Source: Octopus vulgaris (lineage: Eukaryota). Taken from it: a stretch of 64,000 nucleotides of DNA. The notes beneath the pieces are model-generated. The model searched no databases, was not told where the DNA came from, and saw only the letters and a list, made by a program, of their open reading frames with translations. The stretch is taken from positions 128,774,001 through 128,838,000 of the forward strand of contig OX597814.1 in the NCBI GenBank assembly GCA_951406725.2. Reading direction: 5' to 3'. Both the position numbers and the translations under genes were made by a program. Below are positions 1-64,000 of this stretch, piece after piece (the first letter of the stretch is position 1; each line of letters opens with the position of its first letter).

Positions 1-299
1 ATTGTTTTGGCCTTACCCACAATCTTTTATACAATATATATATATACACACACATACATTAATGAATAAACCCCTGAAAGATAAACAACAAAACATACAA
101 ATATACAAAGATTGTCCAGAATTGATAAATTAAAAACAATATTTGAAAGACGGGAATATAAACGAGAAATAGGTAAGACATTTTGGAGATTAATAATTTC
201 CAGACGCAGACAGCACATTGCTATAACATATGGGTAACTCCCGACTGAATTTGTCGAGTGAAATTAACTGCAGCAGTAGTAATAATAGTGGTTATATGA

Positions 300-463
300 T
301 CATTGCTGTTTCGCCTCAAGTGAGCTCTGAATAGATCAATAATCAAAGGCATTCCAGCCGTGATTATCCTGCCTTATTGGTAAATATTGGACTACACTGA
401 GCAATGTATCTTTTGTTTAAGACATAGCTTGAAAGAAATTTGGCTGCTATTTCTAATAGGTCA
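300..463 (+). repeat. Old dispersed repeat family (GATCAAAGGCATTCCAGCCGTG ... ATTTGGCTGCTATTTCTA)
   Basis: Related copies near 18230-18650, 47000-47160, 51350-51540, 53335-53400, 58560-58700 and 63570-63720. Confidence 0.6.
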
Positions 464-479
464 AAATACTAAGTACTAA

Positions 480-667
480 TCCTTTCTAATAAAGGGACAA
501 GGCTTGAAATTTTCGGTGAGAAGATTAGTCGATTACATCAACTCTAGTGTTTCACTGGAACTTATTTTATCGATACTGAAAGGATGAAAGGCATAGTCGA
601 GGTTGGCGGACGAAATGCCGCTAAGCATTTTGTCCAGTGTGCTAACAATTCTGTCAGCTCGCCGCCT
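480..667 (-). mobile_element. SINE family B (Meta/MESC-like domain), internally deleted
   Basis: Head GGCGGCGAGCTG..; core GCCTTTCATCCTTTC..TCGATAAAATAAG resembles the Meta domain of MetaSINEs. Confidence 0.8.
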
Positions 668-686
668 AAAAAAAATTTACTAAGCA

Positions 687-854
687 GGTGCAGGAGTGGC
701 TGTGTGGTAAGTAGCTTGCTTACCAACCACATGGTTCCTGGTTCAGTCCCACTGTGTGGCATCTTGGGAAAGTGTCTTCAACTGTAGCCTCGGGCCGACC
801 CAAAGCCTTATGAGTGGATTTGGTAGACGGAAACTCGAAGAAGCCCGTCGTATA

Positions 855-898
<44 letters not shown>

Positions 899-1122
899 TG
901 TGTGTGTATTTGTATGTCTGTGTTTGTCCCCCTAGCATTGCTTGACAACCGATGCTAGTGTGTTTATGTCCCCGTCACTTAGCGGTTCGGCAAAAGAGAC
1001 CTATAGAATAAGTACTGGGCTAACAGAGAATAAGCCCCGGGGTCGATTTGCTCGACTAAAGGCGGTGCTCCAACATGGCCGCAGTTAAATGACTGAAACA
1101 AGTAAAAGAGTAAAGAGAGAGT
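687..1122 (+). mobile_element. SINE family A (tRNA-like head, internal (TG)n, CR1-type 3' tail)
   Basis: A-box-like TGGCTGTGTGG and B-box-like GGTTCAGTCCC, conserved body, tail GGCGGTGCTCCA(G/A)CATGGCCGCAG..CTGAAACAAGTAAAAGAG; more than 12 similar copies in the window. Confidence 0.9.
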
Positions 1123-1134
1123 AAGTAATAATGG

Positions 1135-1348
1135 TCTAAAATTTTGCTACAAGGGCAACCATTTTAGGATAGGATATGAGTCGATTACATCGATCCCAAT
1201 GTTCAGCTGGTACTTATTTTATTGATCCCGATAGGATGAAAGGTAAAGTCGACCTCGGCGAAATTTGAACTCAGAACGTAGCGGCAGACGAAATACAGCT
1301 AAGCATTTCGCCCGGCATATTAACGGTTTTGCCAGCTCGCTGCCTTAG
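1135..1348 (-). mobile_element. SINE family B
   Basis: tRNA-like head with B box GAGTTCAAATT, Meta-like core. Confidence 0.85.
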
Positions 1349-2799
1349 GAAAAGAAAAAAAAAGTAAAGAAAAGAAAAGAAAAAACAACATAGTAAGTAA
1401 TAATAGGTGTGATTTCTCTGTACTAGACATGAAACCAGTTTTGGATCGGCACCATTATATTTTTGATAACTTGTTTTATTTTGTTTGATTTTTTTTTTAT
1501 AATGGCTTTCTTAGAATGAGAAGGGCGACGTCTGTGACCCTTATAAAAGTCAACGGTTCTTAAGAGTGAAAGTAAAAAAAAAATACTTAGCTAAAATATG
1601 GACACAGGCATGGCTGTGAATATAGTAAATTTGCTTTGGAGCCATGTGATCCCGGGTTCGATTTCATTGCACCCTACTTTAGACATGTGTATTTTACTGC
1701 TGCTGTGAGTTGTTCAAAGTCTTATCAATAAAATTTGACAGATGATAACTATTGTGTGGATGCCGGTTGGATGGCTCCCCTCTTGTTCTTGACTGGGCTA
1801 TAAAATTAATTTGTCACTCGGCTTAACATAATCACATGAGTTAGTTGCCTTTAGCAGCCTCCACTCTTTTGCGAGCGCTTTGGACTAGATGACCCATTTG
1901 AGAAAAAACTTCATGCTTTTCTCCCATCAGTGTCGGAGGACTAGAAGACTGTCAAGGTACTGTTCTGCCTCCTTTGATAAAGCTATTAAAAAATGTAAAA
2001 AGGTAGTTTGTGCTAGTTCTGGCCTTGGGGAGGTTTGGCTATTATTATTCAGGTGCAGGGTTTGTTAGGGTATATATCATCTCACGGAATGGCGGAGGCT
2101 TATAGTGTTTAGTCTCACCTTCCCAACTTCAGGTTCTAGGACCTTAAGTGACCCTTAGTTTCTAATATCCTTATTTGCGTCACCTAGTACTAAGTCAAGA
2201 ACGTTGAGTCTAATGTAGCATAGGGGGGCATGTAGCAAAATGAAAGAGAAGGGTGCAAGCATTCCCTGCGATAACACAGGAAGTGTTTCGCTTATAAAAA
2301 TCTAGCAGTGACATGGTATTTCGAAACACGAAACCTACTTTACCACTGATTTCCGTGTTACATAAAGATCATTTCACTTCGTGTTATGGAACTCCAGTTA
2401 ACTCAAGGATTTTATTACCGCATCTCCTTTGTAACGCAAGAGATTTCTGGCTCATTAGAAACCTATAAACTGTATCAGCCCTTTCCCTCTCTTTCTCCCG
2501 CTCTACTAATGATTTCTTACATTGGTACATTATCACAAATTGCAGAGAAAAGGTAGCATCGATTGCTTCAACCGCGTATATGACTGGCAATTACGTGTAT
2601 CAATTCATGAGACTGGAAAAGAGGAGTTGGCCAAACTGGGTTTGAACTCAGAACTTAAAACAACACTACTGTATACTGGGGGATAATTTTAATTGGCACT
2701 CTATTGTTTTTGTTACTCCTTTGTTCTTTACTTTGTTGATATTTTTATGGATTTATAAGAGAGGAAAGGCAGCGTCCATGGCAGATACATGGCCACTGA

Positions 2800-3320
2800 G
2801 ACTGGTGGAAAAAGGTTAGAAGAAGCCATCATTCGTGGGTTATTGTTAATAAATAAGCGAATGGCCGATGTGGTGAGTGACATCCGCAATAACATCTCAA
2901 CTTAAATGTAATAGAAATTTTGCTTCTCAGTTGAAGAAAGACAATAAAACTAGTAATATTTGTTATCGACGTACAAAGAATAAGGGAGAAAAATTCAACA
3001 AAATTAAGCGTGCTTTCATTTGTTTGAAACATTGCAACGTGTCTAAACGTTTGGAAAAAAAAAACATTGAGCTGTCAGGTGAAAAGTTATGCTAGATGTG
3101 TAGTATAATGTCAATACATAAAATCAATGAACAAAATCATTGCATTGCCTTACATAAGTTATTGAACGAGCTTCTAATATTTCGGGAAAGATTCACTTTT
3201 TCAAATAGATGAAAGATTATTCAAAGTGTTCGGAGAAATTTGTTGCTCTCTGCAGGCCATTCTAGTGTGCTACATAGAGGGAAATCTGTAAAGTACTGTA
3301 TCGGGCTCACTGGTTCTCGT
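2800..3320 (+). pseudogene. Possible degraded DNA transposase fragment (MULE-like N-terminus)
   Basis: YRRTKNKGEKF..KRAFICLKH and later EKF..GHS motifs; weak pattern recall only. Confidence 0.3.
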
Positions 3321-4015
3321 CAGTGAAATATAGGCAAACGGAAAACCAGTTTAAATTAGTTGGAAAAATTTTATACGTGTGTAAAAATAATTACGAAGAT
3401 ATTTTTGACCAGTAGTAGTTTACATGATTAAAATTTTGAAAAAAATGATAAAGAAATGAGTTTTTGTTTAAAATGGTAAAAATTTTCACATACCATAATG
3501 ACTTTTAAAAAATGGTAAGCTTCTGAAGTGAGTAACACATGAACTATATAGTATCTTATAATTGCTTAATCATTCGCTTAACTGAAATTTATTAGATTGT
3601 GAAACGTTGCAAAAAAATTACATCCTGAAAGAGCCGCGTTAGCAATTTAAAAACAAACGAAAATTGTTACATTGATTTAAATAACTCTTTAGTATTATAT
3701 ACTATAAAATATCAAAGTTTCGTCGCACGTCTATAACCAAGAAATATATAACATTTTACTGGGTCTCAAAATTGTGTGAATGAGGAAACTTTGTGACATT
3801 TGCCAGTAGTTGATATTATGAAGGAATAAACGAAATTGAATATAACTGTTTTATATGTTTTATTGTTTTTAAATGTTTACTGTGATTCTTTCGCAGCGTA
3901 ATATTTCAGTCTCAACTCAATCTCAGATCAAGTCACTGGACAAGCAAGTTCAACACCGAAATAGTAATTTGTTTAAACTGCATACCCATGTCTATCTTTC
4001 TTGTGTCCAAAATAT

Positions 4016-4597
4016 TTCTTTCTACCATAGGTACAAGGCCTGAAAATTTGAGGGAGAGGGCTAGGCGATAAAACTGATCCCAGTGCTCAACTGGTAGTTA
4101 TTCTATTGAGCCCGAAAGGATGAAAGGAAAAGTCAACCTCGAGGGATCTTAAACTCAGAACGTAAAGAACTGGAAGAAATACCTATTTCTTTATTACCCA
4201 CAAGGGGCTAAACACAGAAGGGACAAACAAGGACGGACAAACGGATTAAGTCGATTACATCGACCCCAGTGCGTAACTGGTACTTTTTTAATCAACCCCA
4301 AAAAGATGAAAGGCAAAGTCGACCTCGGCGGAATTTGAACTCAGAACGTAGCGGCAGACGAAAAACCGATTTCTTTACTACCCACAAGGGACTAAACACA
4401 GAGGGGACAAACAAGGACAGACAAACGGATTAAGTCGATTACATCGACCCCAGTGCGTAACTGGTACTTATTTGATCGACCCTGAAAGGATGAAAGGCAA
4501 AGTCGACCTCGGCGGAATTTGAACTCAGAACGTAGAGGCAGACGAAATACTGCTAAGCATTTCGCCCGGCGTGCTAACGTTTCTGCCAGCGATCACC
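4016..4597 (-). mobile_element. SINE family B trimer (two Tx1-tailed units plus one older-tailed unit)
   Basis: Units 4369-4597, 4185-4368 and 4016-4184; only the first carries the full head; the first two end in TAAAGAAAT. Confidence 0.9.
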
Positions 4598-4611
4598 TTG
4601 TTTCCCAATAT

Positions 4612-4791
4612 CGGTTTCAAGTTTTGGCTCAAGGCAAGAAGTTCGGGTGAGGGATTAAGTCGATTTCGTCAACCCTAGTTCTCATTCAACTGGTACTTAT
4701 TTTATGGACCCCGAAAGGACAAAAGGTAAAGTCGGCCTCGGCGGAATTTGAACTCATAACATAAAGACGGACGATTCTGCCAGGTCGCTGC
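4612..4791 (-). mobile_element. SINE family B
   Basis: Meta-like core; flanked by CTTGT(T/G)TCCCAATAT duplication. Confidence 0.85.
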
Positions 4792-5179
4792 CTTGTGTCC
4801 CAATATTGTTATCATTAATAACTTGTCATTCACAGACAAACTAACAACATTTCGCACGGCATAAGCTTCACTGTTCGCTCTTCATCATTCAGCCACCAAC
4901 GAATTAGATACTGCAGGTTTTATCTCGTTTGTTTTCACGGTTGATTACTTGGTTCAATGTCTGCTCTAATGCGATCAGTAATCTCCAAACCCCACAAAAT
5001 CTATTTTTTAGCTTTTATTTTTATGAAATTTTGCTTTGCTTTGTTAGCAAATTATTTGAATATTAATTCTTCAGCTTAGCTCTAAGCAGCATATCATATG
5101 TTTACTGGGCGAGCTATAAATGCTATTAAAACCGCAATCTGTTGAACGTAAAGCAAAATACGATAGAAATATATGAGTT

Positions 5180-5390
5180 TCAATTGTTGGTACAAGGCCA
5201 GCAATATCGGGGGAAAGGGTAAGTCAATTACATCGATTCCAGTGCTTAACTGGTACTTATTTCATCGACCCCGAAAGGATGAATGGCAAAGTAGATCTTA
5301 GTGGAATTTGAACCCAGAAAGCAAAGACAGTCGAAATGCCGCTAAACATTTTGCCAGGGGTGTTAATGATTCTGCCAGCTCCGCTATCTT
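5180..5390 (-). mobile_element. SINE family B
   Basis: Head plus Meta-like core. Confidence 0.8.
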
Positions 5391-7180
5391 ACAGCAGAAA
5401 TACATTCACACATGAAAAGGAACAGAATTTTTCTTTCTGATATTTGTGACTGTAAAAGTTATTATCGTTAAATATATCTATTCTTTAATTCTTTCAATGG
5501 TTCAGTCGTAGGACTACGGACATACTGGAATACCACCTTAATTTTCTTTCAATTTTGTTGCTGCTTTATGGCTGGAATTTGGTTTATAACTAAGTTTGTA
5601 GCAACTGATTTTCCCTGAGTGTATCTTTTAATAGTTGGCTGGTCCGAGATCATTGTTAGGAGCTTATTCAATATTTCATCAGAGGCCCCTTTCATATTTC
5701 TGATGCCAAGAATTTTGGAGAAATATACTTGATCGTATCGACCTAAGAACTTGACTAGTATTCTATGGTCATGGCTAGAACGTCTTTGATAGTAAGCCTG
5801 TTTTATTGTTTGATGATAGTTGACTTCAGTGTCGTAACTGGACTACTCTAAACACATCCCTGCTACGCTATGAGTTGACTTGGAGTTAAACAACAACAGC
5901 ATTTCAGACTTCCAGTCTATGCACTACAAGACACTATCTGTTCTGTCTTCTTGTACTGTCTTAGCTATGCACTTAATATTACACCATCTGTGTTTACTTT
6001 TCAAGAGAATAACAGACCCGAGTCAAGGAAAATTGACATCAATAGACTAAACCAATGTTTCTCATAGAATGGGCAAAATCCGATGCATGAAAGGGGCCGT
6101 GAGGATTGAAAATGGAGTAGACAAATTGTCATTCTTTTATTTTTTAAATTCTTTTACTCGTTGCAGTCACTGGACTGTGGCCATGCTGGGGCAACACATT
6201 GAAATGATTTAATTGGACAAATCGACTCAAGTAATTATTTTTTTGAAAAGTTTATTCTATTGGTCTCTTTTGCCGAATTGCTAGTTGCATGAACGTAAAC
6301 AAACCAATACCAGTTATCAAGTAGTGTGAGGACCAGCACACACACGCACACACACACACTCTCTCTCTCTCTCTCACACACGCCCACACACACACACACA
6401 CATTATCTTCGCAATTATAGTACATGCATTGCAATGTGATTTGATAGGGGTTATAGTTAGGCGCAGTACGTCTGAAATAGTAAAAAAGGGGTAACATAAA
6501 ACTGAATTCTGGATTTCAGCAGCCCGTTTTAGAGGGCATACAGTTTCGATCAACTATGTCATCTCTGTACACAATCATTATCATCATCACCATCATAATC
6601 ATCACCGTCGACATCAGCATCATCGTCATCATTATCGTTATCCTTCCTCTTCTCTTCACCATAGTCACATCAACATCGCCACCACTTCCGTCGCCACCAT
6701 CCTCGCCGAATTTAGAACATAAAAACGGACGAAATGCCGCTAAGCATATTGTGAGGCGTGCTAACAATTCTGCCAGATCCGCCGCCTTAATAATAACGAC
6801 AATAATTTCGGGTCTTACTCCGCAGTTATTTAACAATTTTGACAGAATCAACTGAACATCATGCTCACAAGGGATAATGTTGCTTAAGAGGTCAACCATA
6901 TCAGATAATGAATTTTCCCTTCAGTATTCAGTAACATCACGGGTTTTCCTAATCTCACTTTATCTGACTTAAAAAGAAAAGAGAAACGAAAGACAAGCGC
7001 AAAACAAATCGAAAGAAGATTTTTTCTTCAGTTGGAAACTACTTTTTTTTAAATTCGGAATGAAGAAGCAATTACTTGACATATTTTGATCTACTAAAAT
7101 GCTTTTTGTATTAAAAGTTTCGGTCCATTCTTTAAGAATTTCTGTAAAAAAATAATTACGTCTGTCACACTACAATTCTT

Positions 7181-7464
7181 ATTTCTTTATTGCCCACAAG
7201 AGGGGACAAACAAGGACAGACAAACGGATTAAGTCAATTACATCGACCCCAGTGTGTAACTGCTACTTAATTTATCGACCCCGAAAGGATGAAAGGTAAA
7301 GTCGACCTCGGCGGAATTTGAACTCAGAACATAACGGCAGACGAAATACCGATAAGCATTTAAAATATCTTACTCAAGAACACAATACAGCCTGGTCCAA
7401 GAATCGAACTCATTGCCTCATGATTGTATGCCCGACGCTCTAGCCACTGAGCAATGCGCTTTAC
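7181..7464 (-). mobile_element. Chimeric SINE: family C-type tRNA head fused to family B body with Tx1-type tail
   Basis: 16-bp perfect TSD GTCACACTACAATTCT at 7164-7179 and 7465-7480; head with A/B boxes at ~7362-7464; body and tail 7181-7361. Confidence 0.75.
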
Positions 7465-7732
7465 GTCACACTACAATTCTACTTTTAAAGATGATTTTAT
7501 TTATTTTAGTGTTTTCTACTTTACACAATGGCGGTGGATTGGCAGAATTGTAGAACGTCGGAGATCTTTTTTTTTCTGCTTCAATATGTCCTCAGCTCAA
7601 ATCCCACTGAAATCATCTTTGATCTTCATCCCTCCGAGATCGATTAAATGAACTACCAGTCAAGCACTGCGGTTAATTTCTTTGAGACCTTTTGCCGATT
7701 CAAAAAAAAAATCAATATTTTATACGACCTTT

Positions 7733-8146
7733 GGTGGCGAGCTGGCAGAAACGTTAGTACTCCGGGCGAAATGCGTAGCCGTATTTCGTCTGCCGTTACG
7801 TTCTGAGTTCAAATTCCGCCGAGGTCGACTTTGCCTTTCATCCTTTCGGAGTCGATTAAATAAGTACCAGTTACGCACTGGGGTCGATGTAATCGACTTA
7901 AACCGTTTGTCTGCCCTTGTTTGTCCACTCTATGTTTAGCCTCTTGTGGGTAGTAAAGAAACAAGCATTTCGTCTGCCGCTACGTTCTGAGTTCAAATTC
8001 CGCCGAGGTCGACTTTGCCTTTCATCTTTTTGGGGTTGATTAAATAAGTACCAGTTACGCACTGGGGTCGATGTAATCGACTTAATCCATTTGTCTGTCC
8101 TTGTTTCTCCCCTCTGTGTTTAGCCCCTTGTGGGTAGTAAAGAAAT
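7733..8146 (+). mobile_element. SINE family B dimer with Tx1-type tails
   Basis: Units 7733-7962 and 7963-8146, each ending TTTAGCC(C/T)CTTGTGGGTAGTAAAGAAA(C/T). Confidence 0.9.
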
Positions 8147-8179
8147 AGGTGGCGAGCTGGCAAAATCGTCAGCACGCCG

Positions 8180-9822
8180 TGTTTGATGCTTCGTGTTTTT
8201 TTCCGTCTGTATAAGTTGAATGGTTAAAGGCTATATTTGTTTTTGTTTAATTGTTTTGGATTTTTGCTGTTCGCAGCGGTGGTGTTTTTGAAAAATGGCA
8301 AGGAGGAACAGGTATTCTGACCTCAGTGAGTCGGACCTGTCGACTTCGGAGGATGACTGGCGAGAGCGGTCAACAGGCTAGATATGGCGTTAGAAGGAAA
8401 AATGAATTACGCAGGAGTAATGAAGGCAACAAGCAAAAAGGTTGACCGGCAAAAGGTTACCAGACGGCCAAAAATGGGTGAAGAAGGTAGGCGATGACGT
8501 GGAGTTGTCTCCGCCAAGGAAAACAATAAAAAATTTTGAAAGGAATACCATAACGTACAAGGTGTTTGCAACAGATAAAAGAAAAATGGAAACAGTTGGA
8601 ATAGAAACCGTGGAGGAGGCATTACGAACAACAGCAGAAAAAATAATATTCCTGACAAGAGGGAATAAGTTCGGTACTGTCGTTGTACAGTTCGAATCAG
8701 AGGCAGTCGCTAGGAGGATGGCAGCAAGGACTATCAAGACAGAAAAAGTAGACCTTCTGCCCTCGTATCCGGGAAGGAAGACGTCCAGAATCAGGGTGGA
8801 AGGAATCCCACCCGACATAGAAGCTGAATGCGTAGTGGCAGCCATCGTCATTGATAATGAGGATAAGGTGAACATACTAAAGGCCACAATTACGGATGAA
8901 GGCAACTGGAAAGGAGGATATTAGAGATGAGCGTCCAAGTGGAAACTGAAGTTCTGGAACGCTTAACAGAAGTAATCACGATGGGAGACATAAGTCTACG
9001 AGTATGGGTGGAGGGCAGAGCTCCTCGATGTTTTAAATGTGCCCTGAAAGGCCACATAAGAGCTAACTGCCCTCCACCAGCGAAGGAACCAAAGAAGGAG
9101 CCCGTGGAAGATATAGAAGGTACCCGGGATCCGCAAGAGGAACAGAGGGAGGCAGAGGAGGAAAAGAGGGAAGATCAAGCAGAATGGAAAACCAATGGTA
9201 AAAGGAAGAAGAGAAAAAGAAAGAAGGCAAGTTATAATGAACCTCAATCCACCCCAGCACCACCCACGCCCCTCTTCGTCCCACCCTTCCCCTGCAGACA
9301 CAAAACCTACCCACTCCCCACCAACAAGAAAAAAAAAAGCAGGCACACAGAACAACTTACAAAATTCCCCTCCCGTAATGCCCGTTATAGGTTTATTGGA
9401 CAAGGAAGACGAGGACCTGCTGGAAATATTGAGGGACTCGGGTGAAGTTGAATTGCTGGATAGTTGGGATGAGGAGGGTTGTATGGAGGTGTTTTTAACG
9501 GGGAAACAAGTGCAAGAACTTGAAAATGAACTGAACAATGTTTTTGCGTTAATAAGAAAGGATATAGCCCCGGACTGGAAAAAAACTAGAAAAACGGTAC
9601 GGGGTGAAAATATGGGATTATGTATTGTTCGGAAGACTTTAAGAAGAGGACATAGGAAAAGAGGACAGGTAAGCGATGTTATCTGATGGGGCAGGTAACA
9701 TCACTTTCATCTTTCATTTTCACCCTCTCATTTTTATCATACGTTTGTTTTTGTATTTTTATTGTCCCCAATGTGTTTTTTGTTTCTTATCTTCGTCAGC
9801 CCGTCCTGGGTAATAAAGAAAT
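8180..9822 (+). mobile_element. ORF1-only non-LTR retroelement (HAL1-like, L1/Tx1 group)
   Basis: ~1.65 kb; one frameshifted gag-like ORF, short T-rich 3' UTR ending GGGTAATAAAGAAAT, 18-bp TSD (8162-8179 and 9824-9841, 2 mismatches); no endonuclease or RT coding sequence. Confidence 0.8.
8295..9686 (+). pseudogene. L1/Tx1-type ORF1 (gag-like; putative RRM region plus CCHC zinc knuckle), frameshifted
   Basis: Pieces 8442-8924, 8927-9445 and 9195-9686 join by frameshifts; knuckle CFKCALKGHIRANC at 9029-9070; MNYAGV motif; ..RIRVEGIPPDI.. and ..LRVWVEGRAPRC.. resemble L1/Tx1 ORF1p. Confidence 0.75.
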
Positions 9823-11119
9823 TAGAATCGTTAGCACGCCGGGCAAAATGCCTAACGCTATTTCGTCCGTCTTTCTGCTACGAGTTCAAACTCTGTCGAG
9901 GTCGACTTAGCTTTTCATCCTTTTCGCGTTGCTAAAATAAGTACCAGTTGAATACAGGGATCGATATAATCGACTTACCTCTTCCCCTAGTACAAAAAAA
10001 TTCAAACCAATATTTTATACGGTCTTTTACCTAAGCGGGCCGTGTTCGATTCTCGGAATGGAAACGCTACAATTTTAGGCGCAGGAATGGCATGACATGG
10101 CTGTGATTAATCACTTGATTTCTGGTTTAGTTCCACTACACTGCACTTTGAGCGCGTACATTTTGCTCTAGCCCCGGGCTGATTAAGGCCTTGCCAGTGA
10201 ATTTCATTGACAGGAACTTTGGAAGCTCGTCGTGTGTGTGTGTGTGTGTGTTACGCGTGTGTGTCCCCGTTTCACCGCTTGACATCCTCCGTTGGGTTGT
10301 TTGCATCCCCGTAATCCAGCGGTTTAGCAAAAGTCATTGATAAAATAAGCACAAGATTTTTTTTTAAAATAAGCACTAGGGTTGATATATTATACATTAT
10401 TCTTTTATTCGTTTATACGTTCCAGCCCTAAAGCTGTGCCCATGCTGGAGCACCAAAATTTGAAAAAAAAAATGTTTTGTTTTTAGGCGGTAAGTTACGA
10501 TTTGATGGCAATTTAGTTGCTATTTCTAATGTGTAGGGCGTCTCTGAAGTGGCTCGATAATTGGCTCAAGTCTTTATTTCCACAACTGTGTCATAAAGAC
10601 GATGTTAACCTTGTTAGCTCACTCTTCTATGATTATTTAACCATCAACGTTTGGTTCTCTTTTATTATCCAGTTCATTTTAATAGACATTTCGTCGTCTG
10701 CGTGTTTGTCTGTCTGTCTATCTCACTGTCTCTACCCCTCTCTCCCTTTTCTCTCTCAAATTTCCCTCTCTCCAACACATTCTCACCGCCTTTTATTATT
10801 ATTATTATTATTATTTTGCTTTGTTCTTCGTCGGTAATAAAATCCGGTGTTTGTATGCTTATGTCAGTGTGAACATAAAATGGAAAGCCAAAAAAAAAAA
10901 AAAATCCGTTATTTTCAATCAAACGCAAAAGCGTGTTTGCGAATGCCGGGAGAAACGAGACTTCGGAAACTGAAGATAACTTTGAAAATTACCAGGCCGA
11001 TTCCACCACCACCACCACCATCACTATCACCATCAGCTAACACGAACTTTCACCCCTCCCCTACTATGTACAACTTGGGGGAGTTTGCAGTGCTCTAATT
11101 ATTCCGACGTTTACCACCA

Positions 11120-11895
11120 GTCTCTCTTTCTCTCTGTCTTTCTGTCGCCCCTCTCTCCCCTTCTCTCTCACACACATACTCACATGCACAAACACACACA
11201 CACACACACATATATATATACATACATATATATACACACACACACACGTATACACACACACACACATATATATATATATGTATACATATACACACACCTC
11301 TGTTTTGTAGTGTTATGTTAGCTTACTCGGCATGTTAAACTGCTGAAGAAGGAAAAAAAAAAAAAAGAAAACTAGAAAAGCAGCACGTACCCCACCTATC
11401 ACACCCCCAACACATATAACTCTAATAAAGTAAAAACAAAACAACAAACCAAACAAACAAACCAACAACAAGAAAACACATCAGTTAACAGTCGTCCTCT
11501 CTGCTTCAGGCTCCTAATTCTAAAAGGGAGATACCCTGACACCCTTATTTCGCTCATATATACATATACCATGACTTCTGTTCAGGTGCTGCACGTTAGC
11601 AACGACTTGCTAGGCCAAAACTGAGTTACACTGGGGATATTTAATTACAAAAACAAAAGGATAAAAAAAAAAAGAGACTGTGTGTGACGCCTGGATTTGA
11701 TCTTACAATCCTCTTATATATTGTTTACGTTTGTAAAAAATTAAATTTTCGTTTATATTGCCTTCGATAATTATGCCGGGTTGGAAACCAAACTGTTTCC
11801 GGACTTCTATAAACGAAGGTAAGTCAATTAACATTTTCTAAACGCAGAATATTAAATAATGTATACGTACATACATACGTACACACACATCTGTT

Positions 11896-11962
<67 letters not shown>

Positions 11963-11967
11963 ATCTA

Positions 11968-11998
<31 letters not shown>

Positions 11999-13018
11999 GT
12001 CTGTCTGTCTCTTTATTTATCTGTCTGTCTGTCTCTTTATCTATCTGTCTGTCTGTCTCTTTATTTATCTGTCTGTCTATTTATCTGTCTGTCTATTTGC
12101 CTGTCTATCTATCTATTTATCTGTCACTCTATCTATCTGTCTGTCTGTCTGTCTAAATATTCTATATGCAAGATGCACACATACATATATGTATGAATAT
12201 CAGGCTTTTGTATGCACACACATATATATACATGCATGATACTTACCAAGTTTTTTTAAACGCAATAATGCACAAACCGTGAACTAAACTTTCGGCCCTC
12301 GAGTCACTTTCGTAACTTTCTACTGATTAAAAATAATAAAAATATATTAACTCACGTATTGAATCCTATTTTTCCTGTTCTTCAACCCCACCCATTCACA
12401 CAAAGTACATGTATGTGTGTGTTTGTGTACATGTATCACCACAAATTTGGCTGATGTCGACTTGATCTTTCATCTGTCAATAAAAACTAATAAAATACTG
12501 TGATTGATCTAATTGACAAAATCAGTTCGTTATTGATCAGACAAAACCAGTCTCCCCTCTCCCCGCCTACCAAATTTGGCAGCTTGGGCCAACATTACAA
12601 ATCAATATGTACCAATGGAAGTTAGCAGAATTTTGCTTGTTATTTTCGATGTAATCGTTATGTATTTTCATATCTAAAACATATATATCAATGTATAAAC
12701 ACTAAAACACATAGCATTTATTTAAGCACACTTGGATATGTTTGTGTACGTACGCATGCAAGTATGTATGTATGTATGTATGTATGTATGTATGTATGTA
12801 TGTATGTATGTATGTATGTATGTATGTATGTATGTGTGTGTGTGTGTGTGTCCATACGTATATTCATTTATACATGCTAACGTACATACATATAATACAT
12901 GTACACAGACACACATATACATACATACACAACAGTAAATGAATGTGTATACATACACACATGTGTGTATATATGCTGATGTATGTGAGTATATATATAT
13001 ATATATATATAATATATT

Positions 13019-13050
<32 letters not shown>

Positions 13051-13120
13051 TGTATGTATGTATGTATAAGCGTAGTGTACATAGATATATACATGTTATA
13101 TATATATATATATATATACG

Positions 13121-13177
<57 letters not shown>

Positions 13178-13699
13178 GGTAAGACAACAAAAGAATGAAA
13201 GAGACCTCGATATTATGTAAATAGAGGGATATATCTGTAAATGTTATATATATATATATCAGTATGAATGTATATCGATATCTATCTATCTGCATAAATA
13301 TATGGATGTATATACATATAAACATACACATAAACACGTATACATGCACATATATACACATACATACCAACAAAAATATAGTTACAAATACACAAACATG
13401 CTAGCGTAAACGTACAAATACATACAAACACAAGTGAGTCTGTGTCTGTATATAGTATTTCTGTAAGTGCATAATACATATATGTTTGGTGCAATATATG
13501 TATATGCATGTTTGTGTGTGTATTGAGTTGTGTAGAACATAAAGCAGTATACAATTTCACAGCTTCGTTACGGGACCCGGCACACTTATTGAATTGCTAC
13601 ACCGCATGGTTGAAACACATATTTATATACTGCAAACCTTCTATAACATGTATATATCTATGTACACCACGCTTATACATACGTGCATACATACGTACA

Positions 13700-13731
<32 letters not shown>

Positions 13732-14183
13732 AATATATACATACATACATACATACATATAAATATATATATTCATACATACATACATACATACATATAA
13801 ATATATATATTCATACATACATACATACATACATACATATAAATATATATATTCATACATACATACATACATATAAATATATATATACATACATACATAC
13901 ATACATATAAATATATATATACATACATACATACATATAAATATATATATACATACATACATATAAATATATATATACATACATACATACATATAAATAT
14001 ACATACATACATATAAATATATATATACATACATACATACATACATACATATAAATATAAACATACATACATATAAATATTTATACATACATACATACAT
14101 ACATATAAATATATATATATATATGCATACATACATACATATAAATATATGTACATACATACATACATACATATAAATATATA

Positions 14184-14215
<32 letters not shown>

Positions 14216-14710
14216 AATATATATACATACATACATTTAAATATATGTACATACATACATACATATAAATATATATATACATACATACATACATACATAC
14301 ATATAAATATATACTTACATACATACATATAAATATATATATATACTCACATACATCAGCATATATACACGCATATATATTCAATACGTATGCGCACATA
14401 CATATACATGCATATATGTGTGTATGTATGTATGCTTGTAGACTCCCTGTAGCTGTACTTGCGCACTTGGATATTTTATTTATGCTTACGTACAAAGATG
14501 TAAACATATACCAATGCTTGTGTATTTGTTATGATTGTAAAATAAGTCGTTCGGTATGTCTTTGGATATACACACAGACACACGTGTGCGCATACAGACA
14601 CACGCAAACACACATGTACACATACGCTCACACACATACACAGACAGACAAACAAGCACACGCACCAACACAGACACACACACACATAAACACACACACA
14701 CACACGCATG
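11120..14710. repeat. Compound microsatellite field ((CT)n, (CA)n, (TA)n, (TCTA)n, (TCTG)n, (TATG)n, ACAT/ATAAAT minisatellite)
   Basis: Directly visible; source of many spurious ORFs. Confidence 0.95.
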
Positions 14711-15197
14711 ATCAGAGACGCAGACTTATTAATTTCATTTACGTCGCTCCATTCGTCATCATATCTCATAGGCAGTATATATGCAGCTATATATGTATAG
14801 TGAAACACCGCAGTATTTACGTTTGTTCTCTTCTATTTATTTGAAGTCTTCCTGTAAAGAAGGAACTGCTTTCTAACAAAGATATAAAACTCCATCACTG
14901 GAATGTAAGTAACAAAAACGATGTCACACGTTAAACTTGAGAAAAGGTTCGCATACGTTTACTGTTCCGCTTACAGATTGCATTTATAATGCACGTGTTA
15001 GCTGGTTGGACTCTTTTTCTGACAACCCCAGTTTATCCAGATTGTGACTGAAATCTCTACTAGCAAACCCATGTGAACAAATAATTATTGGTATAAATGT
15101 GAGTTTATAATCTGGGAATAGAAGCTGATGGTTTCGAACTTGTTATCCTTAGTTATACGCCTTCTCTTTGATTATCGAAAAGATATTCACATCATCG

Positions 15198-15457
15198 GGG
15201 CAGCTGACGGATCTTTACCTTTTGACCGATAGATTTTAAAAAATAATTTTTTGTAACTAAACACTTTCAAACTTCGGACACTGGTAGAATGTATCATAGA
15301 AAACATGCTTTACTCTTAACATTTTTTGAGAAAAACTTATATTTACGAAGTAATTTCACGTTAAAGTAGGCCTATTTCGGTAATTTCAACCAATCAATGA
15401 CGTGTATTCAGCTGAATAAAATTACTGTACGTCAAAAGGTAAAGATCCCAGCTGACC
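15198..15457. mobile_element. MITE
   Basis: TIRs GGGCAGCTGACGGATCTTTACCTTTTGAC and GTCAAAAGGTAAAGATCCCAGCTGACC. Confidence 0.7.
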
Positions 15458-15896
15458 TCTATGGATGGATGGATGAATGGATGGAAGAACGGACGGACGG
15501 GTGGATGGAAGTACTGTAGTGCAACAACGTTCAAAGCCGTTTTCGCCGAAAACATTCCGCCTGTTGTCAGAGGAAAGTGAATCGATTGGGCTTTGGGCGG
15601 GAAAACAGGACTTATAGTAGTGATCATTGTTGTAGCGGTAGAATAAAGAGAGGATGAATACGACACGTCTATATGCTCCTGATTAGTGTATCTTGCTGAA
15701 TGGAAGGTTTGTTAACCAATCACATAGCTTTTTTAACGTAGTATGTGCATGCGCGCTGTGTTGGTAGTTTGTAAGTTATATTCGTGCTCTGTAGAAGGTC
15801 CACAAATGTTCAGTGAGAGATGAAATACTTTGTGGCTTTGAAGTTAGTTTTTTTCTTTCTTATGGTGCAAATGTATTTTCGTCATGAAAGGTCATC

Positions 15897-16859
15897 AGAG
15901 ATTGTTAAAGCTTATAAAATTTTAGCTGTATAAAAAATGACTATGAAGTAAAGATTGTTTGCCAATATAACACGGAAGTCCTGGTTTAGGACTAATGTTG
16001 CTGTAATTTAGCCTCACGGATGTCCTGGATTAGTTAAATTACAGCAACATTAGTCCTAAACCAGGACTTCCGTGTTATATTGGCAAACAATCTTTACTAC
16101 AAAGTACTGTTGCTGAATAACTCACGTTGTGAGTTTAAAAAATAGTCATTTTCTAAAAAACATGACTATGGCGCAGGAGTGGCTGTGTGGTAAGTAGCTT
16201 GCTTACCAACCACATGGTTCCGGGTTCAGTCCCGCTGCGTGGCACCTTGGGCAAGTGTCTTCTACTATAGCCTCGGGCCGACCAAAGCCTTGTGAGTGGA
16301 TTTGGTAGATTGAAACTTAAAGAAGCCCGTCGTATACGTGCGTGTGTGTATATATATAAATATATATATATATATATGTCTGTGTGTGTGTGTGTCTGTG
16401 TTTGTCCACCCAACTTGACAACCGATACTGGTGTGTTTACGTCCACGTGACTTAACGGTTCGGCAAAAGAAACCGATAGAATAAGTACTAGGCTTACAAA
16501 GAATAAGTCCTGGGGTCGATTTGCTTGACTAAAGGCGGTGCTCCAGCATGGCCACAGTCAAATGACTGAAACAAGTAAAAGAGAGAGAGAGATTGTTAAA
16601 GCTTATAAAATTTTAGCTGTATAAAAAATGACTATGTAGTGAAGATTGTCAATCTAACATGGCAGTCGTGGTTTAGGACTAATGTTGCTGTAAGTTAGCC
16701 CCAGGAGACATCGTCTCCTAGGGCTAAATTACAGCAACATTAGTCCCTAAGCCAGGACTTCCGTGTTATGTTGGCAAACAATCTTTACTACAAAGTACTG
16801 TTGCTGAATATCTCACGTTGTGAGATTAAAAAATAGTAATTTTCTAAAAAATGACTATG
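15897..16859. repeat. ~270-bp direct duplication (15897-16170 and 16588-16859), each copy containing a long palindrome
   Basis: Copy 1 has perfect 64-bp arms 15947-16010 and 16035-16098. Confidence 0.9.
16171..16590 (+). mobile_element. SINE family A, full length
   Basis: Same head, body and tail as 687-1122; flanked by a ~270-bp direct duplication. Confidence 0.9.
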
Positions 16860-17039
16860 TTCATTTTTTTTTTCCTGCTTGCTGAATCGTTAAGAAGCAG
16901 CATTGCCTGTGAACTTTGCAAGCTCTCCGAGGCCAGTGAACACGATACCTTTGATGTTCCGTTCAAACTGTTGCAGATCAACACCTGCAGAAAAAGACAA
17001 GAGGAAATTCCTGATAGTCGAGGGAAGGACTGGCCATTG

Positions 17040-17637
17040 TGTAGCGGGCCGGGGTGGATATAACAAGGGTGACGAGAGATGAAGAGACAAATGTATCGGA
17101 AATGCTAGACTGGAAGAAATACCAGATTAACCAGTTCCGAGGAAGATAGATCATTATAGTGTACAGAAGTATGTTTATCATTCGGCCGTTTAGACTTAAA
17201 TACCTGATATTGGTTCATACGCATGTTTTCTATAAGTGGTCACATGACCTGGCCACGTGATGGTGCATATATCGATCGAGTCCTGTTTTTACGCAGGCTA
17301 TCCAATCCAATCCCATCATGTGACAGACCAGCGTAGCGCGGGAAAATTATGTCTGTTTACTGGAGCGCCTAATCAGCTTTTAAAAAGAGGAATCTTTCCC
17401 GTTTTCTCCAGCGTGGTGGGAAGACACGGTTGAGTTCGGATCTCCGCAGAGAGGCGAGTTATTTTACAGAGAGCCTTGAACGTTATTGCATTCTGTTTGC
17501 TCAAGCACACATCACCAACTTCCAACAGCATGAGAAACCAATATGTACATTTTCTTCTGACAATATCATTTAAGGTATACCAACGTTTGCTGTACCGATT
17601 CATTAAGCGGTTGAATAAAATGTAGCAGTCAATTACA
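17040..17637 (+). mobile_element. Solo-LTR-like repeat
   Basis: TG..CA ends, AATAAA near the 3' end; 17221-17465 is homologous to the reverse complement of ~44465-44700. Confidence 0.45.
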
Positions 17638-17695
17638 ACTCTTGTCTTTGTAATTCTTTCTGCTGTTATACCTGACTCATTTGGAACTATGAAAT

Positions 17696-18214
17696 TGTAA
17701 TTTTACCAGGACCAGAACTTCACGCAACTCAACCACCTAAAATAGTATCAGTAGAAAAGTCAGAGAGAGGAGACAACACACATGTGGGTCAAAGGCTGGG
17801 ATGTGTCTGTGAGTGATTTAAATACCAATAAATCGAGTTGCCCTTCTCTGGGTACTAATTATAGCTGGTCAAGCGGCCGCAAAAGAGACCCTTTTATTGA
17901 GTATAATAGACAAGCCAATAATTGTACTACTGTCTTGTATCACCACTAAGGAGAGTAGGATCCTCAGCTAACGAACTGGGGATCATTTGATAGCGGGCGG
18001 AATAGCAAGAATAAAATTTTAAAATTTTATTTCTATGTTATTGACTATCGCACTCTGTAAGGTGTTTTTGTACTATACATGTTTTATATATTTAATATAT
18101 ATGTATCAGATAAGTAATAATTAACTTATATATTGTGCACTCTATTGTTTTGTTATGCATTTAATTCCTCTGGTCCGTGATAAAATTGTCTTGATTGAAA
18201 CCGGTCCAATAACA
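17696..18214 (+). mobile_element. Possible solo LTR
   Basis: TGTAATTTTACC / GGTCCAATAACA imperfect termini, internal TATAAT and AATAAA; no clear TSD. Confidence 0.3.
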
Positions 18215-20685
18215 ACAAAGAACAAAGACTTTTTGTGGTCACTCTTTCTGGTAGAAGTCGCCAGATCTCCCTAAAACACCCGTTATGAAAGAATGCGTTC
18301 GATTATGTAGACCTAATTATCCCTTAAGCAAAACAGAATGGTTTTGCCTAAAATGTTCTTGACCATAGTTCGATCAAGGCTAACTAGGGCTAAACACCGA
18401 CGACAAAAACAACGTCGCTACGAGTCAGTGAGGAAGCCTCTACGTGATCATTCGATCTGCTAGAAATAGCCATGAAATCTTAGTCAAATTACATCATACC
18501 GTCTTATAAGAAGAATATAAAAAGGACACTAGATAATGTAGTTCTGCGAATCCTTAAAAAAGACAGGAGAGTCATGGCTAAAACGCCTTTGAACATAGAT
18601 TTTCTCAATCAGAGTTTACATCAGGTACAACAATAGCAGCAACAACTTCGGTATTAACCATTTTACCGTACAAAACATCTCTGTGGAAGCAATGGTTTCA
18701 CCTTACCTATTATCTCTTATTTGTTTATACAGTGCTTTAAAAATACACATAAGAAACTATATATATAGTCAGAAACGTGAAGAAAAATGGAAGAAAAACA
18801 GAATAAATTTACTTTGGAACATTTGTTTGGAAATTTACTTTGGAAGATTTTTTTTCTCTCAGTTCATTTTACCTTTTGTTCGTGGAACATTATTTCTTCT
18901 TCTGTAATTACTCAATTCTCTTATAAATCTTTACAAAATAAAATACGAAAAAAGTGTGACGTGACGAGAATGAATATTCACAATAAAAAACACATTAACT
19001 CATTGAACTGCTCTTTTTTAATCCAATGCAGGTCACCAGTAGTTTTGCATGGACTCCGTGGTTGTCGCCATCGTGGTTGTTATTTTAGTAATCTTTCTTG
19101 GAATATATTTTTGATGTTAAAAGACACCGCTGGTGGGATCTGAGCCAGCTTTGTTGACAGTATACACATCGGATGTTAGAACGAAGAGAATTTATTCGTT
19201 TTTATTTTTCTCCTTTACGCTATCTTTCTGTCAAGATTCTTCCCTTTTTTTTTATTTTTTATTATCTATCTCTGTCTTCTTTTTATTCTTATTGTTCTTA
19301 TATTTTGGTTAGCTTTCATCCCAATGTCAGATCAGATAAAAATCTATAAGAAAAAAGAAAAGAAAAAAATGGAGACCAGTAAAATGCTTTTTCAGTAGTC
19401 ATCTATATTCACATGCCGTTTTCTAAGCGATAAGACTGTCCAGGTTCGTGGGGGTTTTTTGACGAAAAGACAGTCAGCTGCAAATGTTACTAAGTGTTTA
19501 TATTCAACGAACCAAAGTTTGACTCCGACGAAGCAGTGTAACCTTTGCTTCTACGGTCTCTATCTTCCATCGCAAAAAACAAAAAAAAAAATCTTCTTCC
19601 ACTACCACCACTCCACCACTCCACCACTTCTACCATCGCCACCACCATAGCTTCATCTTTGTTCACGTACATAACTGGCTACGATGCTGGGTGGTACATT
19701 TTCTTTGCGAATAAATTCTGCGACCCAGTTTCAATTTGCTATTGTAATAGCTTCATTTATCGCGTTAATGCCATTAGCTAAATACATTAACAAATCATCT
19801 CTTAATGTTTTTCACATTACTAACGCGTTTAAATGCCCAATTACAGAATCGTAGTTGTTGTATTGGTAATATTTTTTGGCGGAGTTTCGGATTCCATACC
19901 TCACGGGAAAGAAAAAAAAGGTTACGGAAAGGGAGGAGTGCAAAATTGTGAAACGATTGAATTTTGGAAAAATACCTATTGTTTCGTTTTTACAATTTAG
20001 TTTGTAAGATTCTTGGTGTGAACTCATGTATTAAAAAAGATTTTGTTGTATGTAAGGAGGGTCATTATGCCAATTATAAACACAGCACTGGTTCTATTTA
20101 ACTTCTTTAGTATTTATTTAACTGGTCAACTAAATAACCAATTAATCGACTGTTTGATCAGCCAAACGAATAATCAGGCATTTGATTAGTTAACTGGTTA
20201 AATGGTTAATTAATTCAGTAATAATATAACAAAAGAAGTAAAACATAGCCAGTGCATGTGTTTATTATTGATTTTATGACCTTCCTAATATACAACAAAA
20301 CAGTTTTCTTTTTTCTGTTTTTATAATCATAATTTCCGTTGTATGAAACACATGAATACTATAAGAAAAAAAGAAGGAAAATACAAAACAAAACTGAACG
20401 CTAATTTTTCTTTCGAATTTTTCTTTCTATCGAATCTCAGTCATTATATTTTGTGACAACTGTGATGGGAGACTATGTCTTATATTAACGGTTCCTACAT
20501 TAATTTTGGCGCGCAACTCATATTTTTTCTCCAAATCACGAAATCCAGTGCTATATTTTACAAACAACACCCCATCAGCCTAAGGCATTGGATAAACCAA
20601 GAAAAAAAAAGTGCTTCTGAGAAAGAATTTATCTATATAAATAAAGAGAAAAGACCATATTACAACATTATTTTGATAGTGATAA

Positions 20686-20876
20686 AGGTGGCAAGCTAGC
20701 GGAACCAGCGAACAAAATGCACGTTTATATTCTAAGTTCAAATTTCGCCGAGGTCGTTTTTACCTTTCATCGTTTTAGGTCTGATTAAAATAAAGTACCA
20801 GTCAAATACTAGCATCAATGTAATCGATTTCCTGTTCCCTTCAAAATTGCTGGCCATGTGCCAAAATTTGAAGCCA
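20686..20876 (+). mobile_element. SINE family B, diverged
   Basis: Meta-like core and CTGGCC(A/T)TGTGCCAAAATTTGAA tail. Confidence 0.75.
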
Positions 20877-21162
20877 CTTTTACGAAAAGGGTAAAAGTAA
20901 TTTTTTATATAAATATGTTTGTATCAAATTTTATTTAAGCATATTTAAGCCCGCAAAATTCCGGGTGCCATTTTTTCTGCGGATCTCACTTCAAAGTAAC
21001 ACTATCTAAAATATCTTAAATTCGCTTCAGGTTCCATAACGTTTCTGTGGCATTATCTGTTTGAGTCATCTAGTTTTTTTCCAGTCCGTCAGATATTTAC
21101 AATGTTTCTTGTACTATCAGGCATTTCTTATATGTTTATGTGTGTGCGTGTATTTATATGTA

Positions 21163-21200
<38 letters not shown>

Positions 21201-21203
<3 letters not shown>

Positions 21204-21398
21204 AGTATATCGTTAGCCACTACACACATTTTTTCTCTCCTTGTTTTTTCTGTGTCCCTTTCTGTAGAAGAGCGTAGGCTCGAAAAGTAAAAGACTTTTT
21301 CTCTTCCTGAGTGTTATACTAATACATCTATTTGTTTTGTACACCACCTGTCTTCGTCTTTTGTTTTTTTCGTAAACTCTCCCTATATATATATATAT
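21201..21398 (+). mobile_element. Penelope-like non-autonomous repeat with degenerate hammerhead, between (CA)n and (TA)n
   Basis: CUUU-CUGUAGA-A-GAGC[GUAG]GCUC-GAAA-A-GUA-AAAG at 21258-21293. Confidence 0.55.
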
Positions 21399-22830
21399 TT
21401 CTTATCGGTTTCAGCTCAGAGCTGTGACCATACTGAAGCACCGCCGTTTTCCTACACTGTTATTATTGAGAGCCTCCTCTGATATATGGCATTTGGTGAA
21501 TAAGGAAGCTTGATGTCGCTACTCTCATTTTCACCTTCTGCCGTGCGGTAGATTCATCTGGGGCTCTCGACAAGAAGAGATCCAGTTTTGATTTGAAAAC
21601 ACCTACATTCACTTTCTGTAGGTACCCTCAGGCTCTTTGGGAGAATATTAAAAAGCTGTGGGCTCCTGAAACCCAGGCTGTTGCAGTAACTGGTCCTGAA
21701 GCGCGACGGCATTGCTGGGATCTTTGGCACTGTGCAGTGGAGACCCGTTCTGGCATTTGTGTAGCTTTCGATGCCCAAATTTGGCACTATCTCTTCTTGG
21801 ACCTTCCAGATGTATACTACTGCATATCTCTCCCACCTTCGCTTCAGGGAGTATAGTCTTAGCTGCTTCAACCTTTCCCAGTAGCTGAGCTGTTGCAATG
21901 AAATGATCTTCTTTGCGAAGCTTCGCTGAATTGCTTTAAGGTCCGCTGTTTTCCAACGGGGTGATAAAGACGCTTTTGAACTGGTCATTCAGTACCTCAC
22001 TGATCCTGGTTGGGTTATCTGTGCGGGAGCCATCCTTTTGGAAGAGGGGTCCTAATTTGCAGCGAACTGAGGCTGTTTCTTTAGCATTATGAAAGTAGGC
22101 CTTTGGGTTTGACTTGATATTTTTTATAACCCAGGCTTCTTTGTCTGCTCTCTCTTTCACAAAGGATTGTTACATGCTTTTTTCAATCTCCATCAGTGTT
22201 GTTTTCAGGCGGGACCTTTCACTACTTTTGGTATGTTGGTTGAAGCGATTTGCAACCTTCGTCCGTCGTCTCGTGAGGATCTTCCTCCCACTTGGAATCT
22301 TGTTCCTTTTTCTGTTGGTCTTGTACTCTGGGACATTTTTCTAGCATAAGGTTTGCATAACAGACATGAAATATTCTAGTTTCATGCTAATGTCTGGTAT
22401 GGAGAGACATTTCGGCCAGTCCTGTCATAGGATCTCTTTTTAAATCGATTTCCAGTCTGCTTTGTGGAAGTTCAGATTGGAGAGATTTTTGGTGCTTCCT
22501 TTAGGCTGTATGTCTCTGGTAACTTCTGGTCCATAAATAGACAGCTCTATTATATTGTGTTCCGAAACTAGAGTCGGCGTCACTTTCACATTATGGACGA
22601 TGTCCATATTGTTCGTGAAGCAGAGATCCAATATGTTATTCACCCTAGTTGGTCTGAGTACAACTTGCTCCATGTATAGGACAGTGGTGAGATTGAGCAG
22701 GGACTCCACCTGTACTTGTTTGCAATGAGTCATTCTTGAGAACATGAGGCCTTCGAGCTATTTGACGTTGGGGAAGTTGAAATCACCCATAAGAAACACG
22801 CTCACTTGATGTTCCATTTTCATGAGGATT
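21399..22830 (-). mobile_element. CR1-clade LINE remnant: APE endonuclease end plus ORF2 C-terminus, RT core deleted
   Basis: VFLMGDFNFPNV, PTRVNNILDLCFTN and SEHNII (APE); IKSNPKAYF; LSYWERLKQLRLYSL..ERYAVVYIWK..QLFNILPKSLR (CR1 C-terminus); 3' tail 21399-21445. Confidence 0.85.
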
Positions 22831-23510
22831 TCTTTTTTTCTTGTGAGGGGAAGAGCAGGTAAAGAAGATATGAAGGAAAGAGAAAAACAGGTTATGGAAT
22901 GAGAAAGGCCGCTGTGAGTGAGAAGTTACACATAATACGATAGCAAGGAGAGAGGGAAAGAAGAGAGGGGGATAGAGAAAGATATGAAAGAGTGAGAGAG
23001 AGAGAAAGGAAATGGAGGATGATATGAAGGAGAGAAGGGAAGAGCAGGTAACGAGAATGTGAGGGAAAGAGAGAAATAGAGGGTACGAAACGAAAAGTGC
23101 CGCTGAGTGATAGAAAAGTTACGTGAAAAACGATAGCGGGATGTGGGAAGACAAAACAAAACAAAAAAAGAAGAGGTTTCGTGACAAATTTGCTGCCTTA
23201 AAACATTTTTCAAACAGAAGATTGCAAACAAACTATACCTCTTAAAGTCAAATTTTCAGTAAACAAAACAAACAAGAGGAAACGAAAATAAACAAATGAA
23301 AAGGATACTTATTCCCGAGAGGTAAAAATTCCAATCGTTGTTCTTGTACGAATTAGTTTTGTTTCAAAAAGAAATCGTCTCCTTTTTACACACGGCAGTG
23401 CAATTTTTTCACCACTAGGTTTCTACTACGATAACTCTGGCTTGCGCCGCTGACTTTAATATAATATATTACATGCAAAAATGCGAGCATGAAAAGTAAT
23501 ATTCTTAAAA

Positions 23511-23940
23511 TTATAAATCTGGAAAAGTACAGGACAAGTTATTACATCTGTAAAAGTATAGGATAGATTATTACTTGAAGTAAAGTAAAGAATAAGAAAC
23601 TTTTTACTTAAAATATTGCAGTAAAGAATGCCAGTTCTCCTAATTTATCACTCTTTACAGTTCTCATCTTTTAAATTTATCGTACAAAACTATTCAGCGA
23701 ATTTGTAAGTTTGTCTAATAAGTCACTTTTTTCTGTATTTAAGGTAGTAAATTAGCCAAATTCTACTTAAATAAGTATAGTATTATTTGTAAACTATAAT
23801 AAAATATTTTTTATAGTCAAAATTTTCATTTTAGCTGCAATGTTTTAAGTAAAAAGTTTCTTATTCTTTACTTGAAGTAATAGTTTGTCCTATACTTTTA
23901 CAGGTGTAATAACTTGTCCTGTACTTTTCTAGGTTTATAA
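23511..23940. mobile_element. MITE or foldback element with ~115-bp TIRs
   Basis: 23511-23630 is the imperfect reverse complement of 23828-23940; both ends TTATAA. Confidence 0.75.
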
Positions 23941-24077
23941 TCTGCTGCGATTGACGAAATGGTGGATTTAATATATTCAACCACTTTGAATGTTGAATGA
24001 TTGAGCGTCCAATAACACTATACTTGTTCCACGTCCTCTCGTTGTTGTGTTTTCTCTTTGTGTTTTCATGTTTGGAT

Positions 24078-24133
<56 letters not shown>

Positions 24134-24261
24134 TAGATAGATAGATAGATATATCTGTGTGTGTATATATTTTTTATCTTGTTTCAGTGATCAGACTGCG
24201 GCCTTAGTGGGGCATCGACTTTATACACACACACACACACACATACACACACACACACACA

Positions 24262-24305
<44 letters not shown>

Positions 24306-25427
24306 ACTATAATACAAAACGTTTCACTGTTCCTTATTATCAAAAATTTTCCTTCCAAAATTTCGTTACCCTCTTCTCCCAGTTTTTTCTCTCCGTTTTT
24401 ATTTTATCATTCGAATAGTTTTGGGGTTTATGAATTACATTTTGATAAAATCGAAGCTTTTTCATAAATTGATGTTGGATGATGACCCCTGAAGAAAATA
24501 TGATACAGAAACTTTTTTTTAAAAAATCCAAATTTGAAAGTGAACTCAAATCGAAATTTAAATTATAAATTTCGACATGGAATCGTTAGAAATTTATATT
24601 CAAAAGGAAATTTGAATATCAACTTTCACTTTTACTCATCTCTTAATAACGTAGTGTGACGCCATCTTAGTTTTCTCGTTTTAACATTTCGAACTATGGA
24701 AAAAAGAAAGAAAAACTGGAAAGAAAAAGAAAAGAAAAGAAAGTTTGTCTTTTTATTGATATTTAGTGTTATTGATAATTTCACACTTCTCTTCCATACT
24801 TCCGATAAGTGTTTTCAAGAACGACAGCTGCTAAAATACTGCGCCTTTTAGGAAGCAAGCGCTGGCAGTTGCTAATAATGTGAATTCCACCTTCAACAAA
24901 CTATATATTTCACAGAACTGACATATTTAGTAACAATCGTGAGATATCAAGTGGCAACGACATACAAAGATATTTAAATGGATATTAAAATCACCAGCCA
25001 GCCTGACGTTATTCTCCCGCTGCCTCTCTGTCGATACTGCTATTGTCTTTATCCCCTGAATTTGCTTACTGTATCACCTTTATTTAAACTCCTTCATTTT
25101 ATTCATATCCCCTCTCTCCTGTCATTCCTGTTGCATCACTGTCATAGAATCTGTACTAAATACTTCGCTCATTCTTCAATCTCTAATGCTACATACTTCT
25201 TTGGCAATCTCTTTTCCATGCTTGATACTTTAGATGCAAAACAACAAAAAGAAACATAAGCGTGCTTATTTTTCCTAGCTGTTTTTACCTTTAGTCCTAG
25301 AGAACATTGAAAGTCTACTATAGGCGTTATCCAACTTACTTTACACAATGATTTTCAAAAAATCATTTTCCGCCTCTGCTCTGGGCAGTCACTCTTACAA
25401 GAGACCACCAAAGAAAAACAACTAATT

Positions 25428-25481
<54 letters not shown>

Positions 25482-25899
25482 TATATATATACGACGGGCT
25501 CCTTTCTGTTTCCGTCCAGCACTCACAGGGCTTTGTATGTATGTATGTATGTATGTATGTGCGTGTTTATACGTACGTATTATCCTAGGAGAAAAAATAT
25601 ATATAAAAGTATGGGTGTGGTTAGTAAGTCTTGTCATTGAAAACCTATTTTCTATAAAAACCATACTAGAGCCAACGACTGTCATATTTTCCTCGTATCT
25701 CATCTTACCGTCTTGAAAAACAGGAAGGATACATTAAATATAAATTAAATACTATATTCCCAGATAAACTATCCATGCTACAGGGTAGAATACCAAGGGT
25801 GTTGTCAGGATTTCCACCGAGTAGAGGGGTTATTTATCAAAATGGAAGCACTATTGGCCGTCTAATTTTAGAAACACATACAATTAAAATATGTATTAG

Positions 25900-26130
25900 A
25901 TAACAGGGATCTATATAGAGATGGGGTAGGTGTTTTCAAGAAGGACCTTGACTTTCCGTTGTCCAAGATCCCAGACGAGCTTATGTCACGACAAGAAACT
26001 CAGATAAGAGCAGTTATATGAAACTTCCCCATTCATCAAAAGTCAACCACATAAATATGGCTATTGTAAAAGGTGATGAAAATGGCGGAGCCCCAGCATG
26101 GCCACAGCCTTTGGGCTGGAATATATAATG
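25900..26130 (+). mobile_element. CR1 3' end fragment
   Basis: RDLYRDGVGVFKKDLDFPLSKIPDE, then tail GGCGGAGCCCCAGCATGGCCACAGC, both homologous to the 21.4-kb element. Confidence 0.65.
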
Positions 26131-26226
26131 GATAAAAGAATAGAGGAAATTCTTAAAATGATATGGAGCAGCGGTGGTGCCATCCGAATCTTCCGACCTT
26201 GCACTGGCAGTGTCTTTGTAATATTG

Positions 26227-26654
26227 GCGCTCCGTCGGTTGCGGCGTTGAGGGTTCCAGTTGATTCAGTGAACAGAACAGCTTGCTCGTGAAATTAGTGT
26301 GGAAGTGGCTGAGTACTCCACGGTAAGTAGCTTGCTTACCAACCACATTGTTCCGGGTTCAGTCCCACTGCGTGGCACCTTGGGCAAGTATCTTCTACTA
26401 TAGCCTCGGGCCGACCAAAGCCTTGTGAGTGGATTTGGTAGGCAGAAACTGAAAGAAGCCCGTTGTATATATGTGTGTGTGTGTGTGTGTGTCTGTGTTT
26501 GTCCCCCCAACATTGCTTGACAACCGATGTTGGTGTGTTTATGTCCCCGTTACTTAGTGGTTCGGCAAAAGAATAAGTCCCGGGGTTGAGTTGCTCGATT
26601 AAAAGGCGGTGCTCCAGCATGGCCGCAGTCAAAATGCCTGAAACAAGTAAAAGA

Positions 26655-26707
<53 letters not shown>

Positions 26708-26925
26708 GCGTACCCATAACATAGTCTCAGAGAGATTCAACGCAACACAGAATGTGACTAGGCTGACCCTTTGAAATAAAAGTGCCTCCCATTTTTGCCA
26801 GCTGAACGGACTGGAACAACATGAAATAAAGTGTCTTACCCAAGACATAAAGCACCGCCGAGAATCGAACTCACGCTCTTTCGATTGGTAGCCGAATATC
26901 CTAACTACTAAGTCATGCCTTCACT
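26227..26925 (-). mobile_element. SINE family C (tRNA head, CORE-like segment), interrupted by SINE A
   Basis: B box GAGTTCGATTCTC, then TCTTGGGTAAGACACTTTATTTCATGTTG..CAGCTGGCAAAAATG, shared with 62988-63230. Confidence 0.65.
26322..26703 (+). mobile_element. SINE family A, 5'-truncated, inserted into a family C SINE
   Basis: Family A body and tail followed by (AG)n; interrupts a minus-strand element whose halves lie at 26227-26321 and 26704-26925. Confidence 0.8.
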
Positions 26926-27120
26926 GTGTCTTTATGTAACAATATAATAGAGGTGCTGGTCCGACTGGAACATCTTTGATCATGTCTACTCAATCAGAAC
27001 TCACTCGACTAGAATAAAAATTTTATAGAAAGTAGCTCATGTGAAGGAACTGTAATGTAGTTAAAAGAGGGGCGAGGGGCGATGGAGACGGTCTGCTCCG
27101 GACGCGAAGTTTTTTCTTAC

Positions 27121-27624
27121 GAGAGTTCCGGACCCCAGTAATGAACTCATTTGCATACAGCCAATCAGAGCTCACCTTGATCTTGTGGTCAAGTTAACAA
27201 ACACACTCTTCGAGACTAAGAACGGTGTTGTAAGGCGACTAATCGTCAAGTTATTATGCCTAATTTTAGTAGAAAACAAGTAATTAGATAGATTTTCATC
27301 TATACCTATTATCGGATTTTGTTAGGGCCCCATAGGGTAGAGATATGGATGGGGAAAATGTGGGTAGATGGTGATGTGCTAATAACCCTCTCCCCTTACT
27401 CTTTTAGAAAGTAAACAACAACACAAATAACTACGCAGAGGCAGCCGCGGTTGAAACAAGAACAACAAGCATTATTAAAAGAGAAAAAAAGCACGGTCAT
27501 TCTTTAACCAAGTGACCTTATCTTATCGCCCATCACTTGTTATGTGCTCATAAATTAGTTTGATAGTTGAGCTCGGATTGGCTCAACTATCAAATGAGTT
27601 CATAACTGGGGTCCGGAACTCTTG
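27121..27624. mobile_element. MITE with ~55-bp TIRs, nested in another MITE (~27050-27777)
   Basis: GAGTTCCGGACCCCAGT(A/T)ATGAACTCATTTG..GCCAATC.GAGCTCA inverted at both ends; outer element ends CTAGCCACACCACTG and has a relative at 61213-61343. Confidence 0.7.
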
Positions 27625-28681
27625 TGGGGGAAAAATTAGCGCCCCGGATGACGCTTTTATGAAATTGTCGCTTTTGGGTCTGCTATAAAAGCTTGTATAG
27701 ATTATTTAGCCTCAATGATGGGGATCGGACAGGCTCAAGGGTTGCTCCAGGCAGCACACCCTCTAGCCACACCACTGTCAAGGAGACATTACGAGTGAGA
27801 GGTGTCGGCTCTCTCTACCAAAGAATAATGTATAAAGAACAAGTTCATTAAAATGGTTCGAATGAAAATCGAAACTGTATCGCAAACTCGACCGTCTGTG
27901 AGCTACCACAACTAATTTTTTGTCGTGGTGTCATTTACGTCTTTGAACCTGTCAAATCGGCACCAAAACACTCCGCCTGAACTTTTATTCATCAAAAGCA
28001 GTAGACCATGGTATTTGCCCTAAGCGCAGCCATGGGTGTGTAGTTACGAAATTCGCTTCGCAGTTCCCGGTTCGGTTCTACTTTATAGCTTCTTGGATGT
28101 CTTCTGACATAGCTTCAAGTTTATCAATACGTTGTAGGCGGAACTGTACACAATACCGTTTTGTGTGTGTGTGTGTGTATGTGTGTGTGTATGCGTGTGT
28201 GTGTGAGAGAGAGAGAGGGGGGAGAGAAAGAAAGAGAGAGTGGTCGGGGATGAGTACGCCTATGCGTAGTGTGTCAGCGAAAGATACGCGATTTACTAGG
28301 AAAATTATCAATAAACCAGTCCGTCCGACAAAAGACTTTTGTGGTACTACTTCCCTACCCCTGAGTTGTACAGATACTCCCCTGTCACTCTGACCATGTA
28401 AAAATGCAGTAAACCAGTGATTGGTCAGCTGGAAACATGTAACCAATCAAGGCAAATGTTCACAAAATACTTTATATATATATATACACATACTAATAAA
28501 TTGCAGAAATTCAGTTGAACATCAAGCATCCCAATATCAGCAGTCAGAGATATCCCACCCCTGCAAAGGTCATAAGCATTGCTTCTTTGCTGAAACATTA
28601 AAAACTACCGTATTTGATTGAATAAAAGAAACACGGGCATATTTGACGCACTCCAATTTCAGCAGCTCATATTCTCTTTTG

Positions 28682-29053
28682 CTCTTTTACTTATTTCAGT
28701 CATTTGACTGTGACCATGCTGGAGCACCGCCTTTAGTCGAGAAAATCGACCCCGGGACTTATACTTTGTAAGCCTAGAACTTATTTTATCGGTCTCTTTG
28801 CCGAACGGCTAGGTTACGGGGACCTAAACACACTAGCATCGGTTGTCAAGTGACACAGACACACAAACACACACATATATACATATATACGACGGGCTTC
28901 TTTCAGTTTCCGTCTACCAGATCCACTCACAAGGCTTTGGTCGGCCCGAGGCCATAGTAGAAGACACTTGCCCAAGGTGCCACGCAGTGGGACTGAATCT
29001 GGAACCATGGGGTTCGTAAGCGAGCTACTTACCAGACAGCCATTCCTACGCGT
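28682..29053 (-). mobile_element. SINE family A
   Basis: Reverse complement of the family A pattern. Confidence 0.9.
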
Positions 29054-29085
29054 ATACGAAAAAAAATTAGTGCATATATGTAATA

Positions 29086-29303
29086 TTGGTTTCAAAGTTT
29101 GGCATAAGGCCAGCAATGTCAGGGTAGGGGCGTAAACTGATGAAATCGACCCCAGTGCACAACTGGAATTTATTTTATTGATCCCGAAAGGACGAAAGGC
29201 AAAATCTGCCTCGGCGGAATTTGAACTTCGAGCGAAAAGGAGGACGAAATGTCGTTGAACATTTGGCCCGGTATGCTTAACGATTGTGTCAGCTCGCCGC
29301 CTT
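29086..29303 (-). mobile_element. SINE family B
   Basis: Head, Meta-like core and standard tail. Confidence 0.8.
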
Positions 29304-29557
29304 ATTAAAGTATGTAATATTTAAAGCAATACATTACATAACATTACGAAAGTACCGTAACTATAGTTTTATTATGGGGTCAGATTAGCTAGAGAAGTCT
29401 GTTTGGACTAAAATTAGCCTTCTGTAGTGAGTGTCAGGGATAAAATTAATGTATATGAGACCCATCTTCGCATATGAAGTCCGGGATAAGTTTCTGAGAC
29501 GTTTAATAATAATAATAATAATAATAATAATAGTAATAATAATAATAATAATAATAA

Positions 29558-30533
29558 ACCACCTAATAAACACAAAGAAGAAGAAGAAGATGAAGAAGAA
29601 ACAACAAAAGCTATAAAACAAATGAAATCCAAACTAAAAATAGAACAGCAACGAGCCATGATAAAACGATGGCAAGAAAAACCCCTTCATGGTAAATACT
29701 GCACTAAACTAAACGCAAAAGAAATAGACAAAGAAAAATCCCAGCAATGGTTGAGAAGCTCAGGACTCAAAGCAGAAACAGAGGGATTTTTAATTGCAGC
29801 ACAAGACCAAAGCCTCCCCACCAGAAATTACCAAAAACATGTAATGAAAAGAAATATTACAAGTAACTGCAGAATATGTGGAGATGGACAAGAAACAATA
29901 AATCATATTATCTCTAGCTGCCCAGTCCTGGCTAAGAAGGAATATATTCACAGACATGACAGAGTTGGAACCTACATACATTGGAAGCTATGCCAACATT
30001 ATGGAATAACAACAGAAAAAAGATGGTATAGGCACACACCAGAAAAGGTCACAGAAAACGAGAAAGCAACCATACTCTGGGATATGCCGATACACACAGA
30101 TAGAGAAATTAAGGCCAACAGACCAGATATAATTGTCAGAGATCATGAAGAAAAAAATGCTTTCTAATTGATGTATCAATACCGGCAGATGACAACGTGT
30201 CTCTAAAAGAAATGGAGAAACTCTCAAAATACAAAGACCTGGAAATAGAGATAACTAGAATGTGGAACCTGAAAACAGAAACAATTCCTATCATAGTAGG
30301 TGCATTAGGCATGATAAAAAAATATTCAGACAAATACATAACAAAAACACCAGGACTTACAAACACATATAACATACAGAAAATTGCACTACTAGGCACT
30401 GCACACATCCTATGCAGAACACTTTCCATACAATAACCATCAGAGCATCACAACAAATCACAGCACATACCCAAGGCACACAGAGCTGCGCTCGGTAGTG
30501 AAGTAAAAGCACGCTATAAAAATAAAACTACTG
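29558..30533 (+). mobile_element. R4/Dong-clade non-LTR retrotransposon, 5'-truncated, inserted in (AAT)n
   Basis: CCHC finger CRICGDGQETINHIISSC, RHD motif, restriction-like endonuclease RPDIIVRD..IDVSIP..K..KY, C-terminal KIALLGTAHIL; (AAT)n on both sides (29505-29556, 30534-30555). Confidence 0.9.
29622..30436 (+). pseudogene. Dong/R4 ORF C-terminal part (zinc finger plus RLE endonuclease), one frameshift
   Basis: ORFs 29622-30167 and 30197-30436 join through a slip in the A-run near 30151-30157. Confidence 0.85.
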
Positions 30534-30556
30534 AATAATAATAATAATAATAATAA

Positions 30557-31106
30557 ATGTCTTGATGCAGTACCAAGCAGTGGCTCTCGTGGCTTCTGAT
30601 CTTAACTGATTGGAAGTGTTATCATGTACATTGTTTTGTCTTGGTATAAAAGATGGGCTACAGCAAATATTCTGCTCAATACCACAGATTTGCTTGTCAG
30701 TTGTTTGACCTTAACCAGTTGAGCACTTCTTAGTGGCTGATATGTACATCTCTAATCTAAGCAGAAGTAGTTGGGGAGCATCATAGCCATGTGTTGAGAG
30801 GGATTCTTTGGGGTTTGAATAATTCACCTCTAGAAACATGGTTGTTTCGTTCAACATCCTTAAACAACCCTTATTCAGGGACCTTTTGAGCGGGATGGGT
30901 TACTCGACCAGAAGAAAATTCTAACTGGGCCCCACTTGCAAAGTCATGTGCTATTTATCTTCATATGAGATTCCTATGTCGCCTACATATGGTTGTGATG
31001 CATGTGCCTTGTGTACCCTTATCAGACGGGTAGTCATGATGGGTATACTGGGCTTCGTATATTTTACCCCAGTGTCACTTTGATGGCACGCACTGCTCGC
31101 TCACTC
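30557..31106. mobile_element. ~550-bp non-coding element bounded by (AAT)n on both sides
   Basis: Sharp boundaries at (AAT)n 30534-30555 and 31107-31120; no long ORF. Confidence 0.5.
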
Positions 31107-31659
31107 AATAATAATAATAACATACGTCTTATATGCCTTCAAATAGGGTAAATGTAAAAATAAGGATTACATAACATTACCATGCCCCACCACACACACA
31201 CACGCATACACACACACACACACACACACGTATAAAAGAAACATTCTTCGCACTGTGAAATGCCTTTGAATCATAGAACCAAGATACGTCTTTAATGAGC
31301 ACAGTCCGTTTCACTTCACTTATGTTACTAATGACTTTGACAAAGGCATAACTCACCATTTCTCATTTCCTCAGCGTTATTCAAATGGAGGACTTTACCT
31401 TTCGTTATCTATCTATCTATCTAACATTAATTGCGACAAAAGCACTGTTAATAGCAAAAGGTAATCTTTATATACAATTTAACATGAATGTTGTGCTTAC
31501 TGCGTTATTTACCTTGAGAGGAACTCTCATATGAACGCATGATGCATAAAAGCACTCATATTCATATCGTTGGCAGACGAGAATCGTCCGCTACGAGTAC
31601 CGAAACAGCCAGTTCACATGATTTCGCCCCGCTTCGGACTCTTCAGTGGCAGATGTCCA

Positions 31660-31697
<38 letters not shown>

Positions 31698-31789
31698 GTC
31701 GACTGCCATGCACTGGGATCGATTTTGTGGGTTTATTACAATTCTTTGCAAATTTACAAATCTCTGCTAATTGTTTTTACAGATAAATG

Positions 31790-31992
31790 ATTATACTTAC
31801 ATCGTATTTGATGGCCTAAAGGATGCACAGGCATGATGGATGCACCCCAATTTCAATGACGCATATAAAAAGCGTTGGAAACAAAATTAATTTATGGGAG
31901 GCCAGAATTTACATATAGGACCCGGGGTGATTTGATTGAGACATAATTTGGGGAAAATAAGCGCGTCCTGTATGCTATCAGATGTGGTAATT
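31790..31992. mobile_element. MITE family also present at 61020-61212
   Basis: Shared core CAAAATTA..T.TGGGAGGCC..A.TTA..TATAGG(G)ACCC and weak TIRs. Confidence 0.5.
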
Positions 31993-32039
31993 AAATAATA
32001 AAACCGAAAAAATAAATTTGTTTTTAGGGTGTTAATATA

Positions 32040-32425
32040 GGTGCAGGAGTGGCTGTGTAGTAAGTAGCTTGCTTACCAACCACATAGTTCCAGGTTCAGT
32101 CCCACTGCGTGGTACCTTGGGCAAGTGTCTTCTACTGTAGCCTCGGGCCGACCAAAGCTTTGTGAGTGGATTTGGTAGACGGAAACTGAAAGAAACCCAT
32201 CGTATATATGTATGTATATGTTTGTGTGTCTGTGTTTGTCCTCCCGACATCACTTTACAACCGATGCTGGTGTGTTTGCGTCTCCGTAACTTATTCTATC
32301 GGCAAAAGAGACCGATAGAATAAGTATTAGGCTTCCAAAGAATAAGTCTTGGAGTCGATTTGCTCGACTAAACGCGGTGCTCCAGCATGGCCACAGGCAA
32401 ATTACTGAAACAAATATAAGAAAAA
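32040..32425 (+). mobile_element. SINE family A
   Basis: Family A head, body and tail. Confidence 0.9.
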
Positions 32426-32440
32426 ATATGTAGGAAGAGG

Positions 32441-32656
32441 AAGGCAGCGAGCCGGCAGAATCGTTATGACGCCGGGTAAAATGCTTAACGGCATTTCGCC
32501 CGCCTTTATGTTCTGAGTTCAAATTCCTCCGAGGTCGACTTTACTTTTCATCCTTTCGGGGTCGATAAAACGAGTACCAGGTGAGCAGTGGGGTCAATGT
32601 AAACGATTTACCCACTTCTCCGAATCTGCTGGCCTTATGCCAAAATTCCAAATCAA
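32441..32656 (+). mobile_element. SINE family B
   Basis: Head, B box GAGTTCAAATTCC, core CTTTTCATCCTTTCGGGGTCGATAAA. Confidence 0.85.
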
Positions 32657-34087
32657 TATATGTAGGAAAAGGAAAATTGAAACGGATGATGTCCATGATT
32701 TTGCTTGCAGCATGCTTATTAGCTTATGGCGATTCGCAATGTGTTGCTTTGACTGCGAGACGGGACATGTGAATGTTTGGCTGGAGATGCTATGTGTAAC
32801 TCTACGTGTTGAATGTTCTCCCTTTTTCTCTTTTCTTCCTTTTCTTAGTAGGGCCGTGTGAGTTACTCTTCTACATGTCCCAAAAGGGAGACATGTGTAA
32901 TAGCGAGCCGTGAGTAACGAGGTTGTCCACCCTTAAAGGAGAGATGTTGCTACTCTTCTAAGTGGTCTTTCTGTTGCTCTTTGAATAGTTTGTTTCGTCC
33001 ACACCAACCAGACATTGACCACAGAGTAGCTAGCAGGCTATAGAGAATATTAAGGGGGAGAACCGAGTTATTCAGGTAGACTAAACGCTCAAGCTATCTC
33101 AGTTGATGTCTGTATAGTGTAGATTCAATATTCTTGATAGAATTCAACATATTTCTGCTTATGTATTCTTATCTTCCCAAGTGGTGTTATGGACCTTCTG
33201 AAAATGCTAGATTATAGTGGCTCTCAAATGTTGATGTGTCTTACAGTATGTGGTTTATGTTTATCCAAGCCTATGGGTACACAGGTTATCTGAAAGAACT
33301 TTGGTGTAGATACTGAGATGGTTGTTTAGAAAGGTCTCTTTCCATAACTTCTAAAGGATATAGTGATATGTTTACTCCGTCCACTGTTCATGATATTGCT
33401 CAAATATCTGTATCGGGAGGTTGTAGCTCGTTTTTGCTCTTGTACTGGGAATTAAAATACATAGGGAACTCTTCGCGAACATAACAAAGCAAATCAATGC
33501 TCTGCAACGTAGTTGTTAGGACATTTTATTGTATTACGAAATTGTCTGAGAGCCAAATAGTTAATCTCTGATTTTTCACATTTTCAGAGTAAATAGAATA
33601 AAACATGAACCTATCCATTCTCAATACATTCCAGCAGATTTTAACGCGAATATCTAATCACTGTTGTTTATCGCCAATGGAAGATACCTTCCTTTGGGTA
33701 ATACGTGTTTATAACACATGTGATTCACAGTTCGTTTGTCTAAGGGGACTTCATGACACCGCAATGTTTGTATCTCGCTGTATGTGTAATGAGTGGAAGC
33801 TACCCAACCTCAACAGTGAACCTCACGAGAGTACCAGTTCTTGTTTATAAAAATCAGCAAACAAATCATTGCTTATGTATGCACATGGATTACCTATTAT
33901 TTACCACACACACGAACCCACGTGATTTATTGAACTGGTATACATTGTTCGATTATCTTTTTTTTTTGTTATACGTACGTTTATACTTTGTTGTCTAATT
34001 TCTCGTGAAATAGAAGTGTCGCTATCCTTAAAAGGCTGGAAAGTACTGCGATAGAGGTTCACATTTATCTACTCCTAAGTGAATGTT

Positions 34088-34244
34088 AGGAGTGGCTGTG
34101 TGGTAAGTAGCTTGCTTACCAACCACAGGGTTCCGGGTTCAGTCCCACAGCGTGGCACCTTGGGCAAGTGTCTTCTATTATAGCCTCGGGCCGATCAAAG
34201 CCTCGTGAGTGGATTTGGTTGACGGAAACTGAAAGGAACCCGTC

Positions 34245-34319
<75 letters not shown>

Positions 34320-34541
34320 TGTATATGTTTGTGTGTCTGTATTTGTCCCTCCCCCAACATCGCTTGATAACCGATGTTGGTGTGTTTACGTCCCTGTAAC
34401 TTAGCGGTTCGGCAAAAGAGACCGATAGAATAAGTACTAGGCTTACAAAGAATAAGTCCTGGGATCGATTTGCTCGACTAAAGGCGGTGCTCCAGCATGG
34501 TCGCAGTCAAATGACTGAAACAAGCAAAAGAGTAAAAGAGT
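34088..34541 (+). mobile_element. SINE family A
   Basis: Family A with internal (TA)n(TG)n. Confidence 0.9.
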
Positions 34542-34699
34542 ATGCTTAATATAGCATGCCAATTAAAATATACCTTTAGTGATAAGAACACTAATTTTCT
34601 AAATTACTAATTCTGATCAAAAGGCAAGGAAGACAGCCACGGAATTTATATTAATGGAAATTATTTAAACAGAATGCAGTAGATGTGTGCCTAATCTTT

Positions 34700-35170
34700 G
34701 GCAGTACAGTGACGACTGTTGACATGTTCCGTTATTACTAGACCTCATCATCTAGTTATACTTTAAATGTTACTGCCCTATTTCAGAATGACTAATGAGA
34801 ATATAGGGTTTCAGTGAATGAACCTATAATGGAGTAATAACTTACAAAAAATAATCAGCTACTCCTGATGCATGGAAAACAAATAGTCGTGTGGACACTG
34901 ACATAGTTAATGCAGTGGTTCAGAACATTCTAATTAATGAAATAATTGTCCAGAGATATCATCACGCTACCAAAGATGAAACTCACTTGTTGCGTTTCAT
35001 TTTCGAGTGATTTAAACTTCAGGGTTGTCTCCCCTACTGCTCTTCACCATTAGAGGATTTACTTATTACTACAAGAATAATATTACTTAACTAGAATTGC
35101 TTGGCTTCTTATGTTAGCTCCTACTTAACTGTTTGCTTTTCATGCAGCAGGCGTCTCTACCAGTTATTGT
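34700..35170 (+). pseudogene. Very degraded reverse-transcriptase remnant (RLE-LINE type)
   Basis: Scattered motifs in the expected order: AWKT, an SPLLF-like segment, LNCLLFM (compare INHLLFMDD); many stops and shifts. Confidence 0.35.
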
Positions 35171-36150
35171 GTTTACTGAAGGCAATTCGTTTATCACGTC
35201 TCTTACTAACAGGAACGACATGAATTCATGTAATTTGGTTTTACTCTGCTGGGAATAGACTATGATCTGTCCTCTTCCCACGCGTGTTCACACAAACTCG
35301 CATGCGCGCTCTCATACACACACACACATACACAGAGAGATTTGTATATAGATCCAAACCTGCAGTAGAGATTTTTCTTAGCGGGATGCGAAAAAGGTTT
35401 ATCGTTTAGATGTTAAATCTCTATTTACCACGTATACGTGTGTGTGTGTGTGTGTGTGTGTGTGCACGAAAAAATACACATAGAATGACATGCGTGCCTG
35501 ACAACAGTTACACACATACATCTGTAAGAGCATATTTATGTACATATATGCTTACACACGTGTCTAATGGGATACTTGTCGAGATCGCTTTACTCTCCTT
35601 TCGATTCACTGATAGTGAATCTTGGCTAGTTTTCCCATTGTTCTTACTACCAACCTTATTAACTTCCATCTACTTTCACCTCCATCTTTTCTGGAGACAG
35701 AAAACTTGCTTTAGAAAGTTCTGTTTAACCTCTCCGACTTCTGTCTCCTTAAATCATCTGCTTAATTCTCCAATATAAGTAGAGACAGTTCATTTCATCA
35801 GATGGTGCCCTAATTTTGCGATTGACACACCATCGGGGAAAATCCTGTTTGATCTTGACAATTTGGGCCAAGAGGCATACTGCTACCACCATTATCAAAA
35901 CGCAAACAGGATGAACAAGGCCTTCCTCGTCACTACCATCGCCACTTCATCATGCAGAGACAAGATTCTTGTCACTATCTTCGTCACACACGACCGCAGC
36001 AATATCTGTGACAACTACTGCTATGCCTTGCTAACCTGTCTGTTGCAACATACGCATTTGTGACGGAAGAAAATAATTTGTTACACAATATTATGAAATG
36101 TCGGAGTCAGCAGTTGTAACGATAACAATTTGTTGTTAGGGACGACATGT

Positions 36151-36846
36151 TGTAAGATCTGAAAGATGAACAATGCATGAAATTTTAAGGAAATATCTAT
36201 TTACCGTTATGTTACTATACCTTGCTTCGACGGGCAGGTCATGATAAATCTAAAAGCATGCGCAAGAAAGTTAGATGCGTAGAATGTTTCTTTGCGTAGT
36301 TTGACGTATACGAATACTTAGTAGTAATCCGCAGATAGCGGTAGAATGTTGTAAGAGAACAGAATTAGAGCTATAGAGAATTGTAAGGTGTTGTCTCACA
36401 GTTGCTGACAGAGTAGTGACGATTTCCTACAACAGTAAACTTCATTTCTCTCTCTGACCAAAGTTCTAGCTGGTCAGACAGACTTCGTTCTCATTGAGTC
36501 GACACCATGTGACTGGACTTGTTGAGTCGTCACCAACTGTGACTGACTGACTTTTACTTGGGGGTGTGCTTGCTTTTATAACTGTCTAGAAGGATAGATA
36601 TATCATTGAGAACAATAGATTTAGTTGGTGGTCTTGTTATCTCTATTCTAGCTTTTGGTGAAGTAGAAGAGGTTAGAAAGGGTCAAGTGGTGAAGACATT
36701 TCGGCCTAGCTAAAAGCATCTGGAAAATGTAAAACTGCTGTCAGAGAAAAACCACTGTTCCATCGTGGGAAAAGTTCTGTTGCAGTGTTAATTTAAATTT
36801 GACTATGGTCGATCGAATCCACTTCATGCATGCAAGATCCACTACA
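36151..36846 (-). mobile_element. Possible solo LTR
   Basis: TGTAAGATC / GATCCACTACA termini; TATAAA on the minus strand near 36576-36581; no convincing TSD. Confidence 0.3.
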
Positions 36847-36959
36847 CATTCTTTCATATACCTATTGGCAAATACTTTCACAACGAATGCATTTGTACAT
36901 ATGCTAATTTAATATCTATACACGAATCAGTAGGGATTGAATAATTAATATTTGTAAAC

Positions 36960-37117
36960 GTTGTCTTTACGTTCTAAGTTCAAACTTTGCCGATCTCAAC
37001 TTTGTCTTCCATCCTTTCGGGGTCGATAAAATAAGTACCAGTTGAGTACTGGGGTCGACGTAAGCGATTTATCCCTTTCCCCGAACTTGCTGGCTTTGTG
37101 CCAAAATTTGAAACCAG
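36960..37117 (+). mobile_element. SINE family B, 5'-truncated
   Basis: Meta-like core; TSD TATTTGTAAAC at 36949-36959 and 37118-37128. Confidence 0.8.
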
Positions 37118-37641
37118 TATTTGTAAACATTCTGTTATAAATTACATTTTATATATCAATACGCCTATATGTTATTTGCCGACCTTTTAATATTCAACTT
37201 ACCATTACATAGCGTCTACATTTGATAGCAAAGTTAATATCTAAAAATCAAATGAAAAACTTTGATTTTATGAAATTTGCTGGTCTTGCGTCAAAATTTG
37301 AACCAAGACGATGGAGTGGACCATTGACAGGTTTTGAACTGTTGTCCGTTTGGAATGAGGATATGAAAAAAAGAGAATAGAAGAAATAATACAGATTGTA
37401 ATCGTATATTTGCATAATGCTACCTGCTTTCGGTAACATCACATATGCTAATTTAATATCACCTGTACACGAATCAGTAGAGATTGAATAATTAATATTT
37501 GTAAACGTGTTCTCTTTACGTTCTAAGTTCAAACCACGAAGGAAAAAAAAAGAGAATTCACGAGATCAGGATTTTTTGGTAGGGAGAAAAAGAAATAGAT
37601 TTAAACAAGGAAGCTTCAACTGAGAAAGCTTTTCTGAGTTC

Positions 37642-38354
37642 ACTTGGTGCAATGGGGAGCTGTGTTACCGAGGCGCCCTACCAGTTCGGGATAAGCTCAC
37701 TAGACACGGTTATCCTGGCTCATCGGCCTGTCCAAGATGCGGACGGGACGAGGAAACTGTCCTGCACGCTATTGTTCAGTGTCCGGGTGTGTCAGAAGTG
37801 AGGGCTTATGCAGAACACCTGTTGTCAGATGTGAGGAGAGTACAGCTATCGTCGGAGTCAATTTTAAAAACTGACCCACCGGATTTCCGTACGGAAGACG
37901 GTAAGAATTATTTTCTGGTGGTTGTAGCAATCGCGAAAGAGGTGATTTGGAAGTCGAGAGTGAAAAGACTAAAGACAGGTAGCTTCGTCTCCGGCCTCGC
38001 GTTGGTTAATGTCTTCACCTTTTACCTGAAAAGGAAAGTGGGGCTAGAGAGGAGATGCCTGTCAGCGAGAATGTACAAAGATAGATGGATACGTGTACCA
38101 CGAATGTTGGGTATGAAAGCCTCTACGCGAACACGCAATAAAGGTGACCAGAAGGTGTCGGTAGAGAAGCAGGGCTCGTGGGATCGGAGCCTGTTTTAAT
38201 ACCTCACTTCTGTTTTTATTGTTTTGTAATTGTCTTTTGTTTATCATTCGATTTTCATATTTGCTCATTTAATTTTATAACCATCCGTATGTGTCTGACC
38301 CCAATTAGGCTGTATTGTCCCCTCTGTATGTCCCCTTGTGAGAAATAAAGAAAT
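37642..38354 (+). mobile_element. Tx1/L1-type LINE, 5'-truncated ORF2 end plus 3' UTR
   Basis: ELCYRGALPVRDKLTRHG..ACPRCGRDEETVLHAIVQCP (zf-RVT CCHC) runs in frame into ORF 37789-38199 (AKEVIWKSR); ends AATAAAGAAAT; 15-bp TSD AGCTTTT(C/A)TGAGTTC at 37627-37641 and 38356-38370. Confidence 0.85.
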
Positions 38355-39196
38355 CAGCTTTTATGAGTTCGAAAATGCAAGAACTAGCAAATTATCGAAA
38401 ACTTTAAGTAGTATTTTTTTATATTATCTTTTTATTCTTTGAAATTTTGTTATTAAATATAATTCTTTTTTGTTTTTGTTTCATTTTAGTTATTAATTTA
38501 TTTTACTTCTTGAAGAAGGTAGACGGTTTCTTTTATAATCTAATTTACTAATTTTTTTCTAGTTAGAATAAGACAGACATAATCTTATTTGCAGCTCGGA
38601 GTGACAATTTTAATAGGGAGATGAAATTCTACAAAGGACAGTAAGAATATTTAACAACGAACCTCACAAATTTGTTCCTTGTCTTTGAAGAGCGACGTTT
38701 ATATGAAAATATATTTATGAGGTCTTAAGAGTCGTTCATGTCAACAAAACCAACTTTCTTTAAAATAATATTTGTGTTTTCCATCTGTTGGTCACACTAT
38801 GCCTGCACTCTCCATTTATTGCAGTGAAGCATGTCGTGTTGTCTCCGCTCCCTCTACATTTCCACCGCGATTTCTCCAGCTGCCCCTTTCATCTTTTTGT
38901 TTGGGTTTCGGTTTTTGAACACACTTTAAATCATCACTTTCTTTCTCGTCCTTTTTCTTCACTTTCCATTTGTTCCCCTCCAGTTACACTTACGTAGCTA
39001 ATTCCCTTAACTAAAAGTCAGATCCTTCTTTATAAACTTCACTGTGTTTTAACCATAAATTACTGGGACGTTCCAAGTAATCAGAAATTATCTTGTTCGC
39101 TCAAAAGTTTAACTTTTCAGACGTTTGTTTGTAAGCATCGTAGACTGTTTTTTGTTCCCCTCCAAATAAAATAACCATATAATAATTATTACAATA

Positions 39197-39499
39197 ACTA
39201 GCAGGTCCCGTGAATATTTCACGGAATTAATGGTAAACTTATTGGGCTATTTCTGAAAACTTTTATCCAAAACGCCTGAAAGCGTAGCCTATGGTGTGTC
39301 TGTATCAAAAGATAGTCGCTTACTTGCTAATCATTGAAAAGTGCAGGAAATTGGAATACGACCTTCTGCACAATTTTATATACTTAATTCACAGCTCTCT
39401 CTCTCTTTCTCTCACTCTTCTCCTTTCCCTTCAACTAATCACGTGGAAGCGTAACGGACGGGCTGAGTAACGGAGAAACATGCAGAATTATTAAAAGAT
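39197..39499 (+). mobile_element. Helentron/HINE-like non-autonomous element
   Basis: Starts AACTAGCA followed by hairpin CCGTGAA-TAT-TTCACGG; similar design at 55359-55920. Confidence 0.45.
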
Positions 39500-39670
39500 G
39501 GTTTCAAATTTCGGAGGAGGGAGTAAGTCGATTACATTGACCTCAGTACTCAACTGATGTATATTTTATAGACAACGAAAAGATGAAAGGCAAAGTCGAC
39601 CTCAGCGGACTTTGAACTGTGAGCGTAAAAAAGGACGAAATGCCGCTAAGCATTTTGCCAGTTCGCCGCT
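39500..39670 (-). mobile_element. SINE family B, internally deleted
   Basis: Reverse complement of the core and head. Confidence 0.75.
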
Positions 39671-39794
39671 TTAATAATAATTATAATGAAAAAAAAGGGG
39701 AAAGGGGTAATTCCGCCACCTGCTGTTAATAATTTTCCAGTTTTGACTTTCTTCAAAATATTTGGCAGACTTGTTTTAAGTATCTGAGATTATA

Positions 39795-39846
<52 letters not shown>

Positions 39847-40252
39847 CACAATGCGTAAGATTTCAAGACGCATCTGAAAAAAATTGCCGAAAGAAAGTCA
39901 AAATTGGAAGACTACGGAAAAGGATGAGGCAACATCCTCACTTGCTGAGGCAAAATAATTTACAATGCTTAAACCACACACATCCGGAGAAAATATGGAT
40001 TTTGGCGCAGTAGATAATTTCCGGCTCTATTCTGTTGGAACACGATAGCTCTTCATGAATAGAAAATATACGCCCTTATTTCAATTTTGAGTCGTCGTTG
40101 CATTGGTGTTGCTAATACTCCTTGAAGAGAGTTCAACATTACAACTTCTCATGCCAGCCTTCCCAAAGTAGCGAATTTTACTGCATAATTTTTACCGACT
40201 TAGAACACCAGTAGTTTTAAGATTTTAGAAAACTATTATAGTGATAGCGTGT

Positions 40253-40632
40253 CAGGAGTGGCTGTGTGATAAGTAGCGTGCTTACCAACCACATGGGTCC
40301 GGGTTCAGTCCCACTGCGTGGCACCTTGGGCAAGTATCTTCTACTATAGCCTCGGGCCGACCAAAGCCTTGTGAGTGGATTTGGTAGACGGAAACTGAAA
40401 GAAGCCCGTCGTATATATGTATATGTGTGTGTTTGTGTATCTGTGTTTATCCCCCCAACATTGCTTGACAACCGATGCTGGTGTGTTTGCGTCCCCGTAA
40501 CTTAGTGGTTCGGCAAAAGAGACCGATAGAATAAGTACTAGGCTTACAAAGAATAAGTCCTGGGGTTGATTTGCTCGACTAAAGGCGGTGCTCCAATATG
40601 GCCGTAGTCAAATGACTGAAACAAGTAAAATA
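40253..40632 (+). mobile_element. SINE family A
   Basis: Family A head, body and tail. Confidence 0.9.
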
Positions 40633-41574
40633 GTATACACTTTATTTTTTAAAAAGGTGCAGAGTATTAGTATTTAAAGTATAAGTTGGTATGCTTTAAT
40701 TGCAGCCAGAGGCCGCAGTTAAGGCATCTTATTAGAGATTGGAACTTAATATGTAAGTAAATGGCGCATGCTTCAGATCCTTTTGTTTGTATTTTTGGGG
40801 TGGGAAAATAAAAGCGACAGCTTATTACATTTAGCACAAGATGACACTGACTGTAATATGATGGCAGGCGCATTGCTTATTTTATTTAGGCGTCTGAACT
40901 CTGTTTTTATAAGATTATGATATTTATAGATTTAGCTAATATTTCCATATTTGCTAAGTATGGTAAGTAAGGTCTCGAGAGATGTTGTGGGATCGATCTC
41001 AGGAGTGATTAACTAAAAAGGAAATATCTTTATGAATTGCAGCATTCTTAGCTAATCGAAATTAGTAATGGACGAGATCGAACTGGCAAAATGTAAGCTG
41101 AGATGCCTCAGGGGTCAGTATTCTCATAATTTCTGTAATATCGTTTATCGTTTTCATTACAATGCGAATGTAAGACCCTTACTGATGATACAAAAATCAA
41201 TACATGTATACAAACTGTATCAAAATAGCGCACAACACAGATTTAATCTTGAAGCGTGAGAAACGGTATGGAGGCTTTTTTTTTTTTTTTTTTTAATGTT
41301 GAAAAATGCAAGATTATGCATTATTGAAATGGTAAATTTAAGTACAGTATGAATGGAAAAATATCTACAGACTATGAAAAAGATTTAGGAATAGACATGT
41401 TAGAAATAGCAGCCAAATTCACTCAATTGAAACTTAACCGATAAAAAAATAAACAAAGAAGGAAATAGACATTGTTGTTCTAGATATGCCAAAGGATGAG
41501 ACGGTATTGTCTGGACCACTTTTCATCAAAGATCTTTCAACCACATCCAATGTGTGTGTATGTATATATGTATA

Positions 41575-41778
41575 TGTGACCTCGTGTGTACCGTTGGCGA
41601 TTTTTTTTCCTCTGTCTTCCCTTCTCTGGATCTTTCCTTCTATGTTTCCGACGAAGAGCTCCGCTCGAAACATTAAACCCTCCTTCTTTCCTGGGCGTCC
41701 AATAATACTAAATTTGTTCCACGTCCTCGTGTTGTTGTGTTTTTTTGTGCTTTCTTGTTTGGATTTTTATTAACTTTA

Positions 41779-41780
<2 letters not shown>
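41575..41780 (+). mobile_element. Penelope-like non-autonomous repeat with degenerate hammerhead, ending in (TA)n
   Basis: GUUU-CCGACGA-A-GAGC[UCC]GCUC-GAAA-C-AUU-AAAC at 41644-41678; 3' part repeated at 24003-24082, also before (TA)n. Confidence 0.55.
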
Positions 41781-41834
<54 letters not shown>

Positions 41835-41835
41835 T

Positions 41836-42128
41836 AGTGGCGAACTGGGTCTAAAAACATTGGTTGCCAGGAGACTAAGGGGGCCCACCCGCAGCTACAA
41901 TGCTATATCTTAATTTCAATTTTTTTTTTTTTTTTTGTTAAAAGTATTCTTTTTAACTATCTACAAAACACAGGCTGAAATAATTAATGCATTTTTCCAG
42001 GAGTGAATAAAAAATTCTCAAACTTGAGGAGATGGGCCCCTTAGATATTAACATGGGCCCTATTATATGGATTCTAATGGCACAGGGCCCCACTTGCTAT
42101 CAGGAAAGCTGGCAACCTGGCCAGTCCG

Positions 42129-42131
<3 letters not shown>
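41836..42131. mobile_element. MITE inserted in a microsatellite
   Basis: Ends AGTGGCGAACTGG and CCAGTCCGCC form imperfect TIRs. Confidence 0.55.
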
Positions 42132-42164
<33 letters not shown>

Positions 42165-42533
42165 GGCGTGCCCAGGTGGTAAGACTCTTGCTTTTCAACT
42201 ACGTGGTTCCGGCTTCAGTTCTACTGCGTGGCACCTTGGGCAAGTGTCTTCTACTATAACCTCGGGCCAACCAAAGCCTTGTGAGTGTATTTGGTAGACG
42301 GAAACAAAGAAACCCGTCACATATATATGTATATGTTTGTGTATTTGTTTGTCCCCATACCATCACTTAACAATCGATGTTGGTGTGTTTACGTCCCTGT
42401 AATCTGGCGGCTCGGCAAAAGAGACCGATAGAATAAGTACTAGGCTTACAAAAACTTCCTGGTGTCGATTCATTCGACTGAAGGTGGTGCTCCAGCATGG
42501 CTGCAAATGACTGAAACCAGTAAAAGAATAAAG
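42165..42533 (+). mobile_element. SINE family A, diverged
   Basis: Family A body and tail with more substitutions. Confidence 0.8.
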
Positions 42534-42609
42534 GATATATATATATAGTCAGTAGTTCATATATCCGCAAAAGAAGCACACTTTAAAGTATTATACCAAT
42601 AATATATTT

Positions 42610-43045
42610 TTAGGAAGTTAAAAGTTATGGCCGGTCATAGCGGCCATTGGTTTTACACCTATAAAACGCTTAGCAGTATAGGCGACACGTCAGATCCAAA
42701 TGGCTAAAGGCGCATAACCTCTCTACAACTAGAGGAAGAAAAACATAATTCAGTTGGTTTGTAAATAAAATATGTCTGTGGTGATATTTGAAGGAACTGC
42801 GGCATTGCATAGATCCACCGTAGCTCCTGAGCCAATGTGACGAGGATAACCCCGCTCTATCTGCACCATGGACATTTAATTTTAGTCTACAGATCAACTG
42901 ACTGTTACGTATTTCTTCCTCAGGTTGTAGAGAGATTATGCACCTTCAGCCATTTGAGTCTGGCGAATCAACGATACTGCTAAGAGCTTCATAGGTGCGA
43001 AACCAATGGTGACTATGATCAGCCACAACATTTAACTTCCTTAAA
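42610..43045. mobile_element. MITE with ~130-bp diverged TIRs
   Basis: 42610-42742 pairs with 42912-43045 (e.g. CTCTCTACAAC / GTTGTAGAGAG, AGGAAGTTAAA / TTTAACTTCCT). Confidence 0.75.
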
Positions 43046-43936
43046 TGCGTGCGCGCTATACACACACACAAATACCGACGTTTGTGTTTTTGTTTCTCCT
43101 TCACCACCGTTTGGAAAGCGGTGAAATTTTATATCCCCACAACACAGCGATTCTGCAAAGTCTCCGACACAATAAGTATCGGACTAACAATTAAATACTA
43201 GTCGATTTATTCGACTAAACACTTGGTGACGTTCCAGCATAGCCGTAGTCCAGTTGTTGACTCAAATAAAAGATAAGTCAAATGCTGGGAGTAACATTCT
43301 TTTATTTACTCAAATAGTGAAATGTACGATTTTATATAGATCTATATCATGGCTGTGGAACGAACCAACCAAGAGTAGGGCGTGCATACATGAGCATCTA
43401 GGCCATAGCTCTTGAAAAATCCAGAAAAAAGCCACCAGAATTAAGAAATCTATTCTGTGAAGGAATATTTAAAAACGTAGCAATTATAACTGCAGAGAAG
43501 CGTTAAAGAGAAAGCCTGATACAAGTGTTCAAAATGATGAATGACCTTGAAAATATGTTCGTATATTATTGTAGAAAAATGAAAATATAAGAAAGAGGTC
43601 ATGCCTACACACTTTATCAAGTAACAATGCTCTAAAGACATCAGAAGATATTTTTATTTTCAAAGAACTTTTAGTGAATGGAATAGTTTGTCAGGTCAAA
43701 GTAGTAAACACTATAACAGTAAATAACTTTAAAGATATGAGATGAAATGAAGATTAAAACTCATCTGACGCGGAGTTGCGGTGATCTGAGAGCACTAAGT
43801 AGTGCAAAGGGAATTTCGCAAAATTCAATTGATAGCTTTTTCAGGTTGTTTCTTCTCCCTACTCTTGCAATATCTTATTGTTTTCGTGGATGTAATAATT
43901 GTATTGCTCTAGTAATGGTTGTAGTAGTGGTGTTTA

Positions 43937-44135
43937 AAGTAATGGCCCAGTGGATAGGGCAGCAGACTCACGGTTGTAGGATTGCGGTTTCGATTCTCAG
44001 ACCGGGCGTTGTGAGTGTTTATTGAGCGTAAACACCTAAAGCTCCACGAGGCTCCGGTAGGGGATGGTGGCGATCCCTGCTCTACTCTTTCGCCACAACT
44101 TTCTCTCACTCTTTCTTCTGTTGGCCTGTTCACTT
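43937..44135 (+). mobile_element. tRNA-headed SINE family D, 3'-truncated
   Basis: A box TGGCCCAGTGG, B box GGTTTCGATTC; homologous copy on the minus strand at 49945-50230. Confidence 0.75.
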
Positions 44136-44755
44136 TTGTGAATACTTTTTTAACGGGGTTAGTTGCATTGAGGGATAAAGCTGGTTTAAGTTCCAATGTA
44201 CGTGTGCGTGTAGATAAAGGAACAGAAACTAAGAGGATAAAATGCGACGATTTCTTCAACCCGTTAAAGAGCATTAACACAGCATAGCTGTTGCGATACA
44301 TTTTGAAAGAGCAGTCAGAATATATACACAATGGTTTTACATGCAGTTGGTACATAATGAAGTATGTGATGTAAAATAGGAAAAAAAATACATGACATTA
44401 TTTCTGCAGGAAGACAGGAACAAATTTACGCGTCAAAGGATGCCAGAGGATGCCCGAGGGCCGCCTGCGAAATAAATTTCCTCTCTGTCGAAGATACGAA
44501 CTCGATCGTGCAAACCTACCTCTCTAAAGAAATAGCGGCAAAGGCTTCCTTATATAGTTATGGGTAAGTTCCCAGCGGAGAGGCATAAATTTAGCGCGCT
44601 TGGCTGGTCTGTCACGTGATGAGATGGATAGCCAGAAAGGCTAGATCGATGAGTGTGACCACTTGCAGAAAACAGGCACTCTGTGAACATGCTTCTGCTA
44701 TACCTTCAATGAAAAGTGTTCTATCCATTACCATTTTGTATGTCTCTTTCTTTGG

Positions 44756-44915
44756 ACTATTTACTCGTGCGTAAGTCGCACTGTTTCATACTTGGTTTTA
44801 GCTTTGAAAAATATAGTTGCGACTTATACACGAGGCAAAGCTAAAACTATAAAGGAAAAAAATCAAAGATCTAACACTAGATAAAGGGCGCAACTTTTAC
44901 ACGAATAAATATGGT
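44756..44915. mobile_element. Tc1/mariner-type (pogo/Tc2-like) MITE
   Basis: TATTTACTCGTGCGTAAGTCGCAC start and GCGCAACTTTTACACGAATAAATATGGTA end. Confidence 0.6.
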
Positions 44916-45182
44916 ATATCCAGTGCTTCGTTTCCAACATATCTTTTTTTTTTATAAGAGTTTTATTTAAGATATTTGGCTGTCATTTTTTAGCACAAAA
45001 ACTTTTGTTTCGTAATTCAGGCCTGTTTCAGGCCAATGATACAAAAACAGTCAACATTATTTAAAATTCTACTATAAGAATCCTACAAAAGCGCACACCA
45101 TTTGTGTGTGTTTTGTAATATTTCATTACAGAGGGAAGTCATAATTTTCCATGCCTTTCTACTGCAAATTTATTTTAGATAT

Positions 45183-45540
45183 AAGTGCAAGCATGGCTGT
45201 GTGGTAAGAAGCTTGCTTCCCAGCCACGTGGTTCCGGGTTCAATCCCACTGCGCGTCACCTTGGGTGAGTGTCATCTACTATAACCTCGGGCCGACCAAA
45301 GCCTTGTGAATTTATTTGGTAGACGGAAACTGAAAGACTGTGTTTGTCCCCCCACCCCATCATCATCACTTGATAACCGATGTTGGTATGTTTACATCCC
45401 CGTAACTTAGCGGTTCGGTAAAGAGACCGATAGAATAGTACCAAACTTACAAAGAATAAGTCCAGGGGTCAATTTCTTCGACTAAAAGGTGATGCTCCAG
45501 CTTGGACCCAGTCAAATGACTGGAACAAGTAAAAGAATAA
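45183..45540 (+). mobile_element. SINE family A, diverged, internal microsatellite missing
   Basis: Family A head, body and tail. Confidence 0.8.
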
Positions 45541-46756
45541 TTGCTCTCTGTGTTATATTGTTTGTAGATGTTGCGTAGCTCAAGGTCGGATGTGACTGAG
45601 CAGTCTCTGGGACCAAAAGCTTTCCGGCCGTGGTGACTCTTTTTTCCTAATTTAAAGGAGTCCATGACTACATAATCTAACGTATTCTCTTTCTTCAAAT
45701 GGTAGCATGAGATTTGACGAAAGATTAGCTCCATTTTTTGCAAATAAAACTTTAAATTTAATTATGGCAACGTTTGTTTTATCTTATTTTTATTCTTTCT
45801 CTAATTTTTCCCTCATTAAATTTTCTTCATTGACAGCTGTGACTTAACTGCTTACTTAATCACCACCATCACCACAAAGATGTCGAAATAAAATTAAACT
45901 TAAGCGATACTCAGCCACCCATTCATACTTTCCTTTACATATAAATTTTATTTCCACTCCTCTCAAATTCCCAAGACAATCACCGATTTAAATATTTTTT
46001 TACATATTTATTACGATTGCAGATTTTGTTTAGTCTGTTATTGGTATTATATGCTTTCAGCTCTGTTAAATTCTAACATAGCCTTTAATTTCCCTCGATA
46101 ATTCATGTTATTCCGACCAGAAGTTTCTGCCATTAAACAAATTCATATGAGACTGTTTATAAGTTCGCTTTAACTTACCCGAGGGGGTAGTGGTAACAAG
46201 TTAGTAGGGAAATGTCAGTATATTTTTATGTCTCAGTTTACTCTAACTCAATATTATTTCTAATATATTTAGGCTTTCCGTAGGATAACTGGATGTAAAT
46301 ATTTTTTTTCTTCGGTGGTCGGAATACTATATCAGGACTGCAATAACTAAAATTTAAAGATAAGAAACTGTAAGTGTCGCTAGTAGCCATTGGGGGTAAA
46401 GCTGGTTAATGTAATTCAGTGAAAAAAGGATAGAGGAAGACGACTTTGTTGTTGTTGTTACATCAAAATTTGATAACATTTCTCCAGAATGGTGTTACAT
46501 TTTAGCGATTTTAGATGATACATTTTAGCGACTTGTCCTATTTACTGATGAATAAATCGGGTAAAGATTTTGTTGTGATGCAGTCTAGTTCTGCATTTGT
46601 TTTGTTTTGTTTTTATCATCTTGAAATAGATATGGTTGACTTTGAACGTAGTAATCGACTGGAGTTGTTTCAGTGCAATACGTTGCGATAAATAATAATG
46701 GCGGTCCAGTAAGTCAGACAACTTGAAACTCACATGAAAGTGAAGAATTGCATTAT

Positions 46757-46828
46757 TTAGACAGCGTATCTAATAAAGTGTTCAGTACATATTAGACAGC
46801 GTATCTAATAAAATGTTCAGTACATATT
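46757..46828. repeat. 35-bp tandem duplication
   Basis: TTAGACAGCGTATCTAATAAA(G/A)TGTTCAGTACATA twice. Confidence 0.9.
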
Positions 46829-47521
46829 CCTTGATCTAAGTCCATCGCTCTCCGATGCCAACTCTGTTCTTCGCCCATTTTGTCTTTATAAAATAAGTCC
46901 CGAGCAAAGATCGATATAGTCTGCTCTTGACACCACAAAAAAAAAAAAAAAAAAAAATTGAAGCCTTTTACATATATTAGTAATTAGAGGGAAGATTTAA
47001 CTGTCCAGGAGGCCCTCTATGTGGTCACTCGAGTAGCAGTAAATAACCAAATCTGCCTCATATTAACCTCCCGTTTTTAAAAGAAAACAAACATTGGACA
47101 GCATAGTCTTAGATATTACCGCTTGAAATGATGACGGAATGGTTACAGCTAGGATGCTTGAATAAACAACCAGTGTCTCGACAGAAGCTTGTATGTTTAC
47201 ACGTGTCTATACGTTTGCATGCTTATACACACACATACATTTTTTAAATGTTTAATCGACAAAGTTACAAACGAGACTCAAGAACATTAGTTTCGTGCCT
47301 AAGTACCATGTACGAAACTCTCAGATCTTGAGTCACTAATTGTGTTTTTTGTATTAAAAAGCGTATATATACTTATTGTTTTTTCTCCTGATTGTTGTTC
47401 TAAGCACACACGCACACAAACTGCGTGTGATGAGATAGACCGCAATATCGTTAGAAACAGAGGACTACATTCTTTGAATAATACAATTATGGAGACTCTC
47501 ATACAGGACTTCAAGTTTCTA

Positions 47522-47849
47522 CAGTTCTATATTTAAGAGATGAAGAATTATGTACATTATTTACATTTGACGGATATTTGTTCACATCTTGTTTGTCGTT
47601 AACACAACGTTTCGGGCATATGGCGTAGTGGTTAAGAGCGTGGGCTACTAACCCCAAAATTCCGAGTTCGATTCCAGGCAGTGGCCTGAATAATAATAAG
47701 AATAACAACATCGAAAAATACCATAGCGATGAGGACCCAGGTTCGAAATTTCCCCAAGACACCTGATGAAGGCTGGAGAGTATATCAGCCGAAACGTAGT
47801 GTTAACAACAAACAGAGTGTGGGCAAATATCCGTCAAATGTAAATAATG
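47522..47849 (+). mobile_element. tRNA-headed, hammerhead-containing short retroelement in inverted (Penelope-like) configuration
   Basis: 12-bp TSD TTCAAGTT(T/C)CTA at 47510-47521 and 47850-47861; ~62-bp inverted arms 47554-47615 and 47789-47850; A box 47621-47631, B box 47664-47675. Confidence 0.8.
47758..47803 (+). ncRNA. Minimal type-I hammerhead ribozyme
   Basis: GACAC-CUGAUGA-A-GGCUG[10 nt]CAGCC-GAAA-C-GUA-GUGUU: intact core, stems I and II pair, palindromic loop-less stem III (ACGU). Confidence 0.75.
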
Positions 47850-48476
47850 TTCAAGTTCCTATGTCAGCGATACGATGATCGTTGCACTTTAGTTGTTGCA
47901 AGTTTGGTTCCCCCAATCCCCATAATTTTTCTTGCTCGTTATTGATGATGCTTCAAGCACCGGACTTCCGATGGCTGAAGAAGACATCACCGTATCCGTG
48001 AAAAAATTTTGAAGTCCAGTATGTGAGACTCCATAACTCTGTCATTCAATACACATACGCATCGCGCGTGCGCACACACACATTGTTCACGTGACTATTC
48101 GATAGTAAAACATTAGCACTTTGTAATATAAATGCCACAAGTAAATATTAAAGCATTTCAACACTTTGATTCTTTTGTGAACGTTTGATTCTAATGTAAA
48201 TATTACAATGCAATGTTTTCACTTGGATGGAGTTAGGAATGATAAATACAATGAATTATATGTGCTTGTGTATTATAAATTCATGTATCGTGCGTTACAA
48301 ACACTTTTCTACTTGACACTGATAGCAAATGAACAAGTTACAGACATTTTCTTCCCTCTCTCTCTCTTTTTTTCTTTTTGCAAGTCAGTAAGCAAAGTAG
48401 CCATTTGAACTGGCTATATATAATTTATGTACTCACATTATATTTGTGTGTGTATGCATGAATGTATGAATGTTTT

Positions 48477-48529
<53 letters not shown>

Positions 48530-48691
48530 GTGCAGGAGTGGCTGTGTGGTAAGAAGTTTGCTTACCAACCACATGGTTCCAGGTTCAGTCCCACTGTGCG
48601 GCACCTTGGGCAAGTGTCTTCTACTATAGCCTCGAGCCAACCAAAACCTTGTGAGTAGATTTGGTAGATGGAAACTGAAAGAAGCCCATTG

Positions 48692-48723
<32 letters not shown>

Positions 48724-48912
48724 GGTGTTTGTCCCCCCATCAATCGATGCTGGTGTGGTTACGTCCCCGTAACTTAGCGGTTCGGCAAAAGAGACTGATA
48801 GAAAAAGTACTAGGCTTCCAAAGAATAAGTCCTAGGGTTGATTTGCTTGACTAAAGGCAGTGCTCCAGCATGGCCACAGTCAAAATGACTGAAACAAGTA
48901 AGAGTAAAAGAG
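48530..48912 (+). mobile_element. SINE family A
   Basis: Family A pattern with several CpG>TpG/CpA changes. Confidence 0.9.
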
Positions 48913-49336
48913 TATGCACTTGTGTGTGTGTGTGTGTATATTATATGGATGTATTTGTGGATGTGTATATATGTACTTATGCATGTGTGCATATGTACAT
49001 GTGTATGCACGTGTGTAAAATGTGTTTGAGCAAAGCAGAATTGGTTTTTATATTATGTCTGATCGCTCTACGCCCTCAAAAACCAGTGGAATGTAAAAGT
49101 CTTTTAGTTGAAATTTAGGTGAAGGTTGACAACAGATATAAAAAAAATCATGCTTCAAAATCAATTCCTGTCCAATTCATGATAGCATGGAAAAACAAGG
49201 TAAAAGCATGATGTTGGGGTCAATCCCACTGCATGGCATTTTAGGCCAGTATCATTTATAGTCCTCCACTGACCAAAATACCTTGCTAGTGAATTTGATA
49301 CAGAAACTGTGGGTGCCTGACATGTATAAGTGTATA

Positions 49337-49578
49337 CTCTTTTATTACTCTTTTACTTGTTTCAGTCATTTGACTGCAGCCATGCTGGAGCACTGCCTTT
49401 AGTCGAGCAAATCGACTCCAGGACTTATTCTTTGGAAGCCTAGTACTTACTCTATCAGTCTCTTTTGCTGAAACTGCTAAGTTACGGGGACATAAACACA
49501 CCAGCATCGTTGTCAAGCTATGTTGGGGGGACAAACACAGACACACAAACATATATATACACATACATAAAAAAATAC

Positions 49579-49628
<50 letters not shown>

Positions 49629-49720
49629 GACGGGTTTCTTTCAGTTTCCGTCTACCAAATCCACTGACAAGGTTTTTGGTCGGCCTGAGCCTATAGTAGA
49701 AGACACTTGCCCAATATGCC
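49337..49720 (-). mobile_element. SINE family A, 5'-truncated
   Basis: Reverse complement of the family A body and tail. Confidence 0.85.
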
Positions 49721-49944
49721 GTGCAATCTCTTTGTGACTGCCCCCACCACCGTTTGACGACTGGTGTTGGTTTGTTTACATCCCTGTAACAGTGTTTCAG
49801 TAAAAGAGTCCAACAGAACAAGTACCACATTTTAAAAAGATTACTGTGGTTAATTTTTCTAAAACCCCCTCAAGCAGTACCCTTGAATGGCCACAGGCAA
49901 TGACTGAAGCCAGTAAAAGAAAAAATATATATATTTGTGTATAT

Positions 49945-50230
49945 CATTGTGACCGACCAGGCTATCAGATGTTGCTACACATCGCTGGTCACAATGCGCT
50001 TCACATTGTTTTAGTCTTCAAATGATGCCACCTTGCTCGCTAAGTGAACAGGCCAACAGAAGAAAGAGTGAGAGAAAGTTGTGGCGAAAGAGTACAGCAG
50101 GGATCGCCACCACCCCCTGCCGAAGCCTCGTGGAGCTTTAGGTATTTTCACTCAATAAACACTCACAACAGCCGGTCTGGGAATCAAAACCGCGATTCTA
50201 CAACCGCGAGTCTGCTGCCCTAACCACTGC
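49945..50230 (-). mobile_element. tRNA-headed SINE family D
   Basis: Reverse-complement match to 43937-44135 plus additional 3' sequence. Confidence 0.75.
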
Positions 50231-53059
50231 ATACATAAATACATGCTGTACAACCTCCCAAAACTGGACACCAATATTTAAGCCTTATGCATGAGTAATT
50301 AGTTCGCCTATGATGAAAATCAAACAATACTAAAGTAAGCAATCCCCACAGATTATGAATACATAAAATCTTGCCACTTCATAAGAATGAAGGACAACCC
50401 AGAAGTGTAAGACTAAATTATAAGTCAAGTATAACATATGTACATTCCCATCATGAGCTGCCCAAAATGTAAAAAAAAACTGAAATTTTCAGAACCTCTT
50501 TAGTGTGTGGTTGACTTGGTGATTTTTATTTAGCGGGCAATCTAACCCTAACTTTTAACACTAAACCCTAACCCCAGATCAGGTCATTTCCCATCATAGA
50601 CCACTAATACTGTGGTAGACTACACGCTGAAGCAGCACTAAATTTTCTTCATATTTTCAATGCTTTTATTGATGGCAATCTAATGTTCCTTAGTTAAATA
50701 TTGAATCAATAAAAAATTCAATAGAAAAAGGAAGAAATCAGTAAATGGTATTTTGCATTGTGTAGATAAAACCATTGTTAGTCAATTAATGATTCTCCAC
50801 AAATAAAGCCAAAGTTGTGTATTCTTTTCTCATTTAGCACTTCATAATAAACCAATAAGTTAGCATCATCATCATGTTAATGTCCTCTTTTCTGTGTTCA
50901 TGTAGGTCAGATGTAATTTGTTGAGGCAAATTTTCTACAGCCAGACGCCCAAATTGACTTTGCATTTTTTGTTCAGGTTGACTTTGCATTTTACCCCTTC
51001 AGGGTTGATAAAATAAGTACCAGTTAAGTACTAGAGTTGACATAATCGACTTTTCAACAAAATTGCTGGCTTTTTTTCAAAAATTAAAAGGAATTATCCA
51101 ATGGAAAACTCTAGTACAGACAGCTATAAAGGAATAAATTTTGTTTCATATACTGGGTGTTTTTTTTGTTTTTTTTTTGTAAGAGAAGACTTGTGTGAAG
51201 TTTGGCATTTACAATTATATGTAATAAAGCTAAATCATTTAAGTCAGTAAAAAATCAAAATAGGTTTATGTACATACATATATCTTGGAGAAGCCTTTGA
51301 CCAATACTGCAGTAAACCAAATAGGTAACCCAACAAGGAAACTTCTGCATGAGCACTCAGCCAGCTAGAAATACCAGCCAACACTGTTTCCAAACTATAC
51401 CATGCCATCTTAAAGAGGGCTACATTGAATAATGCAGCCTAGAGGAAATTATGACTGAAAAGATGGAATGGTCATAACTGGACAGCCTTTGATCACAGAT
51501 CTTCTTGATCACAGTATACTTGGAGATAAACAACCACTAAATGGAACATTTTTTTAATAAATGTTTGGCTATTTTAATGCTTCGTGGTTTGGTTGCCCTC
51601 TAAACTTATACCTTTTTTAAAAAATAGTAAATGACTTGATTTCTATGTGAAATTGGTGTCTTACTATGGCTACTGTCCATTGACTGAAGCCAGTAAATAA
51701 GGAATGAAAAGAATGTGCATAAAGGGCAAATTCAGTTTACTGACTGCTCAGTGTTGAAGGTATAAAATGGCCAATTCCTTAACTATTACTTTCTATTTGT
51801 CATTATTTCATGTCCAGCTTTCATACTGGCCTGGATTAGATGTTTTGACAGTCTGACAAGCTGGAGGACTGCATCATGCTCCTGTGTCTACTTTGGCATG
51901 GTTTCTATGACTGGATGCCCTTCATAATGTCAACCTCTTCCCAGTGTACTGTATGCTGTTTTCATGGCACCAGCACTAGGGTTGATCATCTTATAACTAG
52001 CATGGCTGACTATTTAACTGAAGACTCTTATAAATGAAAAACAGAAGAGTTGGTGAAAATCCTATGCAGAGGCATGACTATGTATACCATGCAAGGGTAT
52101 ACATATTTGGGTGTTAATGCATACTAATGTAATCTTGAATTACAGGATATTCTGATTAAACTTTCAATCTGTGTTTCATAAAAACAAAAATCCTGACATC
52201 AAAAGTTCTTATTTAGTTTAGCTTTGATTCAGAATAGACTCTTTCCCCTTGGCTTTTTTGTTGTTTTTTTTTTTATAATTATTTCGTAGATTAAGCTATA
52301 TCTTTATTTGGTTATCAGTTGTCAGCTCATGGAGAATGTCTTGTATTCAAACAAGATCTCTTTGAGATACTAAACTGCCAGACAAAGGGGAAAGAAGGAA
52401 ATGGTAATGTCTCTGAGCATTTAATTACACTCTGTGATATAATCTCACCTCAAGTATCAACAGGGAAAAAGGTTATTCAGTATATTAGTTCACTTTGGGG
52501 AAGGTAAAGTTAAGGCTGAAGGAGATTTGGCTGTTCTTTATAGCAAGCAAGTCATCACAGGTTGCACATAATGGAATGAAGGTACTGAAAGTCAAAGATC
52601 AACTGGATATGTAGGGGTTACTGTTTGTTGCTGATACTAACTCCTTTTTCAAACTTCCTGCTCCAGCAGGCACAAATATTTCTAAACACCCACAAGTGTC
52701 TGCAATATTTCAGAACACTATCCTTTTCATTCTGATTAGAACAGATATTAAAGACAAGTGATGCACATAAATGGCAACAGAAGCAACAGCCGGAAGACAA
52801 TGCTATGCTGATGTGCATAAACCACTCCCATGAAATGCTTAGGAAAAGCAAACAGTGATGTCTGATCATCTTTACATTGCTTCTTTCCTCTGCTGTGTCT
52901 ATCATTAGAATCAACCAGTGGAGGTGATGATGGTGGGGCTTTTATGTGGTCACTTAACTTGCTAGAAATAGCAGCTGAATTTCTCAAATTACAATATATA
53001 GATGACCTGCTCACCACAACAGAATTGATATCCTAAAACCACCTTGGTAATGCTTGCAC

Positions 53060-53302
53060 ATGAAGGGTGCTGGTGCCATATAAAAAGCACTGATGCTGGT
53101 TCCACATAAAAAGCACTGGTAATGGAGTCATGTAAAAAGTGCCCAGTATACTCTGTAAAGTGTTTGGCATAGGAAAGATATCCAGCTGTAGAAACCAAGC
53201 TAAAACAGATAGTGGAACCTGGTGCAGCTCCTGGCCTTGCCAGCTCCTGTCAAGCCATCCAACTCATGCTGGCATGGAAAACAGACATTATGATGGCGAT
53301 GA
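53060..53302 (+). mobile_element. Dispersed repeat with RTE-like tail ending (GAT)n
   Basis: GGCATAGGAAAGATATCCAGCTGTAGAAAC and CATGCTGGCATGGAAAACAGAC motifs; related fragments near 50870, 51810 and 63755 (minus). Confidence 0.5.
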
Positions 53303-53639
53303 GAAACACAGCATGATATTGTCCTAAGCAAGTGAGATAGAATGGTCATGGCTGGAATGTCTTTGACCATAGGTCTGTTCAGTCATGTCTGGCTAGAAAT
53401 CATGCCACGACAAATACAGGAATTGAATGGGCAATGATGAATTTATATCCAGTCTGTTAGTCCTATACAATTCATTATTGCATGTTGGAATAAACAGTAT
53501 AATCCATAGCTAGGCATAGGCATGGATTAATTAGCTGACTAATTACATTCCATCAGGCTGCTTGATTAGAACTGCTGTGGATCTACACAGGTGAGGAAAG
53601 GTCCCTTTTAAAGATCATGTCTCTGCCAATAATTTAAAT

Positions 53640-54030
53640 AATGAAATTATTGCATACAGTGCTCAAGGTGCACCACAACTTGTCAAAAGTGTGTATAAAG
53701 CACATGCAGTAATGTACAAATGTCTGGGAAGTGAACAGTGTATGAGTCAGATACATGCTTGCGTGTGTATGGAGGGGATAAAATCAGGTGTAGTGTTGGT
53801 GAATCTCAGGAAGCATGGAAGTTTTGAAGGATGCAGTGCTCCGACAACTAACAACTGATGCCGGCAGTTTGTTCCATGCTTCAGCAACTCTTAGTGTGAA
53901 AAAATGCTTCCGAAAGTCATGGGAACTGTGCTGTTTTCTGACTTGGTAAACATATCCAAGGGTGTTAGACAGGTGGAGTTTGAAAAGGTGCTTAGAGTTA
54001 TTGTTTGTAAGATGGTTAATAATTTTTGTA
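53640..54030 (-). mobile_element. CR1 LINE 3' fragment (second family)
   Basis: Minus strand reads KIINHL..FRKHFFTLRVAEAWNKLPASVVSCRSTASFK, the typical CR1 ORF2 C-terminus. Confidence 0.85.
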
Positions 54031-54581
54031 TAACATCTTCAATGATTTCTTATTTGCAATGCTTCTGTTGCCATTTATGTGCATCACTTGTCTTTAATAT
54101 CTGTTCTAATCAGAATGAAAAGGATAGACTTGCTTGCTATAAAGAACAGCCAAATCTCCTTCAGCCTTAACTTTACCTTTACACTGGTGGAAATAAAGAT
54201 CTCTTTAAAGAGAATATTTTTGTCTATCATTTGTATAGCCTCTTCAATGGCTTCTCATTTGCAAGCTTCCCCTAACACCACAACCAATCATTCCTCTCTT
54301 TTGAAAACATCTTTGCTCAGGCATTTCCTTCACAGAATTGTCTCTCTCTGCATATTCCTTCCTGTACTAACTTGAGTTAGTTCAGCTAGTACAGTCAGCC
54401 TTCACTCCAGACAAGAATTACCTGCTGAATGTAAAATATAGCTCATCTAGAAAAGATCCAGAATAGCCAAGAGGAAAAGACTTCTAATTTAAAATAATAT
54501 TGAAATGAAATTTTTAAACTTTGGATAAAATTATAATTGAACACAACTCTTACTCTTTCTCATATCTCCCTCCTCCTCTTG

Positions 54582-54631
<50 letters not shown>

Positions 54632-55358
54632 TACTCAGTCTTCCTGTTTATTTTCTAACCCATTCATTTTCTCTGCACCATCTTGTCTTCCATTTTTTTT
54701 CTCTTCCTTCATCCTGCACTGTGAGCACTCTTACACAAGTACATGTGCATGTGTATACATACACACACACATACCTACACACTTATACACTGATGCAAGA
54801 AAGAAGTCAGCAATTATACATACATGCAATTTAACTGACGTATAAAACGAACAATTGTTTTTAATGAAAACCAGATGTATTTACCAGAACTTACAGAATC
54901 TTGTCTGAAAATACATTTAGTATCTTCAAACCAAGAACATTTGAGTAAGAAAAAATGTACATCCTTCGAAGTAGATCTGCTTAACTTGTTACATTCTGTA
55001 GTAAGTTTCCTTTTTTTTTTTTACCTTGTCTGATTTTACTAGAATAGTCTTTGTTGTTCTGGATTATCTACCTGCACACCTACTCTGTCTCTCCCCCTTG
55101 TTACCTTATTGTCTTATCTCATAGAGCCTTCTCCAAACACTTGCCCTGATCTTTCCTTTTAGATCTGCAACACTGTCATTCTCTTCCCATCTCTGTTTTC
55201 CTTGCAAATAGAAGACCTACAGATGTTTAAACTGAGCATTAATTTCACCAATTCCCTCAGCTAGACATGACCTGCAAATGTTACAGGCTTGGTTTCTCTC
55301 TTCAGTTCAAGTAAAATTGCCCAGAATGTCATAATGACATACTTTTCTTCATGTAACT

Positions 55359-55920
55359 AACTAGTACTATGACTCGGTGTTGCTGGGTCTAGTGCTAGTC
55401 AAGCATATTTGGTCTTTCATGAAAATCCCACTCTCTTGTCATTCATTTGGTCTAACTCGTTAATTATTCCCTGCATTTCTCAAATCAAAAATGCACGCAT
55501 GTTTGAAAGCCAAAACACATGATAACGCGTCTTCGCAAAACACAAATGCACTGAGTCATACTGACTGTCTGCAAATGCGCATGCGCATTCACCTGTCAAG
55601 AGTAAAATTATCTCCGTCCAATCAAAAAACAGCTGCCAGTCTATTGGCATATCTAGCTGTATGCACGCACCACATACAGATTTCTATGTTTTAGCAATTT
55701 TGAATGGATATGCCCATAACTTATGGGCATAAGGGGTCGGTTTATGGATTATTTTTTTAATGACTTTCTGGGGGTGAATGGGGAAATGAAAAGATCTCCA
55801 CGACCACCCTCAGACAGTTTTGAAAGCCCATAGAAAATGTGAGCTTTTTACGTAAAAAAACTGGATTTGTATAAAGGACACACAGATACACAGATATTTT
55901 GCTGTTTATAGATATAGATA
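55359..55920 (+). mobile_element. Helentron/HINE-like non-autonomous element
   Basis: Starts AACTAG with hairpin GACTCGG..CTGGGTC; ends ACAGATATTTTGCTGTTTATAGATATAGAT. Confidence 0.5.
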
Positions 55921-56357
55921 TTCCTTTTTCCAGTGGTCCAGTGGTGTTAAACTCATGATGATAAAGCTGCGGGTCAACTGGGAAGTGCATTGGGTCGATG
56001 TGCACAGTTTTCATCTCGTGTTACTCCAGTATACTCATTTTCAAATGAGTACTAGCTTATTGCAAATGCCATGTCCTCTCCTTCCAGCTTTTACTCCTTC
56101 AATATTCTGCTGGGTCAAGGGGTAGGAGGGTAAAAAAATGTATATGTATGTCTGTGGCAACACAAGCATCTAAAACAATCACAAAAACTTGATGTATGCT
56201 AGTAGATCATATCTATTTGCAAGTGATGGCTTTGGCTTTTGGCCCTGGTTAACATCTTTTGTTGAAATAAAAGCAATTGATAAAACCTCAATATAAGACC
56301 AGTTTATTTACCTAGATAATTATACCTTTATTTCATTCCATTTGCAAAGACTTAGTA

Positions 56358-56814
56358 CAGGTCGTTATTGACTTACGACCTACCCTACTTACGACACACC
56401 GACTTTATGATGATTGGCATGCTAGCTCCCAGCAGCAATAATAAAGAGTCCAGTTGAACGCTAAAGGGCTTAATTTCTTAGAAATTAACTCGTCTGTGGA
56501 TAATGTCAGCTAACAAACGTCTCCCCTAAATTTGGTTATTGGTCACCACTGTGTTGGATGACTATCCTGTTGCAGAGACATCAAGGCAACCTCGTATTTG
56601 TTTATAAGATGACTGGTTGAGACTCTGAAATTATAGACTAACGCCAGTATAATAGTATAATAAAGAATGCTGTGTGTGACTTTTACCTGAGAATGTACCT
56701 TAATAATGTAAATATATAAAACAAAGCTATGTAGTCCTATAGACTGATTTACAACCAAATCAACTTATGGCCAGTCAATTGGGACCAATTGTTGTCTAAG
56801 TTGACAACGACCTG
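56358..56814. mobile_element. Tigger/pogo-like MITE
   Basis: TA|CAGGTCGTTATTGACTTACGAC ... GTCTAAGTTGACAACGACCTG|TA; TA duplication. Confidence 0.7.
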
Positions 56815-57548
56815 TATAGAGTAAGATCAAATATATGTAAGTTCACTCCTCTGATTGGCAGTCCTCAACAATCTATTCTCTGGACTGCAAACAGTTTCCT
56901 CACTTGGTTTTTTTTCTGTAATGGCCTCTGCATTTCAGTACTGTCAATAGAAACAGTGTCAAATTAAAATATCCATTGCTGAAAAGCCAGTCTACTGTAT
57001 TCCTTGCTAGTTGTTGAAACAATTTTCATCTCTCTTTGATATCTATTGAATTTGATCACAGTACCTCCATAAAGAGGTACTGTGATCAAAACCACCATTG
57101 TTTTACTAATGTTTGTGACGGTACTGTGATCAAAACTTGCTTTTCAGCTATGCATTTACATTGATACATAGATGGCTATTTTTTTTTTTTACTTAATACT
57201 ACTTCTGTTACATATGATGGATATTGTGTGTGTGTGCATGTGTCTGCATGTATATATATATATATGTATATTTACTTTTATTTTTTGTGTTCTCATTTTC
57301 TGGTTATTTATATTGTAAAACCCATTTTCTTAATTTTTCCAAAAATATCATTTTAAATCTATGTGCTTACCAAAGTTTCCTTCCTCATTCATTCTCTACA
57401 TGACCTTGTGGTTCCCCACTGTCACCTATATTCCATTTACTATCTTTAAAGTTCCATTTCACTTGTTTCAATGCATAAGAAAACAACTACAAATAAAGTA
57501 CAAATTTTAAAGATCAATTTATAATCTTAATTAATCCCCTGCTAAATT

Positions 57549-57876
57549 CTCTTTTCTCGTTTACTTGTTTCAGCCATTTGACTGTGGCCATGCTGGAGCA
57601 CCGCCTTTAGTCGAGCAAATTGACCCCAGGACTTATTCTTTGGAAGCCTAATACTTATTCTATTGGTCTTGTTTGCCGAACCGCTAAGTTACGGGGACAT
57701 AAACACACCAGCATCAGTTGTCAAGCTATGTTGGGGGGGGGGGGGGACAAACACATACACACATATATATATACCTATATATGACAGGCTTTTTTCAGTT
57801 TCCGTCTACCAAATCCACTCACAAGGCTTTGGTCGGCCCGAGGCTATAGTAGAAGACACTTGCCCAAGGTGCCATG
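57549..57876 (-). mobile_element. SINE family A, 5'-truncated
   Basis: Reverse complement of the family A body and tail. Confidence 0.85.
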
Positions 57877-58866
57877 CATTCTATTTTTATGGTAATGTTT
57901 GGCTGTGAGGAAGAGAACAAGGAATGTGTCCTGTGTATTCAGATGTTGACTTTTGTCAAACAAATGAAGTGGCACCTCAATACATGCTTTGGAGAGTAAT
58001 TTTGTCTCAAGTTTGATACATTTGCAATTGTCAGACGTGAAACTTGAGTCACTATGAAGAAATGTGTGTGTATGAAGAAATCTGGATGAGTATGTAATTT
58101 AAACAGTATTTTGTAATTTACTTGAGGTTTTGTAATGTGTAAATATTTTGGAAAAAAATACTTTGCACAATATGGGATGGAAAATAAACAAAGTATGTAA
58201 GACGATATCAATAAATGGAAAGCAAAGTTATTGTATTACCTTATATTGGTTGTTTAATGAACCTATTATATTTTGGGAAAGTTTCCCTATTTCAAATGGA
58301 AGAAAATGAATTTGGAGCATTGTGTTGTATTTAGTGAAATAGAAATGATGTGGTGTGAAGAATATTTAAATTACAATTAAGCATTCTTAATATTGAAATT
58401 TTACCTAAATAGAATACTAGATGAGAATACTAAATGATCACAACTTAACTAAAGTGATTTTTTCTAAGTATAATTGTGTGATTTGGTTTTGAAGGCTGTT
58501 CAATAACTCTTTGAGAAAAAAGAATTTTTCCTCCAAGCTAAAAATCACTAATTGTTTACCCCAAGGTCATCTCTGGGTAGATTTATTATCAGCTTAGCCA
58601 TAACTACCCTTTCTTTTTTGTATTTTTCTGAGATGTCTCTTAAAATGGTACAGTGTGATTTGAGGGAACTATTGCTGGCTGTGATTTCTAGCAGGTTGAG
58701 GCTTTCATGTTGCTCTGAAACACCATTTGTTTAAAATTGCATGCCAGGTTTATATTTGTTTGTGCCTCAACACTTATATTTAATAATATACTTATTCCTA
58801 CAAATCCTTTCAGATATTTGGTTACACACACACACAAATGTGTGCGTGTGTGCATGTGTGTATATG

Positions 58867-58899
<33 letters not shown>

Positions 58900-59436
58900 A
58901 TAAATATGCAAACCATCCTTGTTTTACTTATATTTGTAATGAGAGAGGCGTATGTATATATTGTATTGAGATTGATTTGAGCAAGTAGAAATGCCAACTA
59001 TTTTCAGGAAAATTTCCAAAAAACATGAATTTATTGAGTGGTAGTTTGGCTCCCTTTAAGCGCTCAGGCATTTTTATATCTATTTTCATCATCTTTATAT
59101 TTATCATTGATTTTTATTTCATAATATTTCTCAAAATCTTTACCACAACAGTTTTTATCGGTTTCTATGATTTTCTGTTATCAGTTGGAGAAATCTATAT
59201 TAAGATATTTAAAAACTTGATTCATATCTTGTGAAAGCTTTATCCTAGCTTAAGATGGTGTTTGAAAATTGGCATTTGTATGTTTGGCCAAATTAGTAAA
59301 AACGCTGGGGGACCTTCTTGTTGCTCACCTCTTTAGCATGAAGACTGGAAGCTGTCAGATGAGTGGACAATATAAGTCTAAAGACCCATCACAATGGGCA
59401 TATGAAGTAACCCAACAAAATCTCTCATTCGTTTTA

Positions 59437-59662
59437 TACTCTTTTACTCTTTTACTTGTTTCAGTCATTTGACTGCGGCCATGCTGGAGCACCGCCTTTA
59501 GTCGAATCAAATTGACCTCAGGAGGACTTATTCTTTGCAAGCCTAGTACTTATTCTATCGTTCTCTTTTGCTGAACCGCTAAGTTACGGGGACCTAAGCA
59601 CACCAGCATTGGTTGTCAAGTGGTGTTGGGGGGACAAACACAGATACACAACATACACACAG

Positions 59663-59717
<55 letters not shown>

Positions 59718-59878
59718 ACGGGCTTCTTTCAGTTTCTGTCTACCAAATCCACTCAAAAGGCTTTGGTCGGCCGTAGGCTATAGTAGAAGACACTAGCCCA
59801 AGGTCCCATGCAGTGGAACTGAACCTGGAACCATGTGGTTCGTAAGCAAGCTACTTACCACACCGCCACTCCTGTGTC
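59437..59878 (-). mobile_element. SINE family A
   Basis: Reverse complement of the full family A pattern. Confidence 0.9.
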
Positions 59879-59949
59879 TATGCCTTCATAAAATGAATGA
59901 AGATAGATTACAAATATTTTAATTAAATTAAAGGATATTTCTCATGGAG

Positions 59950-60140
59950 CAGCTGACCTAGAAAAATCGAAACTTCTCTCCAAAGTAAGGAAAGAAAAGA
60001 TATGCAACATCTACATATGGAAGATTCTGGATGGCAAGTGCCAAACTTTGGTACTGAAATCTCTACAAATCCTTATATTGATCACCTTGCTTAGTACCAA
60101 AAGTTCTGCCCTGCCTTTGCTTCTTCAAGGTCTTTGAACT
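59950..60140 (+). mobile_element. Degraded CR1 ORF2 C-terminal fragment
   Basis: ..IYIWKILDG..VPNFG.. matches the 21.6-21.9 kb CR1 segment. Confidence 0.55.
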
Positions 60141-61725
60141 GTAATAGCTTGGGTTTAAAAGGAATATTATTTTTCAAAATCTAAAATTATAAGAAATATA
60201 TACAGGAAATACATGCAAAGATAATTCAAACAGCGCATAGAAATTACACTGTGTACTTTCTTCATTACTCCATGAAACTGACATGAGGGCAATATCAAAT
60301 TCCCTGTTTCACTAAATACCAAACGCAAAGGCCTCATGATAATAACACAGGGGCCCCAGTATGATTTAAGGTAGACAGCTGAAAGAAGTAAAAATGCAAT
60401 ACCAGAATAAACTGCAGTAGTTTTTTAACTTAGATTAGTTGACTAAAGTGGAGAAAACATGTGTGAAAGGAAGAGACAGACAGTTTTGTTATTGTTGCTC
60501 TTGTTTAGTCAAACATCAGAACCGCCTTGCCTCACTGCATTGGAAATGCTTTCCAAAGTTTGTAAACAAACAAAGCAGAAAATATTAGTAAAAAAATACA
60601 TATACACGATTACATTGTTTAGGAATTGCTTTGCAAGATTACAAAAACAGCAAGGTATTTTTGTTAGCTCTTGTCTTCAAATGCATTCAGCTCCTTTCAA
60701 GTATGCTTATAAGCATGACTTATTTCATTAGGCATCAAGGCTGCTAAAATAAACATACTAAGGGCATACTGCTAATACATTTGAATACTATTTCAGTGTG
60801 TGTCACATTTCTGGATTATATATGGTGGGCCAAAAATCGCAAAGTCTGAGTGCATATTGCAATCTGTGGGTATAATCTGGTGGTCTCAGCTGTTAGTGCC
60901 AACTGCAATTTCATATGGCCTGCCAGCATGGAATATGGATGTTAAATGATAATGATATATAATACTGGGGAATCCCATAAATAATGTGTTTTTTTTATAC
61001 TTTTATTTTTCAAAATTAAGATTACCAACATGTATTTGATAGCATATCAGATGCACCAAAATTTCAGCACTGCATTTTCAGGAGAAAGTACACCAGGGAC
61101 AAAATTAGCTTGTGGGAGGCCTAACTTAGTATATAGGGACCCTGGTTGATTTTTGCTTTCATTTTTGAGATATTTTATGGGGTAAAATAGTACATCACAT
61201 ATATAATCAAACCATTAGCATAGCTGGGGACAGTAGGAGTAGTCTGCCCTGGGCAGCTCTTTTGGGTCTACTATAGGCAATGTTTTTTTTTAAGGGGTCC
61301 AGGGGTGGCAAACAGAAGGCACATACTCTAGCTACACTAGTGCCCAGAACCAAGTTTAGGTTCCAAACCTTACACAGTGTTCATTAGTGGCAGAAAGACT
61401 ACATTTAGAGGTTCAGTTTTATTTATTTATTTACACTGCGGTTCATGTAAGATAGAAATGAAAAGAGGCAAAAATGAATTCAAACAGTGATTATACTGTC
61501 AGGCTAAAATAATGTTATGTATGTAAACTTCACACAATACTCTCCTGGTACTGAATTTAAGATTTACTATAATTTAAAATTTGTATAAGAGCTTATATAA
61601 ATAAGAATATATTTTACAAAATACATTGATGTTAAAATATGAGGTATTTTATAAGAGTATCAGTCTAGCAATTATATTGAATGAGGAAGATGGAATAGTA
61701 AGTTGCACTGAATTTCTCAACTGAG

Positions 61726-61779
<54 letters not shown>

Positions 61780-62987
61780 GCATCTGACTGTGGTCACTGC
61801 AACATTGATATTCTTCCTTGTGTTCGTGAAAGTTTTATATCTCTGCTGTAAGGCTTCATTTCCACACACGCTAGCTGAATTCAATTCATCCCCAGTCGAA
61901 AGACACCTGTTGTTATGTCCTGTTGTTGTTATTATTATTATTATTATTTGTATTGCATTTTGTATTTATATTCATGTAACATTGTCTGTTTTTCCGTCCT
62001 TGTTTTCGTATACATTCGATGCTTTCCTCCAAGGAATCTAATGCTCTTAGCTTAGTTTTTCCTTGGGGCTGGCCAGATTGGAGCAATCTCAAGATTAATC
62101 AGCTGAAATTGCGAGGATGATCCGGTTCTTGACTGAGGATAGGAAGCTTCGAATGACCCATCCTTGATTTTTTTGTATCGTCTATCTGGATGTTTTGTTG
62201 TCCCTTTTTGTATCACCTAGTTGTCCAGATAGTACTTTCCTGCTTATACTAATCCTATAAAACTGTGTATGTGAATATATGTGTATTTATGTGAAGGGAG
62301 ACAAATGGAACACATAAACCCATAAGTCTCTCCTGACTTAGTTATGTGGTCATTAACCTTAACTAGTACCCATGTTGATATCTTCCTTTTGGTTCACTCC
62401 TTAGATTGCAGCTATGCTGGAGCACAAACTTGAAAATTATTAGTTGAATGAATCGACCCCAGTACTTATAGCTTTTAAGCTTGGTACTTATTCTCGGTCT
62501 CTTGCTGAACTGTCAAGTTACAGGGGTCTAAACACACAGACACCACTTGTCAAGTGGTCTGCAGATAAAACACACACACACGCACATACAAACACACATA
62601 CACACACACATTTATTAGGTTGTTTCACATGAAATGTCACATTCTTAATTACTTGTTATTTCAATCATTTAAAAGCTCAATTACATTTAATCTTGACTCT
62701 TTTACTTTCCCAACAATATTACTAGACTAAATTCGTACCCACAGACCTTATGAAAAGGATAACAACCAAACTATGTCGAGTGATTTTACTCTAACAGGAA
62801 AGAGCATTCATACACCATTGAAATTCTTCTGGACCTGATATGTAGGATTGAAGGAAGCTAATAGATGTTGTAATTATTGTAACAGACAAGTCTGGCTAGA
62901 TATATTAATTAAGATGGTGGTTTCAGTAATGAGTGTTAGTTTGGGAAGATAAACTTATCTGTCAAGTAAGTTAATATTTCTTGTGTA

Positions 62988-63230
62988 GGCACGTGGCTTA
63001 GTGGTTAGGATGTCAGCATCATGATCATAAGATTGTGGTTTTGATACCTGGACCGACGACACATTATGTTTTTGAGTAAAACACTTCATTTCATGTTGCT
63101 CCAGTCCACTCAGCTGGCAAAAATGAGTAACGCTGCGATGGACTGGCGTCCCATCCAGTTGCGGAATACATACGCCATTGAAACTGGGAAACCAGGCCCA
63201 TGAGCCTGGTTAGGCTATAAAAGGGCACAA
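62988..63230 (+). mobile_element. SINE family C-like
   Basis: TGGCTTAGTGG A box, CORE-like segment, GCGATGGACTGGCGTCCCATCCAG 3' part. Confidence 0.65.
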
Positions 63231-64000
63231 AAAAAAAGTTAATATTTCTTAGATTAACTCTGATCTGGCAGACCCATGTTCAAAATGTTCCAGGTATCAC
63301 CAATTTGTCTTTTCATTGAAACAATTCTTCTAGGATCATATCCATCAATGTGCATATCTTTTTATTAATTTTTTTTTAATGTAGTATATCTGTTATCTTT
63401 TTACTTGTTTCAGTCACTAAACTGTGGCTATGTTAGGACACCAATGAAATTTGAAAGGTGGAATCTGTAGTAGGTTGTGCAAGCATGCAGTTTCCCTTGT
63501 TGGTTTGTTCTTGGATGAGTTGCTATGTTGTGAAAGCTGCAAGTTCTTGCAGTTCTTGGATATTATTAGTCCCAGGTCATATTATGACTAAAGGCATTCC
63601 TGTTGTGACCAGCTTAAATTTAAGGTTTAATTAATTAATGTCCTTTTTGATTAAGATGGTGGTAGGGCATGAGTTATTTTTTCTGCTTTTTCGAGTAGAT
63701 TAGTCAACTGCATAGAAACTTCTTCAGTGTAGATCATCTTTGGATAACTAAGACATCATCATCATCATCGTTTAGCGTCCGTTTTCCATGCTAGCATGGG
63801 TTGGACAGTAGAGATAAATGAAATGCTAGCAGCTCATTCAGATTTTATGGCTTTTGCTATAGCTAACAAGATTAACTAGCATTCACAAATTAATATTATA
63901 GCCTGGCAGAGATGTATGTCAATGTGAAATGATGATGATAATAATAATAATATAATAATTGGCAATGAATGTATGTAGATGCAGTTGGATTTTTAAGCTT

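Follow-up and report, generated by a model that had tools for sequence, protein, structure and literature searches.

In a 64,000-nucleotide window of Octopus vulgaris DNA (contig OX597814.1 of assembly GCA_951406725.2), two tandem arrays of one SINE family consist of young units nested in older copies of the same family; their units are ordered by age, the young units share their tail with LINEs, and two of the junctions recur in other sequencing runs. The arrays were probably built by nested, likely sequential insertions of young L1/Tx1-tailed units into the heads of older family members, through a partner endonuclease with a preference for head positions +50, +17 and sometimes +3. Existing copies likely serve the family as landing sites, and the young units stand at a few fixed head positions, probably owing to a cutting preference of the partner enzyme.

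The SINE family and its two arrays

A blastn search with unit A1 (listed below) returned 20 pieces of the family within the 64-kb window. The family is short, non-coding, dispersed and flanked by TSDs, which were found at the old copy A0, around the composite of array B and at element C. Head positions are numbered with the window's majority head as reference, starting at its first A; this head contains an A-box-like match at +13 to +23; the B-box pattern used gave no match in this head, though a GTTCAAAT core is visible. ARAGORN predicted no tRNA genes, and Rfam gave no tRNA match in 4000-10100 and no U1 or U2 match at the units, so that a U1/U2-derived head, the criterion for SINEU, was not found. 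The Rfam matches were four overall and weak, one of them to Giardia U2 (E=2) at 6696-6822. We take the family to resemble the Octopus OK SINE and the MetaSINE superfamily, of which a 66-bp Meta domain is the hallmark.

Divergence was measured as mismatches to a leave-one-out majority over 118 shared columns. The young tail is carried by five copies, A1, A2, B1 (7733), B2 (7964) and C (7180-7464), which differ at 6, 5, 2, 3 and 8 of the 118 columns, respectively (1.7-6.8%), and the 11 aligned old-tailed copies are diverged by 12-29%. One copy (1348-1130, minus strand) combines a young-type head and body with an old-type tail and may stand for the parent subfamily of the LINE-tailed one. Scans with the tail motif gave five loci in metagenome contigs, none in viral contigs and three in prokaryotic genomes; since none of these eight matches the SINE body, the metagenome and prokaryotic matches are attributed to chance. 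The SINE body motif likewise gave nothing in viral contigs. One of the young-tailed copies lies outside both arrays:

7180 to 7464, minus strand: element C, the head of another tRNA-like SINE, presumably CORE-like, joined to a 5′-truncated young unit with a GGGCAAT tail variant

Element C has a perfect 16-bp TSD (7480-7465 and 7179-7164; score 16, equalled by 1 of 400 random pairs), and its target DNA, outside the family, is similar to the +17 site.

The preliminary description had read positions 4016 to 4597 as a head-bearing unit, a headless unit and a diverged unit with a different tail, and this three-unit layout was recovered in array A (4000-4806):

4612 to 4794, minus strand: old copy A0, with an internal head deletion and its own TSD, immediately upstream of A1
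4369 to 4599, minus strand: unit A1, head, young body and LINE-derived tail, ending TAAAGAAAT
4185 to 4368, minus strand: unit A2, headless young unit, starting at 4368 with CGGTTTTTCGTC at head +49/+50 and ending TAAAGAAAT at 4185
4016 to about 4183-4184, minus strand: unit A3, old copy from head +50, starting AGGTATTTC, with another tail
4000 to 4015, minus strand: third copy of a flank repeat of about 15 bp (other copies 4611-4597 and 4806-4792), which may be the TSD of the old copy A3

The comparison of first and last units, suggested earlier as an age check, gave 6 and 5 mismatches in 118 columns to the young majority for A1 and A2 and 23 to the old majority for A3 (19.5%); the last unit is older, and it has another tail. 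We infer that A3 was the original target of the array. TRF reported a period of 184 with 2.5 copies over 4079-4547. The head of A1 contains 4 differences within the first 11 nt but a single one within the following 36 (post hoc Fisher test, p=0.008), and its letters are young-type at about +21 and +38. Its diverged first 11 or so nucleotides are likely the stub of the old target copy, and what follows is young-type; such a head would fit the fusion of an old stub with a young element somewhere around +12 to +20 and the loss of the remaining old head.

Copies of the flank repeat stand ahead of A0, between A0 and A1 and past A3. The repeat at 4000-4015 scores 10 against the copy at 4806, which was equalled by 18 of 4955 random pairs, and only 6 against the nearer copy at 4611, which was equalled by 1222 of 4955; as a candidate TSD of array A it is suggestive only. 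The TSD of A0 (score 13) was equalled by none of 400 random pairs and by 9 of 4955 in a second comparison. From 4806 to 4000 on the minus strand, A0 and the A3 copy are apparently two old SINEs placed head-to-tail at one site, with three flank repeats of about 15 bp. Internal head deletions between short head repeats were observed in two old copies (4794-4770 and 39672-39640, both minus strand), and the deletion in A0 takes out the stretch between the two preferred sites.

An independent recurrence of the same junction had been noted at 7963, and it is indeed present, with AAGCATTTCGTC at this position, although the preceding bases are TAAAGAAAC and not ...T. It belongs to array B (7713-10027):

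7713 to 7732, plus strand: left copy of the outer TSD (right copy 10008-10027, 18 of 20 identical), which encloses the entire second composite, 7733-10007
7733 to 7963, plus strand: unit B1, head, young body and LINE-derived tail, 2/118
7964 to about 8146-8147, plus strand: unit B2, young and without a head (from +50), with head position +3 after its tail, 3/118
8148 to 8179, plus strand: head piece +3 to +34, of which 8162-8179 is the left copy of the LINE's 18-bp TSD
8180 to 9823, plus strand: ORF1-only LINE derivative inserted at head +17, frameshifted, with an ATG at 8295 and without ORF2
9824 to 10007, plus strand: old copy B3 from head +17, with another tail, the original target, 20/118 from the old majority

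Array B is an old SINE under one outer TSD, split by two young units and an ORF1-only LINE. The outer 20-bp TSD was equalled by 0 of 400 and 5 of 4955 random window pairs. The 18-bp TSD flanking the LINE corresponds to head +17 to +34 (right copy 9824-9841, 16 of 18 identical) and was equalled by 1 of 400. The heads at 7733 and 8148 both have T at +5, which is absent from the window majority, and this matches the expectation for a duplicated target. The simplest history compatible with this layout would begin with an old SINE, into which the LINE inserted at +17, followed by B2 at +3 and finally B1 at +50 of B2. The head piece at 8148-8179 could alternatively be the LINE's own 5′ end, which would change the head that B2 entered, not the head entry itself. 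TRF reported a period of 184 here as well, with 2.0 copies over 7783-8145.

Tail donor, candidate partner LINEs and target sites

The window contains a second LINE related to the young tail:

37536 to 38354, plus strand: 5′-truncated L1/Tx1-group LINE with the ORF2 C-terminus (zf-RVT, E=3.6e-8) and a 3′ UTR, candidate partner lineage

The young SINE tail matches the last ~70 nt of this LINE (38250-38354) with a score of 59, the best of 2000 shuffles reaching 33, and matches the end of LINE 8180-9823 (9720-9822) more weakly, with a score of 42 against a best shuffle of 39. The 37536-38354 fragment shares 52% identity over 148 aa with the C-terminus of P0152, whose best solved match is human L1 ORF2p (E=1e-50, versus 4e-22 for R2) and whose relatives contain PF03372, PF00078 and PF13966 (endonuclease, RT and zinc domains). 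Based on zf-RVT, the likeness to P0152, the nearest structure of P0152 and the domains of its relatives, the tail donor can be placed indirectly in the L1/Tx1 group. The subfamily had been called Tx1-tailed, and the L1/Tx1-group origin of the tail holds at group level, by domains and similarity, while the name Tx1 itself is provisional: named Tx1 references were absent among the matches to the LINE and P0152, and the RT is missing from the window copy. Searching viral contigs for P0152 gave nothing.

No TSD was found for LINE 37536-38354, as 341 of 400 random pairs reach the score. Upstream of it, 36900-36990 and 37450-37535 (plus strand) form a local duplication of flank and the start of a 5′-truncated SINE, the second copy of which runs into the L1/Tx1 fragment; because this SINE piece belongs to the duplication (~36900-36990, by eye), it was not counted as a head insertion. 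LINE 8180-9823 contains a weak zinc knuckle (zf-CCHC, E=0.027, below the Pfam cut-off), a T-rich 3′ UTR and a related tail. Its ORF1 piece (8424-8921) matched no Pfam family and no homologue among 641 candidates, which comprised longer proteins only, and its look-alikes were exclusively unnamed eukaryotic proteins. Other copies of this LINE at ~85-90% identity were found in runs X1 and X4, one of them spanning 9606-9824 in a single contig and ending at the tail, and the element may represent a non-autonomous 'half-LINE' family targeting head +17. The 3′ part of another non-LTR element (29490-30560, plus strand; zf-RVT, E=1.9e-6) has (TAA)n repeats at both ends, as a run ahead of its start and as its own tail.

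Tails of the young-SINE type number seven in the window, three at head +50, one at +17, one at +3, one (element C) outside the family and one, at 38354, with an unclear target, which places five of seven, or two of four by independent locus, in family heads. Heads occupy ~0.75% of strand positions on a generous count (16 heads × 60 nt), and the binomial probabilities of 5e-10 for five of seven and 3e-4 for two of four loci are inflated, since this region was picked for its conspicuous arrays and a stretch of 6 kb contains three of the four loci. The preliminary description had proposed a preferred insertion site in pre-existing heads. The preference stands but is not absolute, given the tails at 7180 and 38354, and the single site does not stand, since +17 is a second common site and +3 was used once in the window; there are at least two preferred head sites, +50 and +17.

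The tail end given earlier is likely one A too early, because the base before the target is T or C in the left TSD copies versus A at four of seven junctions. With the tail end shifted accordingly, all seven targets begin with purine-G (9.4% of positions; post hoc), and the 6-nt motif purine-G-H-W-T-Y fits six of them, the exception being +3. The +17 site falls inside the A-box-like motif. A TSD starts directly after the tail in LINE 8180-9823 (18 bp) and in element C (16 bp), and the TSDs of the SINE-in-head cases are hidden by homology.

An endonuclease that cuts purine-G-H-W-T-Y anywhere might produce the same picture by the loose motif only, if heads were hit for being abundant, for carrying the motif twice and for lying in accessible chromatin. 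The six fitting targets, the insertion of element C at a +17 look-alike outside the family and the proximity of three loci agree with such an enzyme. Nevertheless, heads contain 16 of the 806 motif sites in the window but received four of the six motif insertions, and the +3 site does not fit the motif, so that this explanation seems improbable.

Junction recurrence, alternatives and mechanism

Four of 24 listed runs were compared with 7962-10100 at 82% likeness, namely three of contigs, from organisms A, B and E, and one of raw RNA reads, also from E; runs X15-X20, with small word shares, were not among them. The counts below are not exhaustive; contigs are not equivalent to insertion events, the RNA reads possibly derive from few loci, and run X1 is possibly the window's own sample. 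Among the 15 joints listed (there are 1791 more), five leave the tail at 8150 and re-enter at 7967-7985, just past +50. The joint from 8150 to 7967, tail to +50, was found among the joints listed in 65, 55 and 5 contigs of the three DNA runs and in 62 RNA reads with 41 starts. The joint from 8150 to 7981 was found among them in 51, 42 and 1 contigs and in none of the reads; 7981 is where the alignment of old-type copies starts, and this joint likely represents the tail entering old-type copies. Among the joints listed, those from 8082 and 8084 to 7981 occur in 9-16 contigs per DNA run, which leave the body where the old tail begins and re-enter after +50; headless units may thus occasionally stand downstream of old-tailed copies too.

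An A stands at position 9823 in 118, 112 and 103 contigs and in 1006 of 1028 reads, and a C at position 9811 in 76, 59 and 56 contigs and in 885 of 894 reads; the LINE's own 3′ UTR is hardly covered in the RNA run. These letters, which are counted per position and not over whole reads, imply that the tail variant of element C commonly joins head +17. A SINE body upstream of +17-joined tails is known only for contigs with the joint from 8084 to 9824 (at least 14, 10 and 11, among the joints listed). The +17 class is about equal across the three organisms, and the +50 class is scarce in contigs of E. The main +50 joint has a summed depth of 13,062 in X1 versus 35.8 million for the bin holding the tail; the two quantities are not comparable, and a claim of strict targeting is barred by so small a joint depth beside that of the tail bin.

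Such recurrence could also arise from composite masters, if a small number of tail-head junctions had a single origin each and later multiplied as dimers, in which case the recurrence would reflect dimer amplification. A2 and B2 are identical over 77 nt (columns 6-82) with 6 differences in 102 columns beyond (Fisher p=0.04), and they share three derived C>T changes, which independent insertion alone leaves unexplained; moreover, the RNA run shows very little variation at the +17 junction, and contig counts cannot separate independent insertions from master copies. Nevertheless, five consecutive T, a likely Pol III terminator, result from the shared changes, and the A1|A2 and B1|B2 junctions differ at five of six bases. 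The terminal units are 17-20% diverged versus 2-5% for the young ones, and the outer TSD belongs to the old copy. As a guess, the 77-nt tract might reflect gene conversion between the two arrays, which are inverted and lie 3.6 kb apart; it may also stem from a sub-lineage common to A2 and B2 or from a dimeric source. An equivalent rival was raised by Kojima for SINEU-3 (PMC4494074), and for the present arrays we consider it unlikely.

Template jumping appears less likely still. A reverse transcriptase stalling at +50 of one SINE RNA and jumping to the 3′ end of another would lay down a full and a headless unit in one event, with an identical tail-to-headless joint for young-young pairs, and element C is a two-SINE chimera under one TSD, so template switching likely occurs here. 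It cannot, however, join a young unit to a 19.5% diverged and differently tailed copy, and it leaves the old head stub and the outer TSD unexplained; for the junctions of young with old units, a template jump in a single event was rejected.

Local tandem duplication or unequal crossover, which the preliminary description had argued against, is hardly credible: the period is fixed at 184, and the head-truncated SINE arrays of the clam Scapharca broughtonii have been discussed as recombination products (PMC11481361), but duplication is contradicted at both loci, because distances within arrays are no smaller than those between them (over 184 ungapped columns, 13 for A1-A2 and 16 for B1-B2 versus 13, 11, 17 and 10), unlike SINE-derived satellites, whose units are more alike within arrays, and because the junctions are not mutual copies (A1|A2 does not copy A2|A3, and B1|B2 has no local junction to copy), while the tail has no homology to head +49 and every young unit has a full tail, unlike the tail-truncated first and middle units of the clam arrays.

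Insertion into pre-existing heads, as initially proposed, is supported by the outer TSD around 7733-10007, the inner TSD of the LINE, the age contrast and the comparison of within- and between-array distances. An empty allele was not seen. For nested insertion the following course can be envisaged. The partner endonuclease would cut preferred head sites, target-primed reverse transcription would begin at the tail, and the part of the target left downstream would become a headless unit. The new cDNA would end in a head homologous to the upstream head stub, so that the 5′ side would be left without a visible seam, either by annealing or by later deletion between the heads. The seamless homologous 5′ junction of the preliminary description holds as a structure, and annealing at the time of insertion cannot be distinguished in it from a later deletion between two heads. 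Every insertion would restore a full head that could be hit again, and arrays would accordingly grow at the 5′ end with the oldest unit last. The headless units are without the A-box-like motif, and the newest unit retains the whole head; the headless units are likely silent, to judge from their motifs.

Tentatively, and with somewhat more doubt than belief, the family might be regarded as a self-homing SINE, which would have captured an L1/Tx1 tail and whose partner endonucleases would recognise the family's own Pol III promoter, so that inserts would behead their relatives, take the place of the promoter by way of a homology-closed 5′ junction and recreate the target. As parts of the same tentative reading, one site would cut the A box and one would lie between the boxes, and tail variants would go to different sites. 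Self-homing, if true, would amount to positive feedback: the genome's most abundant repeat would serve as a safe harbour for its own successors and their LINEs.

If nested insertion is true, the promoter heads of the mobilised family's own SINEs would join the known targets of L1/Tx1-group endonucleases, tandem SINE arrays could be formed by a non-recombinational route, and homology-closed 5′ junctions would have a natural case beyond R2. Nested stacks give a time order of subfamilies, and repeat libraries are liable to mis-split such loci into dimers or satellites.

Comparison with known systems

In the literature searched, which did not extend to Repbase, Dfam, Kojima and Fujiwara 2004 or Ohshima and Okada 1994, no report was found of a SINE targeted to the head of its own family. 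The 2026 annotation of Octopus vulgaris describes 13 recently active L1-Tx1 families, and the words 'target' and 'nested' do not occur in the portion of its text examined (PMC13282606).

The tandem SINE arrays of Scapharca broughtonii (PMC11481361) and the SINE-derived satellites of squamates (PMC10702118), the latter discussed as duplications, resemble the present arrays in their head-to-tail order, head-truncated units and one outer TSD. The clam arrays differ in their tail-truncated first and middle units, whereas the octopus arrays have complete tails, units of unequal ages and a LINE at the same target. In R2, seamless 5′ junctions form when the cDNA end anneals to the target upstream (PMC11331408), but R2 uses a restriction-like endonuclease on rDNA, whereas the relatives of the LINE considered here contain the apurinic-type domain PF03372, and annealing is something that we infer only.

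Endonuclease-set target preference is found among LINEs of the L1/Tx1 group, including Tx1L in Tx1D of Xenopus, Keno in U2 genes and Kibi/Koshi in microsatellites, as summarised in PMC4494074. They differ from the present case in that, among these as summarised there, no target is a SINE family mobilised by the same LINE.

The closest precedent appears to be the crocodilian SINEU and Tx1-Mar LINEs, a similar system with a foreign target, both of which favour two regions of a Mariner element (Kojima 2015, PMC4494074). The strength of this targeting is variable, with 90%, 23% and 13% of copies on target, and sequential insertions gave tandems around the TSD (PMC4494074). An element is regarded as target-specific in the same study if more than 20% of the family's flanks are one target type; the values to set against this rule are five of seven tails and two of four loci, which come from this window only and are not genome-wide. 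Both systems combine a SINE and a partner LINE that favour sites within another repeat, two preferred regions, variable strength and sequential tandems. They differ in that the crocodilian target is a Mariner DNA transposon and the SINEU heads are snRNA-derived, whereas in the octopus the target is a tRNA-like head from the family to which the SINE itself belongs; target and insert are therefore homologous, and the insert restores the target.

Follow-up and report, generated by a model that had tools for sequence, protein, structure and literature searches.

Several non-autonomous, Tx1-like families in the Octopus vulgaris genome show a real but partial preference for a single base in the head of a SINE. 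This base, which we call site A, lies in an A-box-like motif of the SINE head, before AGAAWCGTTAGCAC. We think it probable, though far from certain, that an ORF1-only family prefers this base by borrowing the endonuclease and reverse transcriptase of a Tx1-like LINE. The observations come from a 64,000-nucleotide stretch of contig OX597814.1 (the window) and from searches of the genome (2.8 Gb, 227 contigs).

The initial annotation had placed a nested stack of SINEs and a single-gene element at 7713..10028 of the window. The stack is real, and its units, insert, host and repeats, together with a second array nearby, were located as follows.

4079..4590, minus strand: second array of the same SINE, in which a head and two units abut an older SINE
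7713..7732, plus strand: outer target-site duplication, left copy, 18/20 identical to 10008-10027
7733..7962, plus strand: SINE unit 1, made up of head, body and LINE-like tail
7963..8147, plus strand: SINE unit 2, without a head; period 184 nt
8148..8179, plus strand: host SINE head piece with the A-box-like motif
8162-8179, plus strand: inner repeat, 5´ copy, within the SINE head piece and bearing the element-type C
8180-9822 (to 9823), plus strand: ORF1-only (HAL1-like) insert of ~1.64 kb with a LINE-like tail and no ORF2
9824..10014, plus strand: older host SINE, resuming at the insertion base, whose tail is of another type
9824-9841, plus strand: inner repeat, 3´ copy, at the start of the resumed host body
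10008..10027, plus strand: outer target-site duplication, right copy, 18/20 identical to 7713-7732

The two SINE units with a LINE-like tail span 7733-8146 and abut the start of the host head, and the first 7 bases of the outer repeat overlap the tail of the host SINE. As first described, the three inserts share one orientation; their tails end in TAAAGAAAC, TAAAGAAAT and TAAAGAAAT, with TAAAGAAA(T/C) as the ending common to all three. The array at 4079..4590 joins its older SINE ~35 nt downstream of the A-box site, at a position we call site B, and this head-plus-two-unit array on an older SINE forms a further SINE-beside-SINE stack at 4079-4800 of the window (minus strand). An old SINE at 7550-7719 (plus strand) stops right at the outer duplication, and open frames at 21554-22745 (minus strand) and 29622-30167 (plus strand) resemble pieces of other LINE families. 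We take the SINE of the window to resemble the octopus CORE-type SINEs. The A- and B-box-like motifs in its head were identified by eye; neither ARAGORN nor Rfam gave a tRNA match to the head, and no snRNA match was found within 7000-10800.

The insert is a HAL1-like, ORF1-only relative of Tx1/L1-type LINEs, in which two coding features were located.

8295..9686, plus strand: frameshifted ORF1 remnant, its protein 72-73% identical to that of the open frame in copy L004
9029..9070, plus strand: CCHC zinc knuckle, Pfam zf-CCHC E 0.025, below the cut-off

Five near-full-length copies match the insert at 84-100%, copy L004 keeps an open ORF1 frame of 393 codons, and the CCHC knuckle was matched in 9 of 10 aligned relatives, with a best E of 6e-6. 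The ORF1 protein of the L004 frame is 27-35% identical to those of the full-length LINEs L165 and L166, 37% to that of L338 and 46% to that of a deleted LINE, L181, and tblastn gave no match to endonuclease or reverse transcriptase in the insert at E<=1. Because its ORF1 aligns to LINE ORF1s and there is no trace of ORF2, we class the insert as HAL1-like. The initial annotation called the element "gag-only"; its gene is a LINE ORF1 and not a retroviral gag, a reading rejected on the LINE ORF1 match, the LINE-like tail and the target duplication. Part of ORF1 is predicted to have an alpha/beta fold (pLDDT 72), and its look-alikes by ESM are ZCCHC3 RBD/RRM families (0.90). Foldseek matches to RRMs were weak (E 0.03-0.08), no ORF1 homolog was found at E<=0.001 among 4,911 candidates, and a PDB sequence search returned nothing beyond weak knuckle matches. 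ORF1 was kept under purifying selection, with a dN/dS of 0.12-0.23 between families and 0.23-0.47 within them, and part of this signal may predate the loss of ORF2.

The 3´ end also ties the insert to LINEs. Its last ~25 nt are common to LINEs, the end shared with L338 matches at 21/24 nt in a short alignment (E 0.007), and the tail of SINE unit 2 matches the LINE 3´ end of L338 at 35/39 positions. Every copy of the element ends in AAGAAAT plus one base, without the poly(A) tail that is a feature of HAL1 in the strict, L1-derived sense. A hairpin in the tail was not significant (z -0.9, -0.9 and +0.8). At L164:1064-4085, a LINE endonuclease-reverse transcriptase fragment comes immediately after a deleted copy of the element and has the same orientation, as the result of nested insertion or recombination.

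Where the element inserts was assessed from 131 candidate copies, of which 40 were scored and the best 30 loci taken; leaving out L051, which has no 3´ end, and L053-L060, which belong to other families, gave 21 copies. Among the matches listed, eight of the 21 3´ ends (38%) are at site A, ten are at TG-type sites (five strictly YGTGTG), two are at AGA outside a SINE and one lies elsewhere. At the other end of the element, 14 of 15 distinct 5´ ends come after a SINE head piece. As a null, 24 site-bearing heads in twenty arbitrarily placed 10-kb stretches (200 kb) correspond to ~6e-5 per oriented position. Copies at random sites had been named as the outcome that would speak against targeting; what we found is 7 of 20 non-query copies at site A, with a P of ~1e-25 against the ~6e-5 expected per insertion. 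Insertion could still be random, with copies surviving in harmless SINEs, and SINE bodies do cover ~2% of oriented positions. Even so, 7 of 20 copies within any SINE position has a P of ~8e-8, and all of them are at one base. This clustering at a single base refutes random insertion with survival, and the probability we leave to it is negligible.

The proposed targeting of SINE heads is thus upheld for site A, which is enriched, but the preference is partial, with about half of the copies at TG-type sites. Families with over 20% of flanks in one repeat are considered target-specific in PMC4494074, and on this measure the ORF1-only element is target-specific; the reverse transcriptase-bearing LINEs sampled, with 0/30 and 0/20 at the SINE site, are not. 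Its tree is star-like, and site-A copies are not separated from TG copies.

The repeat around the insert (8162-8179 and 9824-9841, 16/18 matching) had been read as an 18-bp target-site duplication. The repeat is there, but its 5´ copy is mostly element-borne. SINE heads read GTTAGCA in 44/44 cases and the C variant in 0/44, and the 5´ copy beside the element reads GTCAGCA in 9 of 13 5´-intact copies (excluding L160, which was selected for that C); the 3´ copies keep the T. Because this C is absent from the 44 heads and present in 9/13 elements, the 5´ inner repeat is not a pure target duplication. We suggest that the element RNA would start inside the SINE head and that its cDNA would pair with the upstream target end, so that the 5´ copy would often bear the element's own C.

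A 5´ head piece whose C is common by descent would also be expected if a single SINE carrying an ORF1 insert had spread as a compound, without any targeting. Whole compounds flanked by outer duplications fit such hitchhiking, as do two 5´-truncated site-A copies without an upstream head within ~9 kb. The hosts, however, do not share one origin. Seven host bodies (an eighth was omitted because of a deletion) carry three tail types (3, 3 and 1), are scattered among 27 background SINEs in a tree, no more similar than random SINEs, and are 75% alike pairwise versus 84% for their elements. Since the hosts are of three tail types, the element did not hitchhike with them as one unit. Moreover, a host-private change in L008 is present in both repeat copies, L006 carries the head piece although its 3´ end lies in a TG repeat, and no compound-flanking duplication was found in nine truncated or interrupted cases. 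In L121, two different ORF1-only families are stacked at site A with a duplication between them. The insertions of the element were separate events in SINEs already in place, which belong to three tail types; spread of one compound is largely refuted, and we consider it very unlikely.

Site A is not used by this element alone. A tail-plus-site pattern has 78 genomic matches (control 0), and the 30 of these that were viewed are mostly LINE-tailed SINEs, the window element and families Y and Z. We found at site A family Y (L098, L099), family Z, which is unclassified (L093, L096, L115), the ORF1-only family X (L121), and family W, a LINE that has lost most of its ORF2 (L181, L237). Three further ORF1-bearing non-autonomous families, an unclassified one and a SINE tail variant therefore use the site, and the two kinds of passenger proposed at the outset, ORF1-only and SINE, are both found there.

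For the SINE itself, a tail pattern that leaves out ends with A at place 13 has 95,146 genomic matches, with 2,328 tails at site A versus ~6 expected. The start of the head, where the SINE pair of the window sits and which had been taken for a preferred site, has 5 tails versus ~6 expected in the same test; with matches at chance level, we rejected it as a target. The first 100 SINE tail matches, which all fall within the initial 3 Mb of C1, were tallied by hand: at ~57 the tail meets an older or the following unit at site B, 3 are at site A, and ~40 are solo. Variants shared between the two sides of SINE-into-SINE duplications number 11/40 versus 5.3 when shuffled (30 of 5000), with 6 of 34 pairs dropped, and an excess is also seen outside those duplications (7/42 versus 2.9); the SINE-in-SINE junctions may be either separate insertions or products of multi-unit transcripts. 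A related ORF1-only copy, L053 (= L020), lies at site B, at the junction of 184-nt SINE arrays.

As for the LINE that could drive these insertions, the window holds one fragment.

37642..38354, plus strand: 3´ fragment of a LINE of Tx1/L1 type, matching the C-terminus of L165 ORF2 at 61%

The initial annotation had pointed to this LINE as the driver. As sampled, it was rejected in that role, with 0 of the 30 nearest ends at site A (40 of 1,783 candidates scored); L074, one of its relatives, ends near a SINE head start. The ORF2 of L165 has Exo_endo_phos, RVT_1 and zf-RVT domains above the cut-off, an architecture common to the L1 clade too. A reverse transcriptase search with the partner LINEs gave no match named Tx1, the best named match being a Xenopus reverse transcriptase (27%, E 4e-33). 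We call these LINEs Tx1-like, on the strength of their architecture and behavior.

Four search routes, with limited sampling, found no autonomous LINE at site A. A search with the 3´ end of family W gave 30 loci, two of them at site A and both belonging to W; of the 20 reverse transcriptase-bearing copies among these loci, none is at site A. Two junction patterns likewise gave none, in 30 of 33 matches viewed and in 17/17. Among the 12 LINE copies nearest to the W 3´ end, the flank starts with AGAA in 7/12 versus 0/18 farther relatives, although this AGAA may repeat the tail in several copies and a duplication confirms 1/7 by script (L253). The full-length LINE L338, which has a 5´ region common to W, is flanked by a duplication at a GTGTG-type site. 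Because its AGAA and GTGTG classes are those of the ORF1-only element, the AGAA-preferring, L338-type LINE subfamily is a candidate driver; other LINE families may exist as drivers.

LINEs and ORF1-only copies also recur in other repeats. The 3´ flanks of L069, L071, L073 and L085 and of L019, L029 and L060, which include LINEs and an ORF1-only family, fall at two places in Mariner-like transposase sequence, as which we presumptively read the WVPHxL and YSPDIAP motifs in the flank translations; this recurrence is reminiscent of Tx1-Mar. Further groups of LINE or ORF1-only copies, which may include segmental duplicates, each have a common flank in some repeat: L077, L081, L083, L090 and L166; L022-L024, L028, L307, L308, L324 and L325; L063, L064 and L066; and L236, L245 and L250. 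At L332, head-to-tail LINE and ORF1-only copies face each other within 10 kb, and one of the LINEs stops immediately short of another element's 5´ end.

In the mechanism that we favor, the borrowed enzyme of a Tx1-like LINE subfamily would prefer (TGG)C|AGAAWCG, the reverse transcriptase would bind the common tail and prime from a bottom-strand nick at site A, and a second nick ~19 nt downstream would yield the duplication. TG-type sites, which received about half of the copies, would be due to a second specificity, belonging to another driver or to the same one. The SINE pair of the window would have come later, to a motif starting with GGT, and its position at the head start would be due to chance. 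Insertions outside SINE heads provide evidence on the part played by the enzyme. Of the solo SINE insertions, 28 unselected ones with a duplication carry the motif in both copies, with T at +3 in 25/28, A at +4 in 23/28 and a preceding G in 0/28. At AGA-type sites outside SINE heads, a C precedes in 7/11 by hand tally, two of them with TGGC like the head, and in 7/10 when computed; one of the 11 sites could itself be a head that has decayed. The bases upstream of the nick lie beyond what RNA pairing can determine, which argues that the enzyme contributes to target choice. The five-base motif alone explains 1-2% of matches, and a longer recognition sequence is therefore assumed. Counting against an endonuclease-led view, no reverse transcriptase-bearing LINE copy was found at site A, L338 sits at a GTGTG-type site and AGAA is possibly a tail repeat, two truncated site-A copies lack the head, and the tree leaves site-A and TG copies unsplit.

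Targets could also be inherited through RNA, a possibility that we hold only tentatively. The endonuclease would then be loose, source copies would be transcribed together with both flanks, and RNA reading through into the source flank would pair with the nicked strand; the progeny of a source located in a SINE head or a TG repeat would go to similar sites, and each lineage would keep as its home the promoter of a SINE, a TG repeat or a Mariner gene. Such memory can operate jointly with endonuclease-led targeting. Solo SINEs with the CAA tail variant start at AGA in 4/15 cases versus 1/38 for the TAG variant, and at GG in 3/15 versus 25/38, and the base that follows the tail at the junction comes from the RNA. 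That the target class tracks the tail variant, together with this RNA-derived base, fits either several drivers or read-through pairing. One LINE subfamily has several unrelated flank motifs, some of them paired, which also favors memory; cotranscription with target genes can strengthen targeting (PMC4494074), and pairing of the primer over 4-10 nt has been shown to matter for L1 (PMC3649969). Against memory stand the non-random bases upstream of the nick, the presence at one base of five or more families, which would need repeated rare founders or 3´-end swapping, and the fact that a correlation of tail variant with target is also expected with several drivers. If RNA memory is true, a SINE with a captured LINE tail became both passenger and target of itself.

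A third way to reach a SINE promoter is by tethering through Pol III factors, as in Dictyostelium TRE5 and yeast Ty3. ORF1 or ORF2 would bind such factors on the SINE promoter, and the nick would fall at a fixed place. Both preferred SINE sites are in or just after the A-box-like motif and ORF1 is conserved across the non-autonomous families, as tethering would predict, but the non-SINE sites have the same sequence motif, the head start has no enrichment, and close relatives are found repeatedly in other repeats and in the transposase sequence of Mariner. We regard tethering as improbable and retain the borrowed, sequence-preferring endonuclease as the more plausible basis of the preference for site A.

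With these observations, the targets known for Tx1-type elements extend to a SINE promoter motif, and target preference is documented in ORF1-only families. They explain the nested SINE arrays of a SINE-rich genome, in which there are ~95,000 exact tail matches and more than half of 100 sampled join another SINE. A host SINE hit in its A box would probably fall silent. With its many related families that differ in target, this genome also lends itself to asking which of the two, endonuclease or RNA pairing, determines target choice, a question that bears on retrotransposon-based gene insertion. Our literature search found no description of a SINE-targeting Tx1 or of this system; Repbase and Dfam were outside the search, and a prior description is possible.

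Several known systems resemble this one in part. In R1 and R2, target sequence at the RNA end aids integration; these are autonomous elements of other clades, with rDNA as the target. Their cotranscription with the target is cited in PMC4494074. Dada elements take the A box of Pol III (tRNA) genes as their insertion site (PMC8869645), but they are DNA transposons in real tRNA genes, and the word SINE is absent from the main text of that paper. Closer in kind are the APE-type LINEs with transposable element or microsatellite targets, among which Tx1L of Xenopus inserts into Tx1D, Keno targets U2, and Kibi and Koshi target microsatellites (PMC4494074). The TG-type sites described here parallel the microsatellite class of Kibi and Koshi, and none of these four is described as SINE-targeting in PMC4494074. 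HAL1 (half-L1), a non-autonomous LINE derivative with several origins, encodes only ORF1 (PMC5753468). The octopus element differs from HAL1 in its Tx1-like origin, its tail, which is not poly(A), and its single-base target preference. We know of no such preference for HAL1.

The closest parallel is found in crocodilians, where Tx1-Mar LINEs and their SINEU passengers share sites in a Mariner (Kojima 2015, PMC4494074), with a preference of 13 to 90%. As here, Tx1-type machinery prefers fixed sites in another mobile element, its non-autonomous passengers go to the same target, a duplication lies between tandem insertions, and some copies have target-derived 5´ extensions (PMC4494074). An autonomous LINE occupies the site in that system, whereas none was found at site A among the copies sampled. 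In crocodilians the elements insert into a Mariner DNA transposon, with passengers that carry poly(A) and have heads of the U1/U2 kind (PMC4494074); in the octopus, the target is the A-box-like motif of a SINE, and the passengers, which have no poly(A), are ORF1-only families and the SINE itself.
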